In this document: one piece after another, positions 1 through 64,000 of the stretch
Layout of the letters: each line of letters starts with the position of its first letter
How positions within the stretch are numbered: position 1 is the first letter of the stretch
Source of the DNA: a virus
Taxonomy: Duplodnaviria > Caudoviricetes
Length of the DNA: 64,000 nucleotides
Virus record (IMG/VR): IMGVR_UViG_3300020465_001196
Strand: one strand, 5' to 3'
Position numbers and translations under genes: made by a program
Notes under the pieces: generated by a model
What the model was told of the DNA's origin: nothing
The model's input: the letters and a program-made list of their open reading frames with translations, nothing else
The model's database searches: none

Positions 1-334
1 TATCTTTGGCTAATTCTAAATAATGCAAATCACTGGCTTTTCTAAATCTAATTGAACCTGGTCCTCTCCAATGTCTGCCTTCTGGTGTGTTTTCCCAATA
101 GCCACCTTTTAGTATTAATGCTCCCCAGTTCCAAGGATGACTATGTAGTATAGGTTCATCACTCATCATTACTTTGTGCATAGTAATATTAAAAGGAAAA
201 TTCTTTCTATCTTTTAAAAACAAATAGTATCTTACAAGATACTCTTGAGAGTTATCTCTATTATAGATTATTCTTTTTCTATCTTTAAAAAAATCTTTTA
301 TCACATTACTTAATTTAAGTTCTTCTTCAATCAC
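1..334 (-). CDS. Cupin-like phage protein, runs off the window edge
   Basis: Manually translated from GTG at 334: ...MHKVMMSDEPILHSHPWNWGALILKGGYWE..., an H-x-H-P-W cupin-like motif. Confidence 0.6.
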   Translation of the reverse strand, partial: MIEEELKLSNVIKDFFKDRKRIIYNRDNSQEYLVRYYLFLKDRKNFPFNITMHKVMMSDEPILHSHPWNWGALILKGGYWENTPEGRHWRGPGSIRFRKASDLHYLELAKD

Positions 335-633
335 ATCCATTTCCTTACTCTGTCAACTTTATCCATTTCACCTGGTTCAACTTTTTCTGGTACTGTGTAT
401 CCTTCTTGTGCTGAATATTCATCTAATTTTTCAACATCATCTTTTCTTTGTATTTTTTCTTTTGCATAAGTTATTAATTCACCTATACAATATATAATAA
501 ACACAATTAAACATAATACAAGCATAGCCATTGTATAAACTAATTTTGATAATGTTTTAAATATATCTAACTTACTATATTCTACTGATTTATCTTCAGC
601 TTTAAACCATAGTTCTTTTATTTTAGATTTCAT
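331..633 (-). CDS. Hypothetical protein with one transmembrane segment
   Basis: ORF abuts neighbours; hydrophobic stretch LVYTMAMLVLCLIVFIIYCIG. Confidence 0.6.
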   Translation of the reverse strand: MKSKIKELWFKAEDKSVEYSKLDIFKTLSKLVYTMAMLVLCLIVFIIYCIGELITYAKEKIQRKDDVEKLDEYSAQEGYTVPEKVEPGEMDKVDRVRKWM

Positions 634-1559
634 TATGTTCCTATTGCATTACCAAACAAATAAACGTGTACTCTTGCCGCAACATTATAACCTCGTTTAA
701 AGGCCTTTTCTGCTACTTTACCAGCACCTGCTATTTGCTCTTCTTCTCTAGCACCTGTTGGCATAACCCATATTGGCCAGTCAACACCTGCTTCTTTAAA
801 TTGTTTAATTACTGATTCCATTTCTTCCCATTCTCTATCTTCAGGGCCTACAACAAACTTTAATTGTCCTTTATCAGAAAGTTGTCTATACTCTGCAACT
901 GTTTCAGGTTTAATTGCTTTTTCAGGCTTCTCACCTGATACTGTAAATAATTTAGGACTTACACTAAAAAATATTTCTGTGTCTATTCTGTTTACCCATT
1001 CTTTAAATGGCTCTCTAATTTTTTGTGTACCGTTTGTTTCAAATGTCATTGATCCAGGCAAGTTACCTTGTCTTTCAAGTTCTTCATATATGCCTATGGT
1101 TGCTGTTTGACCTGTTACCATTAATGGTTCACCACCTGTAATACATAAATGTTGTCGTTGTCCTGTAACAGGATGTAAAAATAATCCTTTTGGATTACTT
1201 TCATTTTTCATTATATCAATTATTTTATTTGCCATTACAGTTGGCGTTTCTTGGCCCATCAAATCTTTAAACTTTTTTGCCCAAGTATAACTTGAGTCAC
1301 AACCTTTATCCCACACAGGCAAGTCTTCAACTTTTTTTACTGTTGATACATCAAAGTTTTCAAATGGCAAATCATATGTATCAGGATTTGTTGGATCTTT
1401 TTGTCCAAACCCATTACATTGTAAATTACATAAGAAAAATCTAATCCATGCTGTTGGAACACCTGTATAGTGTCCTTCACCTTGAATACTGTGAAATATT
1501 TCTGAATAGTAAAACTTTTTTTCTATAGTTTTGCTAAATTCATGTTTTGCCAACGTCAT
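633..1559 (-). CDS. queE: 7-carboxy-7-deazaguanine synthase (QueE-like radical SAM)
   Basis: EIFHSIQGEG, RFFLCNLQC...CDS, ITGGEP, ETNGT, SVSPKL and HVYLFGN motifs; start placed at MTLAK downstream of a sigma70 promoter. Confidence 0.85.
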   Translation of the reverse strand: MTLAKHEFSKTIEKKFYYSEIFHSIQGEGHYTGVPTAWIRFFLCNLQCNGFGQKDPTNPDTYDLPFENFDVSTVKKVEDLPVWDKGCDSSYTWAKKFKDLMGQETPTVMANKIIDIMKNESNPKGLFLHPVTGQRQHLCITGGEPLMVTGQTATIGIYEELERQGNLPGSMTFETNGTQKIREPFKEWVNRIDTEIFFSVSPKLFTVSGEKPEKAIKPETVAEYRQLSDKGQLKFVVGPEDREWEEMESVIKQFKEAGVDWPIWVMPTGAREEEQIAGAGKVAEKAFKRGYNVAARVHVYLFGNAIGT

Positions 1560-1582
1560 ATAATATTCTCCATTATGCAACT

Positions 1583-1610
1583 ATTATATAGTATTTAGGC
1601 AATATGTCAA
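1583..1610 (-). promoter_or_regulatory. Sigma70-type promoter for queE
   Basis: TTGACA-N16-TATAAT on the minus strand. Confidence 0.65.
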
Positions 1611-2137
1611 CCTTTTAAATAGGCCAACATTGTGTCTACATCTGATACTTCAAACGGATCAAAATCATCACCTTTGTCATTTTTTCCAGGTTCTATAAAC
1701 ATTTTCATAATGGCACCATTTTTAATTAGTGCTGAATATCTCCAACTTCTTTGGCCAAATCCTAAATGCTCTTTGTTAACTAACATACCCATTTCTTTTG
1801 TAAAATGAGCATTTCCATCTGGAATCATTTTAACATTTTCACAACCAAGATCTTTTGACCAACTGTTCATTACAAATGCATCATTAACACTAATACAATA
1901 TACTTCATCTACATAGTTACGAAGTTCTTTATATTTTTCTTCATAACCTGGTAAATGTGTAGAAGAACAAGTTGGAGTAAATGCTCCAGGTAAAGAAAAT
2001 AAAACCACAGTTTTGTTTTTAAAATAGTCATCAGTTGTTTTGTCTTTCCAACCGTATTCACCATCTTCTTTTTGAACTCTAGTTTTGAACGTGACTTGTG
2101 GTACACGATCTCTATACATTTCGTTTACTACATTCAT
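1607..2137 (-). CDS. Peroxiredoxin, Prx5-like
   Basis: [27 protein letters not shown] and RSWRYS motifs. Confidence 0.92.
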
Positions 2138-2613
2138 TTGTCTTTTCCTTTTTTCATGTTTTCTGCTTGGTATGGATCATCTGGATATGCACGTCTTACA
2201 CCTTTTGGTCGACCTTTTTGATCTCCAAGTGTTCTTGGTATAAAGTGTACGTGTGGCCAAAATATACTTTGACCCGCTGACTCCCCATGATTCATTCCTA
2301 AATTAAATCCATCTATTTCTCCTGAGTTAACCATTTCTATTCCTTTACGATATGCTTCTTGGAAACATAATCCAATCATACCAGGAGCATCTTTGGTTTT
2401 TGGGATAAACAATAAATGACCTTCTTTTGTAGGATACTTATCTTCATAAACAGCAAAGCAAGGTTCATCATGCACTGGATTACGTTCTGCCCAAACTGTT
2501 TCTTTAAATTCTTTTGGATTTGTGTTTACTGCTTCATTGTGCCACGGATACGGTTCATCTGACCATCTGTTGTTCATATTGCCCACCATTCTTCCCATGG
2601 ATATACTATCCAA
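2134..2613 (-). CDS. HIT family hydrolase
   Basis: [34 protein letters not shown] (histidine triad). Confidence 0.9.
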
Positions 2614-3056
2614 CTAGGATTTTCATCTTTGTTAATAAATTTTGAAACATAATCTACATCACCAAATTTACTTGGTTCGTTTTCTGTTAATACTGCAAAT
2701 CTAATATTAGCTGGCCAGTTTATTTCGCCTTGCTTATTCCAATCGTTCTTTAGCCAATTTAATGTATCTCCAGTATCATTAATATCATCTACAATTAAAA
2801 TGTTTTTACCATTAACTGCATCTTGAGCCATCCATTTGTTTGACTCTGGTTTAACAGAATGGTCACGCAATTTAATTTCTAATGTATGCATCGGTACTTG
2901 ATAATAATGACTTAACATTGTTGCAGGAATTAATCCTCCACGTGTTAATCCAACTACATAATCAGGTTTAAAATTATCTCCATCAACGGCAATTTGCTGT
3001 ACAATGTCAGACACCATATCTTCTATGTTTTCCCAGTTATAGTATTCTTTTTTCAT
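2574..3056 (-). CDS. Type I phosphoribosyltransferase, purine PRTase-like
   Basis: GLTRGGLIPA, PRPP-binding LIVDDINDTGDTL, C-terminal WIVYPWE. Confidence 0.9.
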   Translation of the reverse strand: MKKEYYNWENIEDMVSDIVQQIAVDGDNFKPDYVVGLTRGGLIPATMLSHYYQVPMHTLEIKLRDHSVKPESNKWMAQDAVNGKNILIVDDINDTGDTLNWLKNDWNKQGEINWPANIRFAVLTENEPSKFGDVDYVSKFINKDENPSWIVYPWEEWWAI

Positions 3057-4006
3057 ATGTGCATTACTGTTATTGGTTTAGTTTGTTCTTTTAATTTCTT
3101 TTCTTCAGCACTAGGAATAGTTTTAGTTGTTTTTACTGCAACTTCTTTTAAATATTCATCTTGCAAAAGACTTTTATGTACAAAAAATCTTTCCATTTTT
3201 TTAGTATAGTGTTCCCATTTAGTACCAACATCTGTACCATCAGATAATGTAATTACAAAATCTCTTGATAAAAACCAATCATATATTTGTTGACAACTAA
3301 ATCCAAAACGTTCAGGTTGCCCATCAACCATTTCTAATTGCACAATTGGTCTTTGTGTTACTATTGTGTTTTCTGCACCCATTACTACAGGAAATTCATA
3401 ACCTTCTGTATCTATTTTAATAATATCTACATTTTCAAAATTATATGAATCTAATGTTTTAACATCTACTTTTATTTTTTCAGGTTCAACTGTTCTTCTT
3501 CTTTTCTTTCCACTTGGTAAAGGTACTTCAATATTTTCAATATGATTATGTCCTGCATTGTCTTTTTTAATTAATATTTCAAAAGATCCTGGCTTATCAC
3601 CTAATCCATTATTGTATGTATTGATGTTTCCTGTTGTTTTTAATGATGCTCCAAACTTTCCATTAAAGTTTACACTACCATTTAAGTACCATGGCTTAAC
3701 CATATTTTCATCTAATTGTGCTTTTGCTAACACAATATTTTTAAGTGCCATATTGTATGTTTGTGGAGTTGGTTCAAATCCATGCACATCTTTTGCCCAA
3801 GTGGCATATTCAATTGTGTTCATACCAATATTCATGCCAACATCAATTATTGTTTTAGCATTTGGTTTTAATTCTCTAAGTCTTAATAAGTTTTGTTTTT
3901 GGTATGGACCAGCACCTGCAATTCTTTGTTGATAAAATGCATCGTCTTTGTAAATCCAATATTGTCTACCTATTGAGTTATCTACTAGCTCTTCTGTATA
4001 GGACAT
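3053..4006 (-). CDS. FkbM-family SAM-dependent methyltransferase
   Basis: IIDVGMNIG, GFEP, IIKIDTEGYE motifs. Confidence 0.88.
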   Translation of the reverse strand: MSYTEELVDNSIGRQYWIYKDDAFYQQRIAGAGPYQKQNLLRLRELKPNAKTIIDVGMNIGMNTIEYATWAKDVHGFEPTPQTYNMALKNIVLAKAQLDENMVKPWYLNGSVNFNGKFGASLKTTGNINTYNNGLGDKPGSFEILIKKDNAGHNHIENIEVPLPSGKKRRRTVEPEKIKVDVKTLDSYNFENVDIIKIDTEGYEFPVVMGAENTIVTQRPIVQLEMVDGQPERFGFSCQQIYDWFLSRDFVITLSDGTDVGTKWEHYTKKMERFFVHKSLLQDEYLKEVAVKTTKTIPSAEEKKLKEQTKPITVMHI

Positions 4007-4089
4007 TAATTGCCTCCTTTTGTTATTGGGCGGAGCCCTTTATTAAATTACTATTATAGTAAATTTTTTTATTATTGTCAACTTTAATT

Positions 4090-4236
4090 TTAACAAGCAG
4101 GACAGTTTCTAATTTGAAATTGCCAGAAAGGTTTAAGTTCTAATCCAAGCAATAAATTATCTCCATCTATCCATTGGCCAATTACATATGGTATTATTGA
4201 TGCAACTAAAAACACAATAACAATCCACTTATTCAT
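4090..4236 (-). CDS. Small 48-aa membrane protein ending in CPAC (not in ORF track)
   Basis: Manual translation MNKWIVIVFLVASIIPYVIGQWIDGDNLLLGLELKPFWQFQIRNCPAC; start overlaps the upstream stop. Confidence 0.55.
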   Translation of the reverse strand: MNKWIVIVFLVASIIPYVIGQWIDGDNLLLGLELKPFWQFQIRNCPAC

Positions 4237-4747
4237 ATTTGGTTTTGTAAACATATCCTAAATACTTGGTATCTTTAAACTTTTCGTCCATTTGCTCATC
4301 AAACGTTCTTCCAGGAGATGACGTTTCTTTTTGTGGTTGTTCTCCTTGTATTCTACTTCTTAATTCAGTAGTACTCCAATTATGATCTCTACTGTTATAA
4401 ACTAATTCTATTCCTTTATCTATACAAATTTGCTTACCAGTAAAATCTTTATCTTTATATTCTACACCTAGTATTCTTGCGTTAATTGTTTTAGTTCTTA
4501 AAATATCTTCTACGTCACGTTCTGTTTGATATACAATAATTTCATCAACATATTTGCAACCTTCTAATTGTATTTGTCTTTCAATAATAGATTGCACAGG
4601 TTTATTTTTTGTACCTGGTCTATCAATAGTTGGGTCTGTTTGCAAACCTGCAATTAAATAATCACAACTTTCTTTTGCTTCTTTTAACATTAACACGTGG
4701 CCTGCGTGTAATAAATCAAATGTTGAAAATGTTATTCCTATCTTCAT
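4229..4747 (-). CDS. Cytidylyltransferase (TagD/glycerol-3-phosphate CT-like)
   Basis: TFSTFDLLHAGH (HxGH), LQTDP, RILGVEY, STTELR. Confidence 0.9.
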   Translation of the reverse strand: MKIGITFSTFDLLHAGHVLMLKEAKESCDYLIAGLQTDPTIDRPGTKNKPVQSIIERQIQLEGCKYVDEIIVYQTERDVEDILRTKTINARILGVEYKDKDFTGKQICIDKGIELVYNSRDHNWSTTELRSRIQGEQPQKETSSPGRTFDEQMDEKFKDTKYLGYVYKTKYE

Positions 4748-5025
4748 AGTATAAACAATTGTACCAATGCTATTGCATTCATTATTGTAAACCAACTGCA
4801 CAATACAATTACAAATGCCGCTTTACGTATTACTGCACTAATAATTCCTAATGCTGAACCAAGGAAGTACATAGGAATAAAAATTCTTGTAGCAGGATCT
4901 AAAATTGTAAATGTTAATATTGCACTTGCCGTTATTAATAGTGAGGCTTCAACCATTTCACACCAAAATGCCATTGGTGAAAATGTATAACTGTCTTTTA
5001 CAAATTTTTTTATATGTGTTATCAT
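4744..5025 (-). CDS. Small multi-pass membrane protein
   Basis: Three hydrophobic segments; overlaps neighbours by 4 nt. Confidence 0.6.
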   Translation of the reverse strand: MITHIKKFVKDSYTFSPMAFWCEMVEASLLITASAILTFTILDPATRIFIPMYFLGSALGIISAVIRKAAFVIVLCSWFTIMNAIALVQLFIL

Positions 5026-5306
5026 AACCAGGTTAACCTAAATAGTGTATCAATTTTTCTATCATAAATTTGTACAGTAACATATCCTTCAGTAATTCCT
5101 ATTGCTCTATCTGTTTCCATAGGATGTCCACTTACGTACTTTTTAAAATTATATTTTTTTGGATTTATTTGATTTTTTCTAAACCACTCAGTGTATTTTG
5201 TAACTTTTTTGCCAATGTCCATATCTTCCCAAACTTCATAATCTGCATCTTCGCTTGGTTTAAATGTGAACAATGTATGCTCTGAAACATAGTTTGGTCT
5301 ATTCAT
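5022..5306 (-). CDS. Hypothetical phage protein
   Basis: Coupled ORF; ends DTLFRLTWL, resembling the partial ORF at the window end. Confidence 0.55.
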   Translation of the reverse strand: MNRPNYVSEHTLFTFKPSEDADYEVWEDMDIGKKVTKYTEWFRKNQINPKKYNFKKYVSGHPMETDRAIGITEGYVTVQIYDRKIDTLFRLTWL

Positions 5307-5973
5307 GGCCCTTCATGCTCAGCATCAAATCATAAAACTCTTGCCTTAGTGCTTTATTATCTCTAAAACCGCCTTCCATAATTGCTGTAGTCATATCTGA
5401 TTCATGTTCACGTACACCTCTATGTGTCATACAATGATGTTCTGCTTTTACAACAACTGCAATGTGTTCTGTTTTTGCATACTTTTTTAATTCATTTGCA
5501 ATCTGTGATGTCATTTCTTCTTGTATCTGTGGACGTTCTGCTATGTGATGAACTATACGATTAAATTTACTTAATCCAATTACTTCACCATTTGGTACAA
5601 TACCTATCCAAGCTCTACCTACAATGTTTTGAAAATGATGGGCACACGTTGATCTAATTGAAATTGGACCACTTGTATATAAACTTTTGTATCCCATATT
5701 TGGAAAACTAGTAACTCTTGGAGGTGCTTTAAACCTGCCACCAAACACTTCATTCACATACATTTTAGCAACACGTCTTGCTGTGTCTTGTGTGTTATGA
5801 TCGTTGTCTGTATCAATAACAAGGCTATCTAATACACCTTGCATTTTTTCTTGTACTTCTGCTTGTAATTGATCTAATTCACCGTCTTTAATATATTCTG
5901 AAATATTGTCATTTGAATGAAACCGTTGTCCGGCATCTTTTAATCTTTGTTTTATTTCTTTACTTACACTCAT
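5299..5973 (-). CDS. folE: GTP cyclohydrolase I
   Basis: TARRVAKMY, STCAHH, GLSKFNR, QIQE, HHCMTHRGV (Zn ligands Cys/His/Cys). Confidence 0.95.
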   Translation of the reverse strand: MSVSKEIKQRLKDAGQRFHSNDNISEYIKDGELDQLQAEVQEKMQGVLDSLVIDTDNDHNTQDTARRVAKMYVNEVFGGRFKAPPRVTSFPNMGYKSLYTSGPISIRSTCAHHFQNIVGRAWIGIVPNGEVIGLSKFNRIVHHIAERPQIQEEMTSQIANELKKYAKTEHIAVVVKAEHHCMTHRGVREHESDMTTAIMEGGFRDNKALRQEFYDLMLSMKGHE

Positions 5974-6057
5974 TTTGTTCTCCCGATGTTAAGGCAGAGG
6001 GTTGCCTTTTATGTTTCTTATTATAACAATTTTAAATTTAAATTGCAAGATATTTTA

Positions 6058-6363
6058 TTAGTGGATTGTGTGATTAATTGGAGGGTAATAATTACCCTTA
6101 TATGTAAATCCTGAATCAGGATGATTTAAACTTTCTGCTATTTCAAATATTTGGTGATACATATGAGGTTCTGGAGCATGGCCAAACTTTTCTACTATTT
6201 CAGCCATTGTAACTCTATAATGACCATCTTTGATTTTTTCACGAAAAAATTTAGCAAGTTCGTACATAACTTCCTCTTCTTCCCAGGAAATATAGTCAGG
6301 CAATTTTTTATCACCTACCATATCAAACTCTATTTCGAATTTTTTCTTTTTTTTCTTCCCCAT
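6058..6363 (-). CDS. Hypothetical protein
   Basis: ORF in operon context. Confidence 0.5.
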   Translation of the reverse strand: MGKKKKKKFEIEFDMVGDKKLPDYISWEEEEVMYELAKFFREKIKDGHYRVTMAEIVEKFGHAPEPHMYHQIFEIAESLNHPDSGFTYKGNYYPPINHTIH

Positions 6364-7450
6364 GCGTTACCTCATAATTCTTTATAGTATTTAAAAGATT
6401 ATTTGCAGAGAAGTATTTTTCAGTTAAATTTTGTGCTAATTTTTCTAATTTAGGCATTTTGTTATAATAATTTTCCATATCATGCCTAATCATTTTTATA
6501 AGTTTATCTTTGTTCTTTTCATAACTTTCATACGACTCTGTCCAACTTGAATCATATTTCCAATGTATATCATACATTTCTTTATAACTTAATCTATCAG
6601 GTACCATTGGCATTGCACCAACAAGTATTCCTTCGTATGGTGATATACCTAAAGTTTCTTGCGTGTTTGCACTAAACACCATTTTTGCTTCACCAAGTAA
6701 TTTATGATACTCGTGTTTAGTTAAATTTTGATCTTGACAAACAATAAATTCATACTCTGGAATATGTTTTGCTAAATCTCTAAATATGTCTGGTTGCTTT
6801 TCAGGAGCAATTCTATGTGGAAATAAAATTAAATTTCTTTTCTTTAAATTTTTATAATCTGCAAGTGCATCTTTCATATATTCCATTGGCCAACCAGTAC
6901 GAACAATTTTATTTGTTTTTGCCTGTGGAGTTAGCCCAACGTATGCACCTGCATTATCAATTGACCTAACAAATAAATCAATATGAAAATTACTTGCAAA
7001 ATGATTATGATCAAAACATTCAAAGAAAGAACGTTCTGCATATCTTACCCACGGAGCATCACCTATTAATCTACCTAAAAAGTCTGCAGGGTCATAACTA
7101 CCGGCGTGCCATAATCCATGTGTAATAACTTTAATGCCAAGTAATTCTGACATATACTTAACATTAATAATACCAGGATGCCAAGCATCAGTAAAGACAA
7201 CATGATCGCCATCTTTAACTTTGCCTTCTGTAAATGCTCTTGCAAGTTTTTCTATTTGTGTTGATTTATAAATGTTAGTACCACCAAAGTTTAAAAAAGC
7301 ACCAGGTGTTGTTGCTGGTGGAATATCTTCTGCACCTTCAACTACTTCAACTGTTAAACCTTTTGATTTTAATAACTCAGGAACATGAGTTTTCCATTGA
7401 CAAGTATATCTTGTTTCTACTGATTCTAAATCTATTAACCAAACTTTCAT
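6323..7450 (-). CDS. GT-B fold glycosyltransferase-like protein
   Basis: LFPHRIAPEKQP and ETLGISPYE (E-x7-E motif of GT4-like enzymes). Confidence 0.7.
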   Translation of the reverse strand: MKVWLIDLESVETRYTCQWKTHVPELLKSKGLTVEVVEGAEDIPPATTPGAFLNFGGTNIYKSTQIEKLARAFTEGKVKDGDHVVFTDAWHPGIINVKYMSELLGIKVITHGLWHAGSYDPADFLGRLIGDAPWVRYAERSFFECFDHNHFASNFHIDLFVRSIDNAGAYVGLTPQAKTNKIVRTGWPMEYMKDALADYKNLKKRNLILFPHRIAPEKQPDIFRDLAKHIPEYEFIVCQDQNLTKHEYHKLLGEAKMVFSANTQETLGISPYEGILVGAMPMVPDRLSYKEMYDIHWKYDSSWTESYESYEKNKDKLIKMIRHDMENYYNKMPKLEKLAQNLTEKYFSANNLLNTIKNYEVTHGEEKKEKIRNRV

Positions 7451-7481
7451 TTTATTATTATATTATAATTTATTAAAAGTG

Positions 7482-7805
7482 TCAATCTTTTTTAGGTGTA
7501 ACATCTTTGACCAATTCCATAAATTGTTGGTATTGCTGTGGATAATGTTTTTGTACGTGATCTAGCATACCTTGAACTGTAACTGGCTCTCCATCTGAAG
7601 GTCCTTTTAATACTTTCCAGTTATCATAATCAATTATAACTGTTGATGAATCCCAATGTCTTGTTTTTAATCTATCAACAAAATAAACGTATTCTTGAAC
7701 TCGCCATCTGCCTTCGGTACCAAAGTTTTTCATGGAAGGATTGGCTCCTTCTGCAGGCATATAACTATGTTGAAATACTACGAAATGTCCTTTATTCTTG
7801 CTCAT
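7482..7805 (-). CDS. Hypothetical phage protein
   Basis: ORF preceded by TAAATA. Confidence 0.6.
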   Translation of the reverse strand: MSKNKGHFVVFQHSYMPAEGANPSMKNFGTEGRWRVQEYVYFVDRLKTRHWDSSTVIIDYDNWKVLKGPSDGEPVTVQGMLDHVQKHYPQQYQQFMELVKDVTPKKD

Positions 7806-7812
7806 ACTACAA

Positions 7813-8739
7813 CTATTTATTACGAATTGCTTCTAATTCGACCATAGTTGCCGCTAAATTAATCTCAGGATCTACTACAACTGCATGATTAACAAGCCCT
7901 TCACGTATTGATAATAATGCTCTGTTTTGTTTTTCTTGTGTATCACCAAACCATTCTAAATTTTCATACATCTTTCTGTAAATGTTATCATATTGGTTTT
8001 GATCTGCATTTTCAACAATATACTTTCTTGCTTTTTCAATGTCACCATTTTGGAACATTGCTACATACGTGATTTCTAAATTACCTTCACCTATATCGCC
8101 ATCTTCTGGCTTTTCTAACTTGTCTGTTTGTGAATTCATTTGACAAGTATTAATACATTTTCTTAAATCTGGATAGTTTGCTTTAACATATATATCAAGT
8201 GTATCCATATCAAATTCAACGCCTTCATTAGCAAGTATCTCACCTGCTCTAACAGAAAACATTGTTTTGTCTAATTGCTTAATATGAAAGCCTTGACATC
8301 TAGAATGAATTGCTGGAATAACTCTACGTTCATAATTACAAGTTAATAAGAACCTACAAGTTGATGCATAATGCTCCATTAGTCCACGCAATATTGCTTG
8401 ACCATTTGGAGTAATATAATCTGCTTCATCTAGTAACACATATTTAAAATCACCAAATGGCATTGTTTGAGCAAAGTTAGTAATTTTGTCTCTCATTACA
8501 TCTACAGAGTTTTCATTAGATGCATTTATTTCTAATATATCACCTTTGTCAACTTCAAGTTCATGTAGTAATAATTTTGCTAATGTAGTTTTACCTGTAC
8601 CAGGATCACCACTAAACATTAGGTGAGGTATTGCTTTTGAATCAATCCAACTTTGAACTTGTCGTTCTTGTTTTTCATCACGAAAAACATATTCTTTAAC
8701 TTTTTTAGGTCTATACTTTTCTACCCATAATTCTTTCAT
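7813..8739 (-). CDS. Sliding-clamp loader ATPase subunit (gp44/RFC-small-like)
   Basis: LWVEKYRP, Walker A GDPGTGKT, INASNE, LLDEADY, SRC, YPDLRK. Confidence 0.93.
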   Translation of the reverse strand: MKELWVEKYRPKKVKEYVFRDEKQERQVQSWIDSKAIPHLMFSGDPGTGKTTLAKLLLHELEVDKGDILEINASNENSVDVMRDKITNFAQTMPFGDFKYVLLDEADYITPNGQAILRGLMEHYASTCRFLLTCNYERRVIPAIHSRCQGFHIKQLDKTMFSVRAGEILANEGVEFDMDTLDIYVKANYPDLRKCINTCQMNSQTDKLEKPEDGDIGEGNLEITYVAMFQNGDIEKARKYIVENADQNQYDNIYRKMYENLEWFGDTQEKQNRALLSIREGLVNHAVVVDPEINLAATMVELEAIRNK

Positions 8740-8819
8740 TATTTCCCGCCTATTAATTTGTTCAAGAGCTTACGCATACAACGTATAGTATAGTATATAA
8801 TTGATGATTTGTCAAATGA

Positions 8820-9176
8820 TTAAAATGTTGTTTTGCTAGATGATTGGATATCATCCGGTTTATTTTCTGAATATCCTAATATGCCTTCTGGATCGGCCTG
8901 TCTAAGATCAAATTCAGATTCTCCGTCATTTATTTTAACTGGCATAGTCCAACGACCATGTTCCATTAATACCCATTGGCCTTCTTTAATCCAATCAATA
9001 TTTGACCCAACTGAATATACTTCAGCCCATCTTGGTCTAATACCGGAGGCACCATCACTAACTGAATCACTTTGAGCTAAAATGATGCCACCTTTGGATT
9101 TTCTCATTCCTTGATCAATGTTTCTAACAAGAACTTTACTTCGCAAAGCTCTTATCTTACCATGTACTGTATTCAT
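8820..9176 (-). CDS. groES: Co-chaperonin GroES-like (gp31-type)
   Basis: IRALRSKVLV, mobile loop SKGGIILA, VYSVG. Confidence 0.8.
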   Translation of the reverse strand: MNTVHGKIRALRSKVLVRNIDQGMRKSKGGIILAQSDSVSDGASGIRPRWAEVYSVGSNIDWIKEGQWVLMEHGRWTMPVKINDGESEFDLRQADPEGILGYSENKPDDIQSSSKTTF

Positions 9177-9181
9177 TTTTT

Positions 9182-9559
9182 TTATTCTTCTACTTCTCTA
9201 ATTTCAATATCACCATTTGGTAATTCAACTTCAACAGTTTTCTTTACCTTTTGTGTAGGTGCTGGTTTTGATTTAGCCGCTTTTGGTTTTGCTTTTTGTA
9301 CTGGTGCACTATCCATTTCTTTTGTTTGAACTGGATCAATAGCGTCTTTAATGCTTACAGTTTTAACAACTGCTTTTGGATTACTCGCATAATAAGCCTG
9401 TGCTTGTTCAGTTTTAGTTTTAACAATATTACCGTTTGCGTCAAGTTGGTCTCCTCTAGCATTTGAATTCATATTTCCAACTGCTACTGCTTTTTCATTT
9501 TTTAAAGCAAGACCTTCTATATCAATCATTTGCCCTTGGTTCGTTCTTCTTTGTGCCAT
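9182..9559 (-). CDS. Hypothetical phage protein
   Basis: RBS (GGAG) and TAAATA upstream; AVGNMNSNARGD motif. Confidence 0.65.
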   Translation of the reverse strand: MAQRRTNQGQMIDIEGLALKNEKAVAVGNMNSNARGDQLDANGNIVKTKTEQAQAYYASNPKAVVKTVSIKDAIDPVQTKEMDSAPVQKAKPKAAKSKPAPTQKVKKTVEVELPNGDIEIREVEE

Positions 9560-9578
9560 AAATAATACTCCTATATAA

Positions 9579-10127
9579 TTATTTATCTTTCAAAAATTCT
9601 GTTATATCTAAGTCATACTTAATAGAATCAACTTTATGAACTCCCATTAAATATAAAACATATGACGAAACTGATGATCCTCTACCAACTCCCCAAACTA
9701 TATCATTATCTCTCATAACTTTAATTAGATATACTAAAAATCTTAATACATTTAATAAACCATACTTTACGTATAGTTCAAGTTCATTATCAACTCTAGT
9801 TTTTTCCTGCTCTGTTTTTGCTAATGATTTTATGTATGCTAATACATCAAGTTGTTTATATTCATCTGGCATATACCAATCAGATTGTAATGCTGTATCA
9901 TAATCTTTTACTGGAATATCTAGTTTTGATAATGTTTTAATTTTTGGCCAATCAATATTAAGATCTGAAAGTACATCATTATACATTTCAATTCTTTTAT
10001 CATTGACTTTTAAATTATCAATATTTTTACCTTGATATATTAATTCAACCAAATCATTACAGTTTACAACTGGTTCACCATAATCATTTGTGTTTGTAAT
10101 TCTACCTGTATCAATCATTATATCCAA
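9579..10127 (-). CDS. Stand-alone fragment of DNA polymerase III alpha (DnaE-like)
   Basis: WGVGRGSSVSSYVLYLMGVHKVDSIKYDL matches the DnaE GPGRGSAAGSLVAYALGIT..DP..Y.L segment; ends before the catalytic Asp residues. Confidence 0.8.
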   Translation of the reverse strand: MDIMIDTGRITNTNDYGEPVVNCNDLVELIYQGKNIDNLKVNDKRIEMYNDVLSDLNIDWPKIKTLSKLDIPVKDYDTALQSDWYMPDEYKQLDVLAYIKSLAKTEQEKTRVDNELELYVKYGLLNVLRFLVYLIKVMRDNDIVWGVGRGSSVSSYVLYLMGVHKVDSIKYDLDITEFLKDK

Positions 10128-10142
10128 ATTATATTATATAAT

Positions 10143-10427
10143 TTAAGATTTGTCAATATCTTTGTTTTCTTTTTCTTGTTTTTCTAAGAATTCTTTAAGT
10201 GCCACATCTATTCTTTTATCACCTTTGTAGTACTCATGAATAAAATTGAACATCCAATCGACTACTTCTTTAGGCGAGTGTTCAATTATTAATTTTTGCA
10301 ATATGTAATTAACTCTTTTTTTGAGCTTGTCCGGAGGAAGAACAACTTTTTCAGAAAGGTTTTCCCTCGGACTACTATGCAGATCGTCTTCTTGGTCGTC
10401 CATAAGTTTCTCCACCAGTGCGTTCAT
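10143..10427 (-). CDS. Hypothetical protein
   Basis: ORF; overlaps the upstream ORF by 53 nt, so start uncertain. Confidence 0.45.
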   Translation of the reverse strand: MNALVEKLMDDQEDDLHSSPRENLSEKVVLPPDKLKKRVNYILQKLIIEHSPKEVVDWMFNFIHEYYKGDKRIDVALKEFLEKQEKENKDIDKS

Positions 10428-10794
10428 TTGAAAGTCTCTGTTTCCATTTTTCGTTAAACTGAGTCATCCAATTTGTTTTTAAAGCCTGAACACAGGCTCC
10501 ATATGTGCATCCTGCTGGTTTGTATGATCTATATAATTTATATGCTTCGTGTTTAATTCTTTCTTCTTCAGCCCATTTGGCATATCTATCTTTAGAAGCT
10601 TGATCTCTTCTAGTTGATAATTCTTTCCAATATTTTTCTCTGGCGTGCCAGCCTTTTAATACTGATTCATCAACTAATTCTCCTGAACGTCTTGCACGTC
10701 TCATCATATTACGAGTTTTACGTCCAACTCTTCCACCTAATCCACCTTTTGAAGTGTAACCTTTTTTAGTATTATTTTTTGGTCCTTTTCCCAT
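10375..10794 (-). CDS. Basic hypothetical protein
   Basis: K/R-rich ORF, coupled to the upstream stop. Confidence 0.55.
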   Translation of the reverse strand: MGKGPKNNTKKGYTSKGGLGGRVGRKTRNMMRRARRSGELVDESVLKGWHAREKYWKELSTRRDQASKDRYAKWAEEERIKHEAYKLYRSYKPAGCTYGACVQALKTNWMTQFNEKWKQRLSNERTGGETYGRPRRRSA

Positions 10795-11042
10795 TATTTG
10801 CTTTCCGGTTCATCGCCTACCACTGTAAATGGTTCTTCGTTGAACACTTGGTCGCTGATATCTTTATCTATTCGACCTTTCATTTCTATCATTAAAAAGT
10901 CTAGTTGTCTTTTCATTTGAGCATAGGCTTCATTGTAGCCGCCTCTTTTTTCAATAAAGGCTAACTTATGCTGAATTTCTCTGATCAACTTTACTAATTT
11001 TTCTTGATCTAAATCAGTACGATCAAAAACATTTTCTACCAT
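10794..11042 (-). CDS. Hypothetical coiled-coil protein
   Basis: Start moved to MVENVFDR just after the iscA stop. Confidence 0.55.
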   Translation of the reverse strand: MVENVFDRTDLDQEKLVKLIREIQHKLAFIEKRGGYNEAYAQMKRQLDFLMIEMKGRIDKDISDQVFNEEPFTVVGDEPESK

Positions 11043-11043
11043 G

Positions 11044-11367
11044 TTATGCTCCGAATGATTCACCGCAACCACATGAAGAAGTTGCTGATGGATTTTTAAT
11101 TTCAAACTGAGACCCAAATACTTCACGCACATAATCTATTTCAGTGCCTGCAATAAAAGGAAGACTCATGCTGTCTACAACAAATTTACCTTCTTCTAAA
11201 TTGATTACTTCATCATTTTCATCAACTTTATCCATTGTAGTAAAACTCCAATCATACTTAAAACCTGCACAACCACCACCTAGTACAGATAATTTAACTG
11301 CATCTGTTTTGTGTTGTTTGCACAAATCTATAATTTGTTTTTTTGCTGATTCTGTAAGTGTTATCAT
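11044..11367 (-). CDS. iscA: A-type Fe-S cluster carrier (IscA/HesB/ErpA family)
   Basis: GGGCAGFKY, GTEIDY, NPSATSSCGCGESF. Confidence 0.95.
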   Translation of the reverse strand: MITLTESAKKQIIDLCKQHKTDAVKLSVLGGGCAGFKYDWSFTTMDKVDENDEVINLEEGKFVVDSMSLPFIAGTEIDYVREVFGSQFEIKNPSATSSCGCGESFGA

Positions 11368-11906
11368 TGTATAGTATTTATCTGTTTTTCAGCTGATATT
11401 CTAGATCTTTTTCTTCTACGTTTTTTTGCTTGTTTTGAAGTGCTTAAAAGCCTATTATAGGTATCTAATTGTCGTTGGTTTTCATTAAACCATAATACAT
11501 ATTCTATTGCTTTTGTTTTTGCTGATGGATTTTCAATTGCATTGATAAACTGTGGTTGATATACTTTTGTATTTTCTTCTGGAAAATACTTTACATAAAT
11601 TTGTTCATCAATAATATGATATTGTTTACCTTGTTTTATCATATATTCTTTTTCATCAGTATAGTTGTATATTTTAATATGTCTTGGCGGAACTTCATCT
11701 ATCCAAAACATACGAGGAAAATACGCAACTTCTCCATCCCAGCAAACACACTCTGGTCTATTTTGTTTTACTTCCCAAGCCATAATGTAAGCTGGTTGAG
11801 AATTTACTGTTCCCTGTGCAACAACTAACTCATCTTCAAAGTTATTCTTACGACCTGAACGCCACACCGTTTCTGTAATATCATATTTGTCATCAGTTGT
11901 TGCCAT
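11364..11906 (-). CDS. Hypothetical protein
   Basis: ORF in operon context. Confidence 0.55.
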   Translation of the reverse strand: MATTDDKYDITETVWRSGRKNNFEDELVVAQGTVNSQPAYIMAWEVKQNRPECVCWDGEVAYFPRMFWIDEVPPRHIKIYNYTDEKEYMIKQGKQYHIIDEQIYVKYFPEENTKVYQPQFINAIENPSAKTKAIEYVLWFNENQRQLDTYNRLLSTSKQAKKRRRKRSRISAEKQINTIQ

Positions 11907-11912
11907 TTACAA

Positions 11913-12095
11913 TTAAGCCGTTTCTGTTTTTGCTTCTTGTATTTCTTTTCTTCTAACTTTTGCAAGTTTAGTCATTTCAGACAAGGCTTTTCTAGCTCTT
12001 GTACCTGCCGCTTTATTGCCTTTTTCAGCAAACTTATCATTGTTTTCTTTGTATTCATTAAATAGACTTAATAATTGTTGATTAGTTGTACTCAT
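11913..12095 (-). CDS. Small basic histone H1-like (Hc1-type) nucleoid protein
   Basis: KFAEKGNKAAGTRARKALSEM..LAK..RKEIQE pattern; GGAG RBS. Confidence 0.75.
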   Translation of the reverse strand: MSTTNQQLLSLFNEYKENNDKFAEKGNKAAGTRARKALSEMTKLAKVRRKEIQEAKTETA

Positions 12096-12158
12096 AATAT
12101 TTCTCCTTATTTGTCTTATTGTAATATTTTTTTAACAAAAAGTCAATTAAAATCACTA

Positions 12159-12356
12159 AACCCTGCAATGTCCAGCTATATATTGGCCTAATATATATCC
12201 TTCTTTTACAGGGCTCCGTTATGGTAATACCTTGCGAACAAGTGGCTTACCCAGCCAACTATCGGAAATCCAGTTTTTTTAGGTGTGGTGATAGCCCCCA
12301 CATAGTTAGACACTTTAGCAAAAACCTTTCGCCGCGGTAAAACTCATTATCTCTAA
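12159..12356 (-). ncRNA. Candidate structured non-coding RNA of unknown family, downstream of hfq
   Basis: GC-enriched intergenic stretch with at least five helices, a UUCG loop, G-U pairs favouring the minus strand, and TAAATA immediately upstream. Confidence 0.55.
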
Positions 12357-12371
12357 CAACAATATTATTTA

Positions 12372-12578
12372 TTATAGATCAATTGGATCAATTGGCATGA
12401 TTGTTGATATAGCATTTTTATATACCAACTGCGTGTGTTTATCACGTTTTAAGTTCAACGTATTATCATCATATGATGTAATTTCACCACTTAACTTTAC
12501 TCCGTTAATTAAGAAGATAGTCACTTGGGCATTGCCATCTATCAATGTTTGTATAAATTTTGTTTCGTTATCTTTCAT
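12372..12578 (-). CDS. hfq: RNA chaperone Hfq
   Basis: [19 protein letters not shown] (Sm1) and [13 protein letters not shown] (Sm2). Confidence 0.92.
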
Positions 12579-12626
12579 AGTTTTTCCATTGTAAACTACT
12601 GTCTACTCTTTATTTTATTTATCTTT

Positions 12627-12869
12627 TTACTTATGTGATTTAGTTAATTTCAACAGCATTTGGTACTGTTTGTATGCTTCATTAACTGATGGATAACGTC
12701 TTCTCATGTATTGCTCATGCTTCATTTTTTGCTCTTGATTTTTGAGCTTTCTTTTCAAACTATGAAGTTCATTTATTTCAAAATTTTCATGATATGAATC
12801 TGATTGTAATTGTTTTATTTGAGCCTGCATTTGTTCTAAAGCATACTCTAAATCTTTTTCTTTATCCAT
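12627..12869 (-). CDS. Hypothetical coiled-coil protein, paralog A
   Basis: Shares KHEQYMRR.YP.VNEAYK.YQ with the next ORF. Confidence 0.65.
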   Translation of the reverse strand: MDKEKDLEYALEQMQAQIKQLQSDSYHENFEINELHSLKRKLKNQEQKMKHEQYMRRRYPSVNEAYKQYQMLLKLTKSHK

Positions 12870-12871
12870 AG

Positions 12872-13138
12872 TTACCTCACTGTTCTCATTACCATTCTAT
12901 ATTGCTTATATGCTTCTTGGTAATTTTTATATGCTTCATTAACTGCTGGGTATTTTTTACGCATATATTGTTCATGTTTTGTTTTTCTTTCTACTTCAGA
13001 AACTTTACGCCTTAAACTTTGAGGATCTGTTTTTTGTGATGTTTTTACTATTGTCCTTCTAGTTATTAATGCTTCTTCTTGAATTAGTTCTTTTAGATCA
13101 TTAAATTCTTGGCGTGTTATTGTTTCTTGCTTACCCAT
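12872..13138 (-). CDS. Hypothetical coiled-coil protein, paralog B
   Basis: KHEQYMRKKYPAVNEAYKNYQ. Confidence 0.65.
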   Translation of the reverse strand: MGKQETITRQEFNDLKELIQEEALITRRTIVKTSQKTDPQSLRRKVSEVERKTKHEQYMRKKYPAVNEAYKNYQEAYKQYRMVMRTVR

Positions 13139-14624
13139 TATTATCTATCCACTTGTTGAGTAGTTTAACTCCCCAACCTGTAGCACCACCTTTTGCTGTC
13201 ATAGATCCTTTATCGTTCCAAGTAACACCTGCTATATCAATATGTGTCCAAGGAGTGTCATTTACAAATCTCTGCAAAAATTGTGCCGCTGTTGTTGAAC
13301 TCGCTTCTCCACCTTTACCTACATTGTGCATATCAGCAATAGTTGAGTCAACATATTTGTCATATCTTTCTCCTATTGGATCGCATGGTAAACGCCATAC
13401 TTTTTCATCTACTTGATGCCCTGCATCAATTAATTGCTGTGCCATTAATGAATTATTTGTAAATATACCAGCAAGTTGATCACCAAGTGCAATTGAAATT
13501 GCTCCTGTTAGTGTTGCTAAATTAATCATTGTTTTTGGCTTGTATGTTTCTTGTGTGTACCATAAGCAATCTGCTAATACTACTCTACCTTCAGCATCTG
13601 TGTTGTCAATTTCAATAGTTTGCCCACTCATAGATGTAATAACATCGCCTGGCTTGTATGCATTACTAGATACCATATTTTCTACTAATCCAATAACACC
13701 AACTGCATTAATAGGCAAATTACGTTTTGCAATACTAATCATTGTACCAACAACTACTGCTGATCCACCCATGTCGTATTTCATATCTTTTAAACCTCTC
13801 GATGGCTTAATAGAATATCCGCCTGTATCGAAACACACACCTTTACCAACAAAGGCACTAGGTGCATCACCTTTTTTGCCATTCATCCATTCCATTACAA
13901 CCATTTGAGATTCTCTAGCACTACCTTGACCTACTGCCAATAATGCACCAGCACCCATTTTTTCAAGTTCTTTTTCACCATATACTTTAACTTTAAGTCC
14001 TAAGGCTTCTAATCCTTTAACACGGTCAGCATATGATTTTGGATATAAAACATTTGATGGTTCTGAAATTAAATCTTTTGCAAATGCAATTCCTTCTACC
14101 ATTGCGTTTTTATGTGTATATTCTTCTTGTAGTTTTGTTAAATCAACACCTTCTTGACAAACATCAACATCAAAATCAGTTTCTTCTTTGTCTTTTTTAG
14201 TAAAGTATTTGTCAAACTTATATTGTTTTAACTGCATACCAAAAGCAATATTACTTACAGATGTTTTAATTTCTTTGTCAGTAAACACTAATACACGACC
14301 TTGTGTACCACGTTCTTGCAATTTAGTGTAAACTGCTCCACCAATCTTTTCTAATTTTGCATCATCTAATTTTACTGGGTCACCTACACTAATAAACAAT
14401 GCATCATGACAAGGAAGATTATTAGATGTAATAAAAAAACTATCTAAAAACTTTCCTTTAAATTTATTTTGCCCAAGTGTTTCGTTTAGTAAACCATCAG
14501 TACCTTGATCTAATATACTTGCTGATTGTGATAGCTGAATGTCATCACCTACTTTATAAAGTAAATGTACTTCACAATTACTTTCACCGCTTGATTCTAA
14601 ATCATTTATAAAATTTATTTTCAT
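13131..14624 (-). CDS. pepA: Leucyl aminopeptidase (M17, PepA)
   Basis: VGKGVCFDTGGYSIK, MKYDMGG, NTDAEGR, ATLTGA, HIDIAG. Confidence 0.96.
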   Translation of the reverse strand: MKINFINDLESSGESNCEVHLLYKVGDDIQLSQSASILDQGTDGLLNETLGQNKFKGKFLDSFFITSNNLPCHDALFISVGDPVKLDDAKLEKIGGAVYTKLQERGTQGRVLVFTDKEIKTSVSNIAFGMQLKQYKFDKYFTKKDKEETDFDVDVCQEGVDLTKLQEEYTHKNAMVEGIAFAKDLISEPSNVLYPKSYADRVKGLEALGLKVKVYGEKELEKMGAGALLAVGQGSARESQMVVMEWMNGKKGDAPSAFVGKGVCFDTGGYSIKPSRGLKDMKYDMGGSAVVVGTMISIAKRNLPINAVGVIGLVENMVSSNAYKPGDVITSMSGQTIEIDNTDAEGRVVLADCLWYTQETYKPKTMINLATLTGAISIALGDQLAGIFTNNSLMAQQLIDAGHQVDEKVWRLPCDPIGERYDKYVDSTIADMHNVGKGGEASSTTAAQFLQRFVNDTPWTHIDIAGVTWNDKGSMTAKGGATGWGVKLLNKWIDNNG

Positions 14625-14884
14625 TTGATCTCCATATCTTTTGTAAGAACTAATGGCGTATCTTCTTCACGTGCTTTACGAGATATTTCTTCTAGTTCTT
14701 GTTTTTCTTTTAGTTCTCGTTGCTCAAATATTTCTATTTGAATTGATTCTTTAATTTCATTAGCAAGTTCTGGCCATTTAGAAACAAAGTTATGAACAAA
14801 GTCATCACGTTGTTTTTGATCCATCCTTGCAATTTGCTCTGTAACGTCAATTAACATATTTCCTTCATATGATTTAACTATCAT
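14621..14884 (-). CDS. Hypothetical protein
   Basis: Coupled ORF. Confidence 0.55.
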   Translation of the reverse strand: MIVKSYEGNMLIDVTEQIARMDQKQRDDFVHNFVSKWPELANEIKESIQIEIFEQRELKEKQELEEISRKAREEDTPLVLTKDMEIK

Positions 14885-15216
14885 GCTACTACTTCCTCTT
14901 TAGGCATTTCATACATTGGAAATTCTGCTTTACCACGTTTAGGTTCATGCATACCAACTGCCCAACCATTTTCAAGTTCAACCCAATACTTTACAGTCTT
15001 TTCAGGACCAGGCCATCCATAGTTACCTGCATTACGTTGTTTGATTTTTATATCACTAAACTGTTTAGCAGGAATTTCTTTTTTCTTATACTTTCGCATA
15101 TTCCACCACCATTGAAAATCAAGTCCAAGTGTAGTTTCGTTATCCAATTCATGAGAAACATTAAAAACTTCTGATGATGAATATAATCCTAATGGATCGT
15201 TTTTTTTATTTGGCAT
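14881..15216 (-). CDS. Hypothetical phage protein
   Basis: Coupled ORF; GWPGPE..VKYWVELENG.AVG. Confidence 0.6.
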   Translation of the reverse strand: MPNKKNDPLGLYSSSEVFNVSHELDNETTLGLDFQWWWNMRKYKKKEIPAKQFSDIKIKQRNAGNYGWPGPEKTVKYWVELENGWAVGMHEPKRGKAEFPMYEMPKEEVVA

Positions 15217-15424
15217 TTAGCTCTCCTTTGTAGTTGATCTTAGTTTTAGTTTCTGTATTCCAAATATAGTGATGTGGAAATGCTTTTGGTCTTTTATCTT
15301 TTAATTCTAACATGGCTTGTTGAGCATCATCTTCTGTTTTAAATTGTGCTACAACTAATTCATCTTGTATTCTAGGTATATACCAAATCTCATACATTAC
15401 TTTACCTCCACTGGTCCGTACCAT
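15206..15424 (-). CDS. Hypothetical protein
   Basis: Coupled ORF. Confidence 0.5.
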   Translation of the reverse strand: MVRTSGGKVMYEIWYIPRIQDELVVAQFKTEDDAQQAMLELKDKRPKAFPHHYIWNTETKTKINYKGELNAK

Positions 15425-15741
15425 TGTTCAAATTCAAATTGAAAATCTTCATCATATTTTACATAATGCCAAACACTATCTTTTTCTTTTTGTGATGCTG
15501 TAGAAACTATATCTGTAAATACCTGTTGTTGTTCTTCACTTGCTTGTTCTTTTAATTCTTCTACTTTGTCAAATTCTTCATCAGTTTCAGCATTGTCTTC
15601 TAATTCAGATGCTTGATCCCAAAGATCCCAAACTTCATTATGTGCATCTTCATTCCAACTATTAATCAATTCCCAAGCTTCATCTCTTGATAATAAATCT
15701 TGTTTTAGTATATCTACTACTTGTTGTTCTTTGTCAGCCAT
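15397..15741 (-). CDS. Acidic hypothetical protein
   Basis: Start moved to MADKEQ, overlapping the upstream TAA. Confidence 0.55.
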   Translation of the reverse strand: MADKEQQVVDILKQDLLSRDEAWELINSWNEDAHNEVWDLWDQASELEDNAETDEEFDKVEELKEQASEEQQQVFTDIVSTASQKEKDSVWHYVKYDEDFQFEFEQWYGPVEVK

Positions 15742-15869
15742 TAGTAACTCGCATATACTACAAATAAGATACAAGCAATGAATCCTGCAATCAATACATG
15801 ATTACCAAGATTCCACCAACTTGTACCTACTGTGTGTTTGTTTTTTGGATCTATAAATTTATTTTGCAT
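15741..15869 (-). CDS. Small 42-aa membrane protein (not in ORF track)
   Basis: MQNKFIDPKNKHTVGTSWWNLGNHVLIAGFIACILFVVYASY; TAATG coupling at both ends. Confidence 0.65.
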   Translation of the reverse strand: MQNKFIDPKNKHTVGTSWWNLGNHVLIAGFIACILFVVYASY

Positions 15870-16195
15870 TAATCTCTTGTTTGTAAATGTTCTGGTATTG
15901 TATCAACACAAAAGAATGTTAAATTTTCTTCTTCAACTGCTCTCATTACTTTACAATCTTTACCAGTTACTTTTGATATAATATGATCAGTTGTTGTTTT
16001 TTCACCATTTAATGTTTGTGCAATATCTACACCAGTTTTTGCAATAGTAATTGTTTTATAAGTTTGATAAGAACCAGATGCTGTTGCTGTTGCACTACTT
16101 CCAACTAAAAAACTAGGGGCCGCACATCCTTGTAATAATACAAGTACACTTATCCATAACAACATTAAAAATAATATTGGTCTGTCATTCATCAT
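15869..16195 (-). CDS. Putative lipoprotein
   Basis: Hydrophobic leader with lipobox LQGC. Confidence 0.65.
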   Translation of the reverse strand: MMNDRPILFLMLLWISVLVLLQGCAAPSFLVGSSATATASGSYQTYKTITIAKTGVDIAQTLNGEKTTTDHIISKVTGKDCKVMRAVEEENLTFFCVDTIPEHLQTRD

Positions 16196-16638
16196 ACTTT
16201 TCTACCTGCTGTCTTTAAATCTTCTCTTGCTACTACCATATAAGGTCCTTTATTATATGCTGGTGCAATTGAATATTGTCTACTTACTTCTAATCTTTCT
16301 TTTTCTTCACGCCAATTTCTTGTAGCACCACCACCAATTTTATTACTCAACTTAGGTTCTTGTTTGGCAGGAGTGGAAGGATTCGAACCCTCACTTACGG
16401 TTTTGGAGACCGACGTGCTAACCGTTGACACTACACTCCTAGTTGTAGTAACGGGTGGCTTGTATTTGCCACGTCTATAATCAATATAATCTTGCTCTGT
16501 CATTTGTGGTAACCCTTTGCTTTTTAAAAATTTATTTTGTTCTTTGAACCCTTGCATATAATATTCAGTTTTCTTAGGTTTAGTCTTTCGCTTCTTTGTA
16601 TTCAGAGTGGTTAAGCCACGTTCTAAGTGCATTGTCAT
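16192..16638 (-). CDS. Basic phage protein whose linker is encoded by a tRNA-Trp gene
   Basis: Open frame runs through the tRNA; protein-like N-terminus (MTMHLERGLTTLN) and C-terminus (IAPAYNKGPYMVV); sigma70 promoter upstream. Confidence 0.7.
   Translation of the reverse strand: MTMHLERGLTTLNTKKRKTKPKKTEYYMQGFKEQNKFLKSKGLPQMTEQDYIDYRRGKYKPPVTTTRSVVSTVSTSVSKTVSEGSNPSTPAKQEPKLSNKIGGGATRNWREEKERLEVSRQYSIAPAYNKGPYMVVAREDLKTAGRKV
16365..16440 (-). tRNA. trnW: tRNA-Trp(CCA)
   Basis: 76-nt cloverleaf: acceptor AGGAGUG/CACUCCU, anticodon loop CUCCAAA, GGUUCGAAUCC T-arm, encoded CCA; U27-U43 mismatch. Confidence 0.88.
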
Positions 16639-16689
16639 AGTATTAATATAACACATATTAGTCTTTTGTCAACCAAAAAGACTAATCTT

Positions 16690-16887
16690 TTATTGGCCAA
16701 AAAGTTGAGAAAATAAAATATAGTCTATCCAAAAGGTTATCTGACTCATTAATAGTACTGAAACCCAATAATTATATTCATACTTTACATTATACTTTTG
16801 GCCAATATACATAAAAAATCTAACTAATATTCCTCCAACTAACAATACTCGTAAGGTATAGAGAAAATTAGCTACTAAAAATTCCAT
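16690..16887 (-). CDS. Small membrane protein
   Basis: Two hydrophobic segments. Confidence 0.55.
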   Translation of the reverse strand: MEFLVANFLYTLRVLLVGGILVRFFMYIGQKYNVKYEYNYWVSVLLMSQITFWIDYILFSQLFGQ

Positions 16888-17927
16888 TATGCTGTTGCTG
16901 GTTGCTTCGCTTCTTTTTTATCAGTCATTTGTTGTTCAGCTACAATAAATGGTGGTTTTCTATTTTTTGAACTGTGGTTTAATAATGATAATGTTCTAGT
17001 AAAAATTAAATCAAGTTCTTTATCTAATGTTTTCTTTACCAGACCTTGTTGTTTAGCAATAGATATTACACCTCCAACTCCTGCAACAAACTCAGGTACA
17101 TACACTACATTTTTTCCATGCATATTATATCCTGCTTTATTACTTTGAAGTTGAGCATCAGTAACTCCTACTACATTTGATCCTTTTAACTCTATTGTAG
17201 ATTTTTTATCTAATTGATCTGCACTTCCACATAAAACATATAAATCAGATGGAACTGTGTGTGCTTCTTCAGTTGTACAAGTTCCAAAATGCATATGAGC
17301 ATATAACTCATTTATATTATTTTGATTAGTATCACAAACTGTAATATTTGCTCCTGCACGTTCTAACAATTGTGCTACTTCAGAACCTAATTTACCTACA
17401 CCATTAATTACTATGTGCTTGTATTGTAAATTTTTATTACCATGTAAAAACTGTTGTAATGCTCTTATTGAGTAATAAGCACCTTTTGCCTGTGCTTTAA
17501 AAAATAATTCATTATCTATTTTAAGTACATTTTCATTTGACTCACAAAGATGTTCAATAGCAAGTTCGTCAATTTCACTTTCAACAAAAGATAAAATAGA
17601 ATCTTTGTTTGAAGCAAGTATTGTGCTTAACTGGTCAATTACTTTTCTAATATTTTTTATTGCTGATGAATTTATTGTAATTGCTCCCCCAGTATATGGA
17701 AGTCCAGCATAAAAAACTTTTTTAGACATTGTACTTGTATATTTTAATGTTTGTTCTAGTTGTTGATTGTGTGATGAATATTCTTCAAATTTAATCGCAC
17801 ACAAACTAATATGATTTTGATTCATTATTTTTTGTGTAGCAATTATAGATTCTAAACCACTTTCTGGTTCAGTTACACGGATTACCTTCTCATACCCTTC
17901 TTGAGAAATCGTATCTATTTGTATCAT
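16887..17927 (-). CDS. Glu/Leu/Phe/Val dehydrogenase-like protein with degenerate active site
   Basis: EKVIRVTEPESGL, QAKGAY, INGVGKLG (NAD-binding), YVPEFVAGVGGVI; GGGK catalytic motif reads TGGAI. Confidence 0.75.
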   Translation of the reverse strand: MIQIDTISQEGYEKVIRVTEPESGLESIIATQKIMNQNHISLCAIKFEEYSSHNQQLEQTLKYTSTMSKKVFYAGLPYTGGAITINSSAIKNIRKVIDQLSTILASNKDSILSFVESEIDELAIEHLCESNENVLKIDNELFFKAQAKGAYYSIRALQQFLHGNKNLQYKHIVINGVGKLGSEVAQLLERAGANITVCDTNQNNINELYAHMHFGTCTTEEAHTVPSDLYVLCGSADQLDKKSTIELKGSNVVGVTDAQLQSNKAGYNMHGKNVVYVPEFVAGVGGVISIAKQQGLVKKTLDKELDLIFTRTLSLLNHSSKNRKPPFIVAEQQMTDKKEAKQPATA

Positions 17928-17943
17928 TTATTATCTCCAATTA

Positions 17944-18600
17944 TTATTTGGTTGATTGTTCATTGGTTGGTTTTTGTAAAACGAAAACTAAATTTCTTTC
18001 GTCAAACGGTTTATCTGGATCATTTTGATCAGTTAGTTGAATAGTAAAATCAGTAGCAACTAAAATGTGCCATCCTGTTCTCATCATTAATGCTCCCCAC
18101 ATTTTAACATCCATAATTGAATAATGGTTCGCAATTCTTTCTAACGGTCTATGATTATTTGGTGCAGGCATTTCAATATACATTTTTCCGCCTGGTTTAC
18201 ACACTCTAAAATATTCCATTAATGTAAAGTATGGAAACGGTGAATGTTCTAGACAATGTCTTGAAAACATAAAGTCATAACTGTTATCTTCAAACGTCAT
18301 AAAAGATTGATCCATGTTTTCACATTTAAATCCTCTTTCAATAGTTTTGTCAACATCTTCTTGACTCATTGTAATACCTTGTAAGTTTTCAAAACCAGCT
18401 TCTTTAAATTTTGTCATTGCATACCCTTGTCCACAACCAATATCTAAAATAGAGATTGATTTATCTTCACCTATTTGATTTTCTAAAAGGTCTTTTACTA
18501 CCATATCTATCATACGTGTATGCATTGGAGTATCTGGTTCAGAGTATACTTCCGTTTTAATTAATTCTAAAAATGCTTCTATTTTTTTACTGTTTTCCAT
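17944..18600 (-). CDS. Class I SAM-dependent methyltransferase
   Basis: ILDIGCGQG, FSRHCLEHSPFP; start set at MENSKK after tRNA-Gly. Confidence 0.88.
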   Translation of the reverse strand: MENSKKIEAFLELIKTEVYSEPDTPMHTRMIDMVVKDLLENQIGEDKSISILDIGCGQGYAMTKFKEAGFENLQGITMSQEDVDKTIERGFKCENMDQSFMTFEDNSYDFMFSRHCLEHSPFPYFTLMEYFRVCKPGGKMYIEMPAPNNHRPLERIANHYSIMDVKMWGALMMRTGWHILVATDFTIQLTDQNDPDKPFDERNLVFVLQKPTNEQSTK

Positions 18601-18636
18601 TTTATTTTTCTTTACATTATTATTTATACTTTTATT

Positions 18637-18711
18637 TGGAGCGGGCAGAGGGATTCGAACCCTCGACCCCTTCGTTGGCAACGAAGTGCTCTACCACTGA
18701 GCTATGCCCGC
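18637..18711 (-). tRNA. trnG: tRNA-Gly(GCC)
   Basis: GCGGGCA acceptor, anticodon arm CUUCG-UUGCCAA-CGAAG, T-arm, CCA. Confidence 0.96.
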
Positions 18712-18723
18712 CTATATTAATAT

Positions 18724-19932
18724 TTATTTGCTAAACCTGTCTTTAATTTCTTTTAAACAAGTTAGAAAATAATCAACTTCTTTTTTTGTACTATATACAC
18801 CTGTTGATATTCTACAACTACCACTCCATCCTATTTGTCTGTGTAGCATTTGTGTACAATGATGTCCTGGGCGAGTTGCAATCCCATAAGCATCTAAAAA
18901 CATTGCCATATCTTGATGATGTACTCCATCAAGGTTAAATGAAATAACAGCACTACGTTCTTTTGTGCCAATAAATTTTACTCCATCTATTTGCGACATT
19001 TTTTCATAAGCATAATCTATTACTTCTTCTTCATGCTTAATCATTTCTTCAAATCCTGTGTCAACATAAAAGTTTAATGCTTCATGTAGCCCAACAATTT
19101 CTGTTACTGCTAATGTGCCAGCTTCCCATTTCTTAGAACCTTCTGCAAAGTCAACATTATCATGATCTACTGTTGCAACTGTTCCACCACCGCCTAGTGC
19201 AGGATCTAAATTATCAATCCATTTACGTTTTGCATACATAACACCAATACCACTTGGACCATACATCTTATGTCCACTCATTGCATAAAAGTCACAATCT
19301 AAATTTTGCATATCAACTTTAATGTGTGGTGCACCTTGTGTACCATCTACTGCAACTACAATGTTATGTTTTTTAGCAATTTCACAAACACGTTTAATGT
19401 CTATTACTTGCCCTGATGTATTAGATACATGAGTAATTGCAATAATTTTCGTACGATCAGTAATTAATGATTCTATTTCTTCAATATCGATTTGATGTTG
19501 CTCATTAACTTTTAAAAACTTTATAACTGCACCATTAAACTTACGTTGTAAATGCCATGGTATATAATTCGAATGATGTTCTATTTCTGTTGTAATAATT
19601 TCATAGCCTGGTTGCATTGTTCTACCAAATGCTGTTGCAACCATATTAATTGCTTCTGTGGCTGATTTTGTAAACACTATTTCATCTGGTTCATTTGCAT
19701 TAATAAAATCTGCAACTGCTTGTCTACTTTTTTCTACCAATGCCGTTGCATGATTTGATAATTCGTGTATGCTTCTTCCAATACTTGAATATTCTTCTGT
19801 CATAAACTTATTCATTCTATCAATTACACATTGTGGTTTTTGTGAAGAATTAGCACTATCAAAGTATACCAATGGCTTACCGCTGGGTAGCATTTTGTTT
19901 AGTATCGGAAAATGTTTTCTTATATGTTCCAT
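18724..19932 (-). CDS. sufS: Cysteine desulfurase, SufS type
   Basis: VYFDSANSSQKP, EHHSN, VDGTQ, SGHKMYGPSG (PLP Lys), RPGHHC (catalytic Cys). Confidence 0.95.
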   Translation of the reverse strand: MEHIRKHFPILNKMLPSGKPLVYFDSANSSQKPQCVIDRMNKFMTEEYSSIGRSIHELSNHATALVEKSRQAVADFINANEPDEIVFTKSATEAINMVATAFGRTMQPGYEIITTEIEHHSNYIPWHLQRKFNGAVIKFLKVNEQHQIDIEEIESLITDRTKIIAITHVSNTSGQVIDIKRVCEIAKKHNIVVAVDGTQGAPHIKVDMQNLDCDFYAMSGHKMYGPSGIGVMYAKRKWIDNLDPALGGGGTVATVDHDNVDFAEGSKKWEAGTLAVTEIVGLHEALNFYVDTGFEEMIKHEEEVIDYAYEKMSQIDGVKFIGTKERSAVISFNLDGVHHQDMAMFLDAYGIATRPGHHCTQMLHRQIGWSGSCRISTGVYSTKKEVDYFLTCLKEIKDRFSK

Positions 19933-19980
19933 TGTTATTATATTTACGTCAATTTAATTGTGAATAACTTATAGTTAATT

Positions 19981-20056
19981 TGGTGGAGGATAGCGGGATC
20001 GAACCGCTGACCTCCTGAATGCAAATCAGGCGCTCTCCCAGCTGAGCTAATCCCCC
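19981..20056 (-). tRNA. trnA: tRNA-Ala(UGC)
   Basis: G3-U70 pair, anticodon loop UUUGCAU, T-arm, CCA. Confidence 0.97.
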
Positions 20057-20060
20057 ACAG

Positions 20061-20216
20061 TTAGCATAACTCATAAGCAGGATTCTGTTCATTGCTATCA
20101 TTTACCTTTGCGTCCTACCCTGTGTCCCGGCAGTTGTTGACACTCTACTTGGACTTGCACATATCTGCCTGTGTCCTGACTTTCCTCTGTTTCCAGCGAT
20201 AGCCCGGTTATGCTAA
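20061..20216 (-). ncRNA. rnpB: Minimal RNase P RNA (catalytic domain only)
   Basis: GAGGAAAGUCAGGA and AACAGAAUCCUGCUUA form P4 with bulged U; P1, P2, P3, P5, P6, P15 (GGU loop) and P16 can all be built; CR IV AGGUAAAUGA present. Confidence 0.88.
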
Positions 20217-20218
20217 TG

Positions 20219-20252
20219 TATTTACTATAATACATTTCTATAATTTTGTCAA
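20219..20252 (-). promoter_or_regulatory. Promoter for the RNase P RNA-tRNA-Ala unit
   Basis: TTGACA(20252-20247)-N17-TATAGT(20229-20224), overlapping a TAAATA at 20224-20219. Confidence 0.75.
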
Positions 20253-20255
20253 TTG

Positions 20256-20471
20256 TTATTTGCTGTGTGGCGGAAGTTTCTTTTCAACCCACCAAATGTG
20301 TTTACGTGTAATTGGATCATATTTTCTAACTCTCAATTTATCGTTTTTCTTTTCGCCTTTGGTTGGTTTTTTAGCATAATAATAATATGCATGATCTTTC
20401 ATTTTAGAATCTTCTGGTACTAATCTAACTTTTAAATATGGTTTTTTTGTTTTAGTTTTATTTTTTGCCAT
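20256..20471 (-). CDS. rpmG: 50S ribosomal protein L33, Zn-free type
   Basis: KVRLV, KLRVRKYDPITRKHIWWVEKK; no Cys. Confidence 0.88.
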   Translation of the reverse strand: MAKNKTKTKKPYLKVRLVPEDSKMKDHAYYYYAKKPTKGEKKNDKLRVRKYDPITRKHIWWVEKKLPPHSK

Positions 20472-20700
20472 TTGGTTTGTTTTTATCAGAAATCAGCTTA
20501 TCTAATTTCTTTTCAACTCGCTTGTTTAGTTTATGAACTTCTTTATTTAATTCTTCTAAATGAGCAATGTGCTTTTGAAAATCTTGTAAACTAATAGTAT
20601 GTAATAATAATTTTTCTTCTAGTTCTTTTTGTGTGATTAATTTTTTAAGATACTTTGGGTGTCTTAATAAATCTATTACGTTACTCTTTGTTTTGCTCAT
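20458..20700 (-). CDS. Hypothetical coiled-coil protein
   Basis: Coupled ORF. Confidence 0.5.
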   Translation of the reverse strand: MSKTKSNVIDLLRHPKYLKKLITQKELEEKLLLHTISLQDFQKHIAHLEELNKEVHKLNKRVEKKLDKLISDKNKPNGKK

Positions 20701-21625
20701 ATGTTCTTTTTACAACTTTGCCTATGTTTACTCTATTATACAATTTATCTCTATGGAATTGCAACCAATTTTCACCACCTAATGCAATGTGGATACAATT
20801 ACTTGGCGTTAAATTGTATGTTTCACATACTTTAGTTTGTGCTTTACTATATTTATTCCACTGATGATCTGGACCAAAATGTGTCATAAGTTCTAAACTT
20901 ATTCTAGTGTTAAGGTGGCAACCATGAGTCCAATCTGCTTGTAAAGCCAATCTATTTTTACGTTCTCCTGATGTATAATCTATTTTTCCATGCCTACTAA
21001 ACCTTATACCAGCCCTATAATCGCCGGTACACAATCCTTTGGTTGTAGAGAAAGCAACTTCTTCTATTGCTGGATGTGATAAGTCTATGTTTATATTTGC
21101 ACACGTTCCAAACCAAGCCATGTCAACAAAAACAGGCACGTTAAGATCTTGTGCGGCATCAAATATTCTATGAGTAGAATGATGCATCATTCCTGTACCA
21201 CTAAATGGACAACTTACAATAACTGCATCTCCTTTTTGCAAAGGTCTATCATCAATAAAATTAGATTGGTTATCATCAAAAAATTTATGTACATCTCTAT
21301 TATAAGGATACTCACCTCTAAACATTCTTAAAGTTCTGCCTTCTTCTAATATTCTATAATGAAACTCGTCTAAAGATTGTGTTACTCCAACTGAAGGGAA
21401 ACGATAGTTGAACGTTTCTAAACCGCGAATACAATTTAATGTACTACTACCTACCCAGTCAGGATAGTAATCAACAAATTTCTGTTGACATTGCAAATCT
21501 TCTTTTAATGCTGTATTAAAAAAGTCTTTATCGAGCAAATATGATAAAAACTCTCCATTATAAATTGAATTTCCGTTTCGCTTAAACTCTGTGTTTGATT
21601 CTGTGTATTGTGATTTTTCTACCAT
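20681..21625 (-). CDS. PLP-dependent transferase-like protein (fold type I)
   Basis: VSCPFSGTG, VFVDMAW (DxA), AFSTTKGL (SxxK), RAGIRF. Confidence 0.65.
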   Translation of the reverse strand: MVEKSQYTESNTEFKRNGNSIYNGEFLSYLLDKDFFNTALKEDLQCQQKFVDYYPDWVGSSTLNCIRGLETFNYRFPSVGVTQSLDEFHYRILEEGRTLRMFRGEYPYNRDVHKFFDDNQSNFIDDRPLQKGDAVIVSCPFSGTGMMHHSTHRIFDAAQDLNVPVFVDMAWFGTCANINIDLSHPAIEEVAFSTTKGLCTGDYRAGIRFSRHGKIDYTSGERKNRLALQADWTHGCHLNTRISLELMTHFGPDHQWNKYSKAQTKVCETYNLTPSNCIHIALGGENWLQFHRDKLYNRVNIGKVVKRTYEQNKE

Positions 21626-21951
21626 TATAAATCTTGTGCTACTGTTATTGTCATTCCATCCATTTCTGGATTAACTTGAATTTGACATCCAAGTCTTGAT
21701 TCGTCAGTAACTCCTTCAGCCATCTCTATCATATCTTTTTCATCTTCAGTAAAATCGTTTACTGCCCATTTAGAAGTTGATTCAATATATACATGGCAAG
21801 TGGCACAGGCACAACAACCTCCACAATCACCAAAATGATCCATTTGAATTTCTTTTATTATAACGTCTTTTAAAGTTTTACCAATTTCTGCATCTATAGT
21901 ATGCTTTTGACCTTTTCTGTCAATTAAATGAAGTGTTACTGTATCACTCAT
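21625..21951 (-). CDS. fdx: 2Fe-2S ferredoxin, ISC/adrenodoxin type
   Basis: CGGCCACATCHV and SRLGCQI. Confidence 0.95.
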   Translation of the reverse strand: MSDTVTLHLIDRKGQKHTIDAEIGKTLKDVIIKEIQMDHFGDCGGCCACATCHVYIESTSKWAVNDFTEDEKDMIEMAEGVTDESRLGCQIQVNPEMDGMTITVAQDL

Positions 21952-22982
21952 AGATTAACTACTTTTTTCTTTTGCATCATTCTATTGTAAAAATTTATAC
22001 TAGCAAGATTTTTTGCTTTAGACTCACACATGATATCAAAATCATCTGTAAATGTCCAAGCCCATTCGTTAACAGCATCATTCCAATAGTAATCAGAATG
22101 TGCTCTCAGTTTTGCTTTCTTGTAACCAGACTCTAATAGTGTTTTGTAATTTGGCTTAATATTTGTTGCATGACCTGGTATCACATCTTCGCGAGATACA
22201 GAATAATGCATAGCAGGCCTAACGCCACGCCAACTATCAATAATACGTTTAATACGGTCGTCGCCTGGAGTAATATATTCTCCGGCACTATGAACCCAGT
22301 GATGGTGTATGTCGACAACTAATGCTACCTCCTTCTCAAGTTCTAATGAAGCATCTAAGCCCCACGAGTTTTCATCATTCTCAATTGTAATACAATTTCT
22401 TGCTTCAGTTGATAGCCTAGGCAACACATCAATAATACCTTGCGGGCCACGTTTACCTGATATATGTACATTACATTTAAAGTCTTGAAATGTTTTACCA
22501 TAACCCATCCAACGTGCAACATTAATATGATATTCAAATTCTTCTATACTTCTGTTTACTATATCATCACTTGCACTAGCCAATACTGTAAATTGACCAG
22601 GGTGCATACTAACTCTTACATCAAGTTTACGAGCAAGATTACCAACTGCTGGAAATGACTTTTCTAAATAGTCAACAACATCTGGCTTACGCCAAAAGTA
22701 TGACCAAGTTGGTTCTGTATATACAGGCAGTACATCACTACCAAGACGTACCATTCTTAAAGGTTGTGGCAAACTACCAACGTACTCAATTAGATTATAA
22801 AAAGCTGAAATATTATGTTGCATAATATCCCACAATCTTTGTTCAGCTACTTCTTTTGTTTGCCTATTCAACCAAGCAACTGTTGTAGACTTGGTATTGA
22901 ATGGTCGTTGTAATTCTTCTAGAAGTTTTTTCTTTTGCGATTGATCCGAATGCATATATTTACAAGCAAAACCTATTCTCAT
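21948..22982 (-). CDS. uvsE: UV damage endonuclease UvsE/UVDE
   Basis: RIGFAC, RLGSD, SMHPGQF, IENDE, VDIHHHW, HYS, AHSDY, MCESKAK. Confidence 0.93.
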   Translation of the reverse strand: MRIGFACKYMHSDQSQKKKLLEELQRPFNTKSTTVAWLNRQTKEVAEQRLWDIMQHNISAFYNLIEYVGSLPQPLRMVRLGSDVLPVYTEPTWSYFWRKPDVVDYLEKSFPAVGNLARKLDVRVSMHPGQFTVLASASDDIVNRSIEEFEYHINVARWMGYGKTFQDFKCNVHISGKRGPQGIIDVLPRLSTEARNCITIENDENSWGLDASLELEKEVALVVDIHHHWVHSAGEYITPGDDRIKRIIDSWRGVRPAMHYSVSREDVIPGHATNIKPNYKTLLESGYKKAKLRAHSDYYWNDAVNEWAWTFTDDFDIMCESKAKNLASINFYNRMMQKKKVVNL

Positions 22983-23443
22983 AACTTACCTAACTTTTTA
23001 ACTCTACGTTGATGTCTACCACCTTCAAAGTCTGTTGTAAAAAATACTTTCACAATTTTCTTTGCTTGACTTGTTGTTGTAAAGTCTGCACCTAAACATA
23101 ACACATTCGCGTTGTTATGTCTACGAGACATTTCTGCTTCTTTAGGTGTTCTACAAACTACTGCTCTAATATTCTTAAATCTATTTGCCGCAATGCTAAC
23201 TCCATAGCCAGAACCACATACTAATATACCATAATTATCTTTATCAAAATAATGTCCCATTTCTTTTACTACATCTGGATAATCAACTGATTTTCCTGCT
23301 TCATGTGGTTTTAAATTTTGTAATACTGCTATATTAAATTTTGTACCACCTTCTATATCATCTGGAGATACCCAATCTAATAATTTATGTTTTAATTCTA
23401 GGCCTCTATGATCAGAGCCTAATATAAGATCAATTGTTTTCAT
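22979..23443 (-). CDS. rpiB: Ribose-5-phosphate isomerase B
   Basis: GSDHRG, VDYPD, GILVCGSGYGVSIAAN, RRHNNANVL, FEGGRHQRR. Confidence 0.95.
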   Translation of the reverse strand: MKTIDLILGSDHRGLELKHKLLDWVSPDDIEGGTKFNIAVLQNLKPHEAGKSVDYPDVVKEMGHYFDKDNYGILVCGSGYGVSIAANRFKNIRAVVCRTPKEAEMSRRHNNANVLCLGADFTTTSQAKKIVKVFFTTDFEGGRHQRRVKKLGKL

Positions 23444-23539
23444 ATGTATAGTATATTTAACAATCCTAAATTTGTCAAGAGGAAACGTAGGAATTACCCA
23501 ACGTTTCCAAATGATCAAGATGTTCTGATTTGCCTTAAA

Positions 23540-24466
23540 TTAGAATGTAAATTTAAAGCCTGTAGAATAACTGTCTGTATCTAAAGTAGATCCAGTATTA
23601 TTTGCGTGTTGATATTCAACATACGTAGATAATTTTCCAGTTACATTGTACGATGCACCGCCAGTATAGTATGAAGAAGAATCTTCAATTTTACCATAAC
23701 CTGCTGATACTGTTAATTTATCAGAGGCTGAATATGAAGCTACTACTTCATTGCCAGTAACATCTGTTGCGGCATCCTTTAACGTGTAAGTATAACCTAC
23801 TGTCATTGGAAGACCAATTGATGAAGCATCTGTTGTAAACCCTACACCATAATAGTTAATGTCATTAACTTTATCGTTAGATATACCACCTGATACCTTT
23901 ACACCTTCGACTTGATATGTTATTGTACCTTCTTGTACATCAACACCATCTTCTCCAGTTGATCCATCAATTTTAGCTAAACCATCAATTGTAATTGGGC
24001 CTAAATTATTTGAATACGCAATTGTATTTGTATCTCTTACAAATAAATTTTGATCTGCGTTCGAACCATAGACTTCAAATACATCTGTATGACCACTTAC
24101 ATTAGATGTAAATGGAGATGCTTGACGGCCTGCTGATAACGATCCAACCATACCAAAGTCTAAACCTACGTAGGCTAGACGAGAGTCTAGTGGATTATTA
24201 TTTGAGTCGTCAGTATCAACACCAAGTTCTAGTTTAGCAAAGCCAGTAATGCCTTCACCAATGCCTTCACTTGCATCAATACCAATCAACGATGAGTTGT
24301 TCTCAGCTTTCATATATGATTTACCAGAGCTATTTTCATCGTTACTTAATTTGTAATTAAACGTTCCGTAAATTTTTGTTTCTACGGCTTCTGCTTCACT
24401 ACAAGCTGTTAACGAAAATATCGCTACTAGCGAACCTATGATTGCTGTGCTTAAAAATTTTCTCAT
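23540..24466 (-). CDS. Gram-negative general porin
   Basis: Signal peptide, IYGTFN, SRLAYVGL, GRQ, alternating beta-strand pattern, C-terminal GFKFTF. Confidence 0.85.
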   Translation of the reverse strand: MRKFLSTAIIGSLVAIFSLTACSEAEAVETKIYGTFNYKLSNDENSSGKSYMKAENNSSLIGIDASEGIGEGITGFAKLELGVDTDDSNNNPLDSRLAYVGLDFGMVGSLSAGRQASPFTSNVSGHTDVFEVYGSNADQNLFVRDTNTIAYSNNLGPITIDGLAKIDGSTGEDGVDVQEGTITYQVEGVKVSGGISNDKVNDINYYGVGFTTDASSIGLPMTVGYTYTLKDAATDVTGNEVVASYSASDKLTVSAGYGKIEDSSSYYTGGASYNVTGKLSTYVEYQHANNTGSTLDTDSYSTGFKFTF

Positions 24467-24586
24467 CTTATTTCTCCTCTTGTAAAATTTCCTCCTTCAA
24501 GGAAATATTCTGAATGGCATTATAGCTCATTCAAAACTAGTATAACGTAAAAGTTGTATTTTGTCAATATATATTGTGGATAATTT

Positions 24587-24832
24587 TTATTCTTCTACTT
24601 TATCTTGTGCTTGATCTAATTCTTTTTCTTTACTTTTTGGTCTAGAATCATCAATAATAGCCTGTTCAATTGTTTTAGGATCAACTTCTCCGTTCTTTAA
24701 TGCTATTAAACAATCTACTACTGTTGGCCTTAATTTCATTCTATACATTTTTGCGGCTAATAATGGTAATTCCATTTGAGATATTTCTGTGGCTTCCATT
24801 ACGTCCTGGGGAAAAACTCTTAGTTCTGACAT
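24587..24832 (-). CDS. Hypothetical protein
   Basis: ORF after tRNA-Thr. Confidence 0.5.
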   Translation of the reverse strand: MSELRVFPQDVMEATEISQMELPLLAAKMYRMKLRPTVVDCLIALKNGEVDPKTIEQAIIDDSRPKSKEKELDQAQDKVEE

Positions 24833-24853
24833 TGTTTTTATTTATACAAAAAA

Positions 24854-24929
24854 TGGTGCCGCTTCACGGATTCGAACCGCGGACCTACTGATTACAAATC
24901 AGTTGCTCTACCAACTGAGCTAAAGCGGC
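24854..24929 (-). tRNA. trnT: tRNA-Thr(UGU)
   Basis: GCCGCUU acceptor, anticodon arm ACUGA-UUUGUAA-UCAGU, CCA. Confidence 0.96.
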
Positions 24930-24943
24930 ATTCTTACATATTT

Positions 24944-24971
24944 ATAGGGCAAACTATAAAAGCCGCCCTAT
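24944..24971 (-). terminator. Possible terminator hairpin
   Basis: ATAGGGC...GCCCTAT inverted repeat after the 25009 ORF; no strong U-tract. Confidence 0.4.
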
Positions 24972-25008
24972 AAACTCAATTTGTGTTAAAGTAAATTGTA
25001 AAGAGAGA

Positions 25009-25236
25009 TTACTTTTTACTACCACGGCTTGAAAGCCAATATATAACACCAATTGCGATAAGTCCTACTACACCTGCATCACCAAGTGATCCAATAAGTG
25101 CAACAAGATTACCTACGACATCTGCTGGGAAAAACGGAACTGCTCCGAATACCACTTGCAATACGATGCCAAGTAGTAAAAATGTTAATGCCACGTCAGT
25201 TAGACTAGCAAGTAACGATTTAATTTTATCAAGCAT
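25009..25236 (-). CDS. Small two-helix membrane protein, paralog of 39339..39563
   Basis: GIVLQVVFG...DVVGNLVALIGSLGDAGVVGLIA; strong RBS and sigma70 promoter. Confidence 0.75.
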   Translation of the reverse strand: MLDKIKSLLASLTDVALTFLLLGIVLQVVFGAVPFFPADVVGNLVALIGSLGDAGVVGLIAIGVIYWLSSRGSKK

Positions 25237-25385
25237 AATACTCCTCCTTGATAGTTGTTAAGAACTTCTTATTCTTGATCATGCTTATATAATACGTTAA
25301 AATGTTTATTCTGTCAATAGAATAATCACATAAAATAAATTTTATGGCCTATATGTCCTAATTTATAAATGAAAACTTAGATATA

Positions 25386-27101
25386 TTATTTTTTTAAACC
25401 ACGTCTAACCATTTGCATTACACCTGGTTTTGTTATAATGCTGGCCAATTTAATAACAACATCTACAACATCATCTTTGTATGTTATTGATAAATCTTTG
25501 CCTTTTGAAAGTGTACGCATAGCAGTTTTAAATCTTGATACTTTGTTTGACGGTACTAAACCTTGTCTTGCAAGATAATCTAATTTTGCTAAATCTTCTC
25601 TGCTGATTGATTCATGTATTACGTTTGCAAAGTCTACAAAGTCAGTGTACTTACCTGCTGTCATCATATTAACCAGTTTAGCTCTTTTAGAAGGATCTGC
25701 TAATGCTGTACCAATTTTATTTAATATTGGTGCCAATTCTGCTTCTTCTGGTGGTGTTAAGGGTTTTAAATTACCTGGTTTAAGTTTGTCTAATGCTTTT
25801 ACGGCTTTGCCTGTAGCATCTGGATTTAATTTTTTAATTTGTGCTAATGTTGGATCTTGTTTTTTCTCTGCATCTTGATCTGCTGTTGTTTGTGTTGTAT
25901 CAGTTTGATCAGTTGGTGCTGGTGCTTTTACACCCATTTGTCCTGCTTCTTTTCTTTGTACAAAATCTGTAATTGCTGTTGTTGAATTCGCTAACAATTG
26001 ATTTACATCGTTTTGTGTAAGTTCCATTTGATGATTTTTTCTAAACCACTCTATAATATTTTTTGAATCTAATGCATTATTTTTTACAAGATCAAATACT
26101 GTTTGACTACCTTGTGGAGTACCATCTGGTTTAAAAGTGTTAGTGTACTCTGCTGGTTCAATTGTTATGTTGTGATTTTTTTGAAACCACTTTGCTGATG
26201 TTTCAGGACTAGCATTTTTTCCAACACTTGCTATAAATCCTTTAAGCTCTCTGTTTATGTTAGTTGCTTGGCTTCCTGAAGTATATTCTGCCCAATTTTT
26301 TGCAATTTTATTTGCTTCAACACCGGTGTTTAATCTACCTTGTGCTTTTCTTGAACCAAACATTGATCCTAACGTGTTTAATGCTTTTTGTGTTCTACTA
26401 AAAGGTTGTGCTTGTTTCTTTTGAAAAGGTGCTTCTGTAAGTATACCTAAATCATAAATTCTATCTGCAATCCATTCATCTGGCATTCCAGTTCTTGCTT
26501 TCATAATACCATATGGCATTTCGCCTGAGTTTGCAAAGTAATTAAACAAATCATCATAAACATCTGAACCATATTCGATATCGTCTATACTTGTAATATT
26601 ATGTTTGTTTAAAATTGCTCTAACTTCATCTTGTTCTGATGCTTCAAACTTACTTCTTAATCTATTATTTTCTTCATCAAAATCTTCTGAGTTCATAAAG
26701 TCTTCCCAAGTAGGATACATTTTTTGATACTCATCATTGTTGTAATAAATTTCTTTTGCAAGTTCTTCTTTAGCACCTCTATCTGATCTTAAAGGATCAA
26801 CTGACTCATCTTTAATTAAATCCATTTGATGCTTTTGTAATTCTTCCATAGAATCAAACTCACCTGTTAGTTTACCATGTCTATATGATCTAAACTTGCC
26901 ACCAAACTTTGTTGCCGCTAAACCATATTTGTTCATGCCCATATCACCTGGACCATCTTCTTGTGATTCTTTTTTAGGTTTACCGTGTTTGTTATGTTGA
27001 GCCCAAGCAATAGCATAGGCTATTGATTTATCGTCAAACTTTTTTTTAAGTTTCTTTACTTGCTTTTCTCTTCCTGGAGGTGCAACTTCGTGGATACGCA
27101 T
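25386..27101 (-). CDS. Modular putative virion internal protein
   Basis: MRIHEV leader; modules separated by [IL]xE-like sites. Confidence 0.65.
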   Translation of the reverse strand: MRIHEVAPPGREKQVKKLKKKFDDKSIAYAIAWAQHNKHGKPKKESQEDGPGDMGMNKYGLAATKFGGKFRSYRHGKLTGEFDSMEELQKHQMDLIKDESVDPLRSDRGAKEELAKEIYYNNDEYQKMYPTWEDFMNSEDFDEENNRLRSKFEASEQDEVRAILNKHNITSIDDIEYGSDVYDDLFNYFANSGEMPYGIMKARTGMPDEWIADRIYDLGILTEAPFQKKQAQPFSRTQKALNTLGSMFGSRKAQGRLNTGVEANKIAKNWAEYTSGSQATNINRELKGFIASVGKNASPETSAKWFQKNHNITIEPAEYTNTFKPDGTPQGSQTVFDLVKNNALDSKNIIEWFRKNHQMELTQNDVNQLLANSTTAITDFVQRKEAGQMGVKAPAPTDQTDTTQTTADQDAEKKQDPTLAQIKKLNPDATGKAVKALDKLKPGNLKPLTPPEEAELAPILNKIGTALADPSKRAKLVNMMTAGKYTDFVDFANVIHESISREDLAKLDYLARQGLVPSNKVSRFKTAMRTLSKGKDLSITYKDDVVDVVIKLASIITKPGVMQMVRRGLKK

Positions 27102-27105
27102 GGCG

Positions 27106-27624
27106 TTACTCCGACTCGTTTGCTCGTTTTAAAGCGTTCGCTACACTTGGATGACTTGCTAAACCTTTAGCAATTTTTTCAATGGCCGCGTGTGCTCCTG
27201 AATAATTACCTTGCTTAAATCTAGGATCATTTAAAATACCAAATGCCATTTTAATTTCTTTATCTGAGAAACCTGCATTATCTTGAGTTTCATCTGGACC
27301 ATCATATTCTTTAACTTCTTTATCTTGTGGTTCTTCTGGTTGTACTACTATTGCAACTGGTGTTTCTTTTTCATTTTCTTTCTTTTCATCGTCCCAAAAC
27401 ATTTCCCAGTGACGTTTTTTTAAACCATCAGCCATTAAATCAAACATTTCGTAACTGTCATTGTGGCTTGATGCAAATTCACGAGCTAATTGATTAATTA
27501 CTTCATGATAATGTTCACCTGCTTTTACTCTAGTAATCATAGATTGAGTAGCATTATCGTAATAATCTTTAAAATTTTGTAATGATGCTGTTTGCTCTGG
27601 TTTAAATAACTCGTTTAATTTCAT
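27106..27624 (-). CDS. Putative virion internal protein
   Basis: MKLNELF leader; TAAATA upstream. Confidence 0.6.
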   Translation of the reverse strand: MKLNELFKPEQTASLQNFKDYYDNATQSMITRVKAGEHYHEVINQLAREFASSHNDSYEMFDLMADGLKKRHWEMFWDDEKKENEKETPVAIVVQPEEPQDKEVKEYDGPDETQDNAGFSDKEIKMAFGILNDPRFKQGNYSGAHAAIEKIAKGLASHPSVANALKRANESE

Positions 27625-27658
27625 AGTATGTGTTTCCTTGTAAATATTTATCTTTTTT

Positions 27659-27910
27659 TTATCTTTTTATCATTGGATAGATATCTTTAACTTTTGTTTT
27701 ATAAGACAACATATCTGGGCTATAACCCATTTTATATATTTCTTTACGTTTTTTACGTGAATTTTTAAATATTTTACCCATTGGATCAACTGCTTTAATA
27801 GCCTGTGCGTGTGTTGTACCCGGTGTCATTGGAAAACTTAAAGCGGCAATGTTACCACTTCCTGTTGCTCCAGCTGATGGTTCTTCATTTATAATATCAC
27901 GAATACGCAT
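27659..27910 (-). CDS. Putative virion internal protein
   Basis: Start moved to MRIRDIINEE just after the upstream stop. Confidence 0.6.
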   Translation of the reverse strand: MRIRDIINEEPSAGATGSGNIAALSFPMTPGTTHAQAIKAVDPMGKIFKNSRKKRKEIYKMGYSPDMLSYKTKVKDIYPMIKR

Positions 27911-27911
27911 A

Positions 27912-28301
27912 TTACCACTTTCTACACGACCAATATCTTGCTTTTGTCTTTGGACCTGGATTATCACAGTTATGTCTAGCACGGAAACTTTTACGTGCTT
28001 TAGGATTAGACTTTCTAATCTTCATAGTCTTTTCACCTTTTCTTTTAGCACTTGTTCCACCGTGACCAAAATTTACTTTTTTAACATTACCAGTTTTTGG
28101 ATCTTTAACATATACTTTAAACTTTGCAACATCACCACGTGTTGGTTTGTTTAGTTTAACTGTTCTGCCTTGGTATTCTGCTTCAAATGTATTACTTTCG
28201 TCTATACTGTATGCAAGGTAGCCAAAGTAATCATGAAAATCACCATGTACTGTAACTTCATTTTCATTTATTTGTTCAAATAATACGTCATCAATTTTCA
28301 T
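27912..28301 (-). CDS. Putative virion internal protein, basic domain
   Basis: MKIDDVLFEQINE leader; KVNFG, RKSFRARHNC, ARYWSCRKW. Confidence 0.7.
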   Translation of the reverse strand: MKIDDVLFEQINENEVTVHGDFHDYFGYLAYSIDESNTFEAEYQGRTVKLNKPTRGDVAKFKVYVKDPKTGNVKKVNFGHGGTSAKRKGEKTMKIRKSNPKARKSFRARHNCDNPGPKTKARYWSCRKW

Positions 28302-28302
28302 A

Positions 28303-28593
28303 TTATACCTCTATGCCTTTCTTTTGCTTTTTTGAATTTTCAATATCTTGTAGCATTTTTAAGAGCTTTTCACCAACATCTTTAAATTCTTTGTATTTAG
28401 GATCGTTGATAACTTTATCGCTTAAAAATTCATCCATAAAATTAAAATTTTGTGGTAAATCATCTGGCCATGCTTTAGATGGAAGTACAAATGAACCCAT
28501 TGCTAATGCTCCAGCTGTTGCCGCCGCTGTTTTACCCATACGTTTCATAAAATCACGTCTGTCATTTTCTGTTATGATATCAAATATACGCAT
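28303..28593 (-). CDS. Putative virion protein with twin-arginine-like signal
   Basis: MRIFDIITE followed by NDRRDFMK and a hydrophobic AAATAGALAMG stretch. Confidence 0.6.
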   Translation of the reverse strand: MRIFDIITENDRRDFMKRMGKTAAATAGALAMGSFVLPSKAWPDDLPQNFNFMDEFLSDKVINDPKYKEFKDVGEKLLKMLQDIENSKKQKKGIEV

Positions 28594-28597
28594 AATA

Positions 28598-29536
28598 CTA
28601 TTTAGTTCTTCCTGACTTCATGTTAGCACACCAGTGATACATCTTTGCTTTTTCACCTGATGCTTTTTTAGCCTTTGCTCTTAGGCTTGTAACTGATCCT
28701 TTGCAACTTGCACCAGAACGTTTTACTCTGCCAGGACGTGATTTACCTTTTTTCTTGCCGTCTGCAAAGTTTTCATTTAGATGTTGCTCTGATATATCTA
28801 AAAACGGAAAAACTTTTAATGCAAGATCTATTCCTGATACATGATCAGATGGATAATGGAACCCTGCTTGTATTCTCCCCATACCAATTTTTTCTGCTAT
28901 TTCTAAAAATTTTTCTTTATGACTAGGATGTTGTTTTGATAAAAATTCAGCAACTATTCTAGCACCACAACTATGTCCACTTGGATATGCTGGTGTTTTA
29001 TTACTTTCACCGTATAGTGTATCAAATTCCATATTGTATACTTCTGCCATTTGATATGGTCTTGGTCTATTATATTTGTTTTTAAATGTTCTAGTTATTT
29101 TCCAAACGTCTTCAATTATTGCTGATATTTCACTTGATCTATAATCTAAATTATTTGTGTTTAAATATTCTCTAAAGTGAAATGCATCCATCATATCTGA
29201 TGCTGATACAGAGTTTTCATCTTCTTGTGTTCTTTTTTCTTGTATGTTTGTAATTGTAACTAATTCATTTTTTGTAGTTTCACTATTATTACTTGGTGGA
29301 TTTTCTAATTCAACTTTTTCCCAACCTTCTTTAAAATGATGTTGTTTATATGCTTCAACTTTTTTATTAGACTCTTTCATTTGATCACTATTAAAGTAAC
29401 CCATACTATTCATTTCTGATTCTTTAATGCTTTCCTTTTTAACACAATTTGGTACACGTTTACCAAACATAGTTTTCATGCCCTTCTTTTGGTAACCGGG
29501 CCAGCATTTTTCATTTATTATATCTGCATATCTCAT
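28598..29536 (-). CDS. PAP2-family phosphatase flanked by basic Cys-containing modules
   Basis: KNKYNRPRP, YPSGHS, RIQAGFHYPSD; MRYADIINE leader. Confidence 0.82.
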   Translation of the reverse strand: MRYADIINEKCWPGYQKKGMKTMFGKRVPNCVKKESIKESEMNSMGYFNSDQMKESNKKVEAYKQHHFKEGWEKVELENPPSNNSETTKNELVTITNIQEKRTQEDENSVSASDMMDAFHFREYLNTNNLDYRSSEISAIIEDVWKITRTFKNKYNRPRPYQMAEVYNMEFDTLYGESNKTPAYPSGHSCGARIVAEFLSKQHPSHKEKFLEIAEKIGMGRIQAGFHYPSDHVSGIDLALKVFPFLDISEQHLNENFADGKKKGKSRPGRVKRSGASCKGSVTSLRAKAKKASGEKAKMYHWCANMKSGRTK

Positions 29537-29835
29537 TTTTTGTACTTGTTGCTAACGTTCTTAGCTTTACCTTTTCTATTTGCGTTAGAATCTTTTCTAC
29601 GTTTTCTATTTACTGCTTGGGCTATTGCTTTCTTACCACCTTTAGCTCTTAATGAAGCCGCTCTTGACTTTGATAAGCATTTAGGTTTACCTTCACCAGG
29701 TTTTTTATCACCACACTTACCAATACGTTCGCCTTTGGTATTATAACGATCCCAGCCTCCGCCTCCGGCACCACCTTTTTTACCTTTACCAAACCAAGCT
29801 CTTAGATCTTCATTTATAATATCACTTATCTTCAT
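29533..29835 (-). CDS. Basic putative virion internal protein
   Basis: MKISDIINE leader; DLRAWF...GW, CG..KPGEGKPKC. Confidence 0.65.
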   Translation of the reverse strand: MKISDIINEDLRAWFGKGKKGGAGGGGWDRYNTKGERIGKCGDKKPGEGKPKCLSKSRAASLRAKGGKKAIAQAVNRKRRKDSNANRKGKAKNVSNKYKK

Positions 29836-30026
29836 TACTTCTTACTCTTGTTTCCCCAATTTTTTGCACCAACTTTTCTGCATCTTACTAGAGCACCGCT
29901 GGCATAAGCTGAAGGCCAAACTTTGTATCTTGACTTAACTTTGTGATAACAAGCATCTTGTTTTTCAGCAAGTTTATCAAATTCAGCTTCAGTAATTGCT
30001 TTTGTTTTGATTTCATTTATTCTCAT
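29835..30026 (-). CDS. Small basic putative virion internal protein
   Basis: MRINEI leader; KVWPSAYASGALVRCRK. Confidence 0.65.
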   Translation of the reverse strand: MRINEIKTKAITEAEFDKLAEKQDACYHKVKSRYKVWPSAYASGALVRCRKVGAKNWGNKSKK

Positions 30027-30664
30027 TTGCCTATCCTCATATTAATTTGATCCCAATCAATAATTGTCATCATTGCTTTAATATATTTTGCTTTTGCATC
30101 TTTGGCAGGAATATAATCTGTAAAACTATGTTCCCACATATCAATTGGCATCAATATATCTGTTTTATAACTTTGATTTGGTGTAGTTTTAATTAAACCT
30201 GTTTTATTTAAATACACCCAACCACTACCTTGTATTGTCATTGCTGATTTAACCATTTCATCAATCATTGTGTTTAAATCACCAAATCTATCTTCAATAA
30301 GATCTTTTATAGCACCATCTGGTTTTGAACCATCTGCTTTTTGTAATTGTTCCCAAAACAAATTATGTAGCATAGCACCGCCATAATTAAAATCTGTATC
30401 ACCTTCTTTATTGTTATATCTTGTTACATATCCGTTTGACAATACGTTGTAATGATATTCTACGTTGTCTTTTGATAATACTGGTGCAAGGTCACTTGTC
30501 TTGTATGCTAATTTTGTTAATTCTAATTTATTTGGTTTTGATTCGTTCATAGAAAACCTCATTCTTTCTAAATATCGTTGCGACATCATTTGTTCTATAC
30601 TTTGTGTTGTTGTAAATTTTTCTTCACCAATACCTGCTAATTTTTTTAATCTTGCTATATCCAT
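30023..30664 (-). CDS. sod: Fe/Mn superoxide dismutase with N-terminal extension
   Basis: LAPVLS..NVEYHY, NYGGAMLHNLFW, QGSGWVYL, PIDMWEHS. Confidence 0.88.
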   Translation of the reverse strand: MDIARLKKLAGIGEEKFTTTQSIEQMMSQRYLERMRFSMNESKPNKLELTKLAYKTSDLAPVLSKDNVEYHYNVLSNGYVTRYNNKEGDTDFNYGGAMLHNLFWEQLQKADGSKPDGAIKDLIEDRFGDLNTMIDEMVKSAMTIQGSGWVYLNKTGLIKTTPNQSYKTDILMPIDMWEHSFTDYIPAKDAKAKYIKAMMTIIDWDQINMRIGK

Positions 30665-30667
30665 GTC

Positions 30668-33600
30668 TTAATCAATATAAAGTTGTGGACTTGCTGAAGC
30701 ATTGGCATCATTCCAATCAATCCCACCTATAACTTTAATCCCTTGTTGTACAAATCCTTCAGTAGCTCTTATGATTTTATATTCTAAAGATTGTGCATTA
30801 AACACCATAATATTAAACGGTGTTTGCTTTCCACTTGCATCTTTTTTACCATCACTGTCAGCGTAACTTTCATACAATAATTCAACTATTACTTTAACTG
30901 CGGTATCATTAAGTTGACCGTTTGTTACTATAGACTCTATTCTTGAATCAAAGTCTTTAATCGCTGTATGATTTTGAATCATTGCTTTCCATAAGGTTAA
31001 CATGAAGTCTTTCATTTTTACATCTCTATCATTTACATCTTGAATATTACTAGCAATAAGGTTATTAATGTTTTGTATTCCTTTTGCATTCCAATTTAGT
31101 TCTAATAATTTTGTTCCTGATAGATATGATTTAAGTAGTTGACTGCCAAGATTTGTAGTTATCCATTGTTTAATAACATTTCTACCTGTTGTAGGTTTAC
31201 TTACATCTTTACCGTTCATTCTTCCACCGGATTTAGCAGATTTACCTGCAGGGTTTCTTGTTTTAGCACCTTTAAGTTCATAAAGTACTCCGCCAACATT
31301 TAAATCTCCAACTTCACCTTTAATAATTGGATTACCAAACATAGTAAGAGCAACTTCTCCAGGACCCATGTTATGACCTGTTCCTGGTGGGCTGTAAGGA
31401 AATACATCTGTCTTAATTGCATCAAATACTGCTTTATACTCTGCACCAACATATCTTTCAATGTTTCCAGCATCAACACTGACCAACGACTGCATATCAA
31501 TTACTTTACCATCTTCTGCATCTTGTAAAAATTTAGTTAAATTTTCTTTTGTAATATTTTTCTTAACTAAAACTTCTGTTGTAAAACTACCTTTAAATCT
31601 ATTTGTGATTTCCCTTTGAATTACTCTATTACCACTTGCTTTGGAAGCCAATCTCATTATGTCTTCATCTAATCCTGCAAACCAATCTGAAACTTCACCT
31701 GCACCAGCATCTTTACCTGCTTTATGAATCATGTCAACATCTTTTTTTACATTTTGTGGTAAGATATTTTTAATATAATTTTCTGCTTGATCAATTGACG
31801 CAACAATTTTATTTTGTAAAAGAAACTGTCCACATTTATTCATATCTATTTTACACATATGAGCAATCATTTGTTGCATTTGTTCAAGTGATGCCATTGA
31901 TATTTGTTCAGCATCTTCTGTTTGTGGCGGTTGCTGTCCTGTGATATTTTTATATGCAACTGCTACTTTGTTAGCCAATGCTTTAAGATAGTTGGCAATT
32001 TTGTTTGACGTGTTAATATCTAAATCTTTGTTTTCTAAATCTTGCTTAATGTTATTAAGAGATTGTTGTACATTTTGAGCTGGTGCATTTTCTTTTATTA
32101 CACCATGTTTAATTAATAATTTTTCTAACTGTTCTTTAATAGGCAACATATAATGATTTTTTTTACCTTTGGTCAAGTATGATAATGTTCTCCAAGTTTT
32201 AAACCATTCGTCTGTACCAGGTTTTGCTGTTGATCTCATTTTTTGATTCATTGCTGTTCCTGGATGTGTTAATAAACTCATTGTTCCTGGATCATTTTGA
32301 TAAGGAACTTCAGAAGGATTAATTTCACCTTTTTTAATTTTTTTTACTTTTCTTTCTTGAATTACTTTTCTAATACCTTTAGTAATTTCTATTAAATCTA
32401 TTTGTTGTTGTAGTGTTAATTCTTTATTTGAACCATTCATTTTAATCAATGCTTCTTTCATACGTTTTACACGTCTCATATTTTTTGGTTGCATAATTGG
32501 AGGTACTCCATCTTTGGTTACTTTAAATCCCATTTTTTTAGCTTCAATTGGAATTTGATTAACTCCAACATCTTGTGTAGTGTTTATTCCTTTAACAATT
32601 TTTCCACCCCATTCTGTTAAATTGTACTGTCCTTTAAATTGTGTAAGTGCTTGTTCTACTTTTGATAATGGATCTTCATCTGCTTGATACTTAACTCCAA
32701 AGCCCCCTCTATCTCTCCAACCTTGAATGTTTCTTCCTCTATCATCAATTAATATGTTTGGCGTACCATCTGGTTGTACTGCGTATGAATCTTTTCTACC
32801 AACTATAATAATGTTATCTGGTTTAATAGCAAGTTCACGTTGTATCCATTTACGTTTTTGTTCTTCACTGTTTTTATGATCTCCTCTTAATGGAGATGAC
32901 AATATTGAATAACTCCCATACATTGCTGTTACCATTTGTAATAGTTTGTCAGCTGTTGGAAATTTTGGTAATCTATTAAAAAAATCTGTACCTACCATTT
33001 TATTTAATGTAGGATCTGTTTTGGCTGGTGGAATATCTTTATAGTTACCTGACTTAACTCCAGCCAGTTTAGCATACTCTTCAAAAAAGTTTGCTAACAC
33101 ACCATCCATATCAACATAAACAATTGGTTTGCTTTTTGGTTCTTCATTTACACTTTCGTTGATATCATATGACTTACCTTTGTGTTTTTCATAACCACGT
33201 TTGTCTAATGCTTTTTTATCTTTATGTGTTCCAGCCGCTCCACTTTTGCGAAGTGCTTCCATGTCTCTCCAATTTGGATCACGTTTTTTAATTTCTGGGT
33301 CTTTAGGCATTTTTGGTTTTTTTGATTCGTTAACACCCATTCCTTTTCTTACTTTTGTATATAATTCTTTTTTAAGATTTTCTCCACCATCAACTGTTTG
33401 TGAAAATGAACTAAAGTCACCTGCTCTTGCAAATGCTCTTGCCTTAGTTGCTGACACACCTTGTACATCTGTTGCATCTGCATCACGTTCGCCTGAACTT
33501 ACAACTGTAAATTTATCAATACCAAATTCTTTCATATACGGTTTCATCTGAGATTCAAAATCTTGTTTACGATCTGAACCAACAACCAATGTTACTTCTC

Positions 33601-33892
33601 TATAATGTTTGCCTAGTTCTTCAAGTGCCTGCCAAGGATTTTTTACATTTGGATCATCAACAATATTTACTGTTGGGTACATAGCTCTCATTAATGTAAT
33701 TTTATCTTCATAGTTTAATGGATTACGTTTTGGATCTTGTGTTCTACCAGTGTAAACATAATGGTCAGCACCATTGGCTCCATTTTTAACCATGTTCAAA
33801 AGGTGTGCGTGACCTTTGGTAGGAGGATTAAACCTACCAAAAGTAAAAACTGCCTTAGTACTTTTTGGCTGTATAAGTTCATTTAGCTTCAT
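30668..33892 (-). CDS. Multidomain protein: cytidyltransferase-like + HAD 5'-nucleotidase-like + C-terminal nuclease-like region
   Basis: FGRFNPPTKGH, VVGSDR, VSATKAR; YVDMDGVL...ILIDD; GPGE...GDLNVGGVLYELKG. Confidence 0.75.
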   Translation of the reverse strand: MKLNELIQPKSTKAVFTFGRFNPPTKGHAHLLNMVKNGANGADHYVYTGRTQDPKRNPLNYEDKITLMRAMYPTVNIVDDPNVKNPWQALEELGKHYREVTLVVGSDRKQDFESQMKPYMKEFGIDKFTVVSSGERDADATDVQGVSATKARAFARAGDFSSFSQTVDGGENLKKELYTKVRKGMGVNESKKPKMPKDPEIKKRDPNWRDMEALRKSGAAGTHKDKKALDKRGYEKHKGKSYDINESVNEEPKSKPIVYVDMDGVLANFFEEYAKLAGVKSGNYKDIPPAKTDPTLNKMVGTDFFNRLPKFPTADKLLQMVTAMYGSYSILSSPLRGDHKNSEEQKRKWIQRELAIKPDNIIIVGRKDSYAVQPDGTPNILIDDRGRNIQGWRDRGGFGVKYQADEDPLSKVEQALTQFKGQYNLTEWGGKIVKGINTTQDVGVNQIPIEAKKMGFKVTKDGVPPIMQPKNMRRVKRMKEALIKMNGSNKELTLQQQIDLIEITKGIRKVIQERKVKKIKKGEINPSEVPYQNDPGTMSLLTHPGTAMNQKMRSTAKPGTDEWFKTWRTLSYLTKGKKNHYMLPIKEQLEKLLIKHGVIKENAPAQNVQQSLNNIKQDLENKDLDINTSNKIANYLKALANKVAVAYKNITGQQPPQTEDAEQISMASLEQMQQMIAHMCKIDMNKCGQFLLQNKIVASIDQAENYIKNILPQNVKKDVDMIHKAGKDAGAGEVSDWFAGLDEDIMRLASKASGNRVIQREITNRFKGSFTTEVLVKKNITKENLTKFLQDAEDGKVIDMQSLVSVDAGNIERYVGAEYKAVFDAIKTDVFPYSPPGTGHNMGPGEVALTMFGNPIIKGEVGDLNVGGVLYELKGAKTRNPAGKSAKSGGRMNGKDVSKPTTGRNVIKQWITTNLGSQLLKSYLSGTKLLELNWNAKGIQNINNLIASNIQDVNDRDVKMKDFMLTLWKAMIQNHTAIKDFDSRIESIVTNGQLNDTAVKVIVELLYESYADSDGKKDASGKQTPFNIMVFNAQSLEYKIIRATEGFVQQGIKVIGGIDWNDANASASPQLYID

Positions 33893-34032
33893 CTATGTTT
33901 ACCTTGTCCATTATATTTTTTATAACTTCTTTTTTTATCTTTATTCATAGATGATTTTTTAACTTTACCACCGCCTATGCTAGTACGTTTTGGCTTATGA
34001 TCAATACTTGACTCTATACTTTTTAACGCCAT
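33889..34032 (-). CDS. Small basic 47-aa protein (not in ORF track)
   Basis: MALKSIESSIDHKPKRTSIGGGKVKKSSMNKDKKRSYKKYNGQGKHR; coupled at both ends. Confidence 0.65.
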   Translation of the reverse strand: MALKSIESSIDHKPKRTSIGGGKVKKSSMNKDKKRSYKKYNGQGKHR

Positions 34033-34415
34033 TATCGAGCTCCTCTTTTTAGATCTACATGATCGTATTCACCGTCTTCCATATTACTAATTTCTTCATC
34101 TGCTATTTGTTTTGCGGCTAAATTTCTAACTACACCAGACCATTTATGTCTAGCCATATGCCCTGCATCTTGCTTGGCAACATTATCAATTAAATATCTC
34201 CATAATTTAATTGCTAGATTATGATCGTATGTACCTTTAGCACGTTTACGCATAAGATTTATAATAATAGGAAAGTATTGTCTGTTGTATAAAGCTGGAT
34301 CGTTTTGTGCCAACATTGCTAATTCTTCAGCAGATGCTAATACATCAGTGTCGTTTGCTTGAGCAGGATCACTTTCAACTAGCTTTAAATACTCTTTAAA
34401 TGTTTTATTTGTCAT
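34032..34415 (-). CDS. Putative virion internal protein
   Basis: Leader MTNKTFKEYLKLVE resembles the T4 internal-protein targeting sequence. Confidence 0.6.
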   Translation of the reverse strand: MTNKTFKEYLKLVESDPAQANDTDVLASAEELAMLAQNDPALYNRQYFPIIINLMRKRAKGTYDHNLAIKLWRYLIDNVAKQDAGHMARHKWSGVVRNLAAKQIADEEISNMEDGEYDHVDLKRGAR

Positions 34416-34473
34416 GACAATTCCTTAAATTATGTATATACATACATATTTATACTGTCAAGAACTATTTCAA

Positions 34474-35052
34474 TTAATATAATTTTACTGTATTTTTAAC
34501 AGGAACACCTGTTTTAGCCAGTTCACGCATAACATTTTGAACTCCAACTACTTGCCTAAATGCATCGTGTAAAGCATGGTGTTTATCTGCTTTTGGCATA
34601 TTAGGATTAATGCCTAAATCAAATAATGTCCTAGTATCACGTATATCATAGAATTTCCAACGTATTCCAAGCTCTAGACGTTTACATACTTCTTCAATTA
34701 TCATTAAATCAAAACAAGATCCATGACTCCATGGCTTTTTAATTCCAAAAGAAAACTTGTTTAATTCACGCATTGCTTCTTGTATAGTAACTCTATTACC
34801 CTCACCAAATGCTTCATCTTGTGCTTCTTTAGGCTGTGTTCCCCACCATTCAATAGTTTGCTCATTGGTAATAAGTCCAATTTTTAAACAAGAATCTAAA
34901 TCAATTCTTTTGTAATAAACTTGATTTGGTGGTAATTGATCTACAGTTATTTTACTATAATCTGCGTGTGGATCAAACTTAATAGCGGCCATAGTTACAA
35001 TAGCGGCATTGTTTGATGTAGACAGAGTTTCTAAGTCAATCATTAAATCCAT
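34474..35052 (-). CDS. DEDDh-family 3'-5' exonuclease
   Basis: MIDLETL, WSHGSCFD, IRDTRT, HHALHDA. Confidence 0.88.
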   Translation of the reverse strand: MDLMIDLETLSTSNNAAIVTMAAIKFDPHADYSKITVDQLPPNQVYYKRIDLDSCLKIGLITNEQTIEWWGTQPKEAQDEAFGEGNRVTIQEAMRELNKFSFGIKKPWSHGSCFDLMIIEEVCKRLELGIRWKFYDIRDTRTLFDLGINPNMPKADKHHALHDAFRQVVGVQNVMRELAKTGVPVKNTVKLY

Positions 35053-35091
35053 AGTTGTATTATAGCACAAATAAACTATTTGTAAAGAGTA

Positions 35092-35733
35092 TTATTCTTC
35101 TGATTTATCTTTGTATGACCACTCATCTGTGTGGCCAACTGACCATTTAGGAGTATTTTCAACTGTGTAATTTTGTGTGCAAACTTTGAAGTCTGGCATT
35201 TTGCGTTCTGGATGTACTAAACTTTGATCTGTAAAAATTGTTCTGTTGTTTGGCTGTGCCGCAAACTGGCCGTTATTTAATTTAATAAAGTTGAATGATT
35301 TGTGTTCTGGATCATGTTCTGAAAAATTTGTGTTAAGTGTGCTGTTGTCTCTGTGGCAAGTATCAAGTGTAAACATATATTCTCCCTTGTGCATCTTTTT
35401 ATCTTTACCAAAAAACTCACAATCAGCTAACATTGGTTTTTGAATTACTGTGATATCATAATCAAAACAATCCCATATTTGTAATGTGTCTAATGGAAGT
35501 TGATTATCTTTATCATAATCTTCTTTCCAAACAAATGCACTCAAAGGTAGTTTATCATATAGTGCACCATACTCTGTAAGAAGTGTTTCTATGTATAATG
35601 CTTTGCCCATTATACTTCTAATTGAAATCCAAACACCAGGAGTCAATTCTCCATGACCTTTTTGTAGATCGTAGAGATACTCTTTTTTTACATACACTTC
35701 AATTGGTGGTAGGTTATGCACTAAAAAAGCCAT
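35092..35733 (-). CDS. Conserved-looking hypothetical protein
   Basis: Good RBS; GALYDKLPLSAF, QIWDCF, EHKSFN, FAAQPNNR. Confidence 0.7.
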   Translation of the reverse strand: MAFLVHNLPPIEVYVKKEYLYDLQKGHGELTPGVWISIRSIMGKALYIETLLTEYGALYDKLPLSAFVWKEDYDKDNQLPLDTLQIWDCFDYDITVIQKPMLADCEFFGKDKKMHKGEYMFTLDTCHRDNSTLNTNFSEHDPEHKSFNFIKLNNGQFAAQPNNRTIFTDQSLVHPERKMPDFKVCTQNYTVENTPKWSVGHTDEWSYKDKSEE

Positions 35734-35760
35734 TTGCTCTCCCTTGTAATATAATAGTAT

Positions 35761-36450
35761 TTATTTTTTATTACTATTTTCAAAGTCATTATACCAATTT
35801 AAAAACTCATTTTGATTATCTATCCAAGTTAATTTTTCTTCATTACTTTGTGGACTTTGCCTAGACATTAAATCACCATTAATGGGCCAGTCTGATAAAT
35901 CTTCAAACCATACTTCACGTTCAATAACTTTTAATTTTTTAACTTCTTTTTTAAACATTTCATGTCGTAATTTTAAATTATCAAACCATTCTTTTTTATA
36001 ATAAAATTTGTTATCACTTAATCCATTTAAGGTAGTATTTTTGTGTTTTGAAGTTTTCCAATGTGCCCATTTACCAGTTGTCCACCCAATTCCATAACTT
36101 ATAAACTGACCTAGCACGTCTTTTCTTTTTACTACAATTACAGGACGATTTTTTATATAATCAAAAATATGTTTGCTCATCTCAGGACCAGGATGTAATT
36201 TAAATACACTTAACTTTGCTAAATCTTCTTTTATTCTTTTTTTAGTTTCTTTGTTAGCACCTTTTTTATCCATCATATCATATGGCCAAGAATCACTGTC
36301 TGGTTCAAAATATTCAAAACCATAATCTTGACCTAATGCCTGATAACCTTGTTCTTTAAACTTATTCCAATACCACGTTGTAACAAATGATGTTCCGGAC
36401 CTAGGTGTACCTAAAATAATTTTATGATCTGGTTTGATCCATTTTATCAT
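35761..36450 (-). CDS. Sulfotransferase-like protein
   Basis: GTPRSGTSF (5'-PSB loop) and KRKDVLGQFIS (3'-PB). Confidence 0.65.
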   Translation of the reverse strand: MIKWIKPDHKIILGTPRSGTSFVTTWYWNKFKEQGYQALGQDYGFEYFEPDSDSWPYDMMDKKGANKETKKRIKEDLAKLSVFKLHPGPEMSKHIFDYIKNRPVIVVKRKDVLGQFISYGIGWTTGKWAHWKTSKHKNTTLNGLSDNKFYYKKEWFDNLKLRHEMFKKEVKKLKVIEREVWFEDLSDWPINGDLMSRQSPQSNEEKLTWIDNQNEFLNWYNDFENSNKK

Positions 36451-37115
36451 TATTTTACTCCAGAACTATTAAATGTTAAATTAATTCCTAATTTTGGTCC
36501 TGCTTTATTACTAGTACAATGTATTCTTCTATTATCAAATGCAATAAATGATCCTGGCTCTAATGGATATGCCTTACCTGATAATCCAAAAAAGTTGTAT
36601 GCTCTGCCATGATTAGAAAGATGTTCTTCATATAGACTTTTATCAATTTCTTTATCAGTTTTATTAGTGATATCATAATCATATGGTCTTCCAGGAACTC
36701 CTTTATTATGTTTAAATGGATAAACTTCATCATCTAAACACCAAGTAAGTGATGATTCAAGATAACGTTGATTAAAAATTACTAACTGCGGAACTTCATC
36801 TCCTTCATATCGCAAAGGAACGTTAACATTTATATCTGCTGGATTTGTTGTAATGTTACTGCCACTTGCATGATAATCTGTATGAGGCCAATATAAATTT
36901 TTTGCATCAGTTTGATAAAAATTATAAGCATTAAGAATTGGTTTATGTCCAATACATTGTTTAATAATATTTAAAAATTCTGGTGTTTCGACAATAGTGT
37001 GTGTTACTTTTCTCATTCCATCATCTTCTGTTTGAGAACTGTCATATATCTCAATCATTTCATCAATAAATTTTTGAGATATAACATTTTTACGAATTTG
37101 AACACCTAATAACAT
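36450..37115 (-). CDS. Putative 2OG-Fe(II) oxygenase-like protein
   Basis: PHTD (HxD), NVNVPL, FDNRRIHCTS (distal His). Confidence 0.55.
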   Translation of the reverse strand: MLLGVQIRKNVISQKFIDEMIEIYDSSQTEDDGMRKVTHTIVETPEFLNIIKQCIGHKPILNAYNFYQTDAKNLYWPHTDYHASGSNITTNPADINVNVPLRYEGDEVPQLVIFNQRYLESSLTWCLDDEVYPFKHNKGVPGRPYDYDITNKTDKEIDKSLYEEHLSNHGRAYNFFGLSGKAYPLEPGSFIAFDNRRIHCTSNKAGPKLGINLTFNSSGVK

Positions 37116-37136
37116 TTTTCTTTCCTTATGATATAA

Positions 37137-38189
37137 TTATTTATTTTTACTACCAAACCGTTTTAGAATATTATTGTAAATTTTATCTTTGCTTTTTATA
37201 CTAACAATATCAGTTGGCAAACAATTTCCGTTATACTCACACACTTCTGCATTTTGTAATAAATCCCAATCTTCATTATACGCATTACCAAGTTTATGTA
37301 CATCATAACAAGCATAACCTCTAAACATAGTTCCATCAAAATCCATCGATACACTTGTATAACCTGAATTACAATAAAACTTATAATAGTTTCTTATATT
37401 ATGCACTACTGTTCTTAATTGATCAACTAGTTCATGTTTATTGCCTTCATCATCAACCCAAATAATTGCAGGTTTATGTTGATCATTATGAGCTTCTTTC
37501 ATATATTTGATCATTTCATCATCATACAAATTATCAACCATTGTATCGTTGTTATCTCTAATATGTTTTAAAACTATTGGTACACCTATTTGCCTAATAA
37601 TTTCACTTTGCTTTGCTTGTTCCCAAAACATTTCTTTTGTCATTACTAAATTTACACTTACATTAATATTATTTTCTTTAAGAAATTTTAACTTATCAAC
37701 ATAATCATTAAATTTTTTATCTGTATTAACAAATTCTTTGTGTAATGTTGTACTAATAGTAAAATCTATATCATGTTTTTTTATAATATCAACTAATTCT
37801 TTTAAAAAATCTAACTTTCTAGAAAGATTTGTAGTTACTGATATATGTGTACTAATATCATATTTTGTAGCACCTTTTATAATATCAATTATTTCAGGAT
37901 GCCATAATGGTTCACCTCCACTATATAAAAGATCTAAAATTTTTATATTTTCTGTTTTACAATGATCAACTATTTTTTGCTGTACTTTAGATAATACTTT
38001 CCAAGGAATATAATCCATTTTATCTTTTGAATTATATCCGTCCCAACAATATGAACATTTATAATTACAATAACGAATTATATTTGATGAAAATATAAAG
38101 AAAAACTTTTTGTTAAAAAAATCTCTATGACCTATTGTGTGCAACTGCTTCATCATTACCTTTACCAATCTCTTGTTTGTATGCATCAA
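37137..38189 (-). CDS. Radical SAM protein with C-terminal auxiliary-cluster (SPASM/twitch-like) Cys
   Basis: CNYKCSYC, SGGEP, TTNLS, CNSG...GYAC...C...C. Confidence 0.88.
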   Translation of the reverse strand: MMHTNKRLVKVMMKQLHTIGHRDFFNKKFFFIFSSNIIRYCNYKCSYCWDGYNSKDKMDYIPWKVLSKVQQKIVDHCKTENIKILDLLYSGGEPLWHPEIIDIIKGATKYDISTHISVTTNLSRKLDFLKELVDIIKKHDIDFTISTTLHKEFVNTDKKFNDYVDKLKFLKENNINVSVNLVMTKEMFWEQAKQSEIIRQIGVPIVLKHIRDNNDTMVDNLYDDEMIKYMKEAHNDQHKPAIIWVDDEGNKHELVDQLRTVVHNIRNYYKFYCNSGYTSVSMDFDGTMFRGYACYDVHKLGNAYNEDWDLLQNAEVCEYNGNCLPTDIVSIKSKDKIYNNILKRFGSKNK

Positions 38190-38526
38190 GTCCTACCTCA
38201 ATAGCATTTTTTTCTGGATCAGATAATGTACCAACCACTGGAGTAGTAGATTCAATATCAAAATCGATATTCATTACTATGTCAAGTGCTGTAAATAAAT
38301 CTTGTGTTTCGTCTGGTGTTAGATCTCTTGTGGTAGGCATATCGTATGCATGACGACCATCTTTAATATGATATAGTACGTCAGTTGGAGACTTATTAAC
38401 TCTTACATGAGCTCTTAATATTCCTTCAGGTACAACAAGCTCAACAGTTTTATATACAACTGCTACTGCTTCACTTGGTAGTTCTTGATCTACATACAAT
38501 CTTATGTGATGTTGGTATGGTCTCAT
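38125..38526 (-). CDS. Hypothetical phage protein
   Basis: Coupled ORF. Confidence 0.55.
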   Translation of the reverse strand: MRPYQHHIRLYVDQELPSEAVAVVYKTVELVVPEGILRAHVRVNKSPTDVLYHIKDGRHAYDMPTTRDLTPDETQDLFTALDIVMNIDFDIESTTPVVGTLSDPEKNAIEVGLDAYKQEIGKGNDEAVAHNRS

Positions 38527-38966
38527 TTTTTCTTGGTTCCGTTGATTATATCAATTGCTTTTTTATTAGCCAAAATTTGTGTATCTTGAACTTTGTCAAT
38601 AAGTGTTTTCATTTTTGTTGCTTTTTCTTCTTCAGTATCAACATGAAGATCTTTCTTAATAACTTTTTCTAATTTTAAGAAAGGTATTCTTTCATTTGGA
38701 ACATATCTCCAAGTATATCCTCTTTCTGAATATACTCCAAATACAGTTTGGCTTACACCAATTTTAACAATCATTGATAACTCACCATCTAGCAAAACTT
38801 CATCACCTTCTTTAAAAGCAGGATCATATTTAAATTTTAATCCTTTTGCTAATCCAGTAGCAAAATCTTTAAACCATATTGCTACTACCAAAGATATTAA
38901 AACTGCTATCCATGGTAATAGCATAGTTGATAAATCCATTGATAATGTGTTAAGATCCGGTGACAT
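38523..38966 (-). CDS. Small MscS-like membrane protein
   Basis: TM helix followed by FKEGDEVLLDG...IVKIG...RYVPN beta domain. Confidence 0.6.
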   Translation of the reverse strand: MSPDLNTLSMDLSTMLLPWIAVLISLVVAIWFKDFATGLAKGLKFKYDPAFKEGDEVLLDGELSMIVKIGVSQTVFGVYSERGYTWRYVPNERIPFLKLEKVIKKDLHVDTEEEKATKMKTLIDKVQDTQILANKKAIDIINGTKKK

Positions 38967-39250
38967 TAGCTAGATTTACTTCCTGTTTTTGTAGTTTCAA
39001 ATCTTACTTTTTTGCCTGATCCTGAATTTACATATAAACCAAACCAAGCCGCGCCAGCACCAACTATTACTGATACAAAGCCCGCCTGTGCATTGTTTGG
39101 ATTTTCTAATAACATAAACCAATTCATTGTTTGATAAAATACCACTGCATATAAGAATATTAACAATCTTGGAATCATTCTCCAATTGTCAAGCATTTCT
39201 GGTATTTCATACTTAATTGTATTCCACATGATAGAATCTCCTATTAACAT
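38966..39250 (-). CDS. Two-TM membrane protein
   Basis: WRMIPRLL, QAGFVSVIVGAGAAWFGLY. Confidence 0.65.
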   Translation of the reverse strand: MLIGDSIMWNTIKYEIPEMLDNWRMIPRLLIFLYAVVFYQTMNWFMLLENPNNAQAGFVSVIVGAGAAWFGLYVNSGSGKKVRFETTKTGSKSS

Positions 39251-39276
39251 TAATTTAATTATATTTATCCAGCCAA

Positions 39277-39315
39277 GAAAAAAGGTGCCAGAGTATCATT
39301 TACTTGACACCTTTT
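39277..39315 (-). terminator. Intrinsic terminator
   Basis: AAAAGGUGUCA...UGGCACCUUUUUU hairpin plus U-tract after the 39339 ORF. Confidence 0.65.
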
Positions 39316-39338
39316 AACTTCACGATATAATACGGAAT

Positions 39339-39563
39339 TTATTTTTTAGTAAAGATCCACCAAAGAACCCATAGAGCAACAAGGCCTACAAGCCCTTGGC
39401 TACCAATTTGATTTACAATGTTAATGATATTAGCAACTACGTCTAGGTCATAAAAACCAATTAATTTGTCGCCAAATAGTACTTGTAATACAACACCAAA
39501 TGAAATTAACGTGATTCCTACTTCAGTTAACTTCCTAACACCATTTATAACTTTATCCCACAT
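39339..39563 (-). CDS. Small two-helix membrane protein, paralog of 25009..25236
   Basis: GVVLQVLFG...DVVANIINIVNQIGSQGLVGLVA; AAGGAG RBS. Confidence 0.75.
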   Translation of the reverse strand: MWDKVINGVRKLTEVGITLISFGVVLQVLFGDKLIGFYDLDVVANIINIVNQIGSQGLVGLVALWVLWWIFTKK

Positions 39564-39609
39564 AAGTAATCTCCTTAATATGTAGTTGAGTTAATCAACT
39601 CGCTTTTAT

Positions 39610-39701
39610 TTAAGGCCTAGTTATTAGATGGTTAAACACCCATTTAAATGATGTAGTGTTTGTGATAAATGTAACCTTAAACACTACTGTAGGGCCCTTA
39701 A
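39610..39701 (-). other. Predicted three-way-junction structure in the leader of the 39339 gene
   Basis: Closing stem UUAAGG-CC-UA/UAGGCCUUAA, 9-bp GUAGUGUUU/AAACACUAC hairpin, AUGG/CCAU hairpin. Confidence 0.4.
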
Positions 39702-39801
39702 AATAGGATTAAGACACCAATATAACGTTATTTTATCATATAAGTTATTGATATTATGTACTAAAATATGTGTATAAATTGGCCAAAGTTGACCTAGTTG
39801 A

Positions 39802-41223
39802 TTATACTGTATCTGAATCAGTTACAGAACCATATTCTGTTTCTGTAGCATCTGTATCTGTAATACTACCATAGTTAACGTTAGATACTTTCGATGTATC
39901 TGTAATAGCACCATAATCACGTTCATCACCAGTTGGAGTAGAGTGTCCAAGTTTAACCCAACTTACTCCATTGTAGCCTTCAAAATAATCTATATCAGTA
40001 TTAAACCTAATCATGCCCGTTGCTGGAGTTCCAGGTCTTTGTGCTGTAGTTCCAACTGGCATTGTAATAGCACCTGTGTTAGAATCTTTAGTTACAACAG
40101 TACCTGAATCATCTGGTAATGTAATTGTTCTATCTGCTGTTGGATCTGTAATTGCTATCGTTGTTTCATATGCATTTGATGTATCACCTTCAAACTTAAG
40201 ATTACCACCTGTACCAACATATAAACTTGTACCGTTTAATAGTTGGAATTGATCACTTCTAAATCTACCTGATATATTTTGTGAGCCAGCTTTTATAAAA
40301 GCATACTCTAGCATACCATCTTCTGAACCATCAGAAGCATCTAAAATTTTACCAGTTATTTTAGCATAGGTAATTTCTTGATCGTTATCGTTTTCCCCTT
40401 GAAATTTAATTTGACCCATGTAATCAGCATCTGCTGGGCTTGAACTATTTCTTTTTAGTGCAATAACTGGTCCTGCTGTGCTTGAATCTTCTGTAGTTGT
40501 TATTAGTAATGCATCACTAGTTGATGTAGTTGTAATTTCTGCACCTGTTGATGTAGTTTTAAATTTTTCTGTACCGTAATGATATAATTTTACTTCACCA
40601 GTTGAACCATCTGCCAAAATGTAGTTGGCTGTTCCGCCACTGCCGTCATCTGAAGTTATTTTGACATCTTTATCATTAGCATAAGTTCTGATATGTATAT
40701 CACCAGTTGTTTCGTTGATGTTTAGATCACTACCTGTGTGTTTAATATTAGCATCTTCATCAGTACCTAATTTTAATTCTGCACTATCATTAAGAGTAAT
40801 AGTTTTATTTGTAAGTGTTTGTGTAGTATCTGTACCTACTAATGTTGTCGTAGCATTTGGTATAGTAACTGTTCTATCTGCTGTTGGATCTTCAACTGTA
40901 AGTATTGTTTCATGTGCATCTGATGTAGCACCTTCAAATCTAAGAGAATTTTGTACATCAATAGTACTTGAATTTACTGTAGTTGTTGTACCTTGTACTG
41001 TTAAGTCACCAGTTACTACTAAATCTGATGCTGTTGTTATCCCTGACCATGAACCTGAAGATCTAAATTTTAGTGTACCGTTTGTTGTATCAAACCAAAC
41101 ATCGCCATTCTCTACTGAGTATGATCCAGATGGATCTGACGCACCCTGGAATAGGGTAGACCCACTTTTTCCGATCTTAAAATAAGGGTTTGAAGTCCCT
41201 TTTAAGTTATATGTTACTGCCAC
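39802..41223 (-). CDS. Virion structural / tail-fibre-like protein
   Basis: GTG start; T/G/D/S-rich beta repeats; twice-repeated xET.....DPTADRT.T.P; GTTAQRP...GMIRFN. Confidence 0.75.
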   Translation of the reverse strand: MAVTYNLKGTSNPYFKIGKSGSTLFQGASDPSGSYSVENGDVWFDTTNGTLKFRSSGSWSGITTASDLVVTGDLTVQGTTTTVNSSTIDVQNSLRFEGATSDAHETILTVEDPTADRTVTIPNATTTLVGTDTTQTLTNKTITLNDSAELKLGTDEDANIKHTGSDLNINETTGDIHIRTYANDKDVKITSDDGSGGTANYILADGSTGEVKLYHYGTEKFKTTSTGAEITTTSTSDALLITTTEDSSTAGPVIALKRNSSSPADADYMGQIKFQGENDNDQEITYAKITGKILDASDGSEDGMLEYAFIKAGSQNISGRFRSDQFQLLNGTSLYVGTGGNLKFEGDTSNAYETTIAITDPTADRTITLPDDSGTVVTKDSNTGAITMPVGTTAQRPGTPATGMIRFNTDIDYFEGYNGVSWVKLGHSTPTGDERDYGAITDTSKVSNVNYGSITDTDATETEYGSVTDSDTV

Positions 41224-41231
41224 GTTACTCT

Positions 41232-41286
41232 CTCCATGTCAGCCCAAACAATTTTGAACCGTCCGGGCTTTAGCCCAAGTCATAGA
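41232..41286 (-). promoter_or_regulatory. Structured 5' leader with alternative hairpins over the RBS
   Basis: Two UUGGGCU copies compete for AGCCC; outer UCUAUG/CAUGGA stem overlaps the SD. Confidence 0.45.
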
Positions 41287-41336
41287 AATATATGTACTTT
41301 TTAATATTTATGCTTTTTGGAATTATATGGGTATTT

Positions 41337-41582
41337 TTACAAGCCCAATTCGTAACGTAAACGCCATCTTTCTAACAATAATTTGTCATATTTGTCGCTG
41401 TTTCTGTATTCTGGCTCAAAAACAATATCTGCTAGTTCTTTATCTATTTGTGATAATCTTTTTGCTTTAGAATTTGGTGATAAACTACGTACTTTATTAT
41501 ATGTGTTATCTTGTGAATAATGAGATTTCCTATGATCATTAGGACGTTGCTTATGCTTTTTATACTGCTTTTTTCTAAACAT
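41337..41582 (-). CDS. Hypothetical basic protein
   Basis: ORF after tRNA-Asn. Confidence 0.5.
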   Translation of the reverse strand: MFRKKQYKKHKQRPNDHRKSHYSQDNTYNKVRSLSPNSKAKRLSQIDKELADIVFEPEYRNSDKYDKLLLERWRLRYELGL

Positions 41583-41595
41583 AGTTTTGTGCTTC

Positions 41596-41671
41596 TGGCT
41601 CCGCAGGCAGGACTCGAACCTGCGACCAATTGATTAACAGTCAACTGCTCTACCAACTGAGCTACTGCGGA
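41596..41671 (-). tRNA. trnN: tRNA-Asn(GUU)
   Basis: UCCGCAG acceptor, anticodon arm GUUGA-CUGUUAA-UCAAU, CCA. Confidence 0.96.
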
Positions 41672-41952
41672 ATAATATGGGCTTCTACTTTGTGTGTGTC
41701 TTCGTCATAAAGTACATCTATTCTCTTGCCCGTTTTTTTATGAACTACAAATGGATATAAACGATAAATTTTATCTTCTAAAATAATGTCCGCATCACCG
41801 TAATAAGAATCAATCAATTCCATTTTTTGTAATTCTTCGTCTATTGAGTCACGACATCTTCTTTGTCGTAATAACAAAGTTATATCAATAATTTCTAAGT
41901 CGTTTTCTGCTTTGCTTTTAATAGACATAATTGTACCTTTGAAAGTGTACAA
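41662..41952 (-). CDS. Hypothetical protein
   Basis: ORF whose last 10 nt overlap the tRNA-Asn 5' end. Confidence 0.5.
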   Translation of the reverse strand: MYTFKGTIMSIKSKAENDLEIIDITLLLRQRRCRDSIDEELQKMELIDSYYGDADIILEDKIYRLYPFVVHKKTGKRIDVLYDEDTHKVEAHIIPQ

Positions 41953-41969
41953 TTATTTAGCAAATTTTT

Positions 41970-42905
41970 TTAAGAAAAGAGAGTACTTACTGATTCTTCG
42001 TTACTTACACGTCTAATTGCTTCTCCAAATAATTTATTAACAGATACTTGTCTAATTTTTGTAATATCAGTTGGACAACGATATTCAATTGAATCTGATA
42101 TAACAACTTCAGTTAATTGACTGTTTTGTATTTTTGTACAAGCATCATTTGTTAAAACTCCATGTGTAATATAAGCACGAACACTTACCGCACCTTTGGC
42201 CAATAATATTTTTGCCGCATTACAAAGTGTGCCGCCTGAATCAACCATGTCATCAACAAGTATTGCGTGTTTGTCTTTTACATTACCAATTACGTGCATA
42301 GCCTCACTTACACCTGGCCTTGATCTTCTTTTATCAACAATAGCAATCATTCCACTAAAACCATCTGCAAATTTTCTTGCTCTTACAACTCCACCTGCAT
42401 CAGGAGAAACAAAAACTGTTTTTGTTGCTTCATCACGTAAATTCTTTTTTATATCTTTTGTAAAGATCAATCTTGATGTTAAATCATCAACTGGTATATC
42501 AAAAAATCCTTGTATCTGTCCAGCATGAAGATCCATTGTTAAAATTCTATCTGCACCTGCTTCAGTAATTAAATTAGCAACTAGTTTGGCAGTAATAGGA
42601 GTACGACTTGATGTTTTACGATCTTGTCTTGCATATCCAAAATATGGCATTACTGCCGTAATCCTTTGTGCTGATGATCTTTTTAATGTATCAATCATAA
42701 TTAATAATTCCATTAAATTATTATTAACTGGTGCACTTGTTGATTGAATTACAAAACAATCTTCTCCTCGAACATTCTCTAATAATTCAATCGAACATTC
42801 ACCATCTGCAAACGTTCCAATTTTAGCCGGAACAATTTTTGTAAAGCAATGTTCGGCAATTGATTCAGCTAATTGTAAATTAGACTGACCAGCAATTATT
42901 TTCAT
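41970..42905 (-). CDS. prs: Ribose-phosphate pyrophosphokinase
   Basis: [43 protein letters not shown]. Confidence 0.97.
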
Positions 42906-42918
42906 TTTTCCCCCTGTA

Positions 42919-43971
42919 TTATTTTACTGTATAACTTTCATAAACTTTGTTTATGTTGTTATAAGTGGTTACAAAACTTGCACACTTGGGCATATCTTTT
43001 AATCTTCTAGCACCAATGTATGTACAAGCACTCCTTACCCCGCCTAAAACATCTTCTACTGTTTCTTTTACTGGTCCTCTGTATGGTAAAGAAATTAATC
43101 TTCCTTCATTACCACGATAACCGTCTTTTCTTTTGCCATGTACTTCTCTTGCACGGTCTGAACTCATTCCATAAAATTCAATCTTTCCGTTATTAACTTT
43201 TTGTTCTGATTCATCATGTCCTGCTAACATTCCGCCTATCATTACCATATGTGCACCTGCACCAAATGCCTTTGCAATATCTCCAGGATGTACACAACCA
43301 CCATCTGCCATTATGTGTCCATCAACACCGTTGGCCGCATCTGCACAATCAAGTATTGCACTAAATTGTGGTACACCAACACCTGTCATTGTTCTTGTAG
43401 TACAAACTGATCCAGGACCAATACCAATCTTAACAACATCAGCACCATTTATAATAAGTTCTTCTGTCATTTCTGGTGTTACTACGTTACCTGCTACAAT
43501 AACTTTATCTGGATATTCTTCTCTTACTTTTGCAACAAAGCCTACCATATTTTGATGATACGCATTAGCAACATCAATTGTAATCATTTTAATATCAGGA
43601 AACATTTTTAAAACTTCTTGCATATTACGATAATCTTCTGCATCGTCATCAAATACCTTATTTGTTCCTGTACATACAGATACACTTTGTAATCTAACTC
43701 CGTTGCCTACTGCTTGTTTCCATTGTTCTGGTGTAGTAGTTTTTGTAATAACAGTCATCATTTTATATTCTTGTAATACTTTAGCCATACTAAATGTACC
43801 AACTCCATCCATATTACTTGCAAATATAGGAGTAAAGTTCATTACTTTACCTGAATTTCTAAATGTAAATTTCCTAGTCATATCTACATCTCTACGAGAT
43901 GTAAGTGTAGAACGTTTTGGTTGTAGCAAAACATCTTCAAAATTTAATTTTGTTTCGTAATTAATTCTCAT
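42919..43971 (-). CDS. guaC: GMP reductase
   Basis: [62 protein letters not shown]. Confidence 0.93.
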
Positions 43972-44972
43972 TATTTTAACTTCTTTAATATCTCTGGTCC
44001 AAAAACTTCATCAACTAGCATTGTATATACCCATGGATGAAAATGAACTTTGTCTGAATGCATTTTTTTTATTTCTTCATCAACATTACCGCCTTTTGAT
44101 TCAGCTTTTTTGTATGCCCATTTTTTTACTGACCAATCCATTTTACCTGCCATCCAATAATCTGGTTTATCAATAATTGGTTGGTATGTTTCTTTCCATA
44201 TAAAATGATCTAGCCAATGATGTCTATTTACGTGTGAGTGTAAACAGAATTTAACATTTAGCATTTTTAAAGTATTAATAATATTCATTAAGTTAGCAAG
44301 ATAACAAGATATTTCAAAATCACTTTGATCTATAAACACAGAATGGAAATAACAATAAGCCAACATTGCTTTAAAATTATCATCATTACGTCCTAATGCT
44401 GTATATAGTTCATTAAATTTTTTCTTAACATTATCTCTTTCATGATCACCTAAACTAGCACTTTCATAAAATTCTTGTACTGCTCTACCTGTTTCGCCTT
44501 TAAAAAATTCTTTAATTTTTACAGTAGTGTCTGCACCATGATAAAAGTCTACTGCTTCACCTTTTGAAATACTTTTTCTGTTGGGCCAATTATACTGTTC
44601 ACCTCTTTCCCAATCTTGTGTTAATACTCTTTGCCTTGCATATATTGGATGATACGGTTCTTTGTTTCTACCACCATGCTTTTGTATATAATGTCCTGTA
44701 ATTGCACTTGATATTTCAATATCAACTTTATCTGTGTCAGGTACTTCAATAACAAACATATCTGGTTTATATTCATTATAAAAATTTATAATTTTAGTTG
44801 GATAAAAGAAAGATGAAAAAGAACTTTCACCTCCGTTGTAAACATAATTGTCTACACCGTTATCTTTAAGATACTTACTTAACTGTCCTGGCCAGCCTTC
44901 TTCAAATGTATAATTTCTTTCATTTGCACCACCATATGTATGACTTGTTCCTAAACAAACTATTTTTTTCAT
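43971..44972 (-). CDS. SGNH/GDSL hydrolase-like protein
   Basis: CLGTSHTYG block I and C-terminal DKVH (DxxH). Confidence 0.6.
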   Translation of the reverse strand: MKKIVCLGTSHTYGGANERNYTFEEGWPGQLSKYLKDNGVDNYVYNGGESSFSSFFYPTKIINFYNEYKPDMFVIEVPDTDKVDIEISSAITGHYIQKHGGRNKEPYHPIYARQRVLTQDWERGEQYNWPNRKSISKGEAVDFYHGADTTVKIKEFFKGETGRAVQEFYESASLGDHERDNVKKKFNELYTALGRNDDNFKAMLAYCYFHSVFIDQSDFEISCYLANLMNIINTLKMLNVKFCLHSHVNRHHWLDHFIWKETYQPIIDKPDYWMAGKMDWSVKKWAYKKAESKGGNVDEEIKKMHSDKVHFHPWVYTMLVDEVFGPEILKKLK

Positions 44973-45223
44973 TCTTCATTCCTTGTTGTTAATACACAAT
45001 TTAATTTTGGACCTTTTATTAACAATTGTTTGTCTCCAGTGTCCTCTTTTAAAACTTCTAATATTGTATGTCCAGGAAATATATCATCTAACATAATTCT
45101 TGCTTGATCAATATCGCACTTTAGCAAGTCTCCAAGATCAAAACCTTTTAACTTTTTTAAATGTTTTCTTGTTGCTTTCACTTGCTTACGTACATCATCT
45201 AGGTTAACAATATCGTCTTTCAT
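44969..45223 (-). CDS. Hypothetical protein
   Basis: Coupled ORF; TAAATA upstream. Confidence 0.5.
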   Translation of the reverse strand: MKDDIVNLDDVRKQVKATRKHLKKLKGFDLGDLLKCDIDQARIMLDDIFPGHTILEVLKEDTGDKQLLIKGPKLNCVLTTRNEE

Positions 45224-45270
45224 ATATGTATTTAATAGTACAATAATTTTTGTAAAAAATCAATAACTTT

Positions 45271-45519
45271 TTATTCATTCCAAAGTCTCCATTTTGGATC
45301 TTTTGGTACCCAACCCCATGGAATAGGCCTATCAAAATCTTCTTCATCCATATCTGCCCACATTCTTTCAAACATTTTATCAATATTGACTTCTTCTTCA
45401 TCATCAAATTGTTCTATTAAATGACTTATTCTTTCTCTTAATTTTTCTTTATTATATTCTCTAAGACGCTGGTAATCGTAATATTCTTTTAAATTACGAT
45501 ATTCCTGCTTAGAAATCAT
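45271..45519 (-). CDS. Hypothetical phage protein
   Basis: Coupled ORF; C-terminal WVPK...WR. Confidence 0.6.
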   Translation of the reverse strand: MISKQEYRNLKEYYDYQRLREYNKEKLRERISHLIEQFDDEEEVNIDKMFERMWADMDEEDFDRPIPWGWVPKDPKWRLWNE

Positions 45520-45782
45520 TATAATTTATGATTAGACTTAAATTCCTGTATAGCATCAATAAATGGACTTTCTAATCCATACTGTTTAGATACTGCGGCA
45601 TGAATAAATTTAAATGCTATTGCAAGGTCTTGTTGGAATTCTGAATCATCAATAGGAAAATTACATTTATGCATTTCATGAAGTAACCCTTTGAATCCAT
45701 ATTGGCATACTGACTCAGCGGCATCCAGTTTTTGTCTATTATGCTTTTGTCTTGCTCTTTTTAAATTAATTACATTATCCAT
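45519..45782 (-). CDS. Hypothetical protein
   Basis: Coupled ORF. Confidence 0.55.
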   Translation of the reverse strand: MDNVINLKRARQKHNRQKLDAAESVCQYGFKGLLHEMHKCNFPIDDSEFQQDLAIAFKFIHAAVSKQYGLESPFIDAIQEFKSNHKL

Positions 45783-45948
45783 TATTACCTGCTTGTTTTA
45801 ATATTTTAATTGAATCATTTATATTATACAACTCTTCTTCGAGTGATTCAACCATTTTTTGACTTGAAGAAAATTCTATTTGCGATTCTATATCCTGCCT
45901 TTCAGAATATAATAAATCTAATCTAGATTGTAGTTCTTGTTTATTCAT
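45775..45948 (-). CDS. Small coiled-coil protein (57 aa, not in ORF track)
   Basis: MNKQELQSRLDLLYSE...KQAGNNG; GGAGA RBS. Confidence 0.55.
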   Translation of the reverse strand: MNKQELQSRLDLLYSERQDIESQIEFSSSQKMVESLEEELYNINDSIKILKQAGNNG

Positions 45949-46114
45949 CGTCTTCTCCTTTTATTTTATGAAAAATTTTTCCTTTTTCAATAAGATGTAA
46001 TTCTTCATCAATTTTTTTAATTTCGTCTTGTAAATGATTTATGTTTTCCATTAAGCCAAGTTTCTTTCCTAATAATGACATTACTTCTGAATGATCTTTT
46101 ATATTAGTTTTCAT
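45941..46114 (-). CDS. Small coiled-coil protein (57 aa, not in ORF track)
   Basis: MKTNIKDHSE...KIKGEDDE; ATGA coupling. Confidence 0.55.
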   Translation of the reverse strand: MKTNIKDHSEVMSLLGKKLGLMENINHLQDEIKKIDEELHLIEKGKIFHKIKGEDDE

Positions 46115-46488
46115 TCGTGTTCTCCTCCTGGATCACCTTCTGGTAATTTTACTTTATATGGATTGCCAAATTTGTCCCTGTATATTACAAACTCTCTAGC
46201 TCTATTATAACTATGATATCCTTCTTGGAATTTGTATCTTGCTTTCTTTACATTATGGAATTGTTTAAATGTAAAATATACTGCAAATACAACTGCAATA
46301 TGACCTACAACTAATCCAGTCCAGATATCTGGTCTCATCATTCCCCAAATATATAATGTAAAGGCAGTAGACCAAACAAAACTTAATACCGTTAGCACTT
46401 GTAATCTAACTGTTTTTGGTAATGCCCTAAGATCGTTCTTTGTATCATCAAACAGTACTGTTGCTGTTGACATCATCCATTGTTTCAT
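46111..46488 (-). CDS. Membrane protein
   Basis: Two TM segments; QVLTVLSFVWSTAF. Confidence 0.65.
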   Translation of the reverse strand: MKQWMMSTATVLFDDTKNDLRALPKTVRLQVLTVLSFVWSTAFTLYIWGMMRPDIWTGLVVGHIAVVFAVYFTFKQFHNVKKARYKFQEGYHSYNRAREFVIYRDKFGNPYKVKLPEGDPGGEHE

Positions 46489-46643
46489 TTTAACCTCTTA
46501 AATAAATCCAATATTGTTGTTTTTTCTTTTTCTTCTTTTTCAAGTCTTTGTATTCTATTAATAACTAAAAAAATTATAGTTCCGCCAATTAGAATTGCAA
46601 TTAGTCCTACTGCTAACATTCCAACACCGTGTGCAAGATCCAT
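46485..46643 (-). CDS. Single-TM peptide (52 aa)
   Basis: MDLAHGVGMLAVGLIAILIGGTIIFLVINR...; coupled. Confidence 0.55.
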   Translation of the reverse strand: MDLAHGVGMLAVGLIAILIGGTIIFLVINRIQRLEKEEKEKTTILDLFKRLK

Positions 46644-46750
46644 TACATTACTCCTGCGTGATTTGCCGACAGTACCATTCCAAATGTAAACATCAGAATA
46701 ATATAAATTATAGGCAAGTTATCTAAAATCCACCATTTAAATTTTTTCAT
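46643..46750 (-). CDS. Single-TM peptide (35 aa)
   Basis: MKKFKWWILDNLPIIYIILMFTFGMVLSANHAGVM; coupled. Confidence 0.55.
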   Translation of the reverse strand: MKKFKWWILDNLPIIYIILMFTFGMVLSANHAGVM

Positions 46751-46863
46751 TGTAAGTGCCCCCAATACATTCCAAGACCACCAAATACAATCCACGTTAA
46801 TATTGCGATGGCTTTAGCATTTTTATCTATAAACTTATCAAACTTTTTCTTAAATTTCTTCAT
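46747..46863 (-). CDS. Single-TM peptide (38 aa)
   Basis: MKKFKKKFDKFIDKNAKAIAILTWIVFGGLGMYWGHLQ; coupled to the ligase stop. Confidence 0.55.
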   Translation of the reverse strand: MKKFKKKFDKFIDKNAKAIAILTWIVFGGLGMYWGHLQ

Positions 46864-48191
46864 TACATTTTCTCCCCAATTTCAAAACCTCTAAATCTTA
46901 AGAATCTAGGAAACCTTAAACTCCATTCATTATCAGCTTCTTGATTTTTAGTAATAGCATCTGCTCTTACTTCTACAATTTGTCCAATAAGTTTATCTTT
47001 ACTAGCCCAAAACTCATCTCTGTTAGTATCACTTAACCCACTACCAACATTAACTCTAATAAACTTTCCATCATCTGTACCTTCACAAATTAATGCACCA
47101 AGTTTACCTGTGTTTCTACCTGTGCCTTCTTCTGTTGATTTAACTTCTAACGATACTTCAATAAATGGTTTTGCTTTTAACATAAAATGACTTCGCTTAC
47201 ATTCATATACTGCATCTCTATCTTTAATCATTATACCTTCAAAACCTTTGTCAATTGCCATGGCATTATAATCTTTAAATGTTTTCTGACCTTCTTCTGT
47301 ATCAAAATTGCATTCTACTTTATCTACTACAAACATATTACTATCTTCTTTTGTATCAGAAAGTAAATCTTGTAATTGCAAATGTCTATCCCAACAACCA
47401 AGTTCTGACTTACCTTGCATAAACTCTTTTAATGTTAATACATCAAATAGTGCAAACTTGGCATCTGTTGCTTCTACATTGTCTTTTCTGTGTACTTGTT
47501 TCATTAATGCTTGAAAAGAACTAGATACCATTTCACCATCTAGCACCATAGACTCTGTAAATTTACTTGCAAGTGTATCTACTATTTCTTTTTCAATATG
47601 ACCAAAGTTAATAAACTGCTTACCATTTCTTGAATACATTGTAACTGAATCTGCTTCAACATCATATATAGCAAGTACTCTAACACCATCTAGTTTATAG
47701 TCTAATAGTTTTTCACCAACTAGTTTCTTTTCATGATTAGCAGAATCATGTGCCAACATACATTTAAAAACAGGTATAGTATAATCTTTGTTTACTTTTT
47801 TAACAACATTATTAATTGTTTTTTCACTTACACCACAACGTAGGTCTTTAATAAGAATACGTCTATACCACTTGTTCCATTCAGAATCATGCGAAGTATC
47901 CATTGCTTCAATAATAGCATCTCTGGCCGCATGACCTGTAAGTTCACGTTTCATTAATTGATCAGTAAGATCACAAAATTCACCCCATGGTAAACCTCTA
48001 CCATCAGGACCACTTCTTTCAGGAACTTGCTTAACACCAAATGATACCATAGGATCAAGTGCTAATTTACAACCTTCAAAGAAATCAATATTTTCTTCTT
48101 CTGCTTCTCGTTTGATTACATCTTCTTTAAACAATCTTGAATTATTAGATTCAAGTTCTTCTATTACACTATATTGACTAGTATAACTCAT
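46863..48191 (-). CDS. ATP-dependent DNA ligase
   Basis: CMLA, DYKLDGVR (KxDG), SRNGK, LDGE, EGIMIKD, LRFPRF. Confidence 0.94.
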   Translation of the reverse strand: MSYTSQYSVIEELESNNSRLFKEDVIKREAEEENIDFFEGCKLALDPMVSFGVKQVPERSGPDGRGLPWGEFCDLTDQLMKRELTGHAARDAIIEAMDTSHDSEWNKWYRRILIKDLRCGVSEKTINNVVKKVNKDYTIPVFKCMLAHDSANHEKKLVGEKLLDYKLDGVRVLAIYDVEADSVTMYSRNGKQFINFGHIEKEIVDTLASKFTESMVLDGEMVSSSFQALMKQVHRKDNVEATDAKFALFDVLTLKEFMQGKSELGCWDRHLQLQDLLSDTKEDSNMFVVDKVECNFDTEEGQKTFKDYNAMAIDKGFEGIMIKDRDAVYECKRSHFMLKAKPFIEVSLEVKSTEEGTGRNTGKLGALICEGTDDGKFIRVNVGSGLSDTNRDEFWASKDKLIGQIVEVRADAITKNQEADNEWSLRFPRFLRFRGFEIGEKM

Positions 48192-48448
48192 ATAACACTC
48201 TCTTCCTTTCTTAACGGTGTCATAAATTTTGGACATCCGTCATCTGTACAATAATCTTCATTTGGCTTACATGATGCTTCTGCATTAAATTCTATTCCAG
48301 GTAATGAAACTGATATAGAATTAAATTTACTTTCTTCTATTACACATTCTTCATATGAGTCGTATGATGTGCTAAAAGAAAATTCTTTTGGCTCCATTGT
48401 GTCGGTTGGAATAATAGTAAACCAAATTGTCAACAACCATTCACCCAT
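48188..48448 (-). CDS. Hypothetical protein
   Basis: Coupled ORF. Confidence 0.5.
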   Translation of the reverse strand: MGEWLLTIWFTIIPTDTMEPKEFSFSTSYDSYEECVIEESKFNSISVSLPGIEFNAEASCKPNEDYCTDDGCPKFMTPLRKEESVI

Positions 48449-48696
48449 TATTTTTTCTCCATTGTAATATCAAATGCCCATTGATCCCAAGGTTCTGTAG
48501 TTGTTGCTTTTAGCAAATTCTTAACTACCTTGTAACCAGTAAACACTTGTAACGATTCTACAATAGTTTGTGCTATATCCTCATCAATATAATCACACCA
48601 CATAGTACCGTGTTCAAACCAAGGATTAATTTTTTGTTCATGTTCTATTGCAACATCATATTTTACTTGGTCCATTGCTATTTTTTCAAACGCCAT
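48448..48696 (-). CDS. Hypothetical protein
   Basis: Coupled ORF. Confidence 0.5.
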   Translation of the reverse strand: MAFEKIAMDQVKYDVAIEHEQKINPWFEHGTMWCDYIDEDIAQTIVESLQVFTGYKVVKNLLKATTTEPWDQWAFDITMEKK

Positions 48697-49379
48697 TATT
48701 TGCTCCCTTCTGTTAAAATTTTAAGTCTATTAACTATTGTTTCTTTACCATTAGTATATTTGTTAATTTGATGTCCTTTTACCCAACAACTAACTTGTAA
48801 ATTTGCACCAACTACAATACCGCCATTAGAAGGATTTTCAGATGAAAAAGATTTAATAATATTATTATTTTTATCTAAAAATGTTATAATATGTAAAGAA
48901 CCATCTTTTACAGGTCTTACCATATCAACAATAACATCAAAAATCATTCTTTTTCTTTGCTCTCCAACAAATGAGCTTTTTTCAGCTAATTTATTTTCAT
49001 GTTCTTTTCTTTTTTCTCTTTCAATTGATGAACTATAAGTATGTGGTAAAGATGCTAAAACACCAATTTGCATTGTTTTAACATTTTCACTTGCAATAAT
49101 ATCAAGAACTTTATCTTGAAAGTCATTACCATTGTCACCTAATCTAAGTAATAGTAAACTTTGATAATGTTCAATTTGTTCATCAGCTTTTTTAAGATCA
49201 GCTTTTGTATACTTTGGTGTAGTTGCCAAAGCCTCCATAACTCTATCTTTATTAGATTTACGTTCTCCATGAACTGCTTCAGTAGTTCTAACATATCCAA
49301 ACTTACGGAAAACATTATTTGCTACTGCTAGAGCAATTTTAGTATCATATGTAGGAACAATTTTTTTCATATCACTCAC
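48696..49379 (-). CDS. Hypothetical phage protein with possible C-terminal OB fold
   Basis: S.FVGE..KR...V, KGHQ......ET.VNR pattern. Confidence 0.6.
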   Translation of the reverse strand: MSDMKKIVPTYDTKIALAVANNVFRKFGYVRTTEAVHGERKSNKDRVMEALATTPKYTKADLKKADEQIEHYQSLLLLRLGDNGNDFQDKVLDIIASENVKTMQIGVLASLPHTYSSSIEREKRKEHENKLAEKSSFVGEQRKRMIFDVIVDMVRPVKDGSLHIITFLDKNNNIIKSFSSENPSNGGIVVGANLQVSCWVKGHQINKYTNGKETIVNRLKILTEGSK

Positions 49380-49569
49380 TAATGACCTCCCAGTTAATAT
49401 GTTTTGTGCTTAACTGTGGAAATATAGTTTTTAGCTCTTGTGTGTTAAAAAGTTTACCAGGTAAATCTGTATCTAATACATTTACAGTCTTTACTACTTT
49501 GTAAAGTGCTTCTTCTGGTTTATTAGAAAGACTTACGTTTTTAAATATAACTTTTGATGACATTTGCAT
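49372..49569 (-). CDS. Hypothetical protein
   Basis: GGAG RBS and sigma70 promoter upstream. Confidence 0.55.
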   Translation of the reverse strand: MQMSSKVIFKNVSLSNKPEEALYKVVKTVNVLDTDLPGKLFNTQELKTIFPQLSTKHINWEVISE

Positions 49570-49682
49570 CTTCTCCTGTTAATTTAGTTTATATTTTAAT
49601 ATAACATAGATCTAAGATCTGTCAACCAAAAAATACTAAAAAATTGGCCACTATATATAGTACTTTTTAATAAAATAGCCAC

Positions 49683-49690
49683 TATAAATA
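49683..49690 (+). promoter_or_regulatory. T4-type late promoter TATAAATA
   Basis: Exact T4 late consensus 5 nt before the ATG of the plus-strand radical SAM gene. Confidence 0.6.
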
Positions 49691-49695
49691 TTACT

Positions 49696-50709
49696 ATGCT
49701 TGTACAAGATCTTAAGAAAATAGAAGTAGAATTAACCACTAGATGTAATGCTAGATGCCCAGGGTGTGCTAGAACACTAAAAGGGGAAACAAACCCAGAT
49801 GTAGAACTGGCCGATATAACATTAGAAAATTATAAAAAAGTACTACACTCAAAAGAATATATACAAAACAAAGAAATTTTTTACTGCGGTGTTTTAGGTG
49901 ATCCAATAGTAAACAAAGAATTTAAAGAAATATGTGAATACACATTATCTATGAATCCTAAAATTTTAATTGTTTCTACTAATGGTGGTTTACGTTCAAA
50001 AGAATATTGGTCAGAACTAGGAGCAATAAGCAAAAAAGATCCAAAGTTAGATATACGTTTTTGTGTAGATGGTTTTGCTGATACTAATCACTTATATCGA
50101 GTTGGTGTTAATTGGGATAGGCTTGTAGAAAATATGACTGCATATTCAGAAGCAGGGGGAAAAGGACAATGGGTTTATAATCCTTTTGATCATAATATTA
50201 ATGATATAGAAAAAGCAAAACAACTATCTGCTAAACTTGGTTTTAAATTTACACTACGTTATTCTATGAAACAAGAAAGTACACACAAAGTTGTTAATAA
50301 AAAAACTAAAGAAGTTATAAACAACGTATCGTTAACAAATACAAAATATCAACATCCAGAATTAAAAAAACAAATAGAACAAAAAGAAGAAATTAAAAAT
50401 TTAAATATTAAATGTAAACTTGTACATGAAGGTGAAATATATTTTGGTGCTAATGGGCAAATTTGGCCTTGTTGTTATTTGTATGATAACAATTGGTATA
50501 AACGTGATGATATGTTAGAAAAGTTTTCTAAATATAATTCTAATTGGAATAATTCTTTTAATCATGACATTCAAGATATATTAGATCATGAATGGTTTTC
50601 ACAAATACTAAAAGATAGCTGGAATGAAAACCATCCTATGTTTTTATCAAGATGTCAAAAAAGTTGTTCTCACTTTGGTAAGAAACAACATACATTTGCT
50701 CAAATTTAA
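49696..50709 (+). CDS. Radical SAM protein with C-terminal twitch/SPASM-like Cys
   Basis: CNARCPGC, CGVLGDP, STNGG, CVDG; CKL...WPCC...CQKSC. Confidence 0.88.
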   Translation: MLVQDLKKIEVELTTRCNARCPGCARTLKGETNPDVELADITLENYKKVLHSKEYIQNKEIFYCGVLGDPIVNKEFKEICEYTLSMNPKILIVSTNGGLRSKEYWSELGAISKKDPKLDIRFCVDGFADTNHLYRVGVNWDRLVENMTAYSEAGGKGQWVYNPFDHNINDIEKAKQLSAKLGFKFTLRYSMKQESTHKVVNKKTKEVINNVSLTNTKYQHPELKKQIEQKEEIKNLNIKCKLVHEGEIYFGANGQIWPCCYLYDNNWYKRDDMLEKFSKYNSNWNNSFNHDIQDILDHEWFSQILKDSWNENHPMFLSRCQKSCSHFGKKQHTFAQI

Positions 50710-51101
50710 TTGGCTAACGGATTTGTTGCTTTTAATCTTACTTGTTCAATTTTTTGATCTTGTAATTCATTTACTTTTGATTGGATCTCAATATCTTTAG
50801 TTGCTTTTAAGATTGTATCTTTTAATGCACTAATGTCTGCCTGGATTGCACCAATATCTGTTTCAGATTCATTTTCAAGTTTTTCTTCAATTGCTTTAAT
50901 TCTATCAATTGTTTCAACTCTAATATTTGCAATCTTATCATTTACATCAGTAAGGTCTACAGTTTCATTAACAACAAAATCTTTATTTTCAATTGCTGAT
51001 AATCTTGTGTTAAACTCGCCCCATGCATAAAATCCACCACCTATTGCACCAATAACACCAATCAAAGATGCCCATTGTGTAAGTTTATTAATTACGTTCA
51101 T
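50706..51101 (-). CDS. Membrane-anchored coiled-coil protein
   Basis: N-terminal TM ASLIGVIGAIGGGFYAW, heptad pattern. Confidence 0.65.
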   Translation of the reverse strand: MNVINKLTQWASLIGVIGAIGGGFYAWGEFNTRLSAIENKDFVVNETVDLTDVNDKIANIRVETIDRIKAIEEKLENESETDIGAIQADISALKDTILKATKDIEIQSKVNELQDQKIEQVRLKATNPLAN

Positions 51102-52959
51102 TTCTAAGTACCTCTATTTCGGCTTCAAGCCTACTAATTTTATCATTTACTATATTTAGTTCTTGTTGATGCTGTGCTATAGGATCATTGCCCGTATATG
51201 CTGTTAGTGTAACATCTTGGTATATTGATCTACCGTAAGCATCTAATATGGTATCTTCTGCATACCAATCTGGATTATCTGGAATTTTTCTTGAATCATA
51301 AAACTGTTGATTTGTATATTCTGACATATCTGGTTGTTCTTCAATCATTGCTTGTTGTGTTACTAGCGATACAACTTTTAATTTTTGATCAATAGTTTTT
51401 AATTTTGATTCTAACTTTTTAATAATTCTATCAACTTTTTTAGCTATTTCACTAACTTCAGATTCTATACTATCGGTATCAACACTTGTATCTGCACCAT
51501 CTTGTTCATCAGCGGATGCTTCCTCGTTACCGTCCTCCACTGACTCTTCCTCATTACCAGTGGACTCTTCTTGTTCAGTTGTTTCACCCTCTTCATTTTC
51601 GCTAGACTCGGTTTCACTCTCTGTGCTTTCAGTTTCCGTTTCTGACGGTTCAGACTCTGTTGATGTTTCAGTACTAGGTTCATTTTCAGTTGGTTCCGTT
51701 TCTGTAGTTGGTTCTGATTCTGTTTCAACTGTTTCTTCACTAGTATTTACTGTTTCTGTTTCTGTTGTAGGTTCTTCTTCTACTACTGAACTTTCTTCAA
51801 CTGGTGCTTCTTCTTCAACTGTTGGTTCTTCTACAGTAGGTTCTGATTCTGTAGGAGTTGAAAATTCTTCTGTTATCATTTCTGTTACTGATTCAAAAAA
51901 CTGTTCTTCTGTAATACCTTCTTCAACTAATGCTTCTTCAAACGTTTCTTGTAAACCTTCTTCTTCAAGTAATGCTGTAAAGTTTTCTTCAAATGATTCT
52001 TGAAATGCTTGTTCTTCAATCTCTACTGTAGGTTCTTCTATTGTAGGTTCCACTACTTCAACTGTGGGTTCTTCAATAGCAATTTCTTCAACACCTTCCA
52101 CTATTTCTTCTACAGGAATGTTTTCAATAATGTTTTCCACTTCTTCAATGGTTTCTTCTGCTTCTTCAATTTCTTCCTGTGTTTCTTCTGATATAGGTGG
52201 TGTTGGTGAATAGTCTATATCTGCCAGCGTCATTTCCAATGCCGCACCTATTAAATTTGGTCCTTGTAGGCTACTAGTGTTACTTGAATTATTGCCATCT
52301 GTACCTGTCCATTGCCAGTCAAAGTTTCTAGAACCTTCTCCTGTGTAGGTCACTGTGTCTTCGTGTATGGCTGTGTTATTATAGTAACCAGCGTCTGTGT
52401 TCCTCTGTTGTTCCACTGTGGCTAACACATTACCACTGGCATCTTTGATCTGTACTCTTACTGTGAATGTGTCTCTTGAGCCAGCAGATGATCCACATCT
52501 ATAACTTGATCCTGTCCATTCACAGTTCTGCGTTTCTGTTGTTGACTTTAGTGTGACACCACCATCTAGCATATCTGCTGTGGTTGTAGTTGTTCCACCG
52601 TTTTGTTTTGTTACTGTGATGTTTTCTAGTGATCCTGAATCACCTACTGTTATGTTACCATTTGCTTCTATATCATTAGTACCAGTGGCACCCCATTCTT
52701 TACCTGTACCTGATCTTACATCAAACCCTTGATTGGTTGTGTCACCTTGTCCGAAACCACTTGAACTGCCTTGACCTGTACAACCTGCACCTGCAGGTCC
52801 ATTACCACTTGCTCTGACGTTTGTACAGGCTTGGTTGCCTGTGTTAGGTAGCAAGTTATCTGATGTGGCTGTTTCCGCATAAACGTCTGTGTTTTGCACA
52901 AAGGCTTGAATAGCCATCAGTGCTAATACAAAGTACAAGGATCTGAGCCAAGTGCTCAT
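51088..52959 (-). CDS. Secreted protein with beta-rich N-domain and long Glu/Thr/Pro-rich acidic linker
   Basis: Signal-peptide-like start MSTWLRSL; EEPTVE-type repeats. Confidence 0.7.
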   Translation of the reverse strand: MSTWLRSLYFVLALMAIQAFVQNTDVYAETATSDNLLPNTGNQACTNVRASGNGPAGAGCTGQGSSSGFGQGDTTNQGFDVRSGTGKEWGATGTNDIEANGNITVGDSGSLENITVTKQNGGTTTTTADMLDGGVTLKSTTETQNCEWTGSSYRCGSSAGSRDTFTVRVQIKDASGNVLATVEQQRNTDAGYYNNTAIHEDTVTYTGEGSRNFDWQWTGTDGNNSSNTSSLQGPNLIGAALEMTLADIDYSPTPPISEETQEEIEEAEETIEEVENIIENIPVEEIVEGVEEIAIEEPTVEVVEPTIEEPTVEIEEQAFQESFEENFTALLEEEGLQETFEEALVEEGITEEQFFESVTEMITEEFSTPTESEPTVEEPTVEEEAPVEESSVVEEEPTTETETVNTSEETVETESEPTTETEPTENEPSTETSTESEPSETETESTESETESSENEEGETTEQEESTGNEEESVEDGNEEASADEQDGADTSVDTDSIESEVSEIAKKVDRIIKKLESKLKTIDQKLKVVSLVTQQAMIEEQPDMSEYTNQQFYDSRKIPDNPDWYAEDTILDAYGRSIYQDVTLTAYTGNDPIAQHQQELNIVNDKISRLEAEIEVLRNERN

Positions 52960-52960
52960 T

Positions 52961-54025
52961 TTATTTCCCTGAAGTGTTAAATTCTTCTTCTTCAACCTCT
53001 TCAACTATTACTGGCTTTGGTAAAGGAATAATAATTGCTTCTTCTGGTCCATTGTTATTGTTAGCTGGTTCTTCTGGAATTGGAGTTTCTTCTGCTTTAA
53101 GATTTGTAGTCATGCTTTCATGTACATTTATTGATGTACTTTGTTTCTTTTCTTCAAATCCTTCAACAGGTTCTAATTTTTCAACTTTTACTGGTTCTGG
53201 CAACAATGATTCTGCTTCTTCTGCCTTTGCTTTAGCTTCTTCAAGTTCTTTCATTGCTTCTTCTGCCAATCTTAATTTTTCTTCAGCTTCTTTAAGTAAT
53301 TTTGCTTGAGTCTTTTGTAGTTTCTTAATATCTTTTTCAAGATTTTTGTTTTCTTTAACAACTTGTTTGATATTAGTTTTTAATGACTCGTTTTCTTCAA
53401 GTATACCGTCGTCTTTCATAATACGTTCATCAATTTTTAAACGATCATCCATTTTTTCAACATACTTGTCGTAATCTGGTCTTTCAATATCGTACTTGTC
53501 CCATTGTGCTTTTGCGTCTTTACCAATTTTACCTTCAAATGGACATGGTGTACCTGCTTGTTCCATTGCTTCAAATACACGTGGATCTTGACAGAGTATA
53601 GCAACTGCGGCAACTTTCATACCATAGTCGTTCAATAGTTTTGAAAGTTTCATACGTTCACAATTCATATCTCTTGCTGTACCGCCACCTGATAAACCTA
53701 CGCCAGGCAATTGTACACCACCTGATCTACCAACTGCACAAACATCTTGCGAATAAGCACTCATACTTGGAGCGCCTGCACTTGGAACTGGTATTGTTGA
53801 TTTGTTGTTTGTTGTATTAGTTGTGTCGTTGTTAGTTGTAGTGTTGCTTGACGAACCCGATGAATATGTTGTTGTACTTTCAGACGCATAACCACCTGAA
53901 ATAGTAGTGTTTGACCCTGACGTATTTGTTTGTGTATTTGTAGTTGCTCCTGAGTTTGTAACATCAGCCAATGCTGGAGCCACACCCAAGAGTACCATTA
54001 CTGCAATAATTTTTAATAATTTCAT
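52961..54025 (-). CDS. Secreted protein with Thr/Asn-rich N-terminus, Cys-rich core and coiled coil
   Basis: Signal peptide; QDVCAVG, DMNCERMKLSK, AVAILCQDPRV, GTPCPFEGKIG. Confidence 0.7.
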   Translation of the reverse strand: MKLLKIIAVMVLLGVAPALADVTNSGATTNTQTNTSGSNTTISGGYASESTTTYSSGSSSNTTTNNDTTNTTNNKSTIPVPSAGAPSMSAYSQDVCAVGRSGGVQLPGVGLSGGGTARDMNCERMKLSKLLNDYGMKVAAVAILCQDPRVFEAMEQAGTPCPFEGKIGKDAKAQWDKYDIERPDYDKYVEKMDDRLKIDERIMKDDGILEENESLKTNIKQVVKENKNLEKDIKKLQKTQAKLLKEAEEKLRLAEEAMKELEEAKAKAEEAESLLPEPVKVEKLEPVEGFEEKKQSTSINVHESMTTNLKAEETPIPEEPANNNNGPEEAIIIPLPKPVIVEEVEEEEFNTSGK

Positions 54026-54123
54026 GAACTAGTTCTACCTTATTCTCTGCTACTATTATTTACAAATTTTTTGCAAAAAATTAAGTATGTACTTTATAAG
54101 GTAAAAACTAAAATGTGCACCAA

Positions 54124-56742
54124 CTATTCTCTAAAATCTTCTTCTTTATAGTCTGTGAAGCTCATATAATTTTCTACTTTATCATATATTCTTGTTTCAC
54201 AAGTATGACACCAAAAACCAGGGTTTGATGGTAAATCAATACAAACAACATCCTTGTTACAATTATCACATTTCATAATAGTAAGTGGACTAATGCTCTC
54301 TGCCATTTTAAATAGTGTGCTGTGGTTATTTCTGTATGGTTTAATATATTCTAATTTTTCTGCAAGTTCTGGAAAATCAGAATGTACATATTCTACACCT
54401 TTATCTTTTTGTATATATGAAAGTAATTCAGCTGAATCTTCTTCAGTTGGCTCATAGTAGTTTACATTATTACCACTAATTTTTCCTATATCTGTTTTTA
54501 AAGCATCGTCTATTGAAATAGAATACTGCTGAACGTTGCTGTCATTAAATATATGGCCACCATTACATACTATAACATCAGTATACCCTAACTTTTTTAA
54601 TAATTGTAGTGTACTTTTTATGTTTGATGTTGCTACTATATTTTTAATATTTTGCTCTTGTGCATTTTGTAATGATGCTATTGAAAACCAATCAGTTATT
54701 TTTGTATGAACTTTGTTAAATGCTTTATTCCACACAACATAACAAGTGGTATTATTTCTTTCATAGTTAAAAATTCTTTTTGTTTTTTGAAACTCTAGTT
54801 CTATTGTCCATCTTACTAACAATGACTTCCTACTAACTCCCATTGTTGGCTTATGCCAAGAGTTATTATTTGATTGCATTATGTAACCTTGATTTGGTAA
54901 AAACTTTTTATGATACAATGTTTCACCACTATTACTTACAAATTGTGTTCCGTAATTTTCAATACTATTATCTTGTGGCAAGTATATTTGTAATGTAAAT
55001 GTTGATAACGTAAATTTTTGATCAGAATGAATGTTATCAATTTGATGAGGATACTCTGTATGAAACGTTATTGATTGGGGCATACATTTTAAAATTTGAG
55101 ATGGGTCTTTTTTATAACCAAATATTTTTAATATTTCTCTTTTCATTATATCTGTATTAAAATATTTCCACATATTACCATAAAAGTTATCATCTTCATG
55201 TTTTTCAAACTGATCAAACGTAATTATGGAAGGTTCAACTCCATCGATTGGATATTCTTTTTTAGTCCATTCATGTGCATCAATTACATCTTGTGCTATT
55301 TTTTTATAATCATCGTCATTAAAAAAATTAGACAAATGAAATGCTGAAACTTTTCCCGTTGTTTCATTTATTGGTTTGAGGTTTTCTAATTTACAATCTA
55401 AATAGGCAAACTGATCACCGTAAGGTGCCCATGTTACACTTTTTATTGCTTTTTGGTATTGCTCTAAGGTTGTTTTTGTTTGATGTTTTTTAATATATTC
55501 TAATTTAGGAAAATCATCAATATTATTTGAATTATATAAACAACTAGAAACTATTTTGTCTTCATCAACTTCTGGATGATAATAGTTTCTTGGTAACCAC
55601 ATATCTTCTATACTAATATGCCTTCCAATAAACCTTTCAAAAAATCCACCATCGCCATGTGCATCATCAATATCAAGTTCATCTAATTTATCTAAATTAA
55701 TAATTACACATTGCCTTAAAAATTGATCTTCATCAGGTAATCCTGCTATAACTTTATCTTTCATATCTAAATTTACAGCATATTCATATACTTCTTTATT
55801 TTTCCATTCAAATCCTCCAAAGAATATAAATGCTTTTTTGAATCCATATGAATATTTGAATATTTTTAAAGCATACAAATCCCATTTAAATGGTTTGTTT
55901 ATTACTGATATATTTTCAAATCCTAAATCTATACAATTATGAAACGTCATATTAGCAAACCAATCAGTAATTTTTAAAAAGACTTCCATGTCTTTATTCC
56001 ATATTATACAACAAGTATCGTTTTGTCTGTTTCTATTAAAAACTAATGGTTGGTTTTCATTTTCATAAAATTCATGGCCGTCAACCCATCCATATTGATC
56101 TGTTTTGTATACGTCAAATGGAACACTATATCTAACTACTATTGATTTTCTAAAAACACCATTTATTGATTTATGCCAAGCATTATTATTTGACAGCATT
56201 AGGTATCCACTATTTGGAATAAAGTCTGTTTTGTAAATTTTTTCATTTTTACTATTATAGAACTGTGTTCCGTATTCTTTAATAGAATCATCATCTGGAA
56301 GATATATTTGTAATGTTACTGTAAAAAGATTATTTTTTTGATCACTGTGTATATTATCTGACTGATGTGAATAATCAGTATGCAAAGTAGTTGTTGGCAT
56401 AACAAAGTTTACTAATTTTTCAGCTTCTTGATCAGTAAATTTTAATGTTGTTAAAACTGTTTTAATTGTGTTGTGGGTTTTAAAAAATTTAATTAGCTCA
56501 TAATAAAAATGTTTACTATCTATTACATCTGTACGTATATCATTTAAAGATATAACAGTTGGCTCTTTTCCATCATGTGGAGAATCTTTTTCTTCGTACT
56601 CCTTAAAAGTTTCAGTTTCTTTAGATAACTTATTATAGTGTTCTTGTGTAAAAAAATTATCAAGTGTATGTAAGTCAACTGTACTTTTTAAAGTTTCGTT
56701 GTACTGGCCGTTTTTTATTTTTTCTAAAAGGTACTCAAACAT
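54124..56742 (-). CDS. Tandemly duplicated 2OG-Fe(II) oxygenase-like protein
   Basis: Two copies of DNIHSDQK..TLQIYLP.D.SI..YGTQF...F.PN.GY.M.SNNN.WH; C-terminal CxxC...CxxC. Confidence 0.7.
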   Translation of the reverse strand: MFEYLLEKIKNGQYNETLKSTVDLHTLDNFFTQEHYNKLSKETETFKEYEEKDSPHDGKEPTVISLNDIRTDVIDSKHFYYELIKFFKTHNTIKTVLTTLKFTDQEAEKLVNFVMPTTTLHTDYSHQSDNIHSDQKNNLFTVTLQIYLPDDDSIKEYGTQFYNSKNEKIYKTDFIPNSGYLMLSNNNAWHKSINGVFRKSIVVRYSVPFDVYKTDQYGWVDGHEFYENENQPLVFNRNRQNDTCCIIWNKDMEVFLKITDWFANMTFHNCIDLGFENISVINKPFKWDLYALKIFKYSYGFKKAFIFFGGFEWKNKEVYEYAVNLDMKDKVIAGLPDEDQFLRQCVIINLDKLDELDIDDAHGDGGFFERFIGRHISIEDMWLPRNYYHPEVDEDKIVSSCLYNSNNIDDFPKLEYIKKHQTKTTLEQYQKAIKSVTWAPYGDQFAYLDCKLENLKPINETTGKVSAFHLSNFFNDDDYKKIAQDVIDAHEWTKKEYPIDGVEPSIITFDQFEKHEDDNFYGNMWKYFNTDIMKREILKIFGYKKDPSQILKCMPQSITFHTEYPHQIDNIHSDQKFTLSTFTLQIYLPQDNSIENYGTQFVSNSGETLYHKKFLPNQGYIMQSNNNSWHKPTMGVSRKSLLVRWTIELEFQKTKRIFNYERNNTTCYVVWNKAFNKVHTKITDWFSIASLQNAQEQNIKNIVATSNIKSTLQLLKKLGYTDVIVCNGGHIFNDSNVQQYSISIDDALKTDIGKISGNNVNYYEPTEEDSAELLSYIQKDKGVEYVHSDFPELAEKLEYIKPYRNNHSTLFKMAESISPLTIMKCDNCNKDVVCIDLPSNPGFWCHTCETRIYDKVENYMSFTDYKEEDFRE

Positions 56743-56802
56743 TGTTCTTCCTTATTATCTTATTATATATATACTTATCAGATAAATCAACGAAAGAATT
56801 TT

Positions 56803-56877
56803 TGGCGACCCCTAGGAGAATCGAACTCCTCTTTTCAGGATGAAAACCTGATGTCCTAACCGATAGACGAAGGGGTC
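56803..56877 (-). tRNA. trnE: tRNA-Glu(UUC)
   Basis: GACCCCU acceptor, anticodon arm UCAGG-UUUUCAU-CCUGA, CCA. Confidence 0.95.
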
Positions 56878-56883
56878 AAAACC

Positions 56884-57105
56884 TTATTTGGATTGATATT
56901 TTATATCAATCTTTGCTTGACCGTATGCATAAAATATCATTCCTACTAGAAATATAAATCCAATAGCAACAATATGTGAGTATGCTTCGTTTTCTAATTG
57001 GCCGCCTACAAACTTACCAATTTCAACTCCAGCCCAACCAAAACCAATTACTGCTATTAAAAACAATAATGCTTGGCCAAAATGTTTTACAAAGTGTTTC
57101 AACAT
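56884..57105 (-). CDS. Two-TM membrane protein
   Basis: Hydrophobic segments, GAGG RBS, sigma70 promoter upstream. Confidence 0.65.
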   Translation of the reverse strand: MLKHFVKHFGQALLFLIAVIGFGWAGVEIGKFVGGQLENEAYSHIVAIGFIFLVGMIFYAYGQAKIDIKYQSK

Positions 57106-57168
57106 ATAACCTCTCTTGTTAAATTGTTAATATGTCATTATAATAACACGATACTATATATTGTCAAG

Positions 57169-58386
57169 TTATTTTTTTGAATTAATTATGTCTTCTAGTC
57201 CAGGAGCAATATCAAGGATATTTTGCTTACGTGTTTTGTCTAAATGTTCAGTATATTCAATAAATTTATCTGTATGTTGCGACCAATCTTCGTCCATCAT
57301 ATAATTTATTAAGCCTTGTACTTTTGGCTTGTCTATGTATTTTTGCAAGTCTTCTGCAACACATTCCTTTAAGTGTAATGGTAACACTCTAACATTTAAG
57401 TAATCTGGATGATCAAGTATGTTTAAATATGGAAAATAATTATACTGTTCCAAATACTTAAACAAATCAGATATATCAAGAATATTATATATTTGTACAG
57501 TAGTATGAACTTGTACTCTCATTTTACCTTCTTTTTCCATTTCATAAAATGCTGATAAGTTTTTGTGTACTGATTTCCAATTTGTTGGATATCTAATATA
57601 TCTGTTTAGTTCATCATATCCATCTATAGATGCGTTGATCTTAATCTTTTTAAAGTGTTTCCAATATTCAATCATCTTTGGTGGAATATTAGTTAAGTTG
57701 GTATTGTACTTTAAAATAATATCTTTTGCTTTGTCTAATTCAATACAACGATCAAACAATTTATATTGTTCAAGTGCAAGTGTTGGCTCACCACCTGTTA
57801 AGTATATTTCCTCTACACTATTAATAATTGGCATTAAATTTTCCCAAGTCTTTTCATTAGTGGGCCAATTCATATGTTTTAATCTTGTACGTTCTTCTTC
57901 TGGTATATCTGTTCCATCATATGATGTTGTTGTATTCCATTCTTCTGTCCATTGATTACTTGCCCATGGATTACACATTCTACATTTTAAATTACATAAA
58001 TTACCTAAACGCAAATCAACATAACCTACAGTTAAAGGAGCATTACCTTCTTTGTCTGTGTTAGAAAGTGCACCTTCTATAAAATGTGAATATGCTTCAT
58101 TAAAACTTTGTCTTGCTGATTTAATATCACTTGCTTCTTCTCTCCAACAACGTTGACACATCGTTGGCTTTTCTTCATTTAGTAACTGCAATCTTAAATC
58201 CTTATATGTTTCTGAATTCCACATTTCTTTTACATCAGAATTATAAATTTTATAAGGAGCACCAGTTTTATCTAAAATAAAATTTTTGCCAGGGGTTGAA
58301 TTACAACATACTCTATAATTTCCACTAGAATTGGTTGCTAAATGCATCCATGGTAATATACAAAATGTTTTAGACTCTTTCTTCAT
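57169..58386 (-). CDS. Radical SAM protein with N-terminal twitch-like domain
   Basis: FCILPW...RVCC...CQRC; CNLKCRMC; TGGEP; NTN; SIDG. Confidence 0.9.
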   Translation of the reverse strand: MKKESKTFCILPWMHLATNSSGNYRVCCNSTPGKNFILDKTGAPYKIYNSDVKEMWNSETYKDLRLQLLNEEKPTMCQRCWREEASDIKSARQSFNEAYSHFIEGALSNTDKEGNAPLTVGYVDLRLGNLCNLKCRMCNPWASNQWTEEWNTTTSYDGTDIPEEERTRLKHMNWPTNEKTWENLMPIINSVEEIYLTGGEPTLALEQYKLFDRCIELDKAKDIILKYNTNLTNIPPKMIEYWKHFKKIKINASIDGYDELNRYIRYPTNWKSVHKNLSAFYEMEKEGKMRVQVHTTVQIYNILDISDLFKYLEQYNYFPYLNILDHPDYLNVRVLPLHLKECVAEDLQKYIDKPKVQGLINYMMDEDWSQHTDKFIEYTEHLDKTRKQNILDIAPGLEDIINSKK

Positions 58387-59671
58387 TTACTTCCTCGAAT
58401 AGTTCTGCTAACTGCGGAACAATTTTTTTAATATCTGTTTTTCGTAAACTATCAACATCACGTGTAAACTGAACAAATTCTTTTATACGTTGCTTATTAT
58501 ATGTATCATTGCTTTGTAAATTCTTCATAATATTGCCAAATCCTATATCCCCTTGACTAAAAACTCCTTCATTTGGATTTCTATCTTGTGGCCAATATTC
58601 ACCTTGTGGCAACTCAGCATCTTTCATTATTTCATATGCTTTTAATTTTAATCTATTAGGTAATATTTGAAAATTTAAATGTGGTGGATTAACAACAACA
58701 TTTTTAAAATAAATTTCATTTGTTGGTTTACGTATTTTTAAATACCATTTCCATATATCTGATAAATTAAAAATATTATATATTTGTACTGTTACTGTAT
58801 AAATTATAACCGTGTTTGGTAATCTATTAAATTCAAGTATGTTATTTTCTAATTGTTCTATAGTGAAGTTATCTCCTCCACGTATATATTGATACAACTC
58901 TCCTGTTCCTTCTAAACTAATATGCAACTTAACTAATTTAAAATGTTTAGCAATATTCATTAATCTTTCATTCATATATGTTCCGTTAGTATTAATATCA
59001 AGCATAACATTTTTTGCAATATCCCATTCAATAAATTGTTCCATTAATTGATAATTTTGTTCTTCCATTAATGGCTCACCACCTGTTAATTTTAAAAATT
59101 GCAAATCTTTAAAATATTCTCTTTTTTCTAAAACATTTTTAATTACTTCAAAATCAACTTTTGAATATTTTCCAGTTTTACGTTCAGGCATCCAACTAGG
59201 GGTTATTTTTGCTAACTGAATTTCTTCTTTTACCCAACTACTAGAAACTTGTCCATTGCACATCCTACATTTTAAATTACATTTGTTAGATGAGTTAATT
59301 TCTAAATACCAAATATTTGGTTTATCAAATGGATTATATGTTGCTGTTTTTAAAAGTTCAGATGGTATATTTCTATAAAAGTATTGACGTCTTGAACTTC
59401 CTACTGTTTCTTCTTTTTTAATACAACTAGCACATATTTCTTTATGTGGTAATCCTGCTGTCCATGACTTACGTAAAGATTGTGCTCTAGGAGAATCCCA
59501 TAACTCTGTTAAAGTTTTTTCATATATACTTCCATATGGAGAAAATGATACAGCATCAGCATATACTAAACCATCCCATTCGATAGTTAGACTATGCCAA
59601 GGTGCTACACATTTTTTAGTGATTGTTTTGTGCCAATCCCAATCACGTTTTTTCCATTCTTGATTGTCCAT
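58370..59671 (-). CDS. Radical SAM protein with N-terminal twitch-like domain
   Basis: CVAPW...CASC; CNLKCRMC; TGGEP; NTNGT; SLEG..YQYIRGG. Confidence 0.9.
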   Translation of the reverse strand: MDNQEWKKRDWDWHKTITKKCVAPWHSLTIEWDGLVYADAVSFSPYGSIYEKTLTELWDSPRAQSLRKSWTAGLPHKEICASCIKKEETVGSSRRQYFYRNIPSELLKTATYNPFDKPNIWYLEINSSNKCNLKCRMCNGQVSSSWVKEEIQLAKITPSWMPERKTGKYSKVDFEVIKNVLEKREYFKDLQFLKLTGGEPLMEEQNYQLMEQFIEWDIAKNVMLDINTNGTYMNERLMNIAKHFKLVKLHISLEGTGELYQYIRGGDNFTIEQLENNILEFNRLPNTVIIYTVTVQIYNIFNLSDIWKWYLKIRKPTNEIYFKNVVVNPPHLNFQILPNRLKLKAYEIMKDAELPQGEYWPQDRNPNEGVFSQGDIGFGNIMKNLQSNDTYNKQRIKEFVQFTRDVDSLRKTDIKKIVPQLAELFEEVNEERV

Positions 59672-60714
59672 TAGAAATAATTTTCCTGCTCTCCTTTACG
59701 TCTTACATCTGCTGTTAAACAATGTACTCCGCCATCCCAAAAATATTGGTGTCTAAATTTCCAATATATAGGTGTTACTCCATGCTGTTCTAGTTTTGCA
59801 AATACTTCTTTATCTGTTCCTGTGCAAATAACTTTATCTTCTGATACACTTAACATATTAACATCGAATACAGTTTCATCAACATAGCCAATCCAATGTG
59901 ATAACCATTTTTCAATATAATCTTTATAAAAATGTTCTTTACGTGTTTGTTTAAAATCTTCAGGAAATTTTGTTCCTGATTCTGTTATAATACAATCCCA
60001 AGATTTTAACTTTTCTGGTATCCATGCTTTTTTCCAAGTAACAAGTAAACCTGGTTTAATTAATGCTACTTTACCATCAGCATGACCACCAACTGGTATT
60101 TCATTAAACGTAAATTCAGGTAATTGTCTTTTATACCATTTTAGTCCTTGTTCTGTACCTTTGCCTTTTATAGGATCTTTTTGATTTGATTGTGAATAAA
60201 ATATATCTTTACCACACTTTATTAAATTAGCATTATGAAAAAGTATTTCGCCTTGATTATAATAATCTTCATATGTTTTTTGATTAAGATTTGGCTTAGG
60301 CATTGATATCCATTCCGCCCCTTTATTATGATACTCTTTTAATATATGTGATGTGTTCCAATTTTCAAAATACCTTGTTCTATCTTTTGTGTATGCTTCT
60401 ATAATTTTATTACCATAAAATCCTAATATATCTCTTGGCTGTAAAGGTTGGTTTGCATATTCAATATCAAATTCACCCATATCATACTTTGCAAGTGGAT
60501 CTTGCATTACTTTAGGACGTTGTACTACTACACCTTCTTTTTGTAATATATCAACAAGTACTTCTAAATCTTCTGCTGTTTCTGTAAACACTCTTTTTAA
60601 AAGATCTTTAGCTTCTTGGTTAAAATCACTTTTATCAAAACAATCAGGTGCGTATGTATTACCTACTATAACTTCTTCTAATTGTTGAAACTCTGAATAT
60701 GCTTTTACTATCAT
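59671..60714 (-). CDS. Amidinotransferase (glycine/inosamine-phosphate amidinotransferase family)
   Basis: LEEVIVG, QPRD, HADG, FDVNMLS, WDGGVHCLTAD (catalytic Cys). Confidence 0.9.
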   Translation of the reverse strand: MIVKAYSEFQQLEEVIVGNTYAPDCFDKSDFNQEAKDLLKRVFTETAEDLEVLVDILQKEGVVVQRPKVMQDPLAKYDMGEFDIEYANQPLQPRDILGFYGNKIIEAYTKDRTRYFENWNTSHILKEYHNKGAEWISMPKPNLNQKTYEDYYNQGEILFHNANLIKCGKDIFYSQSNQKDPIKGKGTEQGLKWYKRQLPEFTFNEIPVGGHADGKVALIKPGLLVTWKKAWIPEKLKSWDCIITESGTKFPEDFKQTRKEHFYKDYIEKWLSHWIGYVDETVFDVNMLSVSEDKVICTGTDKEVFAKLEQHGVTPIYWKFRHQYFWDGGVHCLTADVRRKGEQENYF

Positions 60715-61277
60715 TTTTCAAATTCCTCACTATCATATTTGCTGTCTTTGTATCTTCTTTTTACAATAGCATCATAATATTTTTTATCCCAATTATCATA
60801 ATACTTTGTGTTCCTATGAATCCACTCTGACTTTTCATTTAAATCTGCAAGTCCTTGTATTTGTATAATTGCTAAACCTTTATTACCAGATCCTAATCCA
60901 GGAATAAGTTTATCTGTATTTTTTTCAACTCCTACAGAACCTTGTTTTTCTTCTGATTTATAAGATGTATAAATGTATAAATCATTAGCAACTGCTGTTG
61001 GTTGATTTTCATTTTCCCATTCTTCTAATTGTTCTAATGAATAATCGTTAGGGTCACCTATACACAATACCAATTGTTTTTCTTCTGGATAATTTTCAAT
61101 AGTTTCATCTGCAATTTTAAACATATCTTTTTTAACCCATTTAACTTCAACTTCATTACGTTTGAATCCCATTTTTGCAAATGGACATATAGCCATACCG
61201 TCTAATTCTTTACGTGGCTTTGTAACGTGGTCTTTCATTTCTTCCCACTTTTTATGTAGATCAGATTGTTCCGCCAT
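60711..61277 (-). CDS. Hypothetical protein with CPFAK motif
   Basis: L.GMAICPFAK...; C-terminal YYDNWDKKYY. Confidence 0.6.
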   Translation of the reverse strand: MAEQSDLHKKWEEMKDHVTKPRKELDGMAICPFAKMGFKRNEVEVKWVKKDMFKIADETIENYPEEKQLVLCIGDPNDYSLEQLEEWENENQPTAVANDLYIYTSYKSEEKQGSVGVEKNTDKLIPGLGSGNKGLAIIQIQGLADLNEKSEWIHRNTKYYDNWDKKYYDAIVKRRYKDSKYDSEEFEK

Positions 61278-62730
61278 CTTCTAATTCTTTCTCAGTTTTT
61301 TTATCAACCATTTCACCTGTGTTGACTTCAACCATATTATCTTTAGATTCATCTAGTAAGTCTGCCATCTCTGGAAATACTTTAGTAAAGTCAGTTCCTC
61401 TTTGCTTATCAAATTTTACTATGTATTCTCTAAACTGTGGCATACGTTGTGACCAATCTTCACTCATCATAAATTTGATCATGCCTTGTAATCTTTTAAT
61501 TCCGTAACTTGCTTCCATAAATGCTTCTTTGTTTGGTGCCCCTGATAATTTCCAATTGTTTAATAACCATGGATAAAATTCTTCATATTTTTGTTTTGTT
61601 TTATCTTTCATCCATTGTGGCAATGCTTTTACATTTAGATGTCCAGGCCAATATACAAAATGATAATTAATCATTCCTGCTCCAAAAGGCCATATGTTAA
61701 TTTTTTTAAAATTTTGCTCCCATTTCCATTTAATAAAATCTGGTATATAATAAATGTTTAGTGCCTGTACTGCACACGCCACAGTAACTTCAACTTTATC
61801 TTCTGTATTATCTAACAAATGAAATTGCTTAACTGTATTATCCCAGTCTGCTGGAAAACGTATATAACGATTCATTTCTTCAATTGAGTCTACACTATAA
61901 TGAAACCTTACTCTTTTAAAATGACTCCATAATTCAAATAATCTATCTGGCATTTCAACACCATTTGAATTATAACGTAATTCTATTTTGTGTGCATATC
62001 CACGTTTTATAACTTCTTCTAATAATGTATAATGTTCTTCAATAATTGTTGACTCACCACCTGCAAAGTATAACTGATACATATGAGGTATTTGTTCGTA
62101 TAACTGATCCCAAAACGTTGGATTATTTTTATGCCAGTTATATGTAGCACCATGCATTTTTCCTTTATTGTCCCATCCCATTGTTTGCTTTAATTCTTTA
62201 TTTTCAATAGTAGGGTAAACTTCTGTCCAATCTTTAATCCATAGTGATGAATCATGTGGGCTACACATAATACATTTTAAATTACATTTAGATCCCATAC
62301 GTAGATCTAAGTATCTAATTTTTGGAGGAATAGAACCATCTTTTGCTGTTTCACCAATAATTTCATCTATGTCATATCTGTTTAACCAGTATTCAGTTTC
62401 CCACATACGTTTTGAATTATGTCCTGCGTCTTCTTCTTTGTAACATTTTAAACAAGCAGGTGGTTTATCTCCGTTTAACATTTGTAAACGAACATTTTTC
62501 ATATAGTCATTATTCCATGCTTCCATTAAATTTGAATTATTTAAGTTTGCAGGTTTACCACTTTGTGTTTTTAAAACACCTACCTGACCGCCATGTTTTT
62601 TATCATTAGTTGCACCTACTGAACTTGCGTTCGCTGTACAGCATACACGCATATTACCGTCTGGTCTAGTTGATAAATGCATCCATGGTAAAGCACAAAA
62701 AGTTTTTGATGGTAGTTTATTATTGCTCAT
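61261..62730 (-). CDS. Radical SAM protein with N-terminal twitch-like domain
   Basis: FCALPWMHL...RVCC...CLKC; CNLKCIMC; AGGE; NSNG; YIRFP. Confidence 0.9.
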   Translation of the reverse strand: MSNNKLPSKTFCALPWMHLSTRPDGNMRVCCTANASSVGATNDKKHGGQVGVLKTQSGKPANLNNSNLMEAWNNDYMKNVRLQMLNGDKPPACLKCYKEEDAGHNSKRMWETEYWLNRYDIDEIIGETAKDGSIPPKIRYLDLRMGSKCNLKCIMCSPHDSSLWIKDWTEVYPTIENKELKQTMGWDNKGKMHGATYNWHKNNPTFWDQLYEQIPHMYQLYFAGGESTIIEEHYTLLEEVIKRGYAHKIELRYNSNGVEMPDRLFELWSHFKRVRFHYSVDSIEEMNRYIRFPADWDNTVKQFHLLDNTEDKVEVTVACAVQALNIYYIPDFIKWKWEQNFKKINIWPFGAGMINYHFVYWPGHLNVKALPQWMKDKTKQKYEEFYPWLLNNWKLSGAPNKEAFMEASYGIKRLQGMIKFMMSEDWSQRMPQFREYIVKFDKQRGTDFTKVFPEMADLLDESKDNMVEVNTGEMVDKKTEKELEDGGTI

Positions 62731-62739
62731 TTTATATAT

Positions 62740-63849
62740 TTACCTTGCCGTTGTAACGAAGTTATCTTCAAACTGTGCACCAAAAGGATCAAACTCTGTA
62801 CCGCATTTAACTGAACACACTTTTAATTTTCCATCTCCGCCTTCACAAGAATCTTTCTTCCAACTTGATTTTATGTTGTTAAAAAATTCTCCTTCTAGTA
62901 CTTTTTTAAATCCATGTTGTAAAACTGATAACTCATCTAAACCTCCAACCTCTTCTATAAATCTCCAAATTTGATTTTGTCCTGGCTTCTCCCACCATTT
63001 ATACATTTGTCCTGCTACCCAACAACAAGGCATTAGATGTCCTGTAGCACTAACATAAACATTCATATCTTTTAATACTTTACAATTAATTCTTGCTTGG
63101 TTGTAATACTCATCCATAGAACCATATTTTTCTACAAGTGGATCTAATTTTTTAAGAGCTTTATTTACATACTTTTCATCTGGCTTTGTTAGTTTTTGTG
63201 TTTCTTTACCTTTACGGTTTACACCTTGGTGTTCTTCTTTACCTTTTGCTTTTACATTACTAAAAAACCTACCAGTTTTTTTACTCATAAATTTTTCAAA
63301 TCCCATACGTTTCGATAATGCTTCTGCTTCTTCTACTTGATGTTGATTATGACCAAATATTAAATAATCCCATCTTGCTCTACCACCAGCATCAATAAAT
63401 GCTTGTGATGAATCCATACATATATCCCAATTAACATTTTGTCTATATAAATGGTTAGTATCTTTTAATCCGTCAAAACTAAAAATAACATGACCTTTAC
63501 GTCCTATTACTTTTGCAAGTTCACGCCACCATTCAGGTTTTTTAGCACCAGCATTTGTGTTCATGCTTAACCATATATTTGAATTTTGTTTTCGTAAATA
63601 TTCCATTACTTCTAATGAATCTTTAGCCACTACAGGATCTCCTAAATTACCACACATAAACAAACTATCTAATTGTTTTACTAAATCAGGTGTAAAAATT
63701 TTTTTACAATCCTCAAGTGATAGCTCATCTAAGTTTATATTAGGATTAAGTTCTCCACCATTTATATTACGATCACATTGCAAACAAGCGGCTTGGCATT
63801 TTGCAGTGATTTCTAAGTGGACTGTTCTTATGTCGCTGTACCTGTACAT
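62740..63849 (-). CDS. Radical SAM protein, paralog of 49696..50709
   Basis: CQAACLQC, CGNLGDP, NTNAG, FSFDG; CKV...MPCC...CSVKC. Confidence 0.9.
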   Translation of the reverse strand: MYRYSDIRTVHLEITAKCQAACLQCDRNINGGELNPNINLDELSLEDCKKIFTPDLVKQLDSLFMCGNLGDPVVAKDSLEVMEYLRKQNSNIWLSMNTNAGAKKPEWWRELAKVIGRKGHVIFSFDGLKDTNHLYRQNVNWDICMDSSQAFIDAGGRARWDYLIFGHNQHQVEEAEALSKRMGFEKFMSKKTGRFFSNVKAKGKEEHQGVNRKGKETQKLTKPDEKYVNKALKKLDPLVEKYGSMDEYYNQARINCKVLKDMNVYVSATGHLMPCCWVAGQMYKWWEKPGQNQIWRFIEEVGGLDELSVLQHGFKKVLEGEFFNNIKSSWKKDSCEGGDGKLKVCSVKCGTEFDPFGAQFEDNFVTTAR

Positions 63850-63860
63850 ATATGTATTTA

Positions 63861-64000
63861 CTACTCAAATTGTAGTTTGAAAAGTAGCATATCTTCTTTG
63901 CTTTTAAAATCAATTACAATTTTGTCATTGCCCATATAATCATAACTTTCAAAGAATTCTATAACGGCTTTTTCACTACAATTTTCTTTTATCCATTCTT
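63861..64000 (-). CDS. Hypothetical phage protein, 3' end only
   Basis: ...EWIKENC...DMLLFKLQFE* manually translated. Confidence 0.55.
   Translation of the reverse strand, partial: EWIKENCSEKAVIEFFESYDYMGNDKIVIDFKSKEDMLLFKLQFE

Follow-up and report, generated by a model that had tools for sequence, protein, structure and literature searches.

A tRNA-Trp gene nested in frame within a small conserved protein-coding gene of marine giant phages

The nested tRNA and its host gene

The window analyzed here, a stretch of 64,000 nucleotides of phage DNA with a GC content of 31%, carries six scattered tRNA genes, and its genes lie almost all on the minus strand. One of the six, a tRNA-Trp(CCA) gene at 16365-16440 (minus), is 76 nt long with an encoded CCA end and lies wholly inside a complete CDS of the same strand (16192..16638, 148 codons plus stop). 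ARAGORN calls it with anticodon CCA, and Rfam model RF00005 scores it at 58.4 bits (E 4.8e-10, against a gathering score of 29); the cloverleaf has stems of 7/4/5/5 bp. The surrounding ORF, which extends over 16192..16656 (minus), stays open through the whole tRNA. Homologs begin at ATG 16638, which identifies this codon as the conserved start and gives a gene length of 447 nt. The first base of the tRNA falls on a codon boundary, and the tRNA is read as 25 residues (67-91 of the 148) with one base left over that opens the following codon, while stop codons are present in both other frames. A complete same-strand tRNA-Trp in frame within a CDS, starting on a codon boundary and free of stops, is what the initial annotation had described, and the description holds down to the exact 25-residue peptide that it gave. 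The nested arrangement is not an assembly artefact, since public sequencing runs from 11 studies contain the stretch.

Bacterial TrpRS recognizes its substrate by G73, the CCA anticodon and a first pair of the A1-U72 type. In our alignment of nested tRNAs (A3), the anticodon CCA at 35-37 and G73 are invariant, with the first pair being A1-U72 in six sequences and G1-U72 in four. By these features the nested element appears to be a genuine elongator tRNA-Trp gene of bacterial type. It is also distinguished by its surroundings. Among the 20 tRNAs of the window and of G001, an IMG/VR record of 328,149 bp with direct terminal repeats that is rated complete and is 93-97% identical to the window over this stretch, long open flanks on both sides are seen for the nested Trp gene only (76 and 56 codons), and were not found for the other five tRNAs of the window or for 13 others in G001. 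The match to this record marks the source as an uncultured marine jumbo phage. G001 itself has 16 tRNA matches, of which the one for Trp is the nested gene. Elsewhere in the window, a 245-residue methyltransferase ORF with a TTG start (17944-18711, minus) extends into the 3' part of a tRNA-Gly (18637-18711). The real start of this gene is probably an internal Met downstream of the tRNA-Gly, making the overlap an artefact of ORF calling and no second nested tRNA.

A protein-database search with the host protein returned 141 matches, most of them over 96% of the query. With so many matches of this extent, the open ORF around the tRNA goes beyond chance. A scan of IMG/VR added 422 loci encoding relatives, and the family consists of small genes conserved among marine giant phages. 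A search of 50,697 phage records by blastn and tblastn found no close cultured relative and gave matches to the tRNA alone, plus weak matches to hypothetical proteins of Pelagibacter phage Mosig and Methylophilales phage Melnitz. Pfam has no family for the protein, the ESM Atlas returned no usable match, and Foldseek returned no match against the PDB at E <= 0.001. The phage protein family phrog_4593, of unknown function, matches weakly (E 0.001-0.005; 0.003 for the window gene) and in the C-terminal part only.

The family alignment falls into three parts, a basic conserved N-terminal part, a variable linker, and a C-terminal core that is almost invariant. The first of these corresponds to the 66 codons upstream of the tRNA (16441..16638, minus), with a Lys/Arg-rich start followed by two confidently predicted helices, and the last lies in the 57-residue conserved part that follows the tRNA (16192..16364, minus), which comprises the remainder of the linker, a C-terminal domain predicted as a helix and a beta-hairpin, and the stop codon. 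An AlphaFold2 model, built with a 60-sequence alignment, places the two helices at residues 24-56, with pLDDT above 90 across 21-60, leaves residues 61-108 structureless, most residues of 73-104 having a pLDDT below 50, and gives the C-terminal helix and hairpin a pLDDT of about 70-75. The tRNA-encoded residues are thus predicted to sit in the disordered linker that separates the two conserved domains, in agreement with the linker role originally proposed for them. The N-terminus of the family always reads Met-Thr-Met.

Directly downstream lies a lipoprotein-like gene (15869..16195, minus), whose ATG overlaps the stop of the nested-tRNA gene as ATGA (16192-16195). Such an overlap is typical of translational coupling. 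It occurs likewise in L001, L002, L204 and L211, and is kept in tRNA-bearing and tRNA-less relatives alike. Coupling of this kind would give ribosomes a second reason to reach the end of the nested-tRNA gene. The downstream product has a signal peptide with a lipobox Cys, and the gene pair is syntenic in relatives.

Conservation across lineages and selection on RNA and protein

This nested tRNA, always read in one and the same frame, recurs in the gene across 13 distinct DNA lineages (the window, L001, L204, L211, L213, L232, L004, L102, L005, L206, L208, L209 and L215), whose flanking proteins range from 98% down to about 50% identity to that of the window. Frames and lengths were measured in 12 of these; L232 was checked at the tRNA and the 5' junction alone. 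In all 12, the tRNA begins on a codon boundary and lies in its sole open frame, and the ORF is intact, a count that carries a bias towards intact frames because homolog DNA was mostly found via predicted proteins. The stretches on either side of the tRNA vary in length, 195-252 nt upstream and 150-171 nt downstream, yet are multiples of three throughout the 12. Loci retrieved by the tRNA sequence alone, regardless of protein integrity, also have intact frames, four of four, comprising L081-L083 from IMG/VR and L102, a marine metagenome contig. The last of these was the sole relevant match in a metagenome scan with a loosened tRNA pattern, which otherwise returned mainly tRNA-Trp genes of soil bacteria.

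Most family members appear to carry no tRNA. Among the best 80 of the 422 IMG/VR loci, the tRNA lies inside the gene in three (L001, L004 and L005). Syntenic orthologs without it, such as L002, are single uninterrupted ORFs with an unrelated linker; the neighbors of the L002 gene match those of the window, with a dehydrogenase-like gene upstream and a lipoprotein gene downstream that shares the stop/start overlap. Comparison of homologs with and without the insertion, as put forward in the initial annotation, therefore sets single ORFs in the tRNA-less orthologs beside a maintained frame in the tRNA-bearing ones. The possibility that tRNA-less linkers are decayed tRNAs was considered and rejected, as Rfam searches of L002 and L003 are empty at E <= 1 and local alignments are insignificant, with 31/500 and 463/500 shuffles scoring equally well.

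Within the tRNA, it is the RNA structure that is conserved. Across 10 distinct nested-tRNA sequences, 98.6% of cloverleaf cells are paired, versus 44-55% after sliding of the partners. Covariation scores 0.193, versus 0.110 in shuffles (0/500 reach the observed value) and at most 0.039 with slid partners. Compensatory changes are seen at pairs 28-44 (UA/GC), 30-42 (GC/UA) and 51-63 (GU/GC/CG/UA) of the alignment. At the codon level, the synonymous difference between clades is 0-0.15 in the 25 tRNA codons, versus 0.55-0.9 (saturated) in the flanks, and within the tRNA codons pN is about equal to pS. Frozen synonymous sites, together with a pN that tracks pS, place the constraint on the nucleotides of the tRNA segment and not on the peptide that they encode.

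The features expected of a precursor are conserved as well. The nucleotide immediately upstream of the tRNA is a U(-1) in every one of the 13 lineages, by way of five different codons (ACT, AAT, CCT, AGT and CAT), against a 34% share of T at third codon positions of these genes. A preference of RNase P for U at this position was reportedly described by Zahler, Christian and Harris (2003). In bacterial RNase P RNA, it is A248 that makes contact with nucleotide -1 (PMC2794163). At the other end, the GCCA terminus (G73 plus the encoded CCA) is invariant among nested tRNAs, as is the 12-bp acceptor/T stack. As judged from sequence, then, the nested tRNA would be a canonical substrate of bacterial RNase P.

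These observations bear on whether the tRNA works at all. The protein might be functional and the tRNA not, with the tRNA segment retained as captured linker codons, or as an RNA structure serving in pausing, mRNA stability or recombination. Imperfections in the cloverleaf speak for such a view. The window copy has a U-U mismatch topping the anticodon stem (alignment pair 28-44), in L208 this stem contains an A-C mismatch, and the Rfam score of the window tRNA-Trp is lower than those of the other tRNAs of the phage (58 versus about 75 bits). Against it, however, are the double changes that preserve pairing at three stem positions, the retention of all universal tRNA features, and the encoded CCA. 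Captured linker codons would also be hard to reconcile with a peptide that is not the target of selection, as the frozen synonymous sites indicate, and the conservation of U(-1) and the standing of this gene as the sole tRNA-Trp in a complete genome with about 15 other tRNAs likewise argue for a working tRNA. We consider a non-working tRNA very unlikely.

The flanks show selection of another kind. In tRNA-bearing genes, dN/dS is 0.10-0.46 upstream of the tRNA and 0.02-0.38 downstream, where dS ranges from 0.3 to saturated. Both flanks, the C-terminal domain included, are thus under purifying selection at the protein level. No in-frame ATG precedes the conserved core of the C-terminal domain in 12 of the 13 lineages, the window among them; since this domain lacks a start codon of its own, it can be made only by ribosomes that read through the tRNA. 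The converse alternative, in which the tRNA is functional but the ORF is dying or dispensable, its frame open by chance or merely to bring ribosomes to the downstream gene, fits with two observations. The ATGA overlap means that read-through could matter for coupling alone, and the protein has no function recognisable from Pfam, PHROG, the ESM Atlas or Foldseek. Yet values of dN/dS far below 1 on both sides, with dS saturated between clades, are not those of a dying gene, the C-terminal core is almost invariant across the family, and neither a stop nor a frameshift has entered the frame in 13 lineages of a genome with 31% GC. We regard this reading as very unlikely. The comparative data indicate that the tRNA and the full-length reading frame are both maintained by selection in many lineages.

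Transcription and the proposed processing into alternative products

A sigma-70-type promoter lies immediately upstream of the gene at 16645..16672 (minus), with TTGACA, a 16-nt spacer and a TG-extended TATATT, an 11/12 match to consensus. Its -10 hexamer ends 6 nt ahead of the ATG, and homologs with and without the tRNA alike retain the -35, the -10 and their distance to the ATG. It is the sole strong promoter-like site and lies upstream of the CDS, as had been noted in the initial annotation. Its position, together with the constant Met-Thr-Met start (window 16636-16672, minus), suggests a leaderless or nearly leaderless mRNA for the gene, in tRNA-bearing and tRNA-less members alike. A perfect 10-bp inverted repeat with an 8-nt loop (window 16658-16685), centered on the -35 hexamer and kept in L001, L211 and L213, could be an operator or a hairpin.

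An internal promoter within the N-terminal codons could, in principle, drive the tRNA from a separate transcript, so that the overlap would amount to packing, free of any competition between translation and processing. There is a candidate for such a promoter, a sigma-70-like 9/12 match (TTACCA, an 18-nt spacer and TATATT) at 16512-16483, about 40 nt before the tRNA. Matches of this quality, however, occur near background, with 13 found versus 6.6 expected, and the -10-like hexamer coincides with codons of a conserved Tyr-Ile-Asp-Tyr motif that is present in tRNA-less homologs too. Moreover, transcripts from the upstream promoter would still include the tRNA and would still be RNase P substrates. 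Separate transcription is accordingly regarded as unlikely.

Assembled contigs from RNA libraries provide a limited view of the transcripts. A 499-nt metatranscriptome contig from one sample, identical to the window over 15996-16491, bridges both boundaries of the tRNA, and a second contig (run X16, same metatranscriptome sample) covers 16116-16363 and starts 2 nt past the tRNA 3' end; being assembled, such contigs may include DNA, and they show neither ends nor strand. Together they hint faintly at an unprocessed form and a downstream fragment. The end of the second contig may be a processing product, or may mark where the assembly graph broke at the conserved tRNA. Gaps in RNA-library coverage were given no weight.

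The phage also encodes an RNase P-like RNA of 158 nt (20058-20215, minus), found with Rfam RF00010 (bacterial RNase P class A) under relaxed thresholds. The match scores 71 bits (E 1.2e-21), short of the gathering score of 100. It reaches both ends of the model but lacks most of the specificity domain, and the element lies directly upstream of a tRNA-Ala. G001 has the same RNA at 93% identity, and it was not detected in four other records that are 13-35% complete, two of them tRNA-bearing. The initial annotation had raised its possible use in processing; nothing was found that ties the RNase P-like RNA to the nested tRNA in particular, and host RNase P would suffice.

In light of these results, we think it likely that the locus has a dual use, with a tRNA-Trp gene nested in frame in the codons of a disordered linker and a transcript that gives either tRNA or protein. 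The strong sigma-70-type promoter would transcribe the tRNA as part of the mRNA, 198 nt from the mRNA start. Ribosomes crossing the 76 nt would make the full-length protein with its 25 tRNA-encoded linker residues, and, in reading through, would also reach the stop that overlaps the start of the next gene. Should the cloverleaf fold first, RNase P would cut between 16441 and 16440, and 3' nucleases would trim to the encoded CCA, releasing the phage's only tRNA-Trp. The cut would leave a 5' fragment lacking a stop and a 3' fragment lacking a start codon. One transcript would therefore serve for one product or the other. Each transcript thus probably yields tRNA or full-length protein, as would follow from the action of RNase P on any precursor. 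Processing, the mutual exclusivity of the products and the balance of the two outcomes are what we infer. The initial annotation went further in calling this arrangement a switch, which we do not retain, as no evidence of regulation was found. Excision of the tRNA in the manner of an intron, with rejoining of the flanks, was rejected, as 76 is not a multiple of three, so that rejoining would shift the frame, and the tRNA is always in its only open frame.

A more elaborate version of the dual use can be entertained, although we regard it as doubtful. Here, the locus would act as a translation-sensing valve that sets ribosome loading against tRNA folding, with tRNA-Trp and the protein regulated reciprocally and the tRNA serving in addition as a portable patch of homology. 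Efficient ribosome loading on a leaderless early mRNA would keep the cloverleaf unfolded and yield protein, while faltering translation would let the tRNA fold and be released by RNase P. Translation might falter where Trp-tRNA is limiting at the conserved Trp codon 11-18 codons downstream, or upon host shut-off. Faltering might also come with altered RNase P activity, as the mini RNase P RNA of the phage accumulates. The patch of tRNA homology, for its part, would let the linker cassette move between co-infecting phages.

Relation to known nested tRNAs and evolutionary history

Same-strand, same-frame overlap of an RNA gene with a protein gene is, to our knowledge, rare outside organelles, with selC in selB as the one published bacterial case, itself a prediction. 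Ordinary phage tRNA genes, such as those of T4 and T5, are intergenic, either single or in clusters, and are co-transcribed with mRNAs and released by RNase P. The nested tRNA resembles these in lying within a longer transcript and in having the features of a canonical RNase P substrate, but differs in that it is inside a CDS and is itself read as codons. A full-text literature search found no phage case of a nested tRNA.

The closest parallel is selC, the gene for tRNA-Sec, which bioinformatic prediction places within selB ORFs of Alphaproteobacteria, at their 3' end (Mukai 2021, PMC8124441). That study presented it as the first case of a tRNA nested inside an ORF of bacteria and put forward an either/or processing model (PMC8124441). 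The two systems share a whole same-strand tRNA, free of stops, inside an ORF and conserved across lineages, a host ORF whose stop overlaps the start of the next ORF (here, the ATGA at 16192-16195), and a proposed tRNA processing that leaves a non-stop mRNA, so that protein and tRNA are alternatives. They differ in several respects. In selB, the tRNA encodes an extension of the C-terminus that no conserved domain follows, and protein and tRNA act in one pathway, whereas here the tRNA lies between two conserved domains. The present tRNA, moreover, is an ordinary elongator species carried by a virus and is not known to be linked in function to the protein around it, and the trait is patchy within the gene family, requiring at least three gains, losses or transfers. 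The conserved domain downstream, being under selection, provides evidence of translation that the selB case lacks. The present locus would therefore be a variant of the selB-selC arrangement, not identical to it.

A mitochondrial example, a tRNA-Lys inside cox1 of Armadillidium vulgare for which alternative processing has been proposed, is described in the same article (PMC8124441). As presented there, the tRNA is likewise wholly within the coding region and in direct orientation, but is a reduced tRNA of 60 nt in an extremely compact organelle genome, in contrast to the canonical 76-nt cloverleaf seen here in a 328-kb phage genome that has ordinary intergenic tRNAs elsewhere. The arrangement also recalls Rickettsia palindromic elements and inteins, which share with it an insertion into a permissive, flexible part of a protein that is tolerated because the frame stays open. 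Here, the inserted unit differs in being a functional RNA gene of exact tRNA length; features of inteins or ribozymes are absent, and the tRNA model accounts for the entire insert.

Several aspects make the locus useful beyond its rarity. The conserved downstream domain and the covariation offer internal evidence for translation and for upkeep of the tRNA at once. The small 447-nt gene with its own promoter would be a clean system in which to measure competition between ribosomes and RNase P for one RNA. For annotation, a caution arises, as gene callers and tRNA finders both report the nested DNA and pipelines usually drop one of the two calls.

The distribution of the tRNA within the family points to a complex history. 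In a tree built from the flanks only, tRNA-bearing genes form four groups interleaved with tRNA-less genes, and the well-supported branches force at least three changes, be they gains, losses or transfers. A tree with the tRNA-bearing genes as a single group was accordingly rejected; none of the bootstrap trees (0) unites them. The groups have tRNA signatures of their own, such as G1 in one and an anticodon stem topped by a G-C pair in another, which implies that the tRNA diverged along with its host gene within groups. No extended cassette flanks common to the clades were found. Either one old insertion followed by several in-frame losses, or spread by recombination via the conserved flanks, would account for this pattern.

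Two further sequences involve the tRNA at a junction. Protein P0007, from a Logan contig, has an N-terminal part from the window's group fused within the tRNA to a C-terminal part from another group. Protein P0103 begins among the tRNA codons and continues as aminotransferase-like sequence. Each reflects either recombination at the tRNA or a chimeric assembly across the shared 76-nt repeat.

Follow-up and report, generated by a model that had tools for sequence, protein, structure and literature searches.

A miniature RNase P RNA gene directly precedes tRNA-Ala in a huge marine phage, where a single cut may form both adjoining ends

The window, i.e., the whole 64,000-nt stretch of DNA analysed here (IMG/VR record IMGVR_UViG_3300020465_001196), belongs to a huge marine phage. 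On its minus strand, a bL33-like gene ends at its stop codon and is followed by a promoter, a miniature RNase P RNA (P RNA), the linker CUGU, tRNA-Ala(UGC) and a sufS-like gene (Table 1). The bL33-like stop codon is 3 nt ahead of the -35 hexamer, seven bases separate the -10 hexamer from the 5' strand of P1, and the transcription start predicted from the sequence (~20217/20216) coincides with the first base of P1. The ribozyme and pre-tRNA genes are 4 nt apart, with a single promoter and no intervening terminator. A scan of 18600-20800 revealed no terminator-like sites, so none lies between P RNA and tRNA or after the tRNA, and no promoter-like sites were found between 20224 and 19964, a separate tRNA promoter inside the P RNA included. 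The first-pass annotation of this locus had described a TTGACA-N17-TATAGT promoter with an overlapping TAAATA and a start near 20216, a P1 helix closing at 20061 and followed by CUGU and then G1 of tRNA-Ala at 20056, and the absence of a terminator between the two genes, all of which were present on reading the sequence, its coordinates and the scan. Its further suggestion that dual promoters serve early and late expression is unsupported. TAAATA is a common hexamer that is restricted to the Ala clade of the family described below and missing from its Ser, Asp, Gln and Arg groups, and we rejected it as a late promoter; the window contains it 84 times, whereas shuffles predict 155, so that it is rarer than chance and uninformative.

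Table 1 Features of the P RNA-tRNA-Ala locus and helices of the P RNA, in window coordinates.
Feature	Position	Strand	Remarks
bL33-like ribosomal protein gene	20471-20256	(-)	Pfam PF00471, 33.5 bits
Sigma-70-type promoter	20252-20224	(-)	TTGACA 20252-20247, 17-nt spacer, TATAGT 20229-20224; 11/12 matches
TAAATA hexamer	20224-20219	(-)	overlaps -10 hexamer
Mini RNase P RNA	20216-20061	(-)	156 nt, catalytic domain only; RF00010 match and covariation
P1	20216-20207/20070-20061	(-)	
P2	20203-20198/20099-20094	(-)	
P3 hairpin	20196-20187	(-)	
CR-I core GAGGAAAGUC (J3/4 and start of P4)	20187-20178	(-)	invariant, 23/23 sequences
P4	20182-20175/20081-20075	(-)	bulged U at 20179
P5	20173-20170/20161-20158	(-)	
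P6 pseudoknot	20169-20165/20133-20129	(-)	8-nt loop with P16/17 loop
P15	20154-20151/20115-20112	(-)	
P16	20143-20139/20126-20122	(-)	
L15 loop GGGUA	20120-20116	(-)	invariant in family alignment
CR-V ACAGAAnnCnGCUUA: ACAGAA, P4 3' strand, GCUUA	20088-20074	(-)	invariant, 23/23 sequences
Linker CUGU	20060-20057	(-)	pre-tRNA leader positions -4 to -1
tRNA-Ala(UGC), 3' CCA encoded	20056-19981	(-)	ARAGORN; RF00005 65.9 bits
Second promoter-like site TTCACA-16-TATAAT	19964-19937	(-)	between tRNA-Ala and sufS
sufS-like ORF	19932-18724	(-)	Pfam Aminotran_5, 6e-130

The window has 32% G+C and nearly all of its genes share one strand. They include a T4-type ATP-dependent DNA ligase (phrog_114), a tail-fibre-like protein, SufS, a porin and many radical-SAM proteins; five radical-SAM genes, several with SPASM, occupy 57169-63849 and 37137-38189, four of them consecutive at the window end. 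Six tRNAs (Trp, Gly, Ala, Thr, Asn, Glu; 16365-56877) stand singly, dispersed among protein genes of the same strand, with CCA encoded. No close relatives were found among cultured phages, and blastn of the P RNA-tRNA unit against the cultured-phage collection gave no match. A close relative, the IMG/VR record IMGVR_UViG_3300020477_000990 (G001; 328 kb, rated complete), holds exactly one mini P RNA gene and 15 distinct tRNAs scattered genome-wide, and neither a full-length rnpB nor an rnpA was found in its complete 328 kb. No phage protein partner for the P RNA was found. The G001 record opens exactly at the P RNA-tRNA unit, the 'direct terminal repeat' at 1-73 and 328075-328147 being the fused tRNA-Ala, and this repeat is probably an assembly overlap at the conserved tRNA.

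Relatives whose P RNA is joined to tRNA-Ser encode, at L003:10556-10892 and L005:2657-2992, a two-piece (permuted) tmRNA of alphaproteobacterial type, whose tag is ADENLALAA and which lies some 1.5 kb ahead of the P RNA-tRNA-Ser unit. Because related contigs carry this tmRNA, we infer that the hosts are marine alphaproteobacteria. Near the P RNA-tRNA unit, the related phages also have host-like genes of an unusual kind, including a CtaG/Cox11 gene (L003:11943-12404), genes for a SET-domain protein and for an FTR1 iron permease (L006:403-1813), and a full cytochrome b gene among tRNAs (L004:6160-7428).

Infernal matched 20215-20058 to the RNase P RNA model RF00010 end to end (model positions 1-367) at 71 bits (E = 1.9e-21). 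The gathering score of RF00010 is 100 bits, and the window (71 bits) and its relatives (70-78 bits) fall below it, with only one divergent member, L042, above (106.8 bits); since the score is below the Rfam threshold, standard annotation misses the mini P RNA gene. Consistent with the missing specificity domain (S-domain) noted in the first-pass annotation, 158 model positions (P7-P14, CR-II/CR-III, the T-loop-reading part) are replaced by 8 nt in the RF00010 alignment. P18 is likewise absent, P3 is a 3-bp GAAA hairpin and the catalytic core is complete. In bacterial RNase P, the GGU of L15 pairs with the 3'-CCA of the tRNA, and the encoding of CCA in every tRNA of the window and in every fused tRNA of the family would fit an enzyme that relies on this pairing. 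Binding of host RnpA to the P RNA is uncertain because P3 is cut to 3 bp.

We searched IMG/VR, metagenomes and genomes for CR-I and CR-V spaced only 60-120 nt apart, a distance that is roughly 250-300 nt in a full-length RNase P RNA gene. The pattern scans yielded 8 IMG/VR, 29 metagenome and 7 genome loci, and a narrower-gap pattern, N{30,59}, had no matches among cultured phages. Two loci (L036 and L037) turned out to be ordinary full-length rnpB genes, i.e., false positives of the pattern, and a match containing a run of N (L038) was discarded. The resulting family comprises 23 distinct sequences of 155-164 nt, namely the window and 22 further ones from IMG/VR and metagenomes, the divergent member L042 being 189 nt long. 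In one Ser-group sequence (L009:1249-1420), an 8-nt insertion stands beside the P3 hairpin and the remaining RNA is unchanged.

Covariation was scored on the 23-sequence alignment against a hand-drawn structure made up of P1, P2, P3, the P4 pseudoknot, P5, the P6 pseudoknot, P15 and P16. Across the 23 sequences, 94.9% of the cells were paired, compared with 31-40% when partners were slid by 1-3 columns; 29/44 pairs changed on both sides, and none of 500 shuffles reached the observed covariation values. The catalytic-domain (C-domain) helices P1, P2, P3, P5, P6, P15 and P16 are backed by covariation. The seven pairs of P4 are 100% paired and, like its bulged U, invariant; where the bacterial consensus has CCGG/CCGG, P4 reads CAGG/CCUG, both sides being altered. 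Together, the covariation and the invariant CR-I, CR-V, P4 bulged U and L15 GGGUA indicate a selected RNA with the architecture of the RNase P catalytic domain.

Alternatively, the RNA could be a decoy, a non-enzymatic transcript that soaks up host RnpA or otherwise disturbs host tRNA maturation. The lack of an S-domain, the tiny P3 and the absence of rnpA from the phage (G001) would suit this role, which has a viral precedent, a decoy function having been proposed for a camelpox RNase P-like RNA (PMC3001073). However, elements on the substrate side that would be of no use to a protein decoy (L15 GGGUA, P6, P15/P16, J5/15 CAAG, the P4 bulged U and CR-V) are invariant or covarying; moreover, the carrier phages are tRNA-rich. 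We therefore hold a decoy to be very unlikely.

A tRNA begins 0-7 nt after the last P1 pair, and 10-23 nt past the GCTTA of CR-V, in all 22 loci with enough downstream DNA. Because a tRNA follows in 22/22 related loci, we consider the arrangement to be far beyond chance. The fused tRNA is Ala(UGC) in 6 distinct sequences, Ser(UGA) in 8, Asp(GUC) in 2, Gln(UUG) in 6 and Arg(UCU) in 1, and CCA is encoded in all of them. Between the Ala, Ser and Asp groups, P RNA identity is still 82-83%. Ala and Asp units directly precede orthologous sufS genes (61% identity), and upstream of these units stand bL33 in Ala, where it is the neighbour in that clade only, and sufB-sufC in Asp (order sufB-sufC-[P RNA-tRNA-Asp]-sufS at L001:7533-11231). 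Since both units precede orthologous sufS, the tRNA was exchanged with the junction kept. The Gln-group ribozyme stands first in a Gln-Asp-Cys cluster whose spacers measure 1 nt, and L042 has a tRNA on both sides and no promoter. The promoter is kept in 22 of the 23 members, with 9-12 of 12 matches and a spacer of always 17 nt, and in 22 of the 23 P1 starts 4-7 nt past the -10 hexamer.

At the level of DNA only, 22/22 loci have a tRNA directly flanking the P RNA in what would be a shared transcription unit. Adjacency in homologous loci, which the first-pass annotation had named as a check on its reading, is conserved over five tRNA types and recurs in the cultured phage DLP6, and its proposal that one cut at the tRNA +1 site creates both the 5' end of the tRNA and the 3' end of the ribozyme is supported by this comparison of adjacency and promoter. 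Because promoter and junction are both conserved, the 5' end of the P RNA would be set by initiation and its 3' end by the tRNA. A single promoter-driven, co-transcribed unit of P RNA and tRNA, in which one cut would make two ends, is in our view well supported by the sequence comparison.

The same layout was observed outside the family. In Stenotrophomonas phage DLP6, positions 105774-106022 of KU682439.2 match RF00010 at 54.7 bits in a whole-record search; local cmscan made no RF00010 call, and P1, P4, CR-I and CR-V were confirmed by sequence reading. P1 (UUUGCAAGCC/GGCUUGCAAA) is followed by a 7-nt linker and an annotated tRNA-Arg(CCG) at 106026. This reduced P RNA of ~250 nt (L046:1501-1752, KU682439.2 105774-106025) is unannotated, lies between a hypothetical CDS and the tRNA, and has variant motifs (CR-I, GAGGAAGUUC; CR-V, GGCUAC). 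Three scans of IMG/VR recovered 39 other loci with larger reduced P RNAs, among which a tRNA stands directly after P1 in 16 and 60-92 nt off in 4; the other 19 have no close downstream tRNA, eight of them containing no more than a single tRNA in the whole locus.

S-domain-less P RNAs that stand alone, with their own promoter and a T-run/hairpin terminator, form further classes (L015, L041 and the GC-rich L007, L008, L026 and L030). Five of them (L015:825-991(-), L041:1906-2051(+), L007:450-601(-), L030:2350-2500(-) and L026:7579-7729(-)) are 146-167 nt long, range from 38% to 71% G+C and lie in tRNA-free loci; L015 and L041 are each bracketed by a promoter of their own and a T-run or hairpin terminator. 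A GC-rich 8-kb metagenome contig without tRNA carries two mini P-like RNAs 1.5 kb apart (L008:2304-2469(+) and 3924-4079(+)). In an Elusimicrobia MAG, a 177-nt mini P RNA (L040:3931-4107(-)) sits in a tRNA cluster, with Asn upstream and Gly, Gly and Thr downstream, and the same MAG carries a full-length rnpB on another contig (G007:C32:47236-47672). Because S-domain-less RNAs stand alone with their own promoter and terminator, tRNA fusion, which is frequent in phages and universal in the family of the window, is not a general need of an S-domain-less P RNA.

These surveys also bear on whether the adjacency has any selected function at all. P RNA genes might simply dwell in tRNA clusters, or travel with a tRNA cassette, and show the usual cluster spacing, a reading favoured by the fact that tRNA clusters house the majority of the other mini P RNAs of phages, frequently with an upstream tRNA too, by the tightly spaced cluster of the Gln group and by the 19/39 other phage P RNAs that lack a near downstream tRNA. 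In the Ala, Ser and Asp lineages, however, the fused tRNA is solitary and the other phage tRNAs are dispersed; the upstream genes vary (bL33, SufC, CtaG or SET protein) but the junction is kept in 22/22 loci, and the tRNA has been swapped in place ahead of sufS. Moreover, since every tRNA needs an RNase P cut at +1, the 3' end of the ribozyme would be made there in any case. Adjacency without selected function thus strikes us as distinctly improbable.

Sequences of the unit also occur in RNA libraries. Marine metatranscriptome contigs match the window exactly at 20052-20178, passing the junction by 5 nt only, and further exact-match contigs cover 20149-20267, which spans the promoter, and 19789-19995. 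Ser-type metatranscriptome contigs run from P RNA through the linker into tRNA-Ser. Because the contigs are assembled and also cross the promoter, RNA ends and transcription are not derivable from them; what they establish is the occurrence of the sequence in RNA libraries, where precursor RNA is indistinguishable from DNA carry-over or upstream read-through.

Starting from the sequence anatomy, the covarying fold and the conserved promoter and adjacency, we propose the following scheme. Host RNA polymerase would initiate at the consensus sigma-70 promoter, on the first base of P1, and make the 156-nt catalytic-domain RNA and the tRNA as one precursor, possibly reading on into sufS, so that the ribozyme itself would be the 5' leader of the tRNA. 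RNase P would then cleave at the tRNA +1 site in trans, the agent being the host holoenzyme first and the matured phage ribozyme later. This cut would free a ribozyme with a 3' tail of 0-7 nt along with a 5'-mature tRNA, the tRNA acting as the ribozyme's 3'-end signal instead of a terminator. The freed ribozyme, probably with host RnpA, would go on to trim the dispersed CCA-bearing phage pre-tRNAs through L15 GGU-CCA pairing. The parts that we infer are that P RNA and tRNA are transcribed together, where the precursor is cut and by what, that the RNA is catalytically active and that it employs host RnpA, and we judge the scheme as a whole, from single precursor to action on the phage pre-tRNAs, to be reasonably probable.

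Alternatively, the precursor could be a natural self-cleaving RNase P-tRNA conjugate in which the tethered tRNA docks in the active site of its own ribozyme, the first turnover is intramolecular and the tether offsets the lost S-domain, as the gene layout might suggest, enzyme and substrate being always joined by a very short linker and the CCA-binding GGU and the encoded CCA being both kept. In an engineered archaeal conjugate, S-domain loss costs 12-fold in cis, compared with ~25,000-fold in trans (PMC2475606); the latter defect is the one cited there for the isolated C-domain of B. subtilis in trans in vitro, and such poor activity of isolated C-domains would count against cleavage in trans. 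However, the working conjugates tie the 3' end of the tRNA to L15 by 3-5 nt, a tether that is absent here. The link in the phage unit connects the P1 3' end with the tRNA 5' leader. In the only published test of such a topology, two archaeal RNase P RNAs (Afu, Mja) carrying a pre-tRNA at their 3' end gave no self-cleavage, whereas L15 tethers worked (PMC2475606). Geometry points the same way, as P1 stacks on P4 and its outer end would lie 7-16 bp from the active site, to be bridged by a linker of 0-7 nt whose length shows no clear scaling with that of P1. Self-cleavage also sits poorly with the existence of S-domain-less relatives without an attached tRNA, with a tRNA fusion in just 16/39 other phage mini P RNAs and with the ability of host RNase P to make the cut anyway. 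We therefore disfavour cis cleavage with the tether in place of the S-domain, and regard it as unlikely.

Cleavage in trans is favoured, besides the failure of 3'-end tethers and the distance from P1 to the active site, because an engineered counterpart, the E. coli C-domain, is trans-active, needing P6-type pairing and dispensing with P18 (PMC5839562). It is also favoured because structure in the leader is tolerated beyond -5, cryo-EM of ribozyme and pre-tRNA showing only positions -1 to -5 of the leader to be held (PMC13254310), which would fit the P1 helix starting at -5, and because T4-type dimeric precursors with spacers of <5 nt are ordinary RNase P substrates (review PMC11143913). Finally, the phage's other tRNAs, 15 dispersed ones in G001, could be served in trans only.

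In full-text literature searches covering RNase P RNAs of phages and viruses as well as minimal RNase P, we came across no account of an RNase P RNA encoded by a phage, nor of RNase P RNA and tRNA naturally fused in a bacterium or phage, the DLP6 layout included. RNase P is the textbook trans-acting ribozyme and is treated as a cellular or organellar gene. New here are the minimal P RNA architecture, its phage carrier and a gene layout in which the enzyme 3' end would be set by the substrate. Cut to its catalytic half, the phage RNA would be about the smallest bacterial-type RNase P RNA, and as the helices it retains are exactly those shown by deletion studies to be required in an S-domain-less enzyme, it may offer an evolved minimal scaffold for structures and M1GS-type tools. 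With a promoter at P1 and a 3' end supplied by the tRNA, a virus could express a ribozyme without a terminator or dedicated processing signals. The fused substrate gives direct experimental access to a long-standing question, whether tethering can replace the specificity domain; self-cleavage, if true, would represent the first known natural cis-acting RNase P, with tethering replacing the specificity domain in nature. The cultured phage DLP6, with its P RNA-tRNA layout, provides a ready experimental system.

Among known RNAs, the phage P RNA shares CR-I, CR-IV, CR-V, P1-P6 and P15/16 with the bacterial type A RNase P RNA (RF00010; E. coli M1 RNA, rnpB), along with the P4 pseudoknot with its bulged U and the CCA-pairing L15 GGU. 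However, the type A RNA measures about 350-400 nt against the 156 nt of the phage RNA, which swaps the S-domain (P7-P14) for an 8-nt loop that still forms P6, has no P18 and only a 3-bp P3, ends at a tRNA rather than a terminator, and is phage-encoded without a phage rnpA. Another reduced form, the type T RNase P RNA, is about 200 nt long. As far as described in PMC3579882, type T RNA of the Thermoproteaceae (Pyrobaculum) is natural and has lost most of the S-domain, but, unlike the phage RNA, it is archaeal, an essential cellular gene, served by archaeal proteins and without tRNA fusion.

With respect to the junction, T4 dimeric tRNA precursors and multimeric bacterial transcripts likewise have a structured RNA <5 nt upstream that is freed by RNase P cleavage at +1 (PMC11143913). 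The upstream partner is a tRNA in the T4 dimers, whereas in the phage unit it is a ribozyme. Enzyme and substrate have been combined in one molecule before, and Kikuchi et al. 1993 reportedly made artificial self-cleaving M1-pre-tRNA molecules. Self-cleaving pre-tRNA-RNase P RNA conjugates were described by Frank, Harris and Pace 1994 (as cited in PMC2475606), and in the conjugates of Pulukkunat and Gopalan 2008 (PMC2475606) S-domain loss was tolerated in cis; these conjugates tie the tRNA 3' end to L15, whereas the phage layout ties the ribozyme 3' end to the tRNA 5' leader.

The yeast mitochondrial RPM1, in its tRNA-fMet/RPM1/tRNA-Pro unit, is a P RNA co-transcribed with tRNAs and matured via tRNA-type processing (PMC3797045), and mitochondrial P RNAs can be strongly reduced, to ~150 nt in Saccharomycopsis fibuligera (PMC3790967). 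RPM1 differs in being organellar, A/U-rich and Rpm2p-dependent, whereas the phage RNA has a bacterial-type core, a sigma-70 promoter at P1 and a 0-7 nt linker. [quoted passage not shown] 2018, PMC5839562), but the phage RNA is natural, conserved and fused to a substrate.

Follow-up and report, generated by a model that had tools for sequence, protein, structure and literature searches.

A phage-encoded bacterial-type RNase P RNA of 156 nt that keeps the catalytic domain and lacks the specificity domain

A marine jumbo phage of about 330 kb encodes a miniature RNase P RNA, and the available evidence supports its assignment to the bacterial type, with the catalytic domain (C-domain) kept and the specificity domain (S-domain) and helix P18 lost. 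The gene lies in the window, the name used here for the whole stretch of 64,000 nt of DNA that was analysed (IMG/VR record IMGVR_UViG_3300020465_001196), and the segment 20061-20216 is almost certainly a real RNase P RNA homologue maintained by selection. RNase P RNA, which trims tRNA precursors, counts among the universal ribozymes. To our knowledge, the bacterial RNA is regarded as invariably having two domains, one for catalysis and one for T-loop recognition, and the C-domain by itself has been seen solely in crippled laboratory constructs. The catalytic-domain-only reading follows from the global Rfam alignment, from covariation in 27 sequences that extends to the P6 pseudoknot, from the phage context, and from the finding that a complete relative of the phage (G001) has no RnpA, no HARP and no RNase P RNA of full length.

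Aligned globally (cmscan, E-value mode, 381 nt), positions 1-367 of the bacterial type A model RNaseP_bact_a (RF00010) match 20058-20215 on the minus strand with 71.0 bits and an E-value of 9e-22, and bacterial type A is the best match within the RNase P clan. The RNA agrees with the model consensus at CR-I, CR-IV, CR-V, J5/15 and the L15 GGU, while 8 nt stand for the 158 model positions of the S-domain (P7-P14) and 0 nt for the 24 positions of P18. The gathering cut-off of RF00010 is 100 bits, and the copies in the window (71.0), in G001 (73.6) and in a second large contig, G002 (77.5), score below it. The shortfall comes from the missing half of the model and not from a poor match in the remainder. 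Standard annotation misses the gene for this reason: a default scan of the window at the gathering threshold reports six tRNAs only. A model built for the family (R1) gives 187.6 bits for 20061-20216, the sole significant copy in the window. Single-sequence minimum free energy folding, which recovers P1 and parts of P2 and P3 and not the pseudoknots (z = -2.7), is uninformative alone.

These results bear out a sequence-only reading of the same DNA, which had described an ultra-minimal RNase P RNA with its S-domain replaced by 3 nt and had proposed the Rfam comparison as a check. Each helix and motif that it named is found at its place when coordinates are checked on the sequence (Table 1), with only AUA where P7-P14 belong and P18 gone; the label ultra-minimal is true among bacterial-type RNAs.

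Table 1. Features of the RNase P RNA gene and its surroundings, in window coordinates
Feature	Position	Strand	Evidence
Miniature RNase P RNA, catalytic domain only, 156 nt	20061..20216	-	RF00010 alignment, R1 model, covariation
P1, UUAGCAUAAC/GUUAUGCUAA	20207..20216 / 20061..20070	-	both-sided changes in 9 of 10 pairs across the family
P2, GCUAUCG/UGAUAGC	20197..20203 / 20094..20100	-	compensatory changes in 5 of 7 pairs; 98.4% of cells paired
P3, CUG-GAAA-CAG, 3-bp stem with GAAA loop	20187..20196	-	100% of cells paired; 2 of 3 pairs compensatory
CR-I, AGGAAAGUCAGGA, including P4 5' strand and bulged U	20174..20186	-	RF00010 consensus match; invariant in the family
P5 hairpin, CACA/UGUG, with 8-nt loop GGCAGAUA	20158..20173	-	alignment, covariation, coordinate check
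P6 5' strand, GGCAG, in P5 loop	20165..20169	-	P6 complementarity across the family
AUA, only remnant where P7-P14 belong	20162..20164	-	RF00010 alignment, coordinate check
P6 3' strand, CUGCC, in the loop closing P16 (pseudoknot)	20129..20133	-	five complementary versions in the family
P15-P16 module	20112..20154	-	P16 99.3% paired, 3 of 5 pairs compensatory; GGGUA invariant in 27 sequences
L15 GGU within J16/15	20117..20119	-	coordinate check
CR-IV, AGGUAAAUGA, J18/2 equivalent with P18 deleted	20098..20107	-	RF00010 alignment, P18 24 positions to 0
CR-V ACAGAA and P4 3' strand UCCUGCU	20076..20088	-	alignment, covariation, coordinate check
-35 hexamer, TTGACA	20247..20252	-	promoter scan; 17-nt spacer; similarly placed in homologues
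-10 hexamer, TATAGT	20224..20229	-	promoter scan, coordinate check
Linker CUGU, 4 nt, between P1 and tRNA-Ala	20057..20060	-	sequence; 3-7 nt in other members
tRNA-Ala(UGC), encoded CCA, co-oriented	19981..20056	-	ARAGORN, Rfam
bL33 homologue, upstream gene, not part of the RNA	20256..20471	-	PF00471, 33.5 bits against a cut-off of 25

P4 pairs AGUCAGGA with UCCUGCU around the bulged U; it is formed by CR-I (GAGGAAAGUC...) and CR-V (ACAGAA...) and is invariant in the 27 sequences. The two compensatory changes that had been noticed in this helix are real with respect to the bacterial consensus and are common to many other reduced phage RNase P RNAs. The resulting variant, CAGGA/UCCUG with two A-U pairs, accounts for 13 of 23 CR-I matches in reduced viral RNAs against 1 of 121 in cellular genome contigs, which hints, in what is a biased sample, at a phage-specific lineage. 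P15 (GUCC/GGAC) and P16 (GUGUC/GACAC) are joined by J15/16 (AAGUAGA) and J16/15 (AGGGUA); P16 is closed by a 12-nt loop, and the features of P17 and P18 are lacking. P3 is longer in other family members than in the RNA of the window.

Homologues were collected with exact patterns, so that divergent members are missed. The main pattern, GAGGAAAGTCNGG-N(70-100)-ACAGAANCC, is too short to reach from CR-I to CR-V in a full-length RNase P RNA. Its matches in IMG/VR are seven contigs, all seven true homologues, and metagenome contigs gave about 30 more after removal of full-length RNAs. Most of the 120 genome and roughly 90 metagenome matches turned out to be full-length RNAs, inside whose S-domain ACAGAANCC recurs, and such false positives were removed by requiring the P4 3' strand. 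None of the 120 cellular genome-contig matches belongs to the family, one of them (L126) being weakly alike at 33 bits. Because this pattern fixed the P4 strands, a second viral scan used a pattern that omits P4 and is built on J15/16, L15 and CR-IV alone; the identical seven viral contigs came back, with P4 intact in all. The alignment (A2) comprises 27 distinct sequences from marine viral and metagenome contigs, the window's and 26 others, and identity to the window's RNA ranges from 57 to 99%. The covariation search that the earlier reading had suggested yielded 26 further distinct homologues in which P4, P6 and P15 pairing is kept.

Standard pairs occupy 94.2% of 1201 cells of this alignment, compared with 29-38% when the 3' partners are slid by one to three columns. 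Both-sided (compensatory) changes are present in 23 of 45 pairs, and the observed covariation score was reached by no column shuffle. Covariation is heavy in P1, P2, P3 and P16; one pair of P15 occurs as C-G, U-A and A-U. The P6 pseudoknot exists in five versions, GGCAG/CUGCC, GGUGG/CCACC, GGUAG/CUACC, GUUGAG/CUCAAC and GCUGG/CCAGC, which were scored per sequence, MAFFT placing P6 of the group B members one column out of register. RNAalifold, run without a model, recovers P1, P2, P3, most of P5, and P16. An alternative from RNAalifold, GGAC/GUCC between the 5' end of P4 and the 5' strand of P15, was rejected: its varying columns change on one side only, and P15 changes are compensatory.

CR-I, J5/15, J15/16, GGGUA, CR-IV and CR-V are invariant or nearly so, and it is the helices that vary. 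Invariant joining regions, where the active site and the substrate 3' end would lie, together with drifting helices make up a pattern that argues for a working ribozyme, and it favours catalysis over protein binding alone. Members of group B have G where Escherichia coli has A248; with this substitution, and with the short P3 of 3 bp in the window's RNA, RnpA and the -1 residue may be contacted differently.

RNase P RNAs with intermediate CR-I to CR-V spacings of 100-160 nt were found in 16 further viral contigs, often among tRNA genes, and point to a continuum of reduced RNase P RNAs in phages. The family with spacings of 84-90 nt is the smallest found in the scans made; a search for shorter forms, with spacings of 40-70, gave three matches, none of them real.

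The gene has its own promoter. TTGACA and TATAGT, separated by 17 nt, match 11 of 12 consensus positions, rank first among the sites in 19000-21500 and end 7 nt upstream of P1, and a TTGACA/TATAAT-type promoter stands at equal distance in every homologue. From this spacing, transcription is predicted to start near A20217, 1 nt before P1. On the other side, a tRNA gene begins 3-7 nt past P1 in 26 of 27 variants. In other lineages it is a tRNA-Ala, tRNA-Asp or tRNA-Ser gene, or a tRNA-Gln gene that heads a multi-tRNA cluster; the exception (L128) has an ORF downstream, without a tRNA. As no terminator was found between the mini RNA and tRNA-Ala, the two are probably co-transcribed. The simplest reading is a compact transcription unit, with the 5' end of the RNA being the transcription start and the 3' end being made by the RNase P cut at the tRNA.

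The sequence-only reading had set the lack of a transcript against the gene, and metatranscriptome contigs from two libraries (X1 and X23) cover it. The public runs listed as sharing words with the locus are all from marine metagenomes, 20 of them RNA libraries. In X1, zero-mismatch contigs cover 20052-20178 and 20149-20267, and no contig lies on the coding stretches to either side, 19700-19978 and 20289-20600; simple carry-over of DNA would not be expected to leave the flanking ORFs bare while covering the RNA gene. A contig of another family member (matching L167) in X23 spans the mini RNA, the linker and tRNA-Ser. One contig overshoots the predicted start by 50 nt on the upstream side and could represent read-through or DNA. 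These are assembled contigs, with no bearing on ends, strand or abundance, and at the contig level they place the gene in RNA libraries and indicate that it is expressed.

The window has 32% G+C, and 27 of its 28 ORFs of at least 250 aa are on the minus strand; PHROG matches include virion and tail proteins, and many auxiliary genes are present. It is syntenic with G001 (IMG/VR; 328,149 bp, direct terminal repeats, CheckV 100% complete), with 77-95% nucleotide identity over aligned segments. The RNA gene is 91.5% identical between the two, compared with 77-85% for most flanking segments. G001 and G002 each contain exactly one copy of the mini RNA. Both were searched for the parts of a conventional RNase P: there was no PF00825 (RnpA) match at E<=1 in six frames, control genomes being positive, and neither a protein-only RNase P of the HARP type nor a full-length RNase P RNA was found in them. 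No RnpA-like ORF was found within 6 kb of the RNA gene when lineages were compared. A divergent phage-encoded protein partner, invisible to Pfam, is conceivable. The only ORFs within 6 kb that some lineages have in common encode a PAAR-like protein and a staphylococcal-nuclease-like protein.

In bacterial RNase P, the L15 GGU pairs with the 3' RCCA of tRNA. The retained GGU matches the CCA encoded by the tRNA genes of these phages, which is present in all 6 of the window and all 15 of G001 (21/21). The bL33 gene also occurs in G001 and G002, and IF3 is encoded by these phages as well. A Gram-negative porin gene and the sigma-70 promoters suggest a Gram-negative host outside Bacteroidota. A blastn search of the locus against 50,697 GenBank phage records matched the tRNA-Ala part only, with no close copy in an isolated phage. 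The nearest isolated phages are less than 50% identical in DNA ligase and UV-endonuclease, which marks the lineage as uncultured.

In the preferred interpretation, given a little better than even credence, the RNA would be a trans-acting RNase P RNA that consists of the catalytic domain only and processes phage pre-tRNAs with host RnpA. Host RNA polymerase would start at the sigma-70 promoter about 1 nt before P1 and read through into tRNA-Ala, and a cut by RNase P at the tRNA 5' end, made at first by the host enzyme, would release the 156-nt RNA with a 3' tail of 4 nt. This RNA would fold into P1-P2-P3, P4, P5, the P6 pseudoknot and P15-P16 and bind host RnpA through the retained surfaces of CR-IV, CR-V, P3 and P15. 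The regions contacted by RnpA in published structures of bacterial holoenzymes are, as we take it, all present in the mini RNA, and the use of host RnpA is consistent with all observations. Phage pre-tRNAs would then be cleaved, with recognition of the acceptor stem, of the 5' leader (via RnpA) and of CCA by pairing with the L15 GGU taking the place of the missing T-loop binding site. Since C-domains on their own catalyse poorly in vitro (PMC5839562), the RNA would have to rely on a cofactor or be expressed at a very high level. Chances are about equal for and against the specific picture of a hybrid enzyme, in which a 156-nt ribozyme without an S-domain joins host RnpA and reads only the acceptor end and encoded CCA of the tRNA. 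In a bolder form of this picture, the RNA would be active without protein, or in cis on the fused tRNA.

Four other explanations bear on the same observations. It is very improbable that the segment is functionless, whether as the decaying relic of an rnpB captured from a host or as a chance look-alike: this reading has the score below the Rfam gathering threshold in its favour and is contradicted by the covariation and the promoter. The compensatory changes occur across lineages of 57-99% identity, the gene is more conserved than its flanks and present in RNA libraries, and it has a consensus promoter of its own and a single copy per genome in G001 and G002. A weak or inert RNA could instead capture host RnpA as a sponge or specificity switch and so shut down or redirect host RNase P. 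The retention of the RnpA-contacting CR-IV, CR-V and P15, the lack of a phage RnpA in G001 and G002, and the strong promoter would all suit such a role, and a decoy role has been considered for an RNase P-like RNA of a poxvirus (PMC3001073). The sponge is nevertheless unlikely, as the elements for substrate and chemistry (L15 GGU, P4 bulged U, J5/15, P6), superfluous for protein binding, are invariant or covarying, and the phage's own 15 tRNAs (G001) need RNase P, so that a blockage would hurt the phage itself.

The other two explanations concern the substrate. Because a tRNA follows P1 after 3-7 nt in 26 of 27 variants, the ribozyme could be the leader of its own tRNA and act in cis as a self-maturing unit, the tether replacing the S-domain. 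A metatranscriptome contig runs across the ribozyme-tRNA junction, in line with this. Against it, the linker leaves the distal end of a P1 of 9-14 bp (lengths for group B are based on L191 and inspection), and the active site is at the P4 end of the P1-P4 stack; a linker of 3-4 nt would presumably have to span about 30 A, a distance taken from the general architecture of the bacterial RNase P-tRNA complex. Constructs that tether a C-domain to a pre-tRNA are catalytic, as cited in PMC5839562. L128 lacks the tRNA, however, the tethered tRNA is one of 15 in the phage genome, and adjacency is explained more simply by 3'-end formation through RNase P. The cis-acting unit is for these reasons slightly less probable than the sponge. 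Targets other than tRNA, such as polycistronic phage transcripts, host mRNAs or tRNA-like structures, are conceivable with the S-domain gone, and with it the main tRNA-specific contact, and the known substrates of bacterial RNase P include 4.5S RNA, tmRNA and hairpin-CCA models. Model substrates are described in PMC5839562. No candidate target was found, and the match of GGU with the CCA of phage tRNAs and the position beside or at the head of tRNA genes both point to tRNA; a different substrate is accordingly doubtful, a shade more so than action in cis.

If the interpretation as a hybrid enzyme with host RnpA is true, this RNA would be without precedent as a functional RNase P RNA encoded by a virus, and no smaller one of bacterial type would be known from nature. 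No description of a phage-encoded, or of an S-domain-less bacterial-type, RNase P RNA was found in the full-text literature searched, to whose scope most subscription journals do not belong, and the only viral precedent in it is the inactive RNase P-like RNA of camelpox virus (PMC3001073). A natural C-domain of 156 nt would mark the irreducible bacterial core as P1-P6 with P15-P16, without P18 or an S-domain, in agreement with deletion studies, and would give structural biologists and ribozyme engineers a small scaffold already shaped by natural selection. It would also extend the list of translation genes in large phages (tRNAs, ribosomal proteins, IF3) to tRNA maturation, and it raises the question of whether a virus hijacks RnpA, a subunit of an essential host ribonucleoprotein.

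Among known systems, bacterial type A (RF00010; E. coli M1 RNA, rnpB) is the closest. The P1-P6 and P15-P16 topology is common to both, and the likeness extends to the CR-I, CR-IV and CR-V sequences, the P4 bulged U, the L15 GGU and the P6 pseudoknot. The phage RNA has 156 nt, compared with about 350-400 in type A. Its family has CR-I to CR-V spacings of 84-90 nt, and 77 cellular RNAs have a median of 304 (range 218-388). [quoted passage not shown] Unlike type A, it is phage-encoded, and its relatives G001 and G002 are without rnpA.

Yeast mitochondrial RNase P RNAs (RPM1) are of comparable or smaller size and keep a core of P1, P4, CR-I and CR-V. They have given up P2, P3, P5, P6 and P15 and rely on a large protein specific to them, whereas the phage RNA keeps the whole bacterial C-domain core. 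Archaeal type T RNA, of about 200 nt, is likewise a natural RNase P RNA. Type T of Pyrobaculum and its relatives (RNaseP-T) is reported to have a degenerate S-domain, P6 modelled as present, and no P18 (PMC5839562; PMC13462272). The phage RNA resembles it in the lost or degenerate S-domain, the retained P6 and the missing P18. Type T has archaeal sequence and archaeal proteins (Rpp30, Pop5, L7Ae) and serves its cell as the sole RNase P; the phage RNA, by contrast, has bacterial type A sequence, is smaller and is an accessory viral gene. The best clan match (bacterial type A), the sigma-70 promoter, the Gram-negative porin and the phage genes all place it outside the archaeal class. The orthopoxvirus (camelpox) RNase P-like RNA is virus-encoded and has some similarity in secondary structure, and it does not process pre-tRNA in vitro (PMC3001073), whereas the homology of the phage RNA is unambiguous at the sequence level and takes in all catalytic motifs.

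Engineered C-domains (the E. coli construct Eco CP RPR and its P18 deletion, and that of Bacillus subtilis) have a nearly equal list of parts, with P1-P5, a P6 'mimic' and P15-P17. With the S-domain removed, the E. coli C-domain still cleaves its substrates, with the rate lowered about 120-fold and the efficiency about 500-fold; it is inactive without P15-17 and dependent on the 'P6-mimic', P18 being dispensable once the S-domain is lost, and the B. subtilis C-domain suffers a loss of about 25,000-fold (PMC5839562). These are laboratory deletions, whereas the phage RNA was shaped by natural selection, has covarying helices and also dispenses with P17 and most of P3. The match between the parts that it has retained or lost and the measured needs of stand-alone type A C-domains is in favour of reading it as a trans-acting RNase P RNA. 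The phage RNA descends from bacterial type A RNase P RNA, probably works in a like manner, and has converged with archaeal type T and with the engineered C-domains.

Reduced RNase P RNAs with a spacing of 100-160 nt between CR-I and CR-V were found in 16 further viral contigs from IMG/VR (L281-L296; 12-225 kb). These RNAs retain one or two hairpins in place of the S-domain, many of them are located amid tRNA genes, and their G+C contents range from 35% to 68%. Because such intermediate forms exist, the reduction of the S-domain in phages constitutes a continuum. The most divergent member of the mini-RNA family itself is a 169-nt RNA of a metagenome contig (L128), in which P3 and L16 are longer. 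It is also the sole member that has no tRNA downstream, a ribosome-binding site and an ORF being present there instead.

Candidate elements of this kind were also seen in two MAGs. The element of an Elusimicrobia MAG from groundwater (L126; about 158 nt, 65% G+C) scores 33 bits with the mini-RNA family model and has intact CR-I, CR-IV, and CR-V, with P4 strands only about 79 nt apart. A further RNase P RNA devoid of the S-domain may thus be represented by this element, which would belong either to the cellular bin or to a co-binned phage contig. The element of a Saprospiraceae MAG (L078) has the two P4 strands with 80 nt between them and a CR-IV-like AGAUAAAUGAUAG, and no recognisable P5, P15 or GGU arrangement; it is an odd RNase P-like element of still greater divergence.

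Features located in the window, in its relatives and in other contigs
Feature	Location	Strand	Remarks
Divergent mini RNA	L128:5323-5503	-	Ga0310345_10000986
Candidate reduced element	L126:3930-4087	-	JACRNU010000015.1
RNase P-like element	L078, around 4209-4340	-	JANQQI010000061.1
bL33 homologue	window 20256-20471	-	PF00471, 33.5 bits (cut-off 25)
IF3 C-terminal domain	G001:C1:275072-275326		~70 bits; open frame 188-190 aa
IF3 C-terminal domain	G002:C1:181826-182074		~70 bits; open frame 188-190 aa
tRNA cluster Arg-Gln	G001 100065-100216
tRNA cluster Ile-Val-Asp	G001 276800-277031
tRNA-Trp	window 16365-16440	-
154-aa open frame	window 16192-16656	-	spans whole tRNA-Trp gene, same strand
Gram-negative porin	window 23540-24466	-	Porin_4, 74.6 bits
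Radical SAM/SPASM enzymes	window 37137-38189 and 57169-63849	-	several, clustered
Cysteine desulfurase	window 18724-19932
2Fe-2S ferredoxin	window 21625-21951
M17 aminopeptidase	window 13131-14624

Phages of the window's group, including the large relatives G001 and G002, carry several translation-apparatus genes. The bL33 gene is the immediate upstream neighbour of the mini RNA in the window and lies about 520 nt upstream of the G001 copy. In G002 it is about 60 kb away, and the adjacency is therefore not conserved. Within both G001 tRNA clusters, 1-nt spacers separate the encoded CCA from the next tRNA, so that the upstream tRNA itself forms the 5' leader of the downstream one. The open frame over tRNA-Trp, which had no match in a Pfam search, could represent either a false ORF call or a genuine overlap.

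The radical SAM/SPASM enzymes make up a big set of auxiliary metabolic genes together with the cysteine desulfurase, ferredoxin, and aminopeptidase encoded near them. The porin gene hints at the nature of the host envelope, and a role in superinfection or nutrient uptake is possible.

The P4 variant AGUCAGGA/UCCUGCU, which has two A-U pairs, accounts for 13 of the 23 CR-I motif matches in the reduced viral RNase P RNAs (L001-L007, L281-L296), and for only one of 121 in cellular genome contigs (L008-L127). The variant may be a marker of a phage-specific RNase P RNA lineage.

Follow-up and report, generated by a model that had tools for sequence, protein, structure and literature searches.

We identified 12 consecutive minus-strand genes that fill positions 25386–34415 of the analysed stretch of DNA (64,000 nt, here referred to as the window) from an uncultured ~325-kb marine T4-related jumbo phage, and most of their products start with the same type of short leader. 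This leader, M-[KR]-hydrophobic-x-[DE]-hydrophobic and usually then hydrophobic-x-Glu, is likely to be this lineage's version of the T4 capsid-targeting sequence (CTS) and part of a cargo pathway, judging from the sequences and from the analogy with T4. A run of leader-bearing genes had been proposed here in a first-pass annotation, and the N-termini quoted in it were all found within the cluster. Nine of the 12 genes fit M-[KR]-[ILY]-x-[DE]-[ILV]; the remaining three have a T4 IPI-like tag (MTNKTFKEYLKLVE), a copy of the scaffold C-terminus (LKKLAGIG) and, in the case of a 47-aa peptide, no tag.

The first gene of the cluster (34032–34415) encodes a putative cargo protein of 127 aa, the tag of which, MTNKTFKEYLKLVE (34374–34415), reads MTNKTFKEY, where T4 IPI starts with MKTFKEF. 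It had been listed with the other leaders; it is indeed a tag, but a T4 IPI-type variant rather than the main leader, and in relatives the homologues of this protein have MKLFEL or MRLNELF as their leader. The untagged 47-aa peptide (33889–34032) is very basic (pI 10.5), is translationally coupled to its neighbours and is conserved in the relative G033. It is followed by a 1074-aa polyprotein (30668–33892) starting with MKLNELI (leader MKLNE, 33878–33892), in which domain matches gave the order cytidylyltransferase/NMNAT-like domain, RDPNWRDME module, NT5C nucleotidase, GKIVKGINTT module and a 410-aa C-terminal domain of unknown fold. The next gene (30023–30664) encodes an Fe/Mn superoxide-dismutase-like (SOD-like) protein, recognised by SOD domain matches, which starts with MDIARLKKLAGIGEE and has the scaffold-like N-terminus MDIARLKKLAGIGE (30623–30664).

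The other eight genes all carry the main leader. A 63-aa basic protein (29835–30026; pI 10.0) has the leader MRINEIKTKAITE (29988–30026) and a WPSAYASG module, with pieces of phrog_727 and phrog_3477, and MKISDIINE (29809–29835) heads a very basic, Gly/Lys-rich protein of 100 aa (29533–29835; pI 10.7, net charge +23). In the 312-aa protein (28598–29536) the leader MRYADIINE (29510–29536) precedes a CWPGY module, a PAP2 phosphatase domain, HLNE and then a basic NFADGKKKG module. The 96-aa protein (28303–28593) has MRIFDIITE (28567–28593) and then a twin-arginine-like signal (RRDFMK and a hydrophobic stretch), and its G033 counterpart reads MRILEIISE and then NDRRDFMK. The phrog_7595 module of the 129-aa basic protein (27912–28301; leader MKIDDVLFEQINE, 28263–28301) is internal in larger proteins of relatives. 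The start of the 83-aa basic protein (27659–27910; leader MRIRDIINE, 27884–27910) is the first ATG within a longer GTG ORF, and its predicted mature N-terminus resembles that of the capsid protein, which reads ...TYLAE and then AATTGATGAGNVAAL. The last two genes encode a 172-aa acidic protein (27106–27624) that starts with MKLNELF (leader MKLNELFKPE, 27595–27624), and a 571-aa protein with no assigned function (25386–27101) that starts with MRIHEV (leader MRIHE, 27087–27101) and whose G033 homologue has 824 aa and the same leader. Eight of the 12 cluster proteins have a pI above 9, versus 22% genome-wide.

The domains behind the leaders had been described as unrelated, which holds only in part, as the bodies are shuffled modules, some of them fused into polyproteins. 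By sequence comparison, the locus is hyperplastic: close relatives differ by gains, losses, splits and fusions of modules, and each free-standing module keeps a leader. The relatives have 86 unique leader proteins with shuffled bodies, and the modules of the polyprotein are separate genes in relatives, each with its own leader. When the C-terminal domain of the polyprotein was used as a leaderless query, 21 homologues were retrieved, and 18 of the 19 full-length ones start with MRFFEFKLPE, MRAFEFKLYE or similar.

A tag specific to these genes should not be equally common elsewhere, and the motif turned out to be rare outside the cluster. Its strict form, M[KR][ILVYFM]x[DE][ILVMF], was found in none of the ~100 other minus-strand genes in the window, and in 14 of 220 genes of a 157-kb stitched genome segment against 0.3–0.9 expected (0.33 from the non-leader genes; mean 0.9 and maximum 5 in a column-shuffle null). 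Nine of the 14 lie within a single run of 12 genes, which 0 of 20000 permutations reached. Over the window and 50 related loci, the motif occurred 140 times on the gene strand, 128 times at the first ATG and 12 times at most 44 residues from the ORF start, with zero occurrences in the three opposite-strand frames.

The extensive module shuffling, and TAAATA placed 6 nt ahead of the ATG of one leader gene, would also suit a shared N-terminus that arose as a side effect of recombining gene cassettes or of constraints on translation initiation (AT-rich first codons, leaderless mRNAs) with no protein-level signal. This is very unlikely, since synonymous codons vary among the leaders (CGT or AGA for Arg; ATT, ATC or ATA for Ile; TTA or CTA for Leu) and the leaders have no upstream DNA in common, which indicates conservation at the protein level. 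Moreover, most of the leader genes either have a Shine-Dalgarno sequence of their own or are translationally coupled, ~200 other genes of equal base composition lack the motif, and the dependency and junction sites described below make sense only in proteins.

The leaders, 5–13 residues long and with Ile, Leu, Val or Met at P3, end in candidate protease sites. [ILVM]xE ending by residue 16 was present in 74 of 79 leaders, compared with 31% of background proteins that have this short motif in their first 16 residues. A later [ILVM]xE at positions 6–16 was found in 19 of the 21 leaders with Asp at position 5 versus 24 of the 58 with Glu there (Fisher p = 9e-5; this and the other p-values are optimistic because of the non-independence of related sequences). 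In T4, processing is blocked by Asp at P1, and residues 4 and 7 of the CTS target while residues 8 and 10 direct processing (PMC9026906). The same type of site recurs inside proteins. All 20 internal junctions of the NFADGK module are preceded by Glu (P1), 15 of them with a hydrophobic P3 (background 24%, p = 3e-6), and [IVM]xE precedes all seven internal copies of module G, the 83-aa protein module. In the 1074-aa polyprotein, [ILV]xE was found at all four mapped module borders, namely VNE189 (33326–33334), INE246 (33155–33163), VNE250 (33143–33151) and LTE427 (32612–32620), all on the minus strand.

Exact-overlap contig walking from the window, through overlapping metagenome contigs of one population, reached a T4-type head operon outside the window itself, with a portal (PF07230), an S77 protease (PF03420), a scaffold-position protein and gp23 (PF07068). 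These head genes are of the gp20/gp21/gp23 type and closest to those of PA5oct. The protease scored 91 bits (cut-off 27), showed 36% identity to T4 gp21 and kept the GEADHP and GVSSRG motifs. The gp23-family capsid protein has a longer propeptide, ending in TYLAE, and a gene elsewhere in the genome starts with MKTFKDYLAE, a near-T4 CTS. Between portal and protease, two small proteins start with MKIYEI and MRYKEIIKE. A leader protein is present in this interval in ~50 of 80 related head loci (protease identity 64–100%); most of the loci lacking one have little or no sequence upstream of the protease, and a few that have it showed none.

The scaffold itself ends in ...ELKKLAGLGVN, and the SOD-like protein copies this peptide at its N-terminus. 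MDIARLKKLAGI, which had been counted as the same leader, is thus a different tag that mimics the scaffold C-terminus. The C-terminal motif was present in every one of the 73 scaffolds that were read in the 80 head loci, and a search of all six frames with [KR][KR]LAG[ILV] found only the scaffold C-terminus and the N-termini of cluster proteins. Such a tag also heads 66–75-aa proteins in 12 related clusters. Presumably, the binding partner of the scaffold tail is also the docking site of the [KR][KR]LAG[LI] tag. Encapsulin cargo-loading peptides and engineered P22 scaffold-C-terminus fusions are likewise short docking peptides on unrelated cargo, which dock inside an HK97-fold shell or to its scaffold. 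They resemble in principle the LKKLAG[IV] tag, which equals the conserved scaffold C-terminus; unlike them, this tag is N-terminal and natural and occurs in a T4-type phage.

Virion data from relatives were also considered. The cultured relative PA5oct shares the head synteny and has a protease with 60% identity. Five of its seven leader or CTS ORFs (gp333, gp254, gp257, gp104 and gp105) are virion proteins detected by ESI-MS/MS, versus 93 of 461 ORFs genome-wide (binomial estimate p ~0.005); gp257 starts with MTNKTFKRFLSTE. The leader ORFs gp103 and gp408, and the PA5oct scaffold, were not seen in virions by MS. MS also detected gp154 in purified virions of the cyanophage S-CREM2 (PMC10665884). 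We found that this protein is homologous to the polyprotein's first domain, that it starts with MKNFSSFLTE and lies behind TATAAATA, and that the homologues in S-SM2 and Sf-FS3 start with MKSFFQFLSE and (M)KSFLEFITE, respectively.

The leader could instead be a recognition tag for another phage enzyme, RiPP-like, as the genome has many radical-SAM genes, ClpX, ClpP, ClpS and an M17 aminopeptidase, the last encoded in the window. We regard radical-SAM, ClpXP/ClpS or M17 recognition as extremely unlikely. No radical-SAM, Clp or peptidase gene was found within or directly beside the cluster, either in the window or in G033, so the leader was not assigned to the RiPP-like class; its consistent neighbour is the portal–protease interval, and leader proteins are present in PA5oct virions.

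Another explanation is that the leader serves solely as a propeptide for assembly of the prohead core, and that the tagged proteins are scaffolding, DNA-condensing or structural proteins, degraded or kept in the head, rather than delivered effectors. The gp67/gp68 core position is where the most conserved and ancestral leader protein lies, many of the cluster proteins lack enzyme domains and are small and very basic, and in T4 the proteins gp67, gp68 and gp22 undergo degradation instead of delivery. However, the tagged proteins include several intact enzymes (NMNAT-like, NT5C, PAP2 and SOD-like). In its hyperplasticity the locus resembles the T4 IP loci, whose products are injected anti-defence proteins, and the cyanophage homologues persist in mature virions. 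A core-only function is therefore unlikely, and a cargo leader is preferred. The portable, T4-CTS-like packaging tag with an [IL]xE site that the first-pass annotation suggested finds support in the protease and scaffold, the leaders at the core position, the CTS spacing, the Asp-5 rule and the enrichment in PA5oct virions; cleavage and injection would follow from the T4 model.

In T4, the CTS is carried by the internal proteins IPI, IPII, IPIII and Alt (Mullaney & Black 1996; PMC9026906, PMC3012670), and the propeptides in NC_000866 read MKTYQEFIAE (ipII and ipIII), MKTFKEF (ipI) and MAKINELLRE (gp24). As in T4, an N-terminal peptide of ~10 residues is common to otherwise unrelated proteins, with the same spacing, hydrophobic-x-acidic-hydrophobic-hydrophobic-x-Glu, ending in the gp21 site (hydrophobic-x-Glu), and a gp21-family protease and a scaffold core are present. 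The putative cargo is likewise variable, mostly basic and from a hyperplastic locus, T4 internal proteins being described as basic (PMC9026906), and near-T4 versions of the CTS occur on one cluster gene (34032–34415) and on the MKTFKDYLAE gene. On the other hand, the main leader is one residue shorter and not identical in sequence, at least 14 genes are tagged in half of the genome versus 3–4 in T4, the predicted cargo includes recognisable enzymes and multi-domain polyproteins with internal sites, and a second tag type is copied from the scaffold C-terminus. The closest sequence match to the main leader (e.g. MKLNELFKPE, MRINEI) is the gp24 propeptide, which is removed by gp21; both are short, N-terminal and end in hydrophobic-x-Glu, but gp24 is a shell protein and not cargo.

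Giant phiKZ-like phages (phiKZ, 201phi2-1 and SPN3US) also have many head-internal proteins that are cut C-terminal to Glu by a gp21-related protease (gp175/gp245), and a role in directing proteins into the prohead has been proposed for their propeptides (PMC5694885). Their processing after Glu is similar; however, their motif is (S/A/G)-x-Glu, most propeptides exceed 100 residues with no common short leader, and they form a separate lineage with a virion RNA polymerase. The P3 residues, the leader length and the gp20/gp21/gp23-type head genes place the present system outside the phiKZ-like inner-body/ejection class. The virion-associated cytidylyltransferases and kinases of T4-like cyanophages (S-CREM2 gp154; PMC10665884) share a homologous enzyme and a CTS-like start, but they have the T4-type CTS on single genes, and that study draws no connection between virion association and an N-terminal tag.

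The following pathway for this phage rests on homology and motif logic. The cluster would be transcribed from T4-late-type promoters. The T4 late-promoter consensus, TATAAATA, is present 31 nt ahead of the first gene in the cluster (34447–34454, minus strand), and its 5 copies in the window (14.6 expected) are all just upstream of a gene in the correct orientation. The claim that TAAATA lies upstream of several genes was confirmed only in part, by this copy, by GATAAATA (27645–27652) ahead of the gene starting at 27624 and by TAAATA ahead of the ATG at 28593. In this genome the ATAAATA core is also placed ahead of genes for the portal, neck, tube and terminase; as it precedes non-structural genes too (e.g. 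EF-G and a cold-shock protein), it does not establish late timing of the cluster. The precursors would then use the leader to bind the scaffold core while the prohead is being assembled, as in T4. Once the shell is closed, the gp21-type S77 protease is predicted to cut after Glu in the hydrophobic-x-Glu sites, which would remove the leader and split fused polyproteins at their domain borders. The mature proteins may be retained in the head alongside the DNA and are probably ejected together with it during infection, like T4 IPI and Alt; they would comprise mostly basic DNA-binding modules together with the NMNAT-like nucleotidyltransferase, the NT5C nucleotidase, the PAP2 phosphatase and the SOD-like protein. 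Only three leader genes are present in the relative G034 (303 kb), which indicates that the cargo expansion is lineage-specific. Taken with the T4 analogy, the sequences suggest that the capsid of this phage is probably loaded with an exchangeable set of enzymes and DNA-binding proteins.

The 12 genes at 25386–34415 of the window all lie on the minus strand, and neighbours abut or overlap by a few bases. Nine of them start with the strict-type leader M-[KR]-[ILY]-x-[DE]-[ILV] (25386–27101, 27106–27624, 27659–27910, 27912–28301, 28303–28593, 28598–29536, 29533–29835, 29835–30026 and 30668–33892, all minus strand), and the strict motif is absent from all other genes of the window. The first-pass annotation had described about 11 consecutive genes with a common leader; this was confirmed, with the main leader on these nine of the 12, a T4 IPI-like variant on the gene heading the run (34032–34415, minus strand; N-terminus MTNKTFKEYLKLVE) and a different tag on the SOD-like gene (30023–30664, minus strand; N-terminus MDIARLKKLAGIGEE). 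A 47-aa basic peptide carries no tag (33889–34032, minus strand). Since the leaders use different synonymous codons and their upstream DNA is unrelated, conservation is at the amino-acid level, and for the same differences a nucleotide-level cassette was rejected. The pI exceeds 9 in eight of the 12 cluster proteins, compared with 22% of proteins genome-wide; a basic character is also described for the internal proteins of T4 (PMC9026906). Megablast gave no nucleotide match of the cluster to cultured phages, and the 571-aa protein (25386–27101) returned nothing from Atlas and no match to cultured phages by tblastn. In the product of 28303–28593 (minus strand), the MRIFDIITE leader is followed by NDRRDFMKRMG and a hydrophobic Ala/Gly-rich stretch, which together resemble a twin-arginine (Tat) signal and are kept in G033, the genome of a relative. 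Removal of the leader inside the capsid, if it occurs, would leave the delivered protein with this Tat signal exposed.

The window has a GC content of about 31% and nearly all its genes on one strand, and its clamp loader is closest to those of the group of PA5oct, a cultured Pseudomonas jumbo phage (52% identity), and of Atu_ph07. Related 152-kb IMG/VR contigs have a completeness score of 43%, from which a genome size of about 350 kb follows. Ten look-ups with exact proteins took us 93 kb upstream across overlapping contigs from Tara and ENA, of which one is 314 kb long. Each join matched exactly over 300 nt, and the stitched segment reached 156,694 nt, with the window as its last 64 kb. The strict motif was found in 14 of the 220 genes of this segment, where a column-shuffle null averaged 0.9 and never exceeded 5, and 0.33 was expected from the non-leader genes. 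Nine fall within one 12-gene run, which none of 20,000 permutations equalled. In the window and 50 related loci there were 140 matches on the gene strand, every one at most 44 residues from the ORF start; the opposite-strand frames had none.

The walk ended in a T4-type head operon that encodes, in order, a portal protein (PF07230), three proteins of 128 aa (basic), 66 aa and 308 aa (acidic), a Peptidase_S77 protease, a coiled-coil protein of 367 aa in the position of the scaffold and a gp23-family capsid protein (334 bits). The protease (91 bits) shares 36% identity with T4 gp21 and retains the His and Ser motifs. Two small proteins in the portal–protease interval, the place of gp67/gp68 in T4, start with MKIYEISNTE and MRYKEIIKE, and the first has the T4 late-promoter consensus, TATAAATA, upstream. 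Among 80 related IMG/VR head loci (protease identity 64–100%), about 50 had a 66–79-aa leader protein in this interval (e.g. MRYNELKE, MKLFEMFDP); in most of the others the sequence ahead of the protease was short or missing, and a few with sequence there had no such protein. The capsid propeptide ends in TYLAE, immediately before the conserved mature N-terminus, and LLE and ILE sites lie close to the N-termini of the protease and scaffold. A reading of the leader as a radical-SAM or Clp recognition tag was rejected on gene neighbourhood: in the window and G033, no such gene lies in or next to the cluster, and the consistent neighbour of the leader is the portal–protease interval. PF03420 was absent from 32 IMG/VR contigs with related clusters, all of them fragments at most 43% complete and hence uninformative in this respect. 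The mature N-terminus of the small module G protein at window 27659–27910 (minus strand; SAGATGSGNIAAL) is closely similar to the predicted one of the capsid protein (TGATGAGNVAAL; 10001–11179 in L064, a contig of the same phage population), for which the PA5oct counterpart is SAGATQAGNIATI. Module G proteins may be mimics of the capsid protein's N-terminal arm.

Within the window, TATAAATA is rarer than expected (5 copies versus 14.6), and each copy is in the right orientation and just upstream of a gene or, at 24939–24946, of a tRNA-Thr (anticodon TGT; 24854–24929, minus strand), which is bounded on its other side by the copy at 24839–24846. One copy is located 31 nt ahead of the first cluster gene. 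The ATAAATA core is found ahead of the genes for portal, neck, tube and terminase, but ahead of some non-structural genes as well. Just downstream of the cluster, the product of 23540–24466 (minus strand) is a Gram-negative porin (Porin_4, E = 1.6e-20), and its signal peptide is of a lipoprotein-like kind. The phage also has a full-length gene for an M17 leucyl aminopeptidase (13131–14624, minus strand; E = 8e-118), with no link to the leader seen.

In T4 (NC_000866), ipII and ipIII start with MKTYQEFIAE, ipI with MKTFKEF and an ITE at position 19, and gp24 with MAKINELLRE, while gp23 is cut after LTE. The T4 capsid-targeting sequence (CTS) and the main leader have the same layout, hydrophobic-x-acidic-hydrophobic-hydrophobic-x-Glu, the leader being shorter by one residue. 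Residues 4 and 7 of the CTS serve targeting and residues 8 and 10 processing, and a CTS with Asp at position 10 still targets but is no longer processed (PMC9026906). By this rule, leaders with Asp at position 5 should need another Glu site downstream, and the prediction holds: 19 of 21 such leaders have [ILVM]xE ending at residues 6–16 and the remaining two have FxE, as against a later site in 24 of 58 leaders with Glu at this position (Fisher p = 9e-5). A site ending by residue 16 was present in 74 of 79 distinct leaders, versus 31% of other proteins. In the papers searched, reports of CTS-like sequences on variable internal proteins concern T-even phages, and no leader set of this kind was found for marine or PA5oct-like jumbo phages. 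In Methylophilales phage Melnitz, a cultured marine phage of T4-like type, a P-loop kinase-like protein (L183:8214–8882) starts with the CTS-like MKTFAELQE, and its gene adjoins an untagged NT5C homologue.

The 1074-aa product of 30668–33892 (minus strand), here referred to as the polyprotein, is composed, after its leader, of a cytidylyltransferase/NMNAT-like module, an RDPNWRDME module, an NT5C nucleotidase, a GxIVKGxNTT module and a C-terminal domain of 410 aa. An IMG/VR search with it retrieved 49 loci, in which the first four of these are encoded by individual genes that each bear a leader. The unique leader proteins number 86 in all, and shuffling of modules has made them a mosaic. When modules that elsewhere follow a leader are internal, the junction retains the site. 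Glu precedes the NFADGK module at 20 of 20 internal junctions, with a hydrophobic P3 at 15 of 20 (background 24%, p = 3e-6), and [IVM]xE precedes the TATAG module at 7 of 7. The aligned borders in the window polyprotein are VNE189, INE246/VNE250 and LTE427.

As an unbiased query, the leaderless last 410 residues of the polyprotein were compared with a large protein collection, and 18 of 19 full-length standalone homologues started with MRFFEFKLPE, MRAFEFKLYE, MRFKEF or the like. This region (window 30671–31900, minus strand) is a conserved viral domain with invariant PGGTG, GPGEVAL, GDL and YE-K-G. Atlas placed it in unnamed viral clusters, with a weak R.HinP1I lead at 0.75 only; a PDB profile search found nothing, its confident AF2 model (pLDDT 82) had no Foldseek match, and VIA gave just helical-hairpin matches with Z < 8. 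From its GDL...YELKG motif, one could guess at a PD-(D/E)xK-like nuclease.

The SOD-like protein carries a different N-terminal tag (window 30623–30664, minus strand), in which LKKLAGIG corresponds to the scaffold's C-terminal ELKKLAGLGVN (L064:8896–9999). LKKLAG-type tags are also N-terminal in a 66–75-aa protein family of 12 related clusters, often with IxE after them. In the 80 head loci 73 scaffolds were read, and every one of these, like that of PA5oct, ends in [KR][KR]LAG[LI]; in six-frame translations of G033 and the more distant G034 the pattern was confined to the scaffold C-terminus. In the PA5oct virion protein gp249 the peptide is internal. Judged from these sequences, we infer that the scaffold tail is a docking peptide reused as a cargo address.

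The cluster differs among relatives. G033 (complete, 328,149 bp, with terminal repeats) is syntenic with the window at about 84% nucleotide identity, and the cluster interval gave no DNA-level alignment with it. It lacks the SOD-like, 63-aa, 100-aa, PAP2 and 129-aa genes and the C-terminal domain of the polyprotein, and has one leader gene absent from the window. Its 449 ORFs include 12 strict leaders and 2 T4-type CTSs; eight of these are in the cluster and two in the head operon. G034 (303 kb) has three leader genes only.

Virion data were available for PA5oct, which has the same head operon order and a protease 60% identical to that of the window phage. Its gp333 (73 aa), which starts with MKINDIITE, is annotated as a virion protein by ESI-MS/MS. 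Five of its seven ORFs with a leader or T4-type CTS (gp333, gp254, gp257, gp104 and gp105) were detected in virions, versus a baseline of 93/461 proteins (PMC7318152; binomial p ~0.005, our calculation); the word "internal" is absent from that paper. The scaffold gp330, ending in EELRRLAGIK, was undetected in virions. A 664-aa DUF6267 protein of our phage has the leader MKINDIKLDE (stitched 102738–104732, window-equivalent; L060:14348–16342, on another contig of the population), and its PA5oct counterpart, gp256, starts with MNIAEI and was undetected in virions. Homologues of the cytidylyltransferase domain in T4-like cyanophages start with MKSFFQFLSE (S-SM2), (M)KSFLEFITE (Sf-FS3) and MKNFSSFLTE (S-CREM2 gp154). 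S-CREM2 gp154 is present in purified virions, and cytidyltransferases and kinases are frequent in cyanophage virion proteomes according to the S-CREM2 authors (PMC10665884).

The leader system is best read as a form of the T4 capsid-targeting propeptide system particular to this lineage, in which the cargo has expanded to a dozen or more genes, polyproteins are processed by the protease and a further tag has been copied from the scaffold. We base this on the motif, its genomic and phyletic tie to the T4-type head module, the cleavage-site logic and the homologues in virions, and from these we infer core binding, cleavage, head retention and ejection. A fuller scheme of two-address loading, protease-split modular cargo and a delivered enzyme kit is offered tentatively, as one we consider somewhat less probable than its negation. 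The CTS-like N-terminal leader would dock to the scaffold core, and the N-terminal [KR][KR]LAG[LI] copy wherever the scaffold tail binds. The head protease would then cut the mix-and-match modules and polyproteins apart inside the capsid, and at infection a fast-evolving, ready-made kit of NAD/nucleotide metabolism enzymes, phosphatase, SOD and a Tat-signal protein would be delivered.

If the capsid-targeting reading is correct, a simple sequence rule, N-terminal M-[KR]-hydrophobic-x-[DE]-hydrophobic followed by hydrophobic-x-Glu or else the scaffold-tail tag, would predict capsid-packed proteins across a large, abundant group of aquatic jumbo phages that includes PA5oct, and the tags would be natural means to load foreign proteins into large capsids. 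It would also account for the recurring non-structural enzymes in cyanophage virion proteomes. The T4 internal-protein idea, so far one of three small anti-restriction or DNA-binding proteins, would be extended to at least a dozen, some of them enzymes or polyproteins cut by the protease. The first minutes of infection would then be indicated as a stage at which the phages influence NAD/nucleotide metabolism and oxidative stress in the host.
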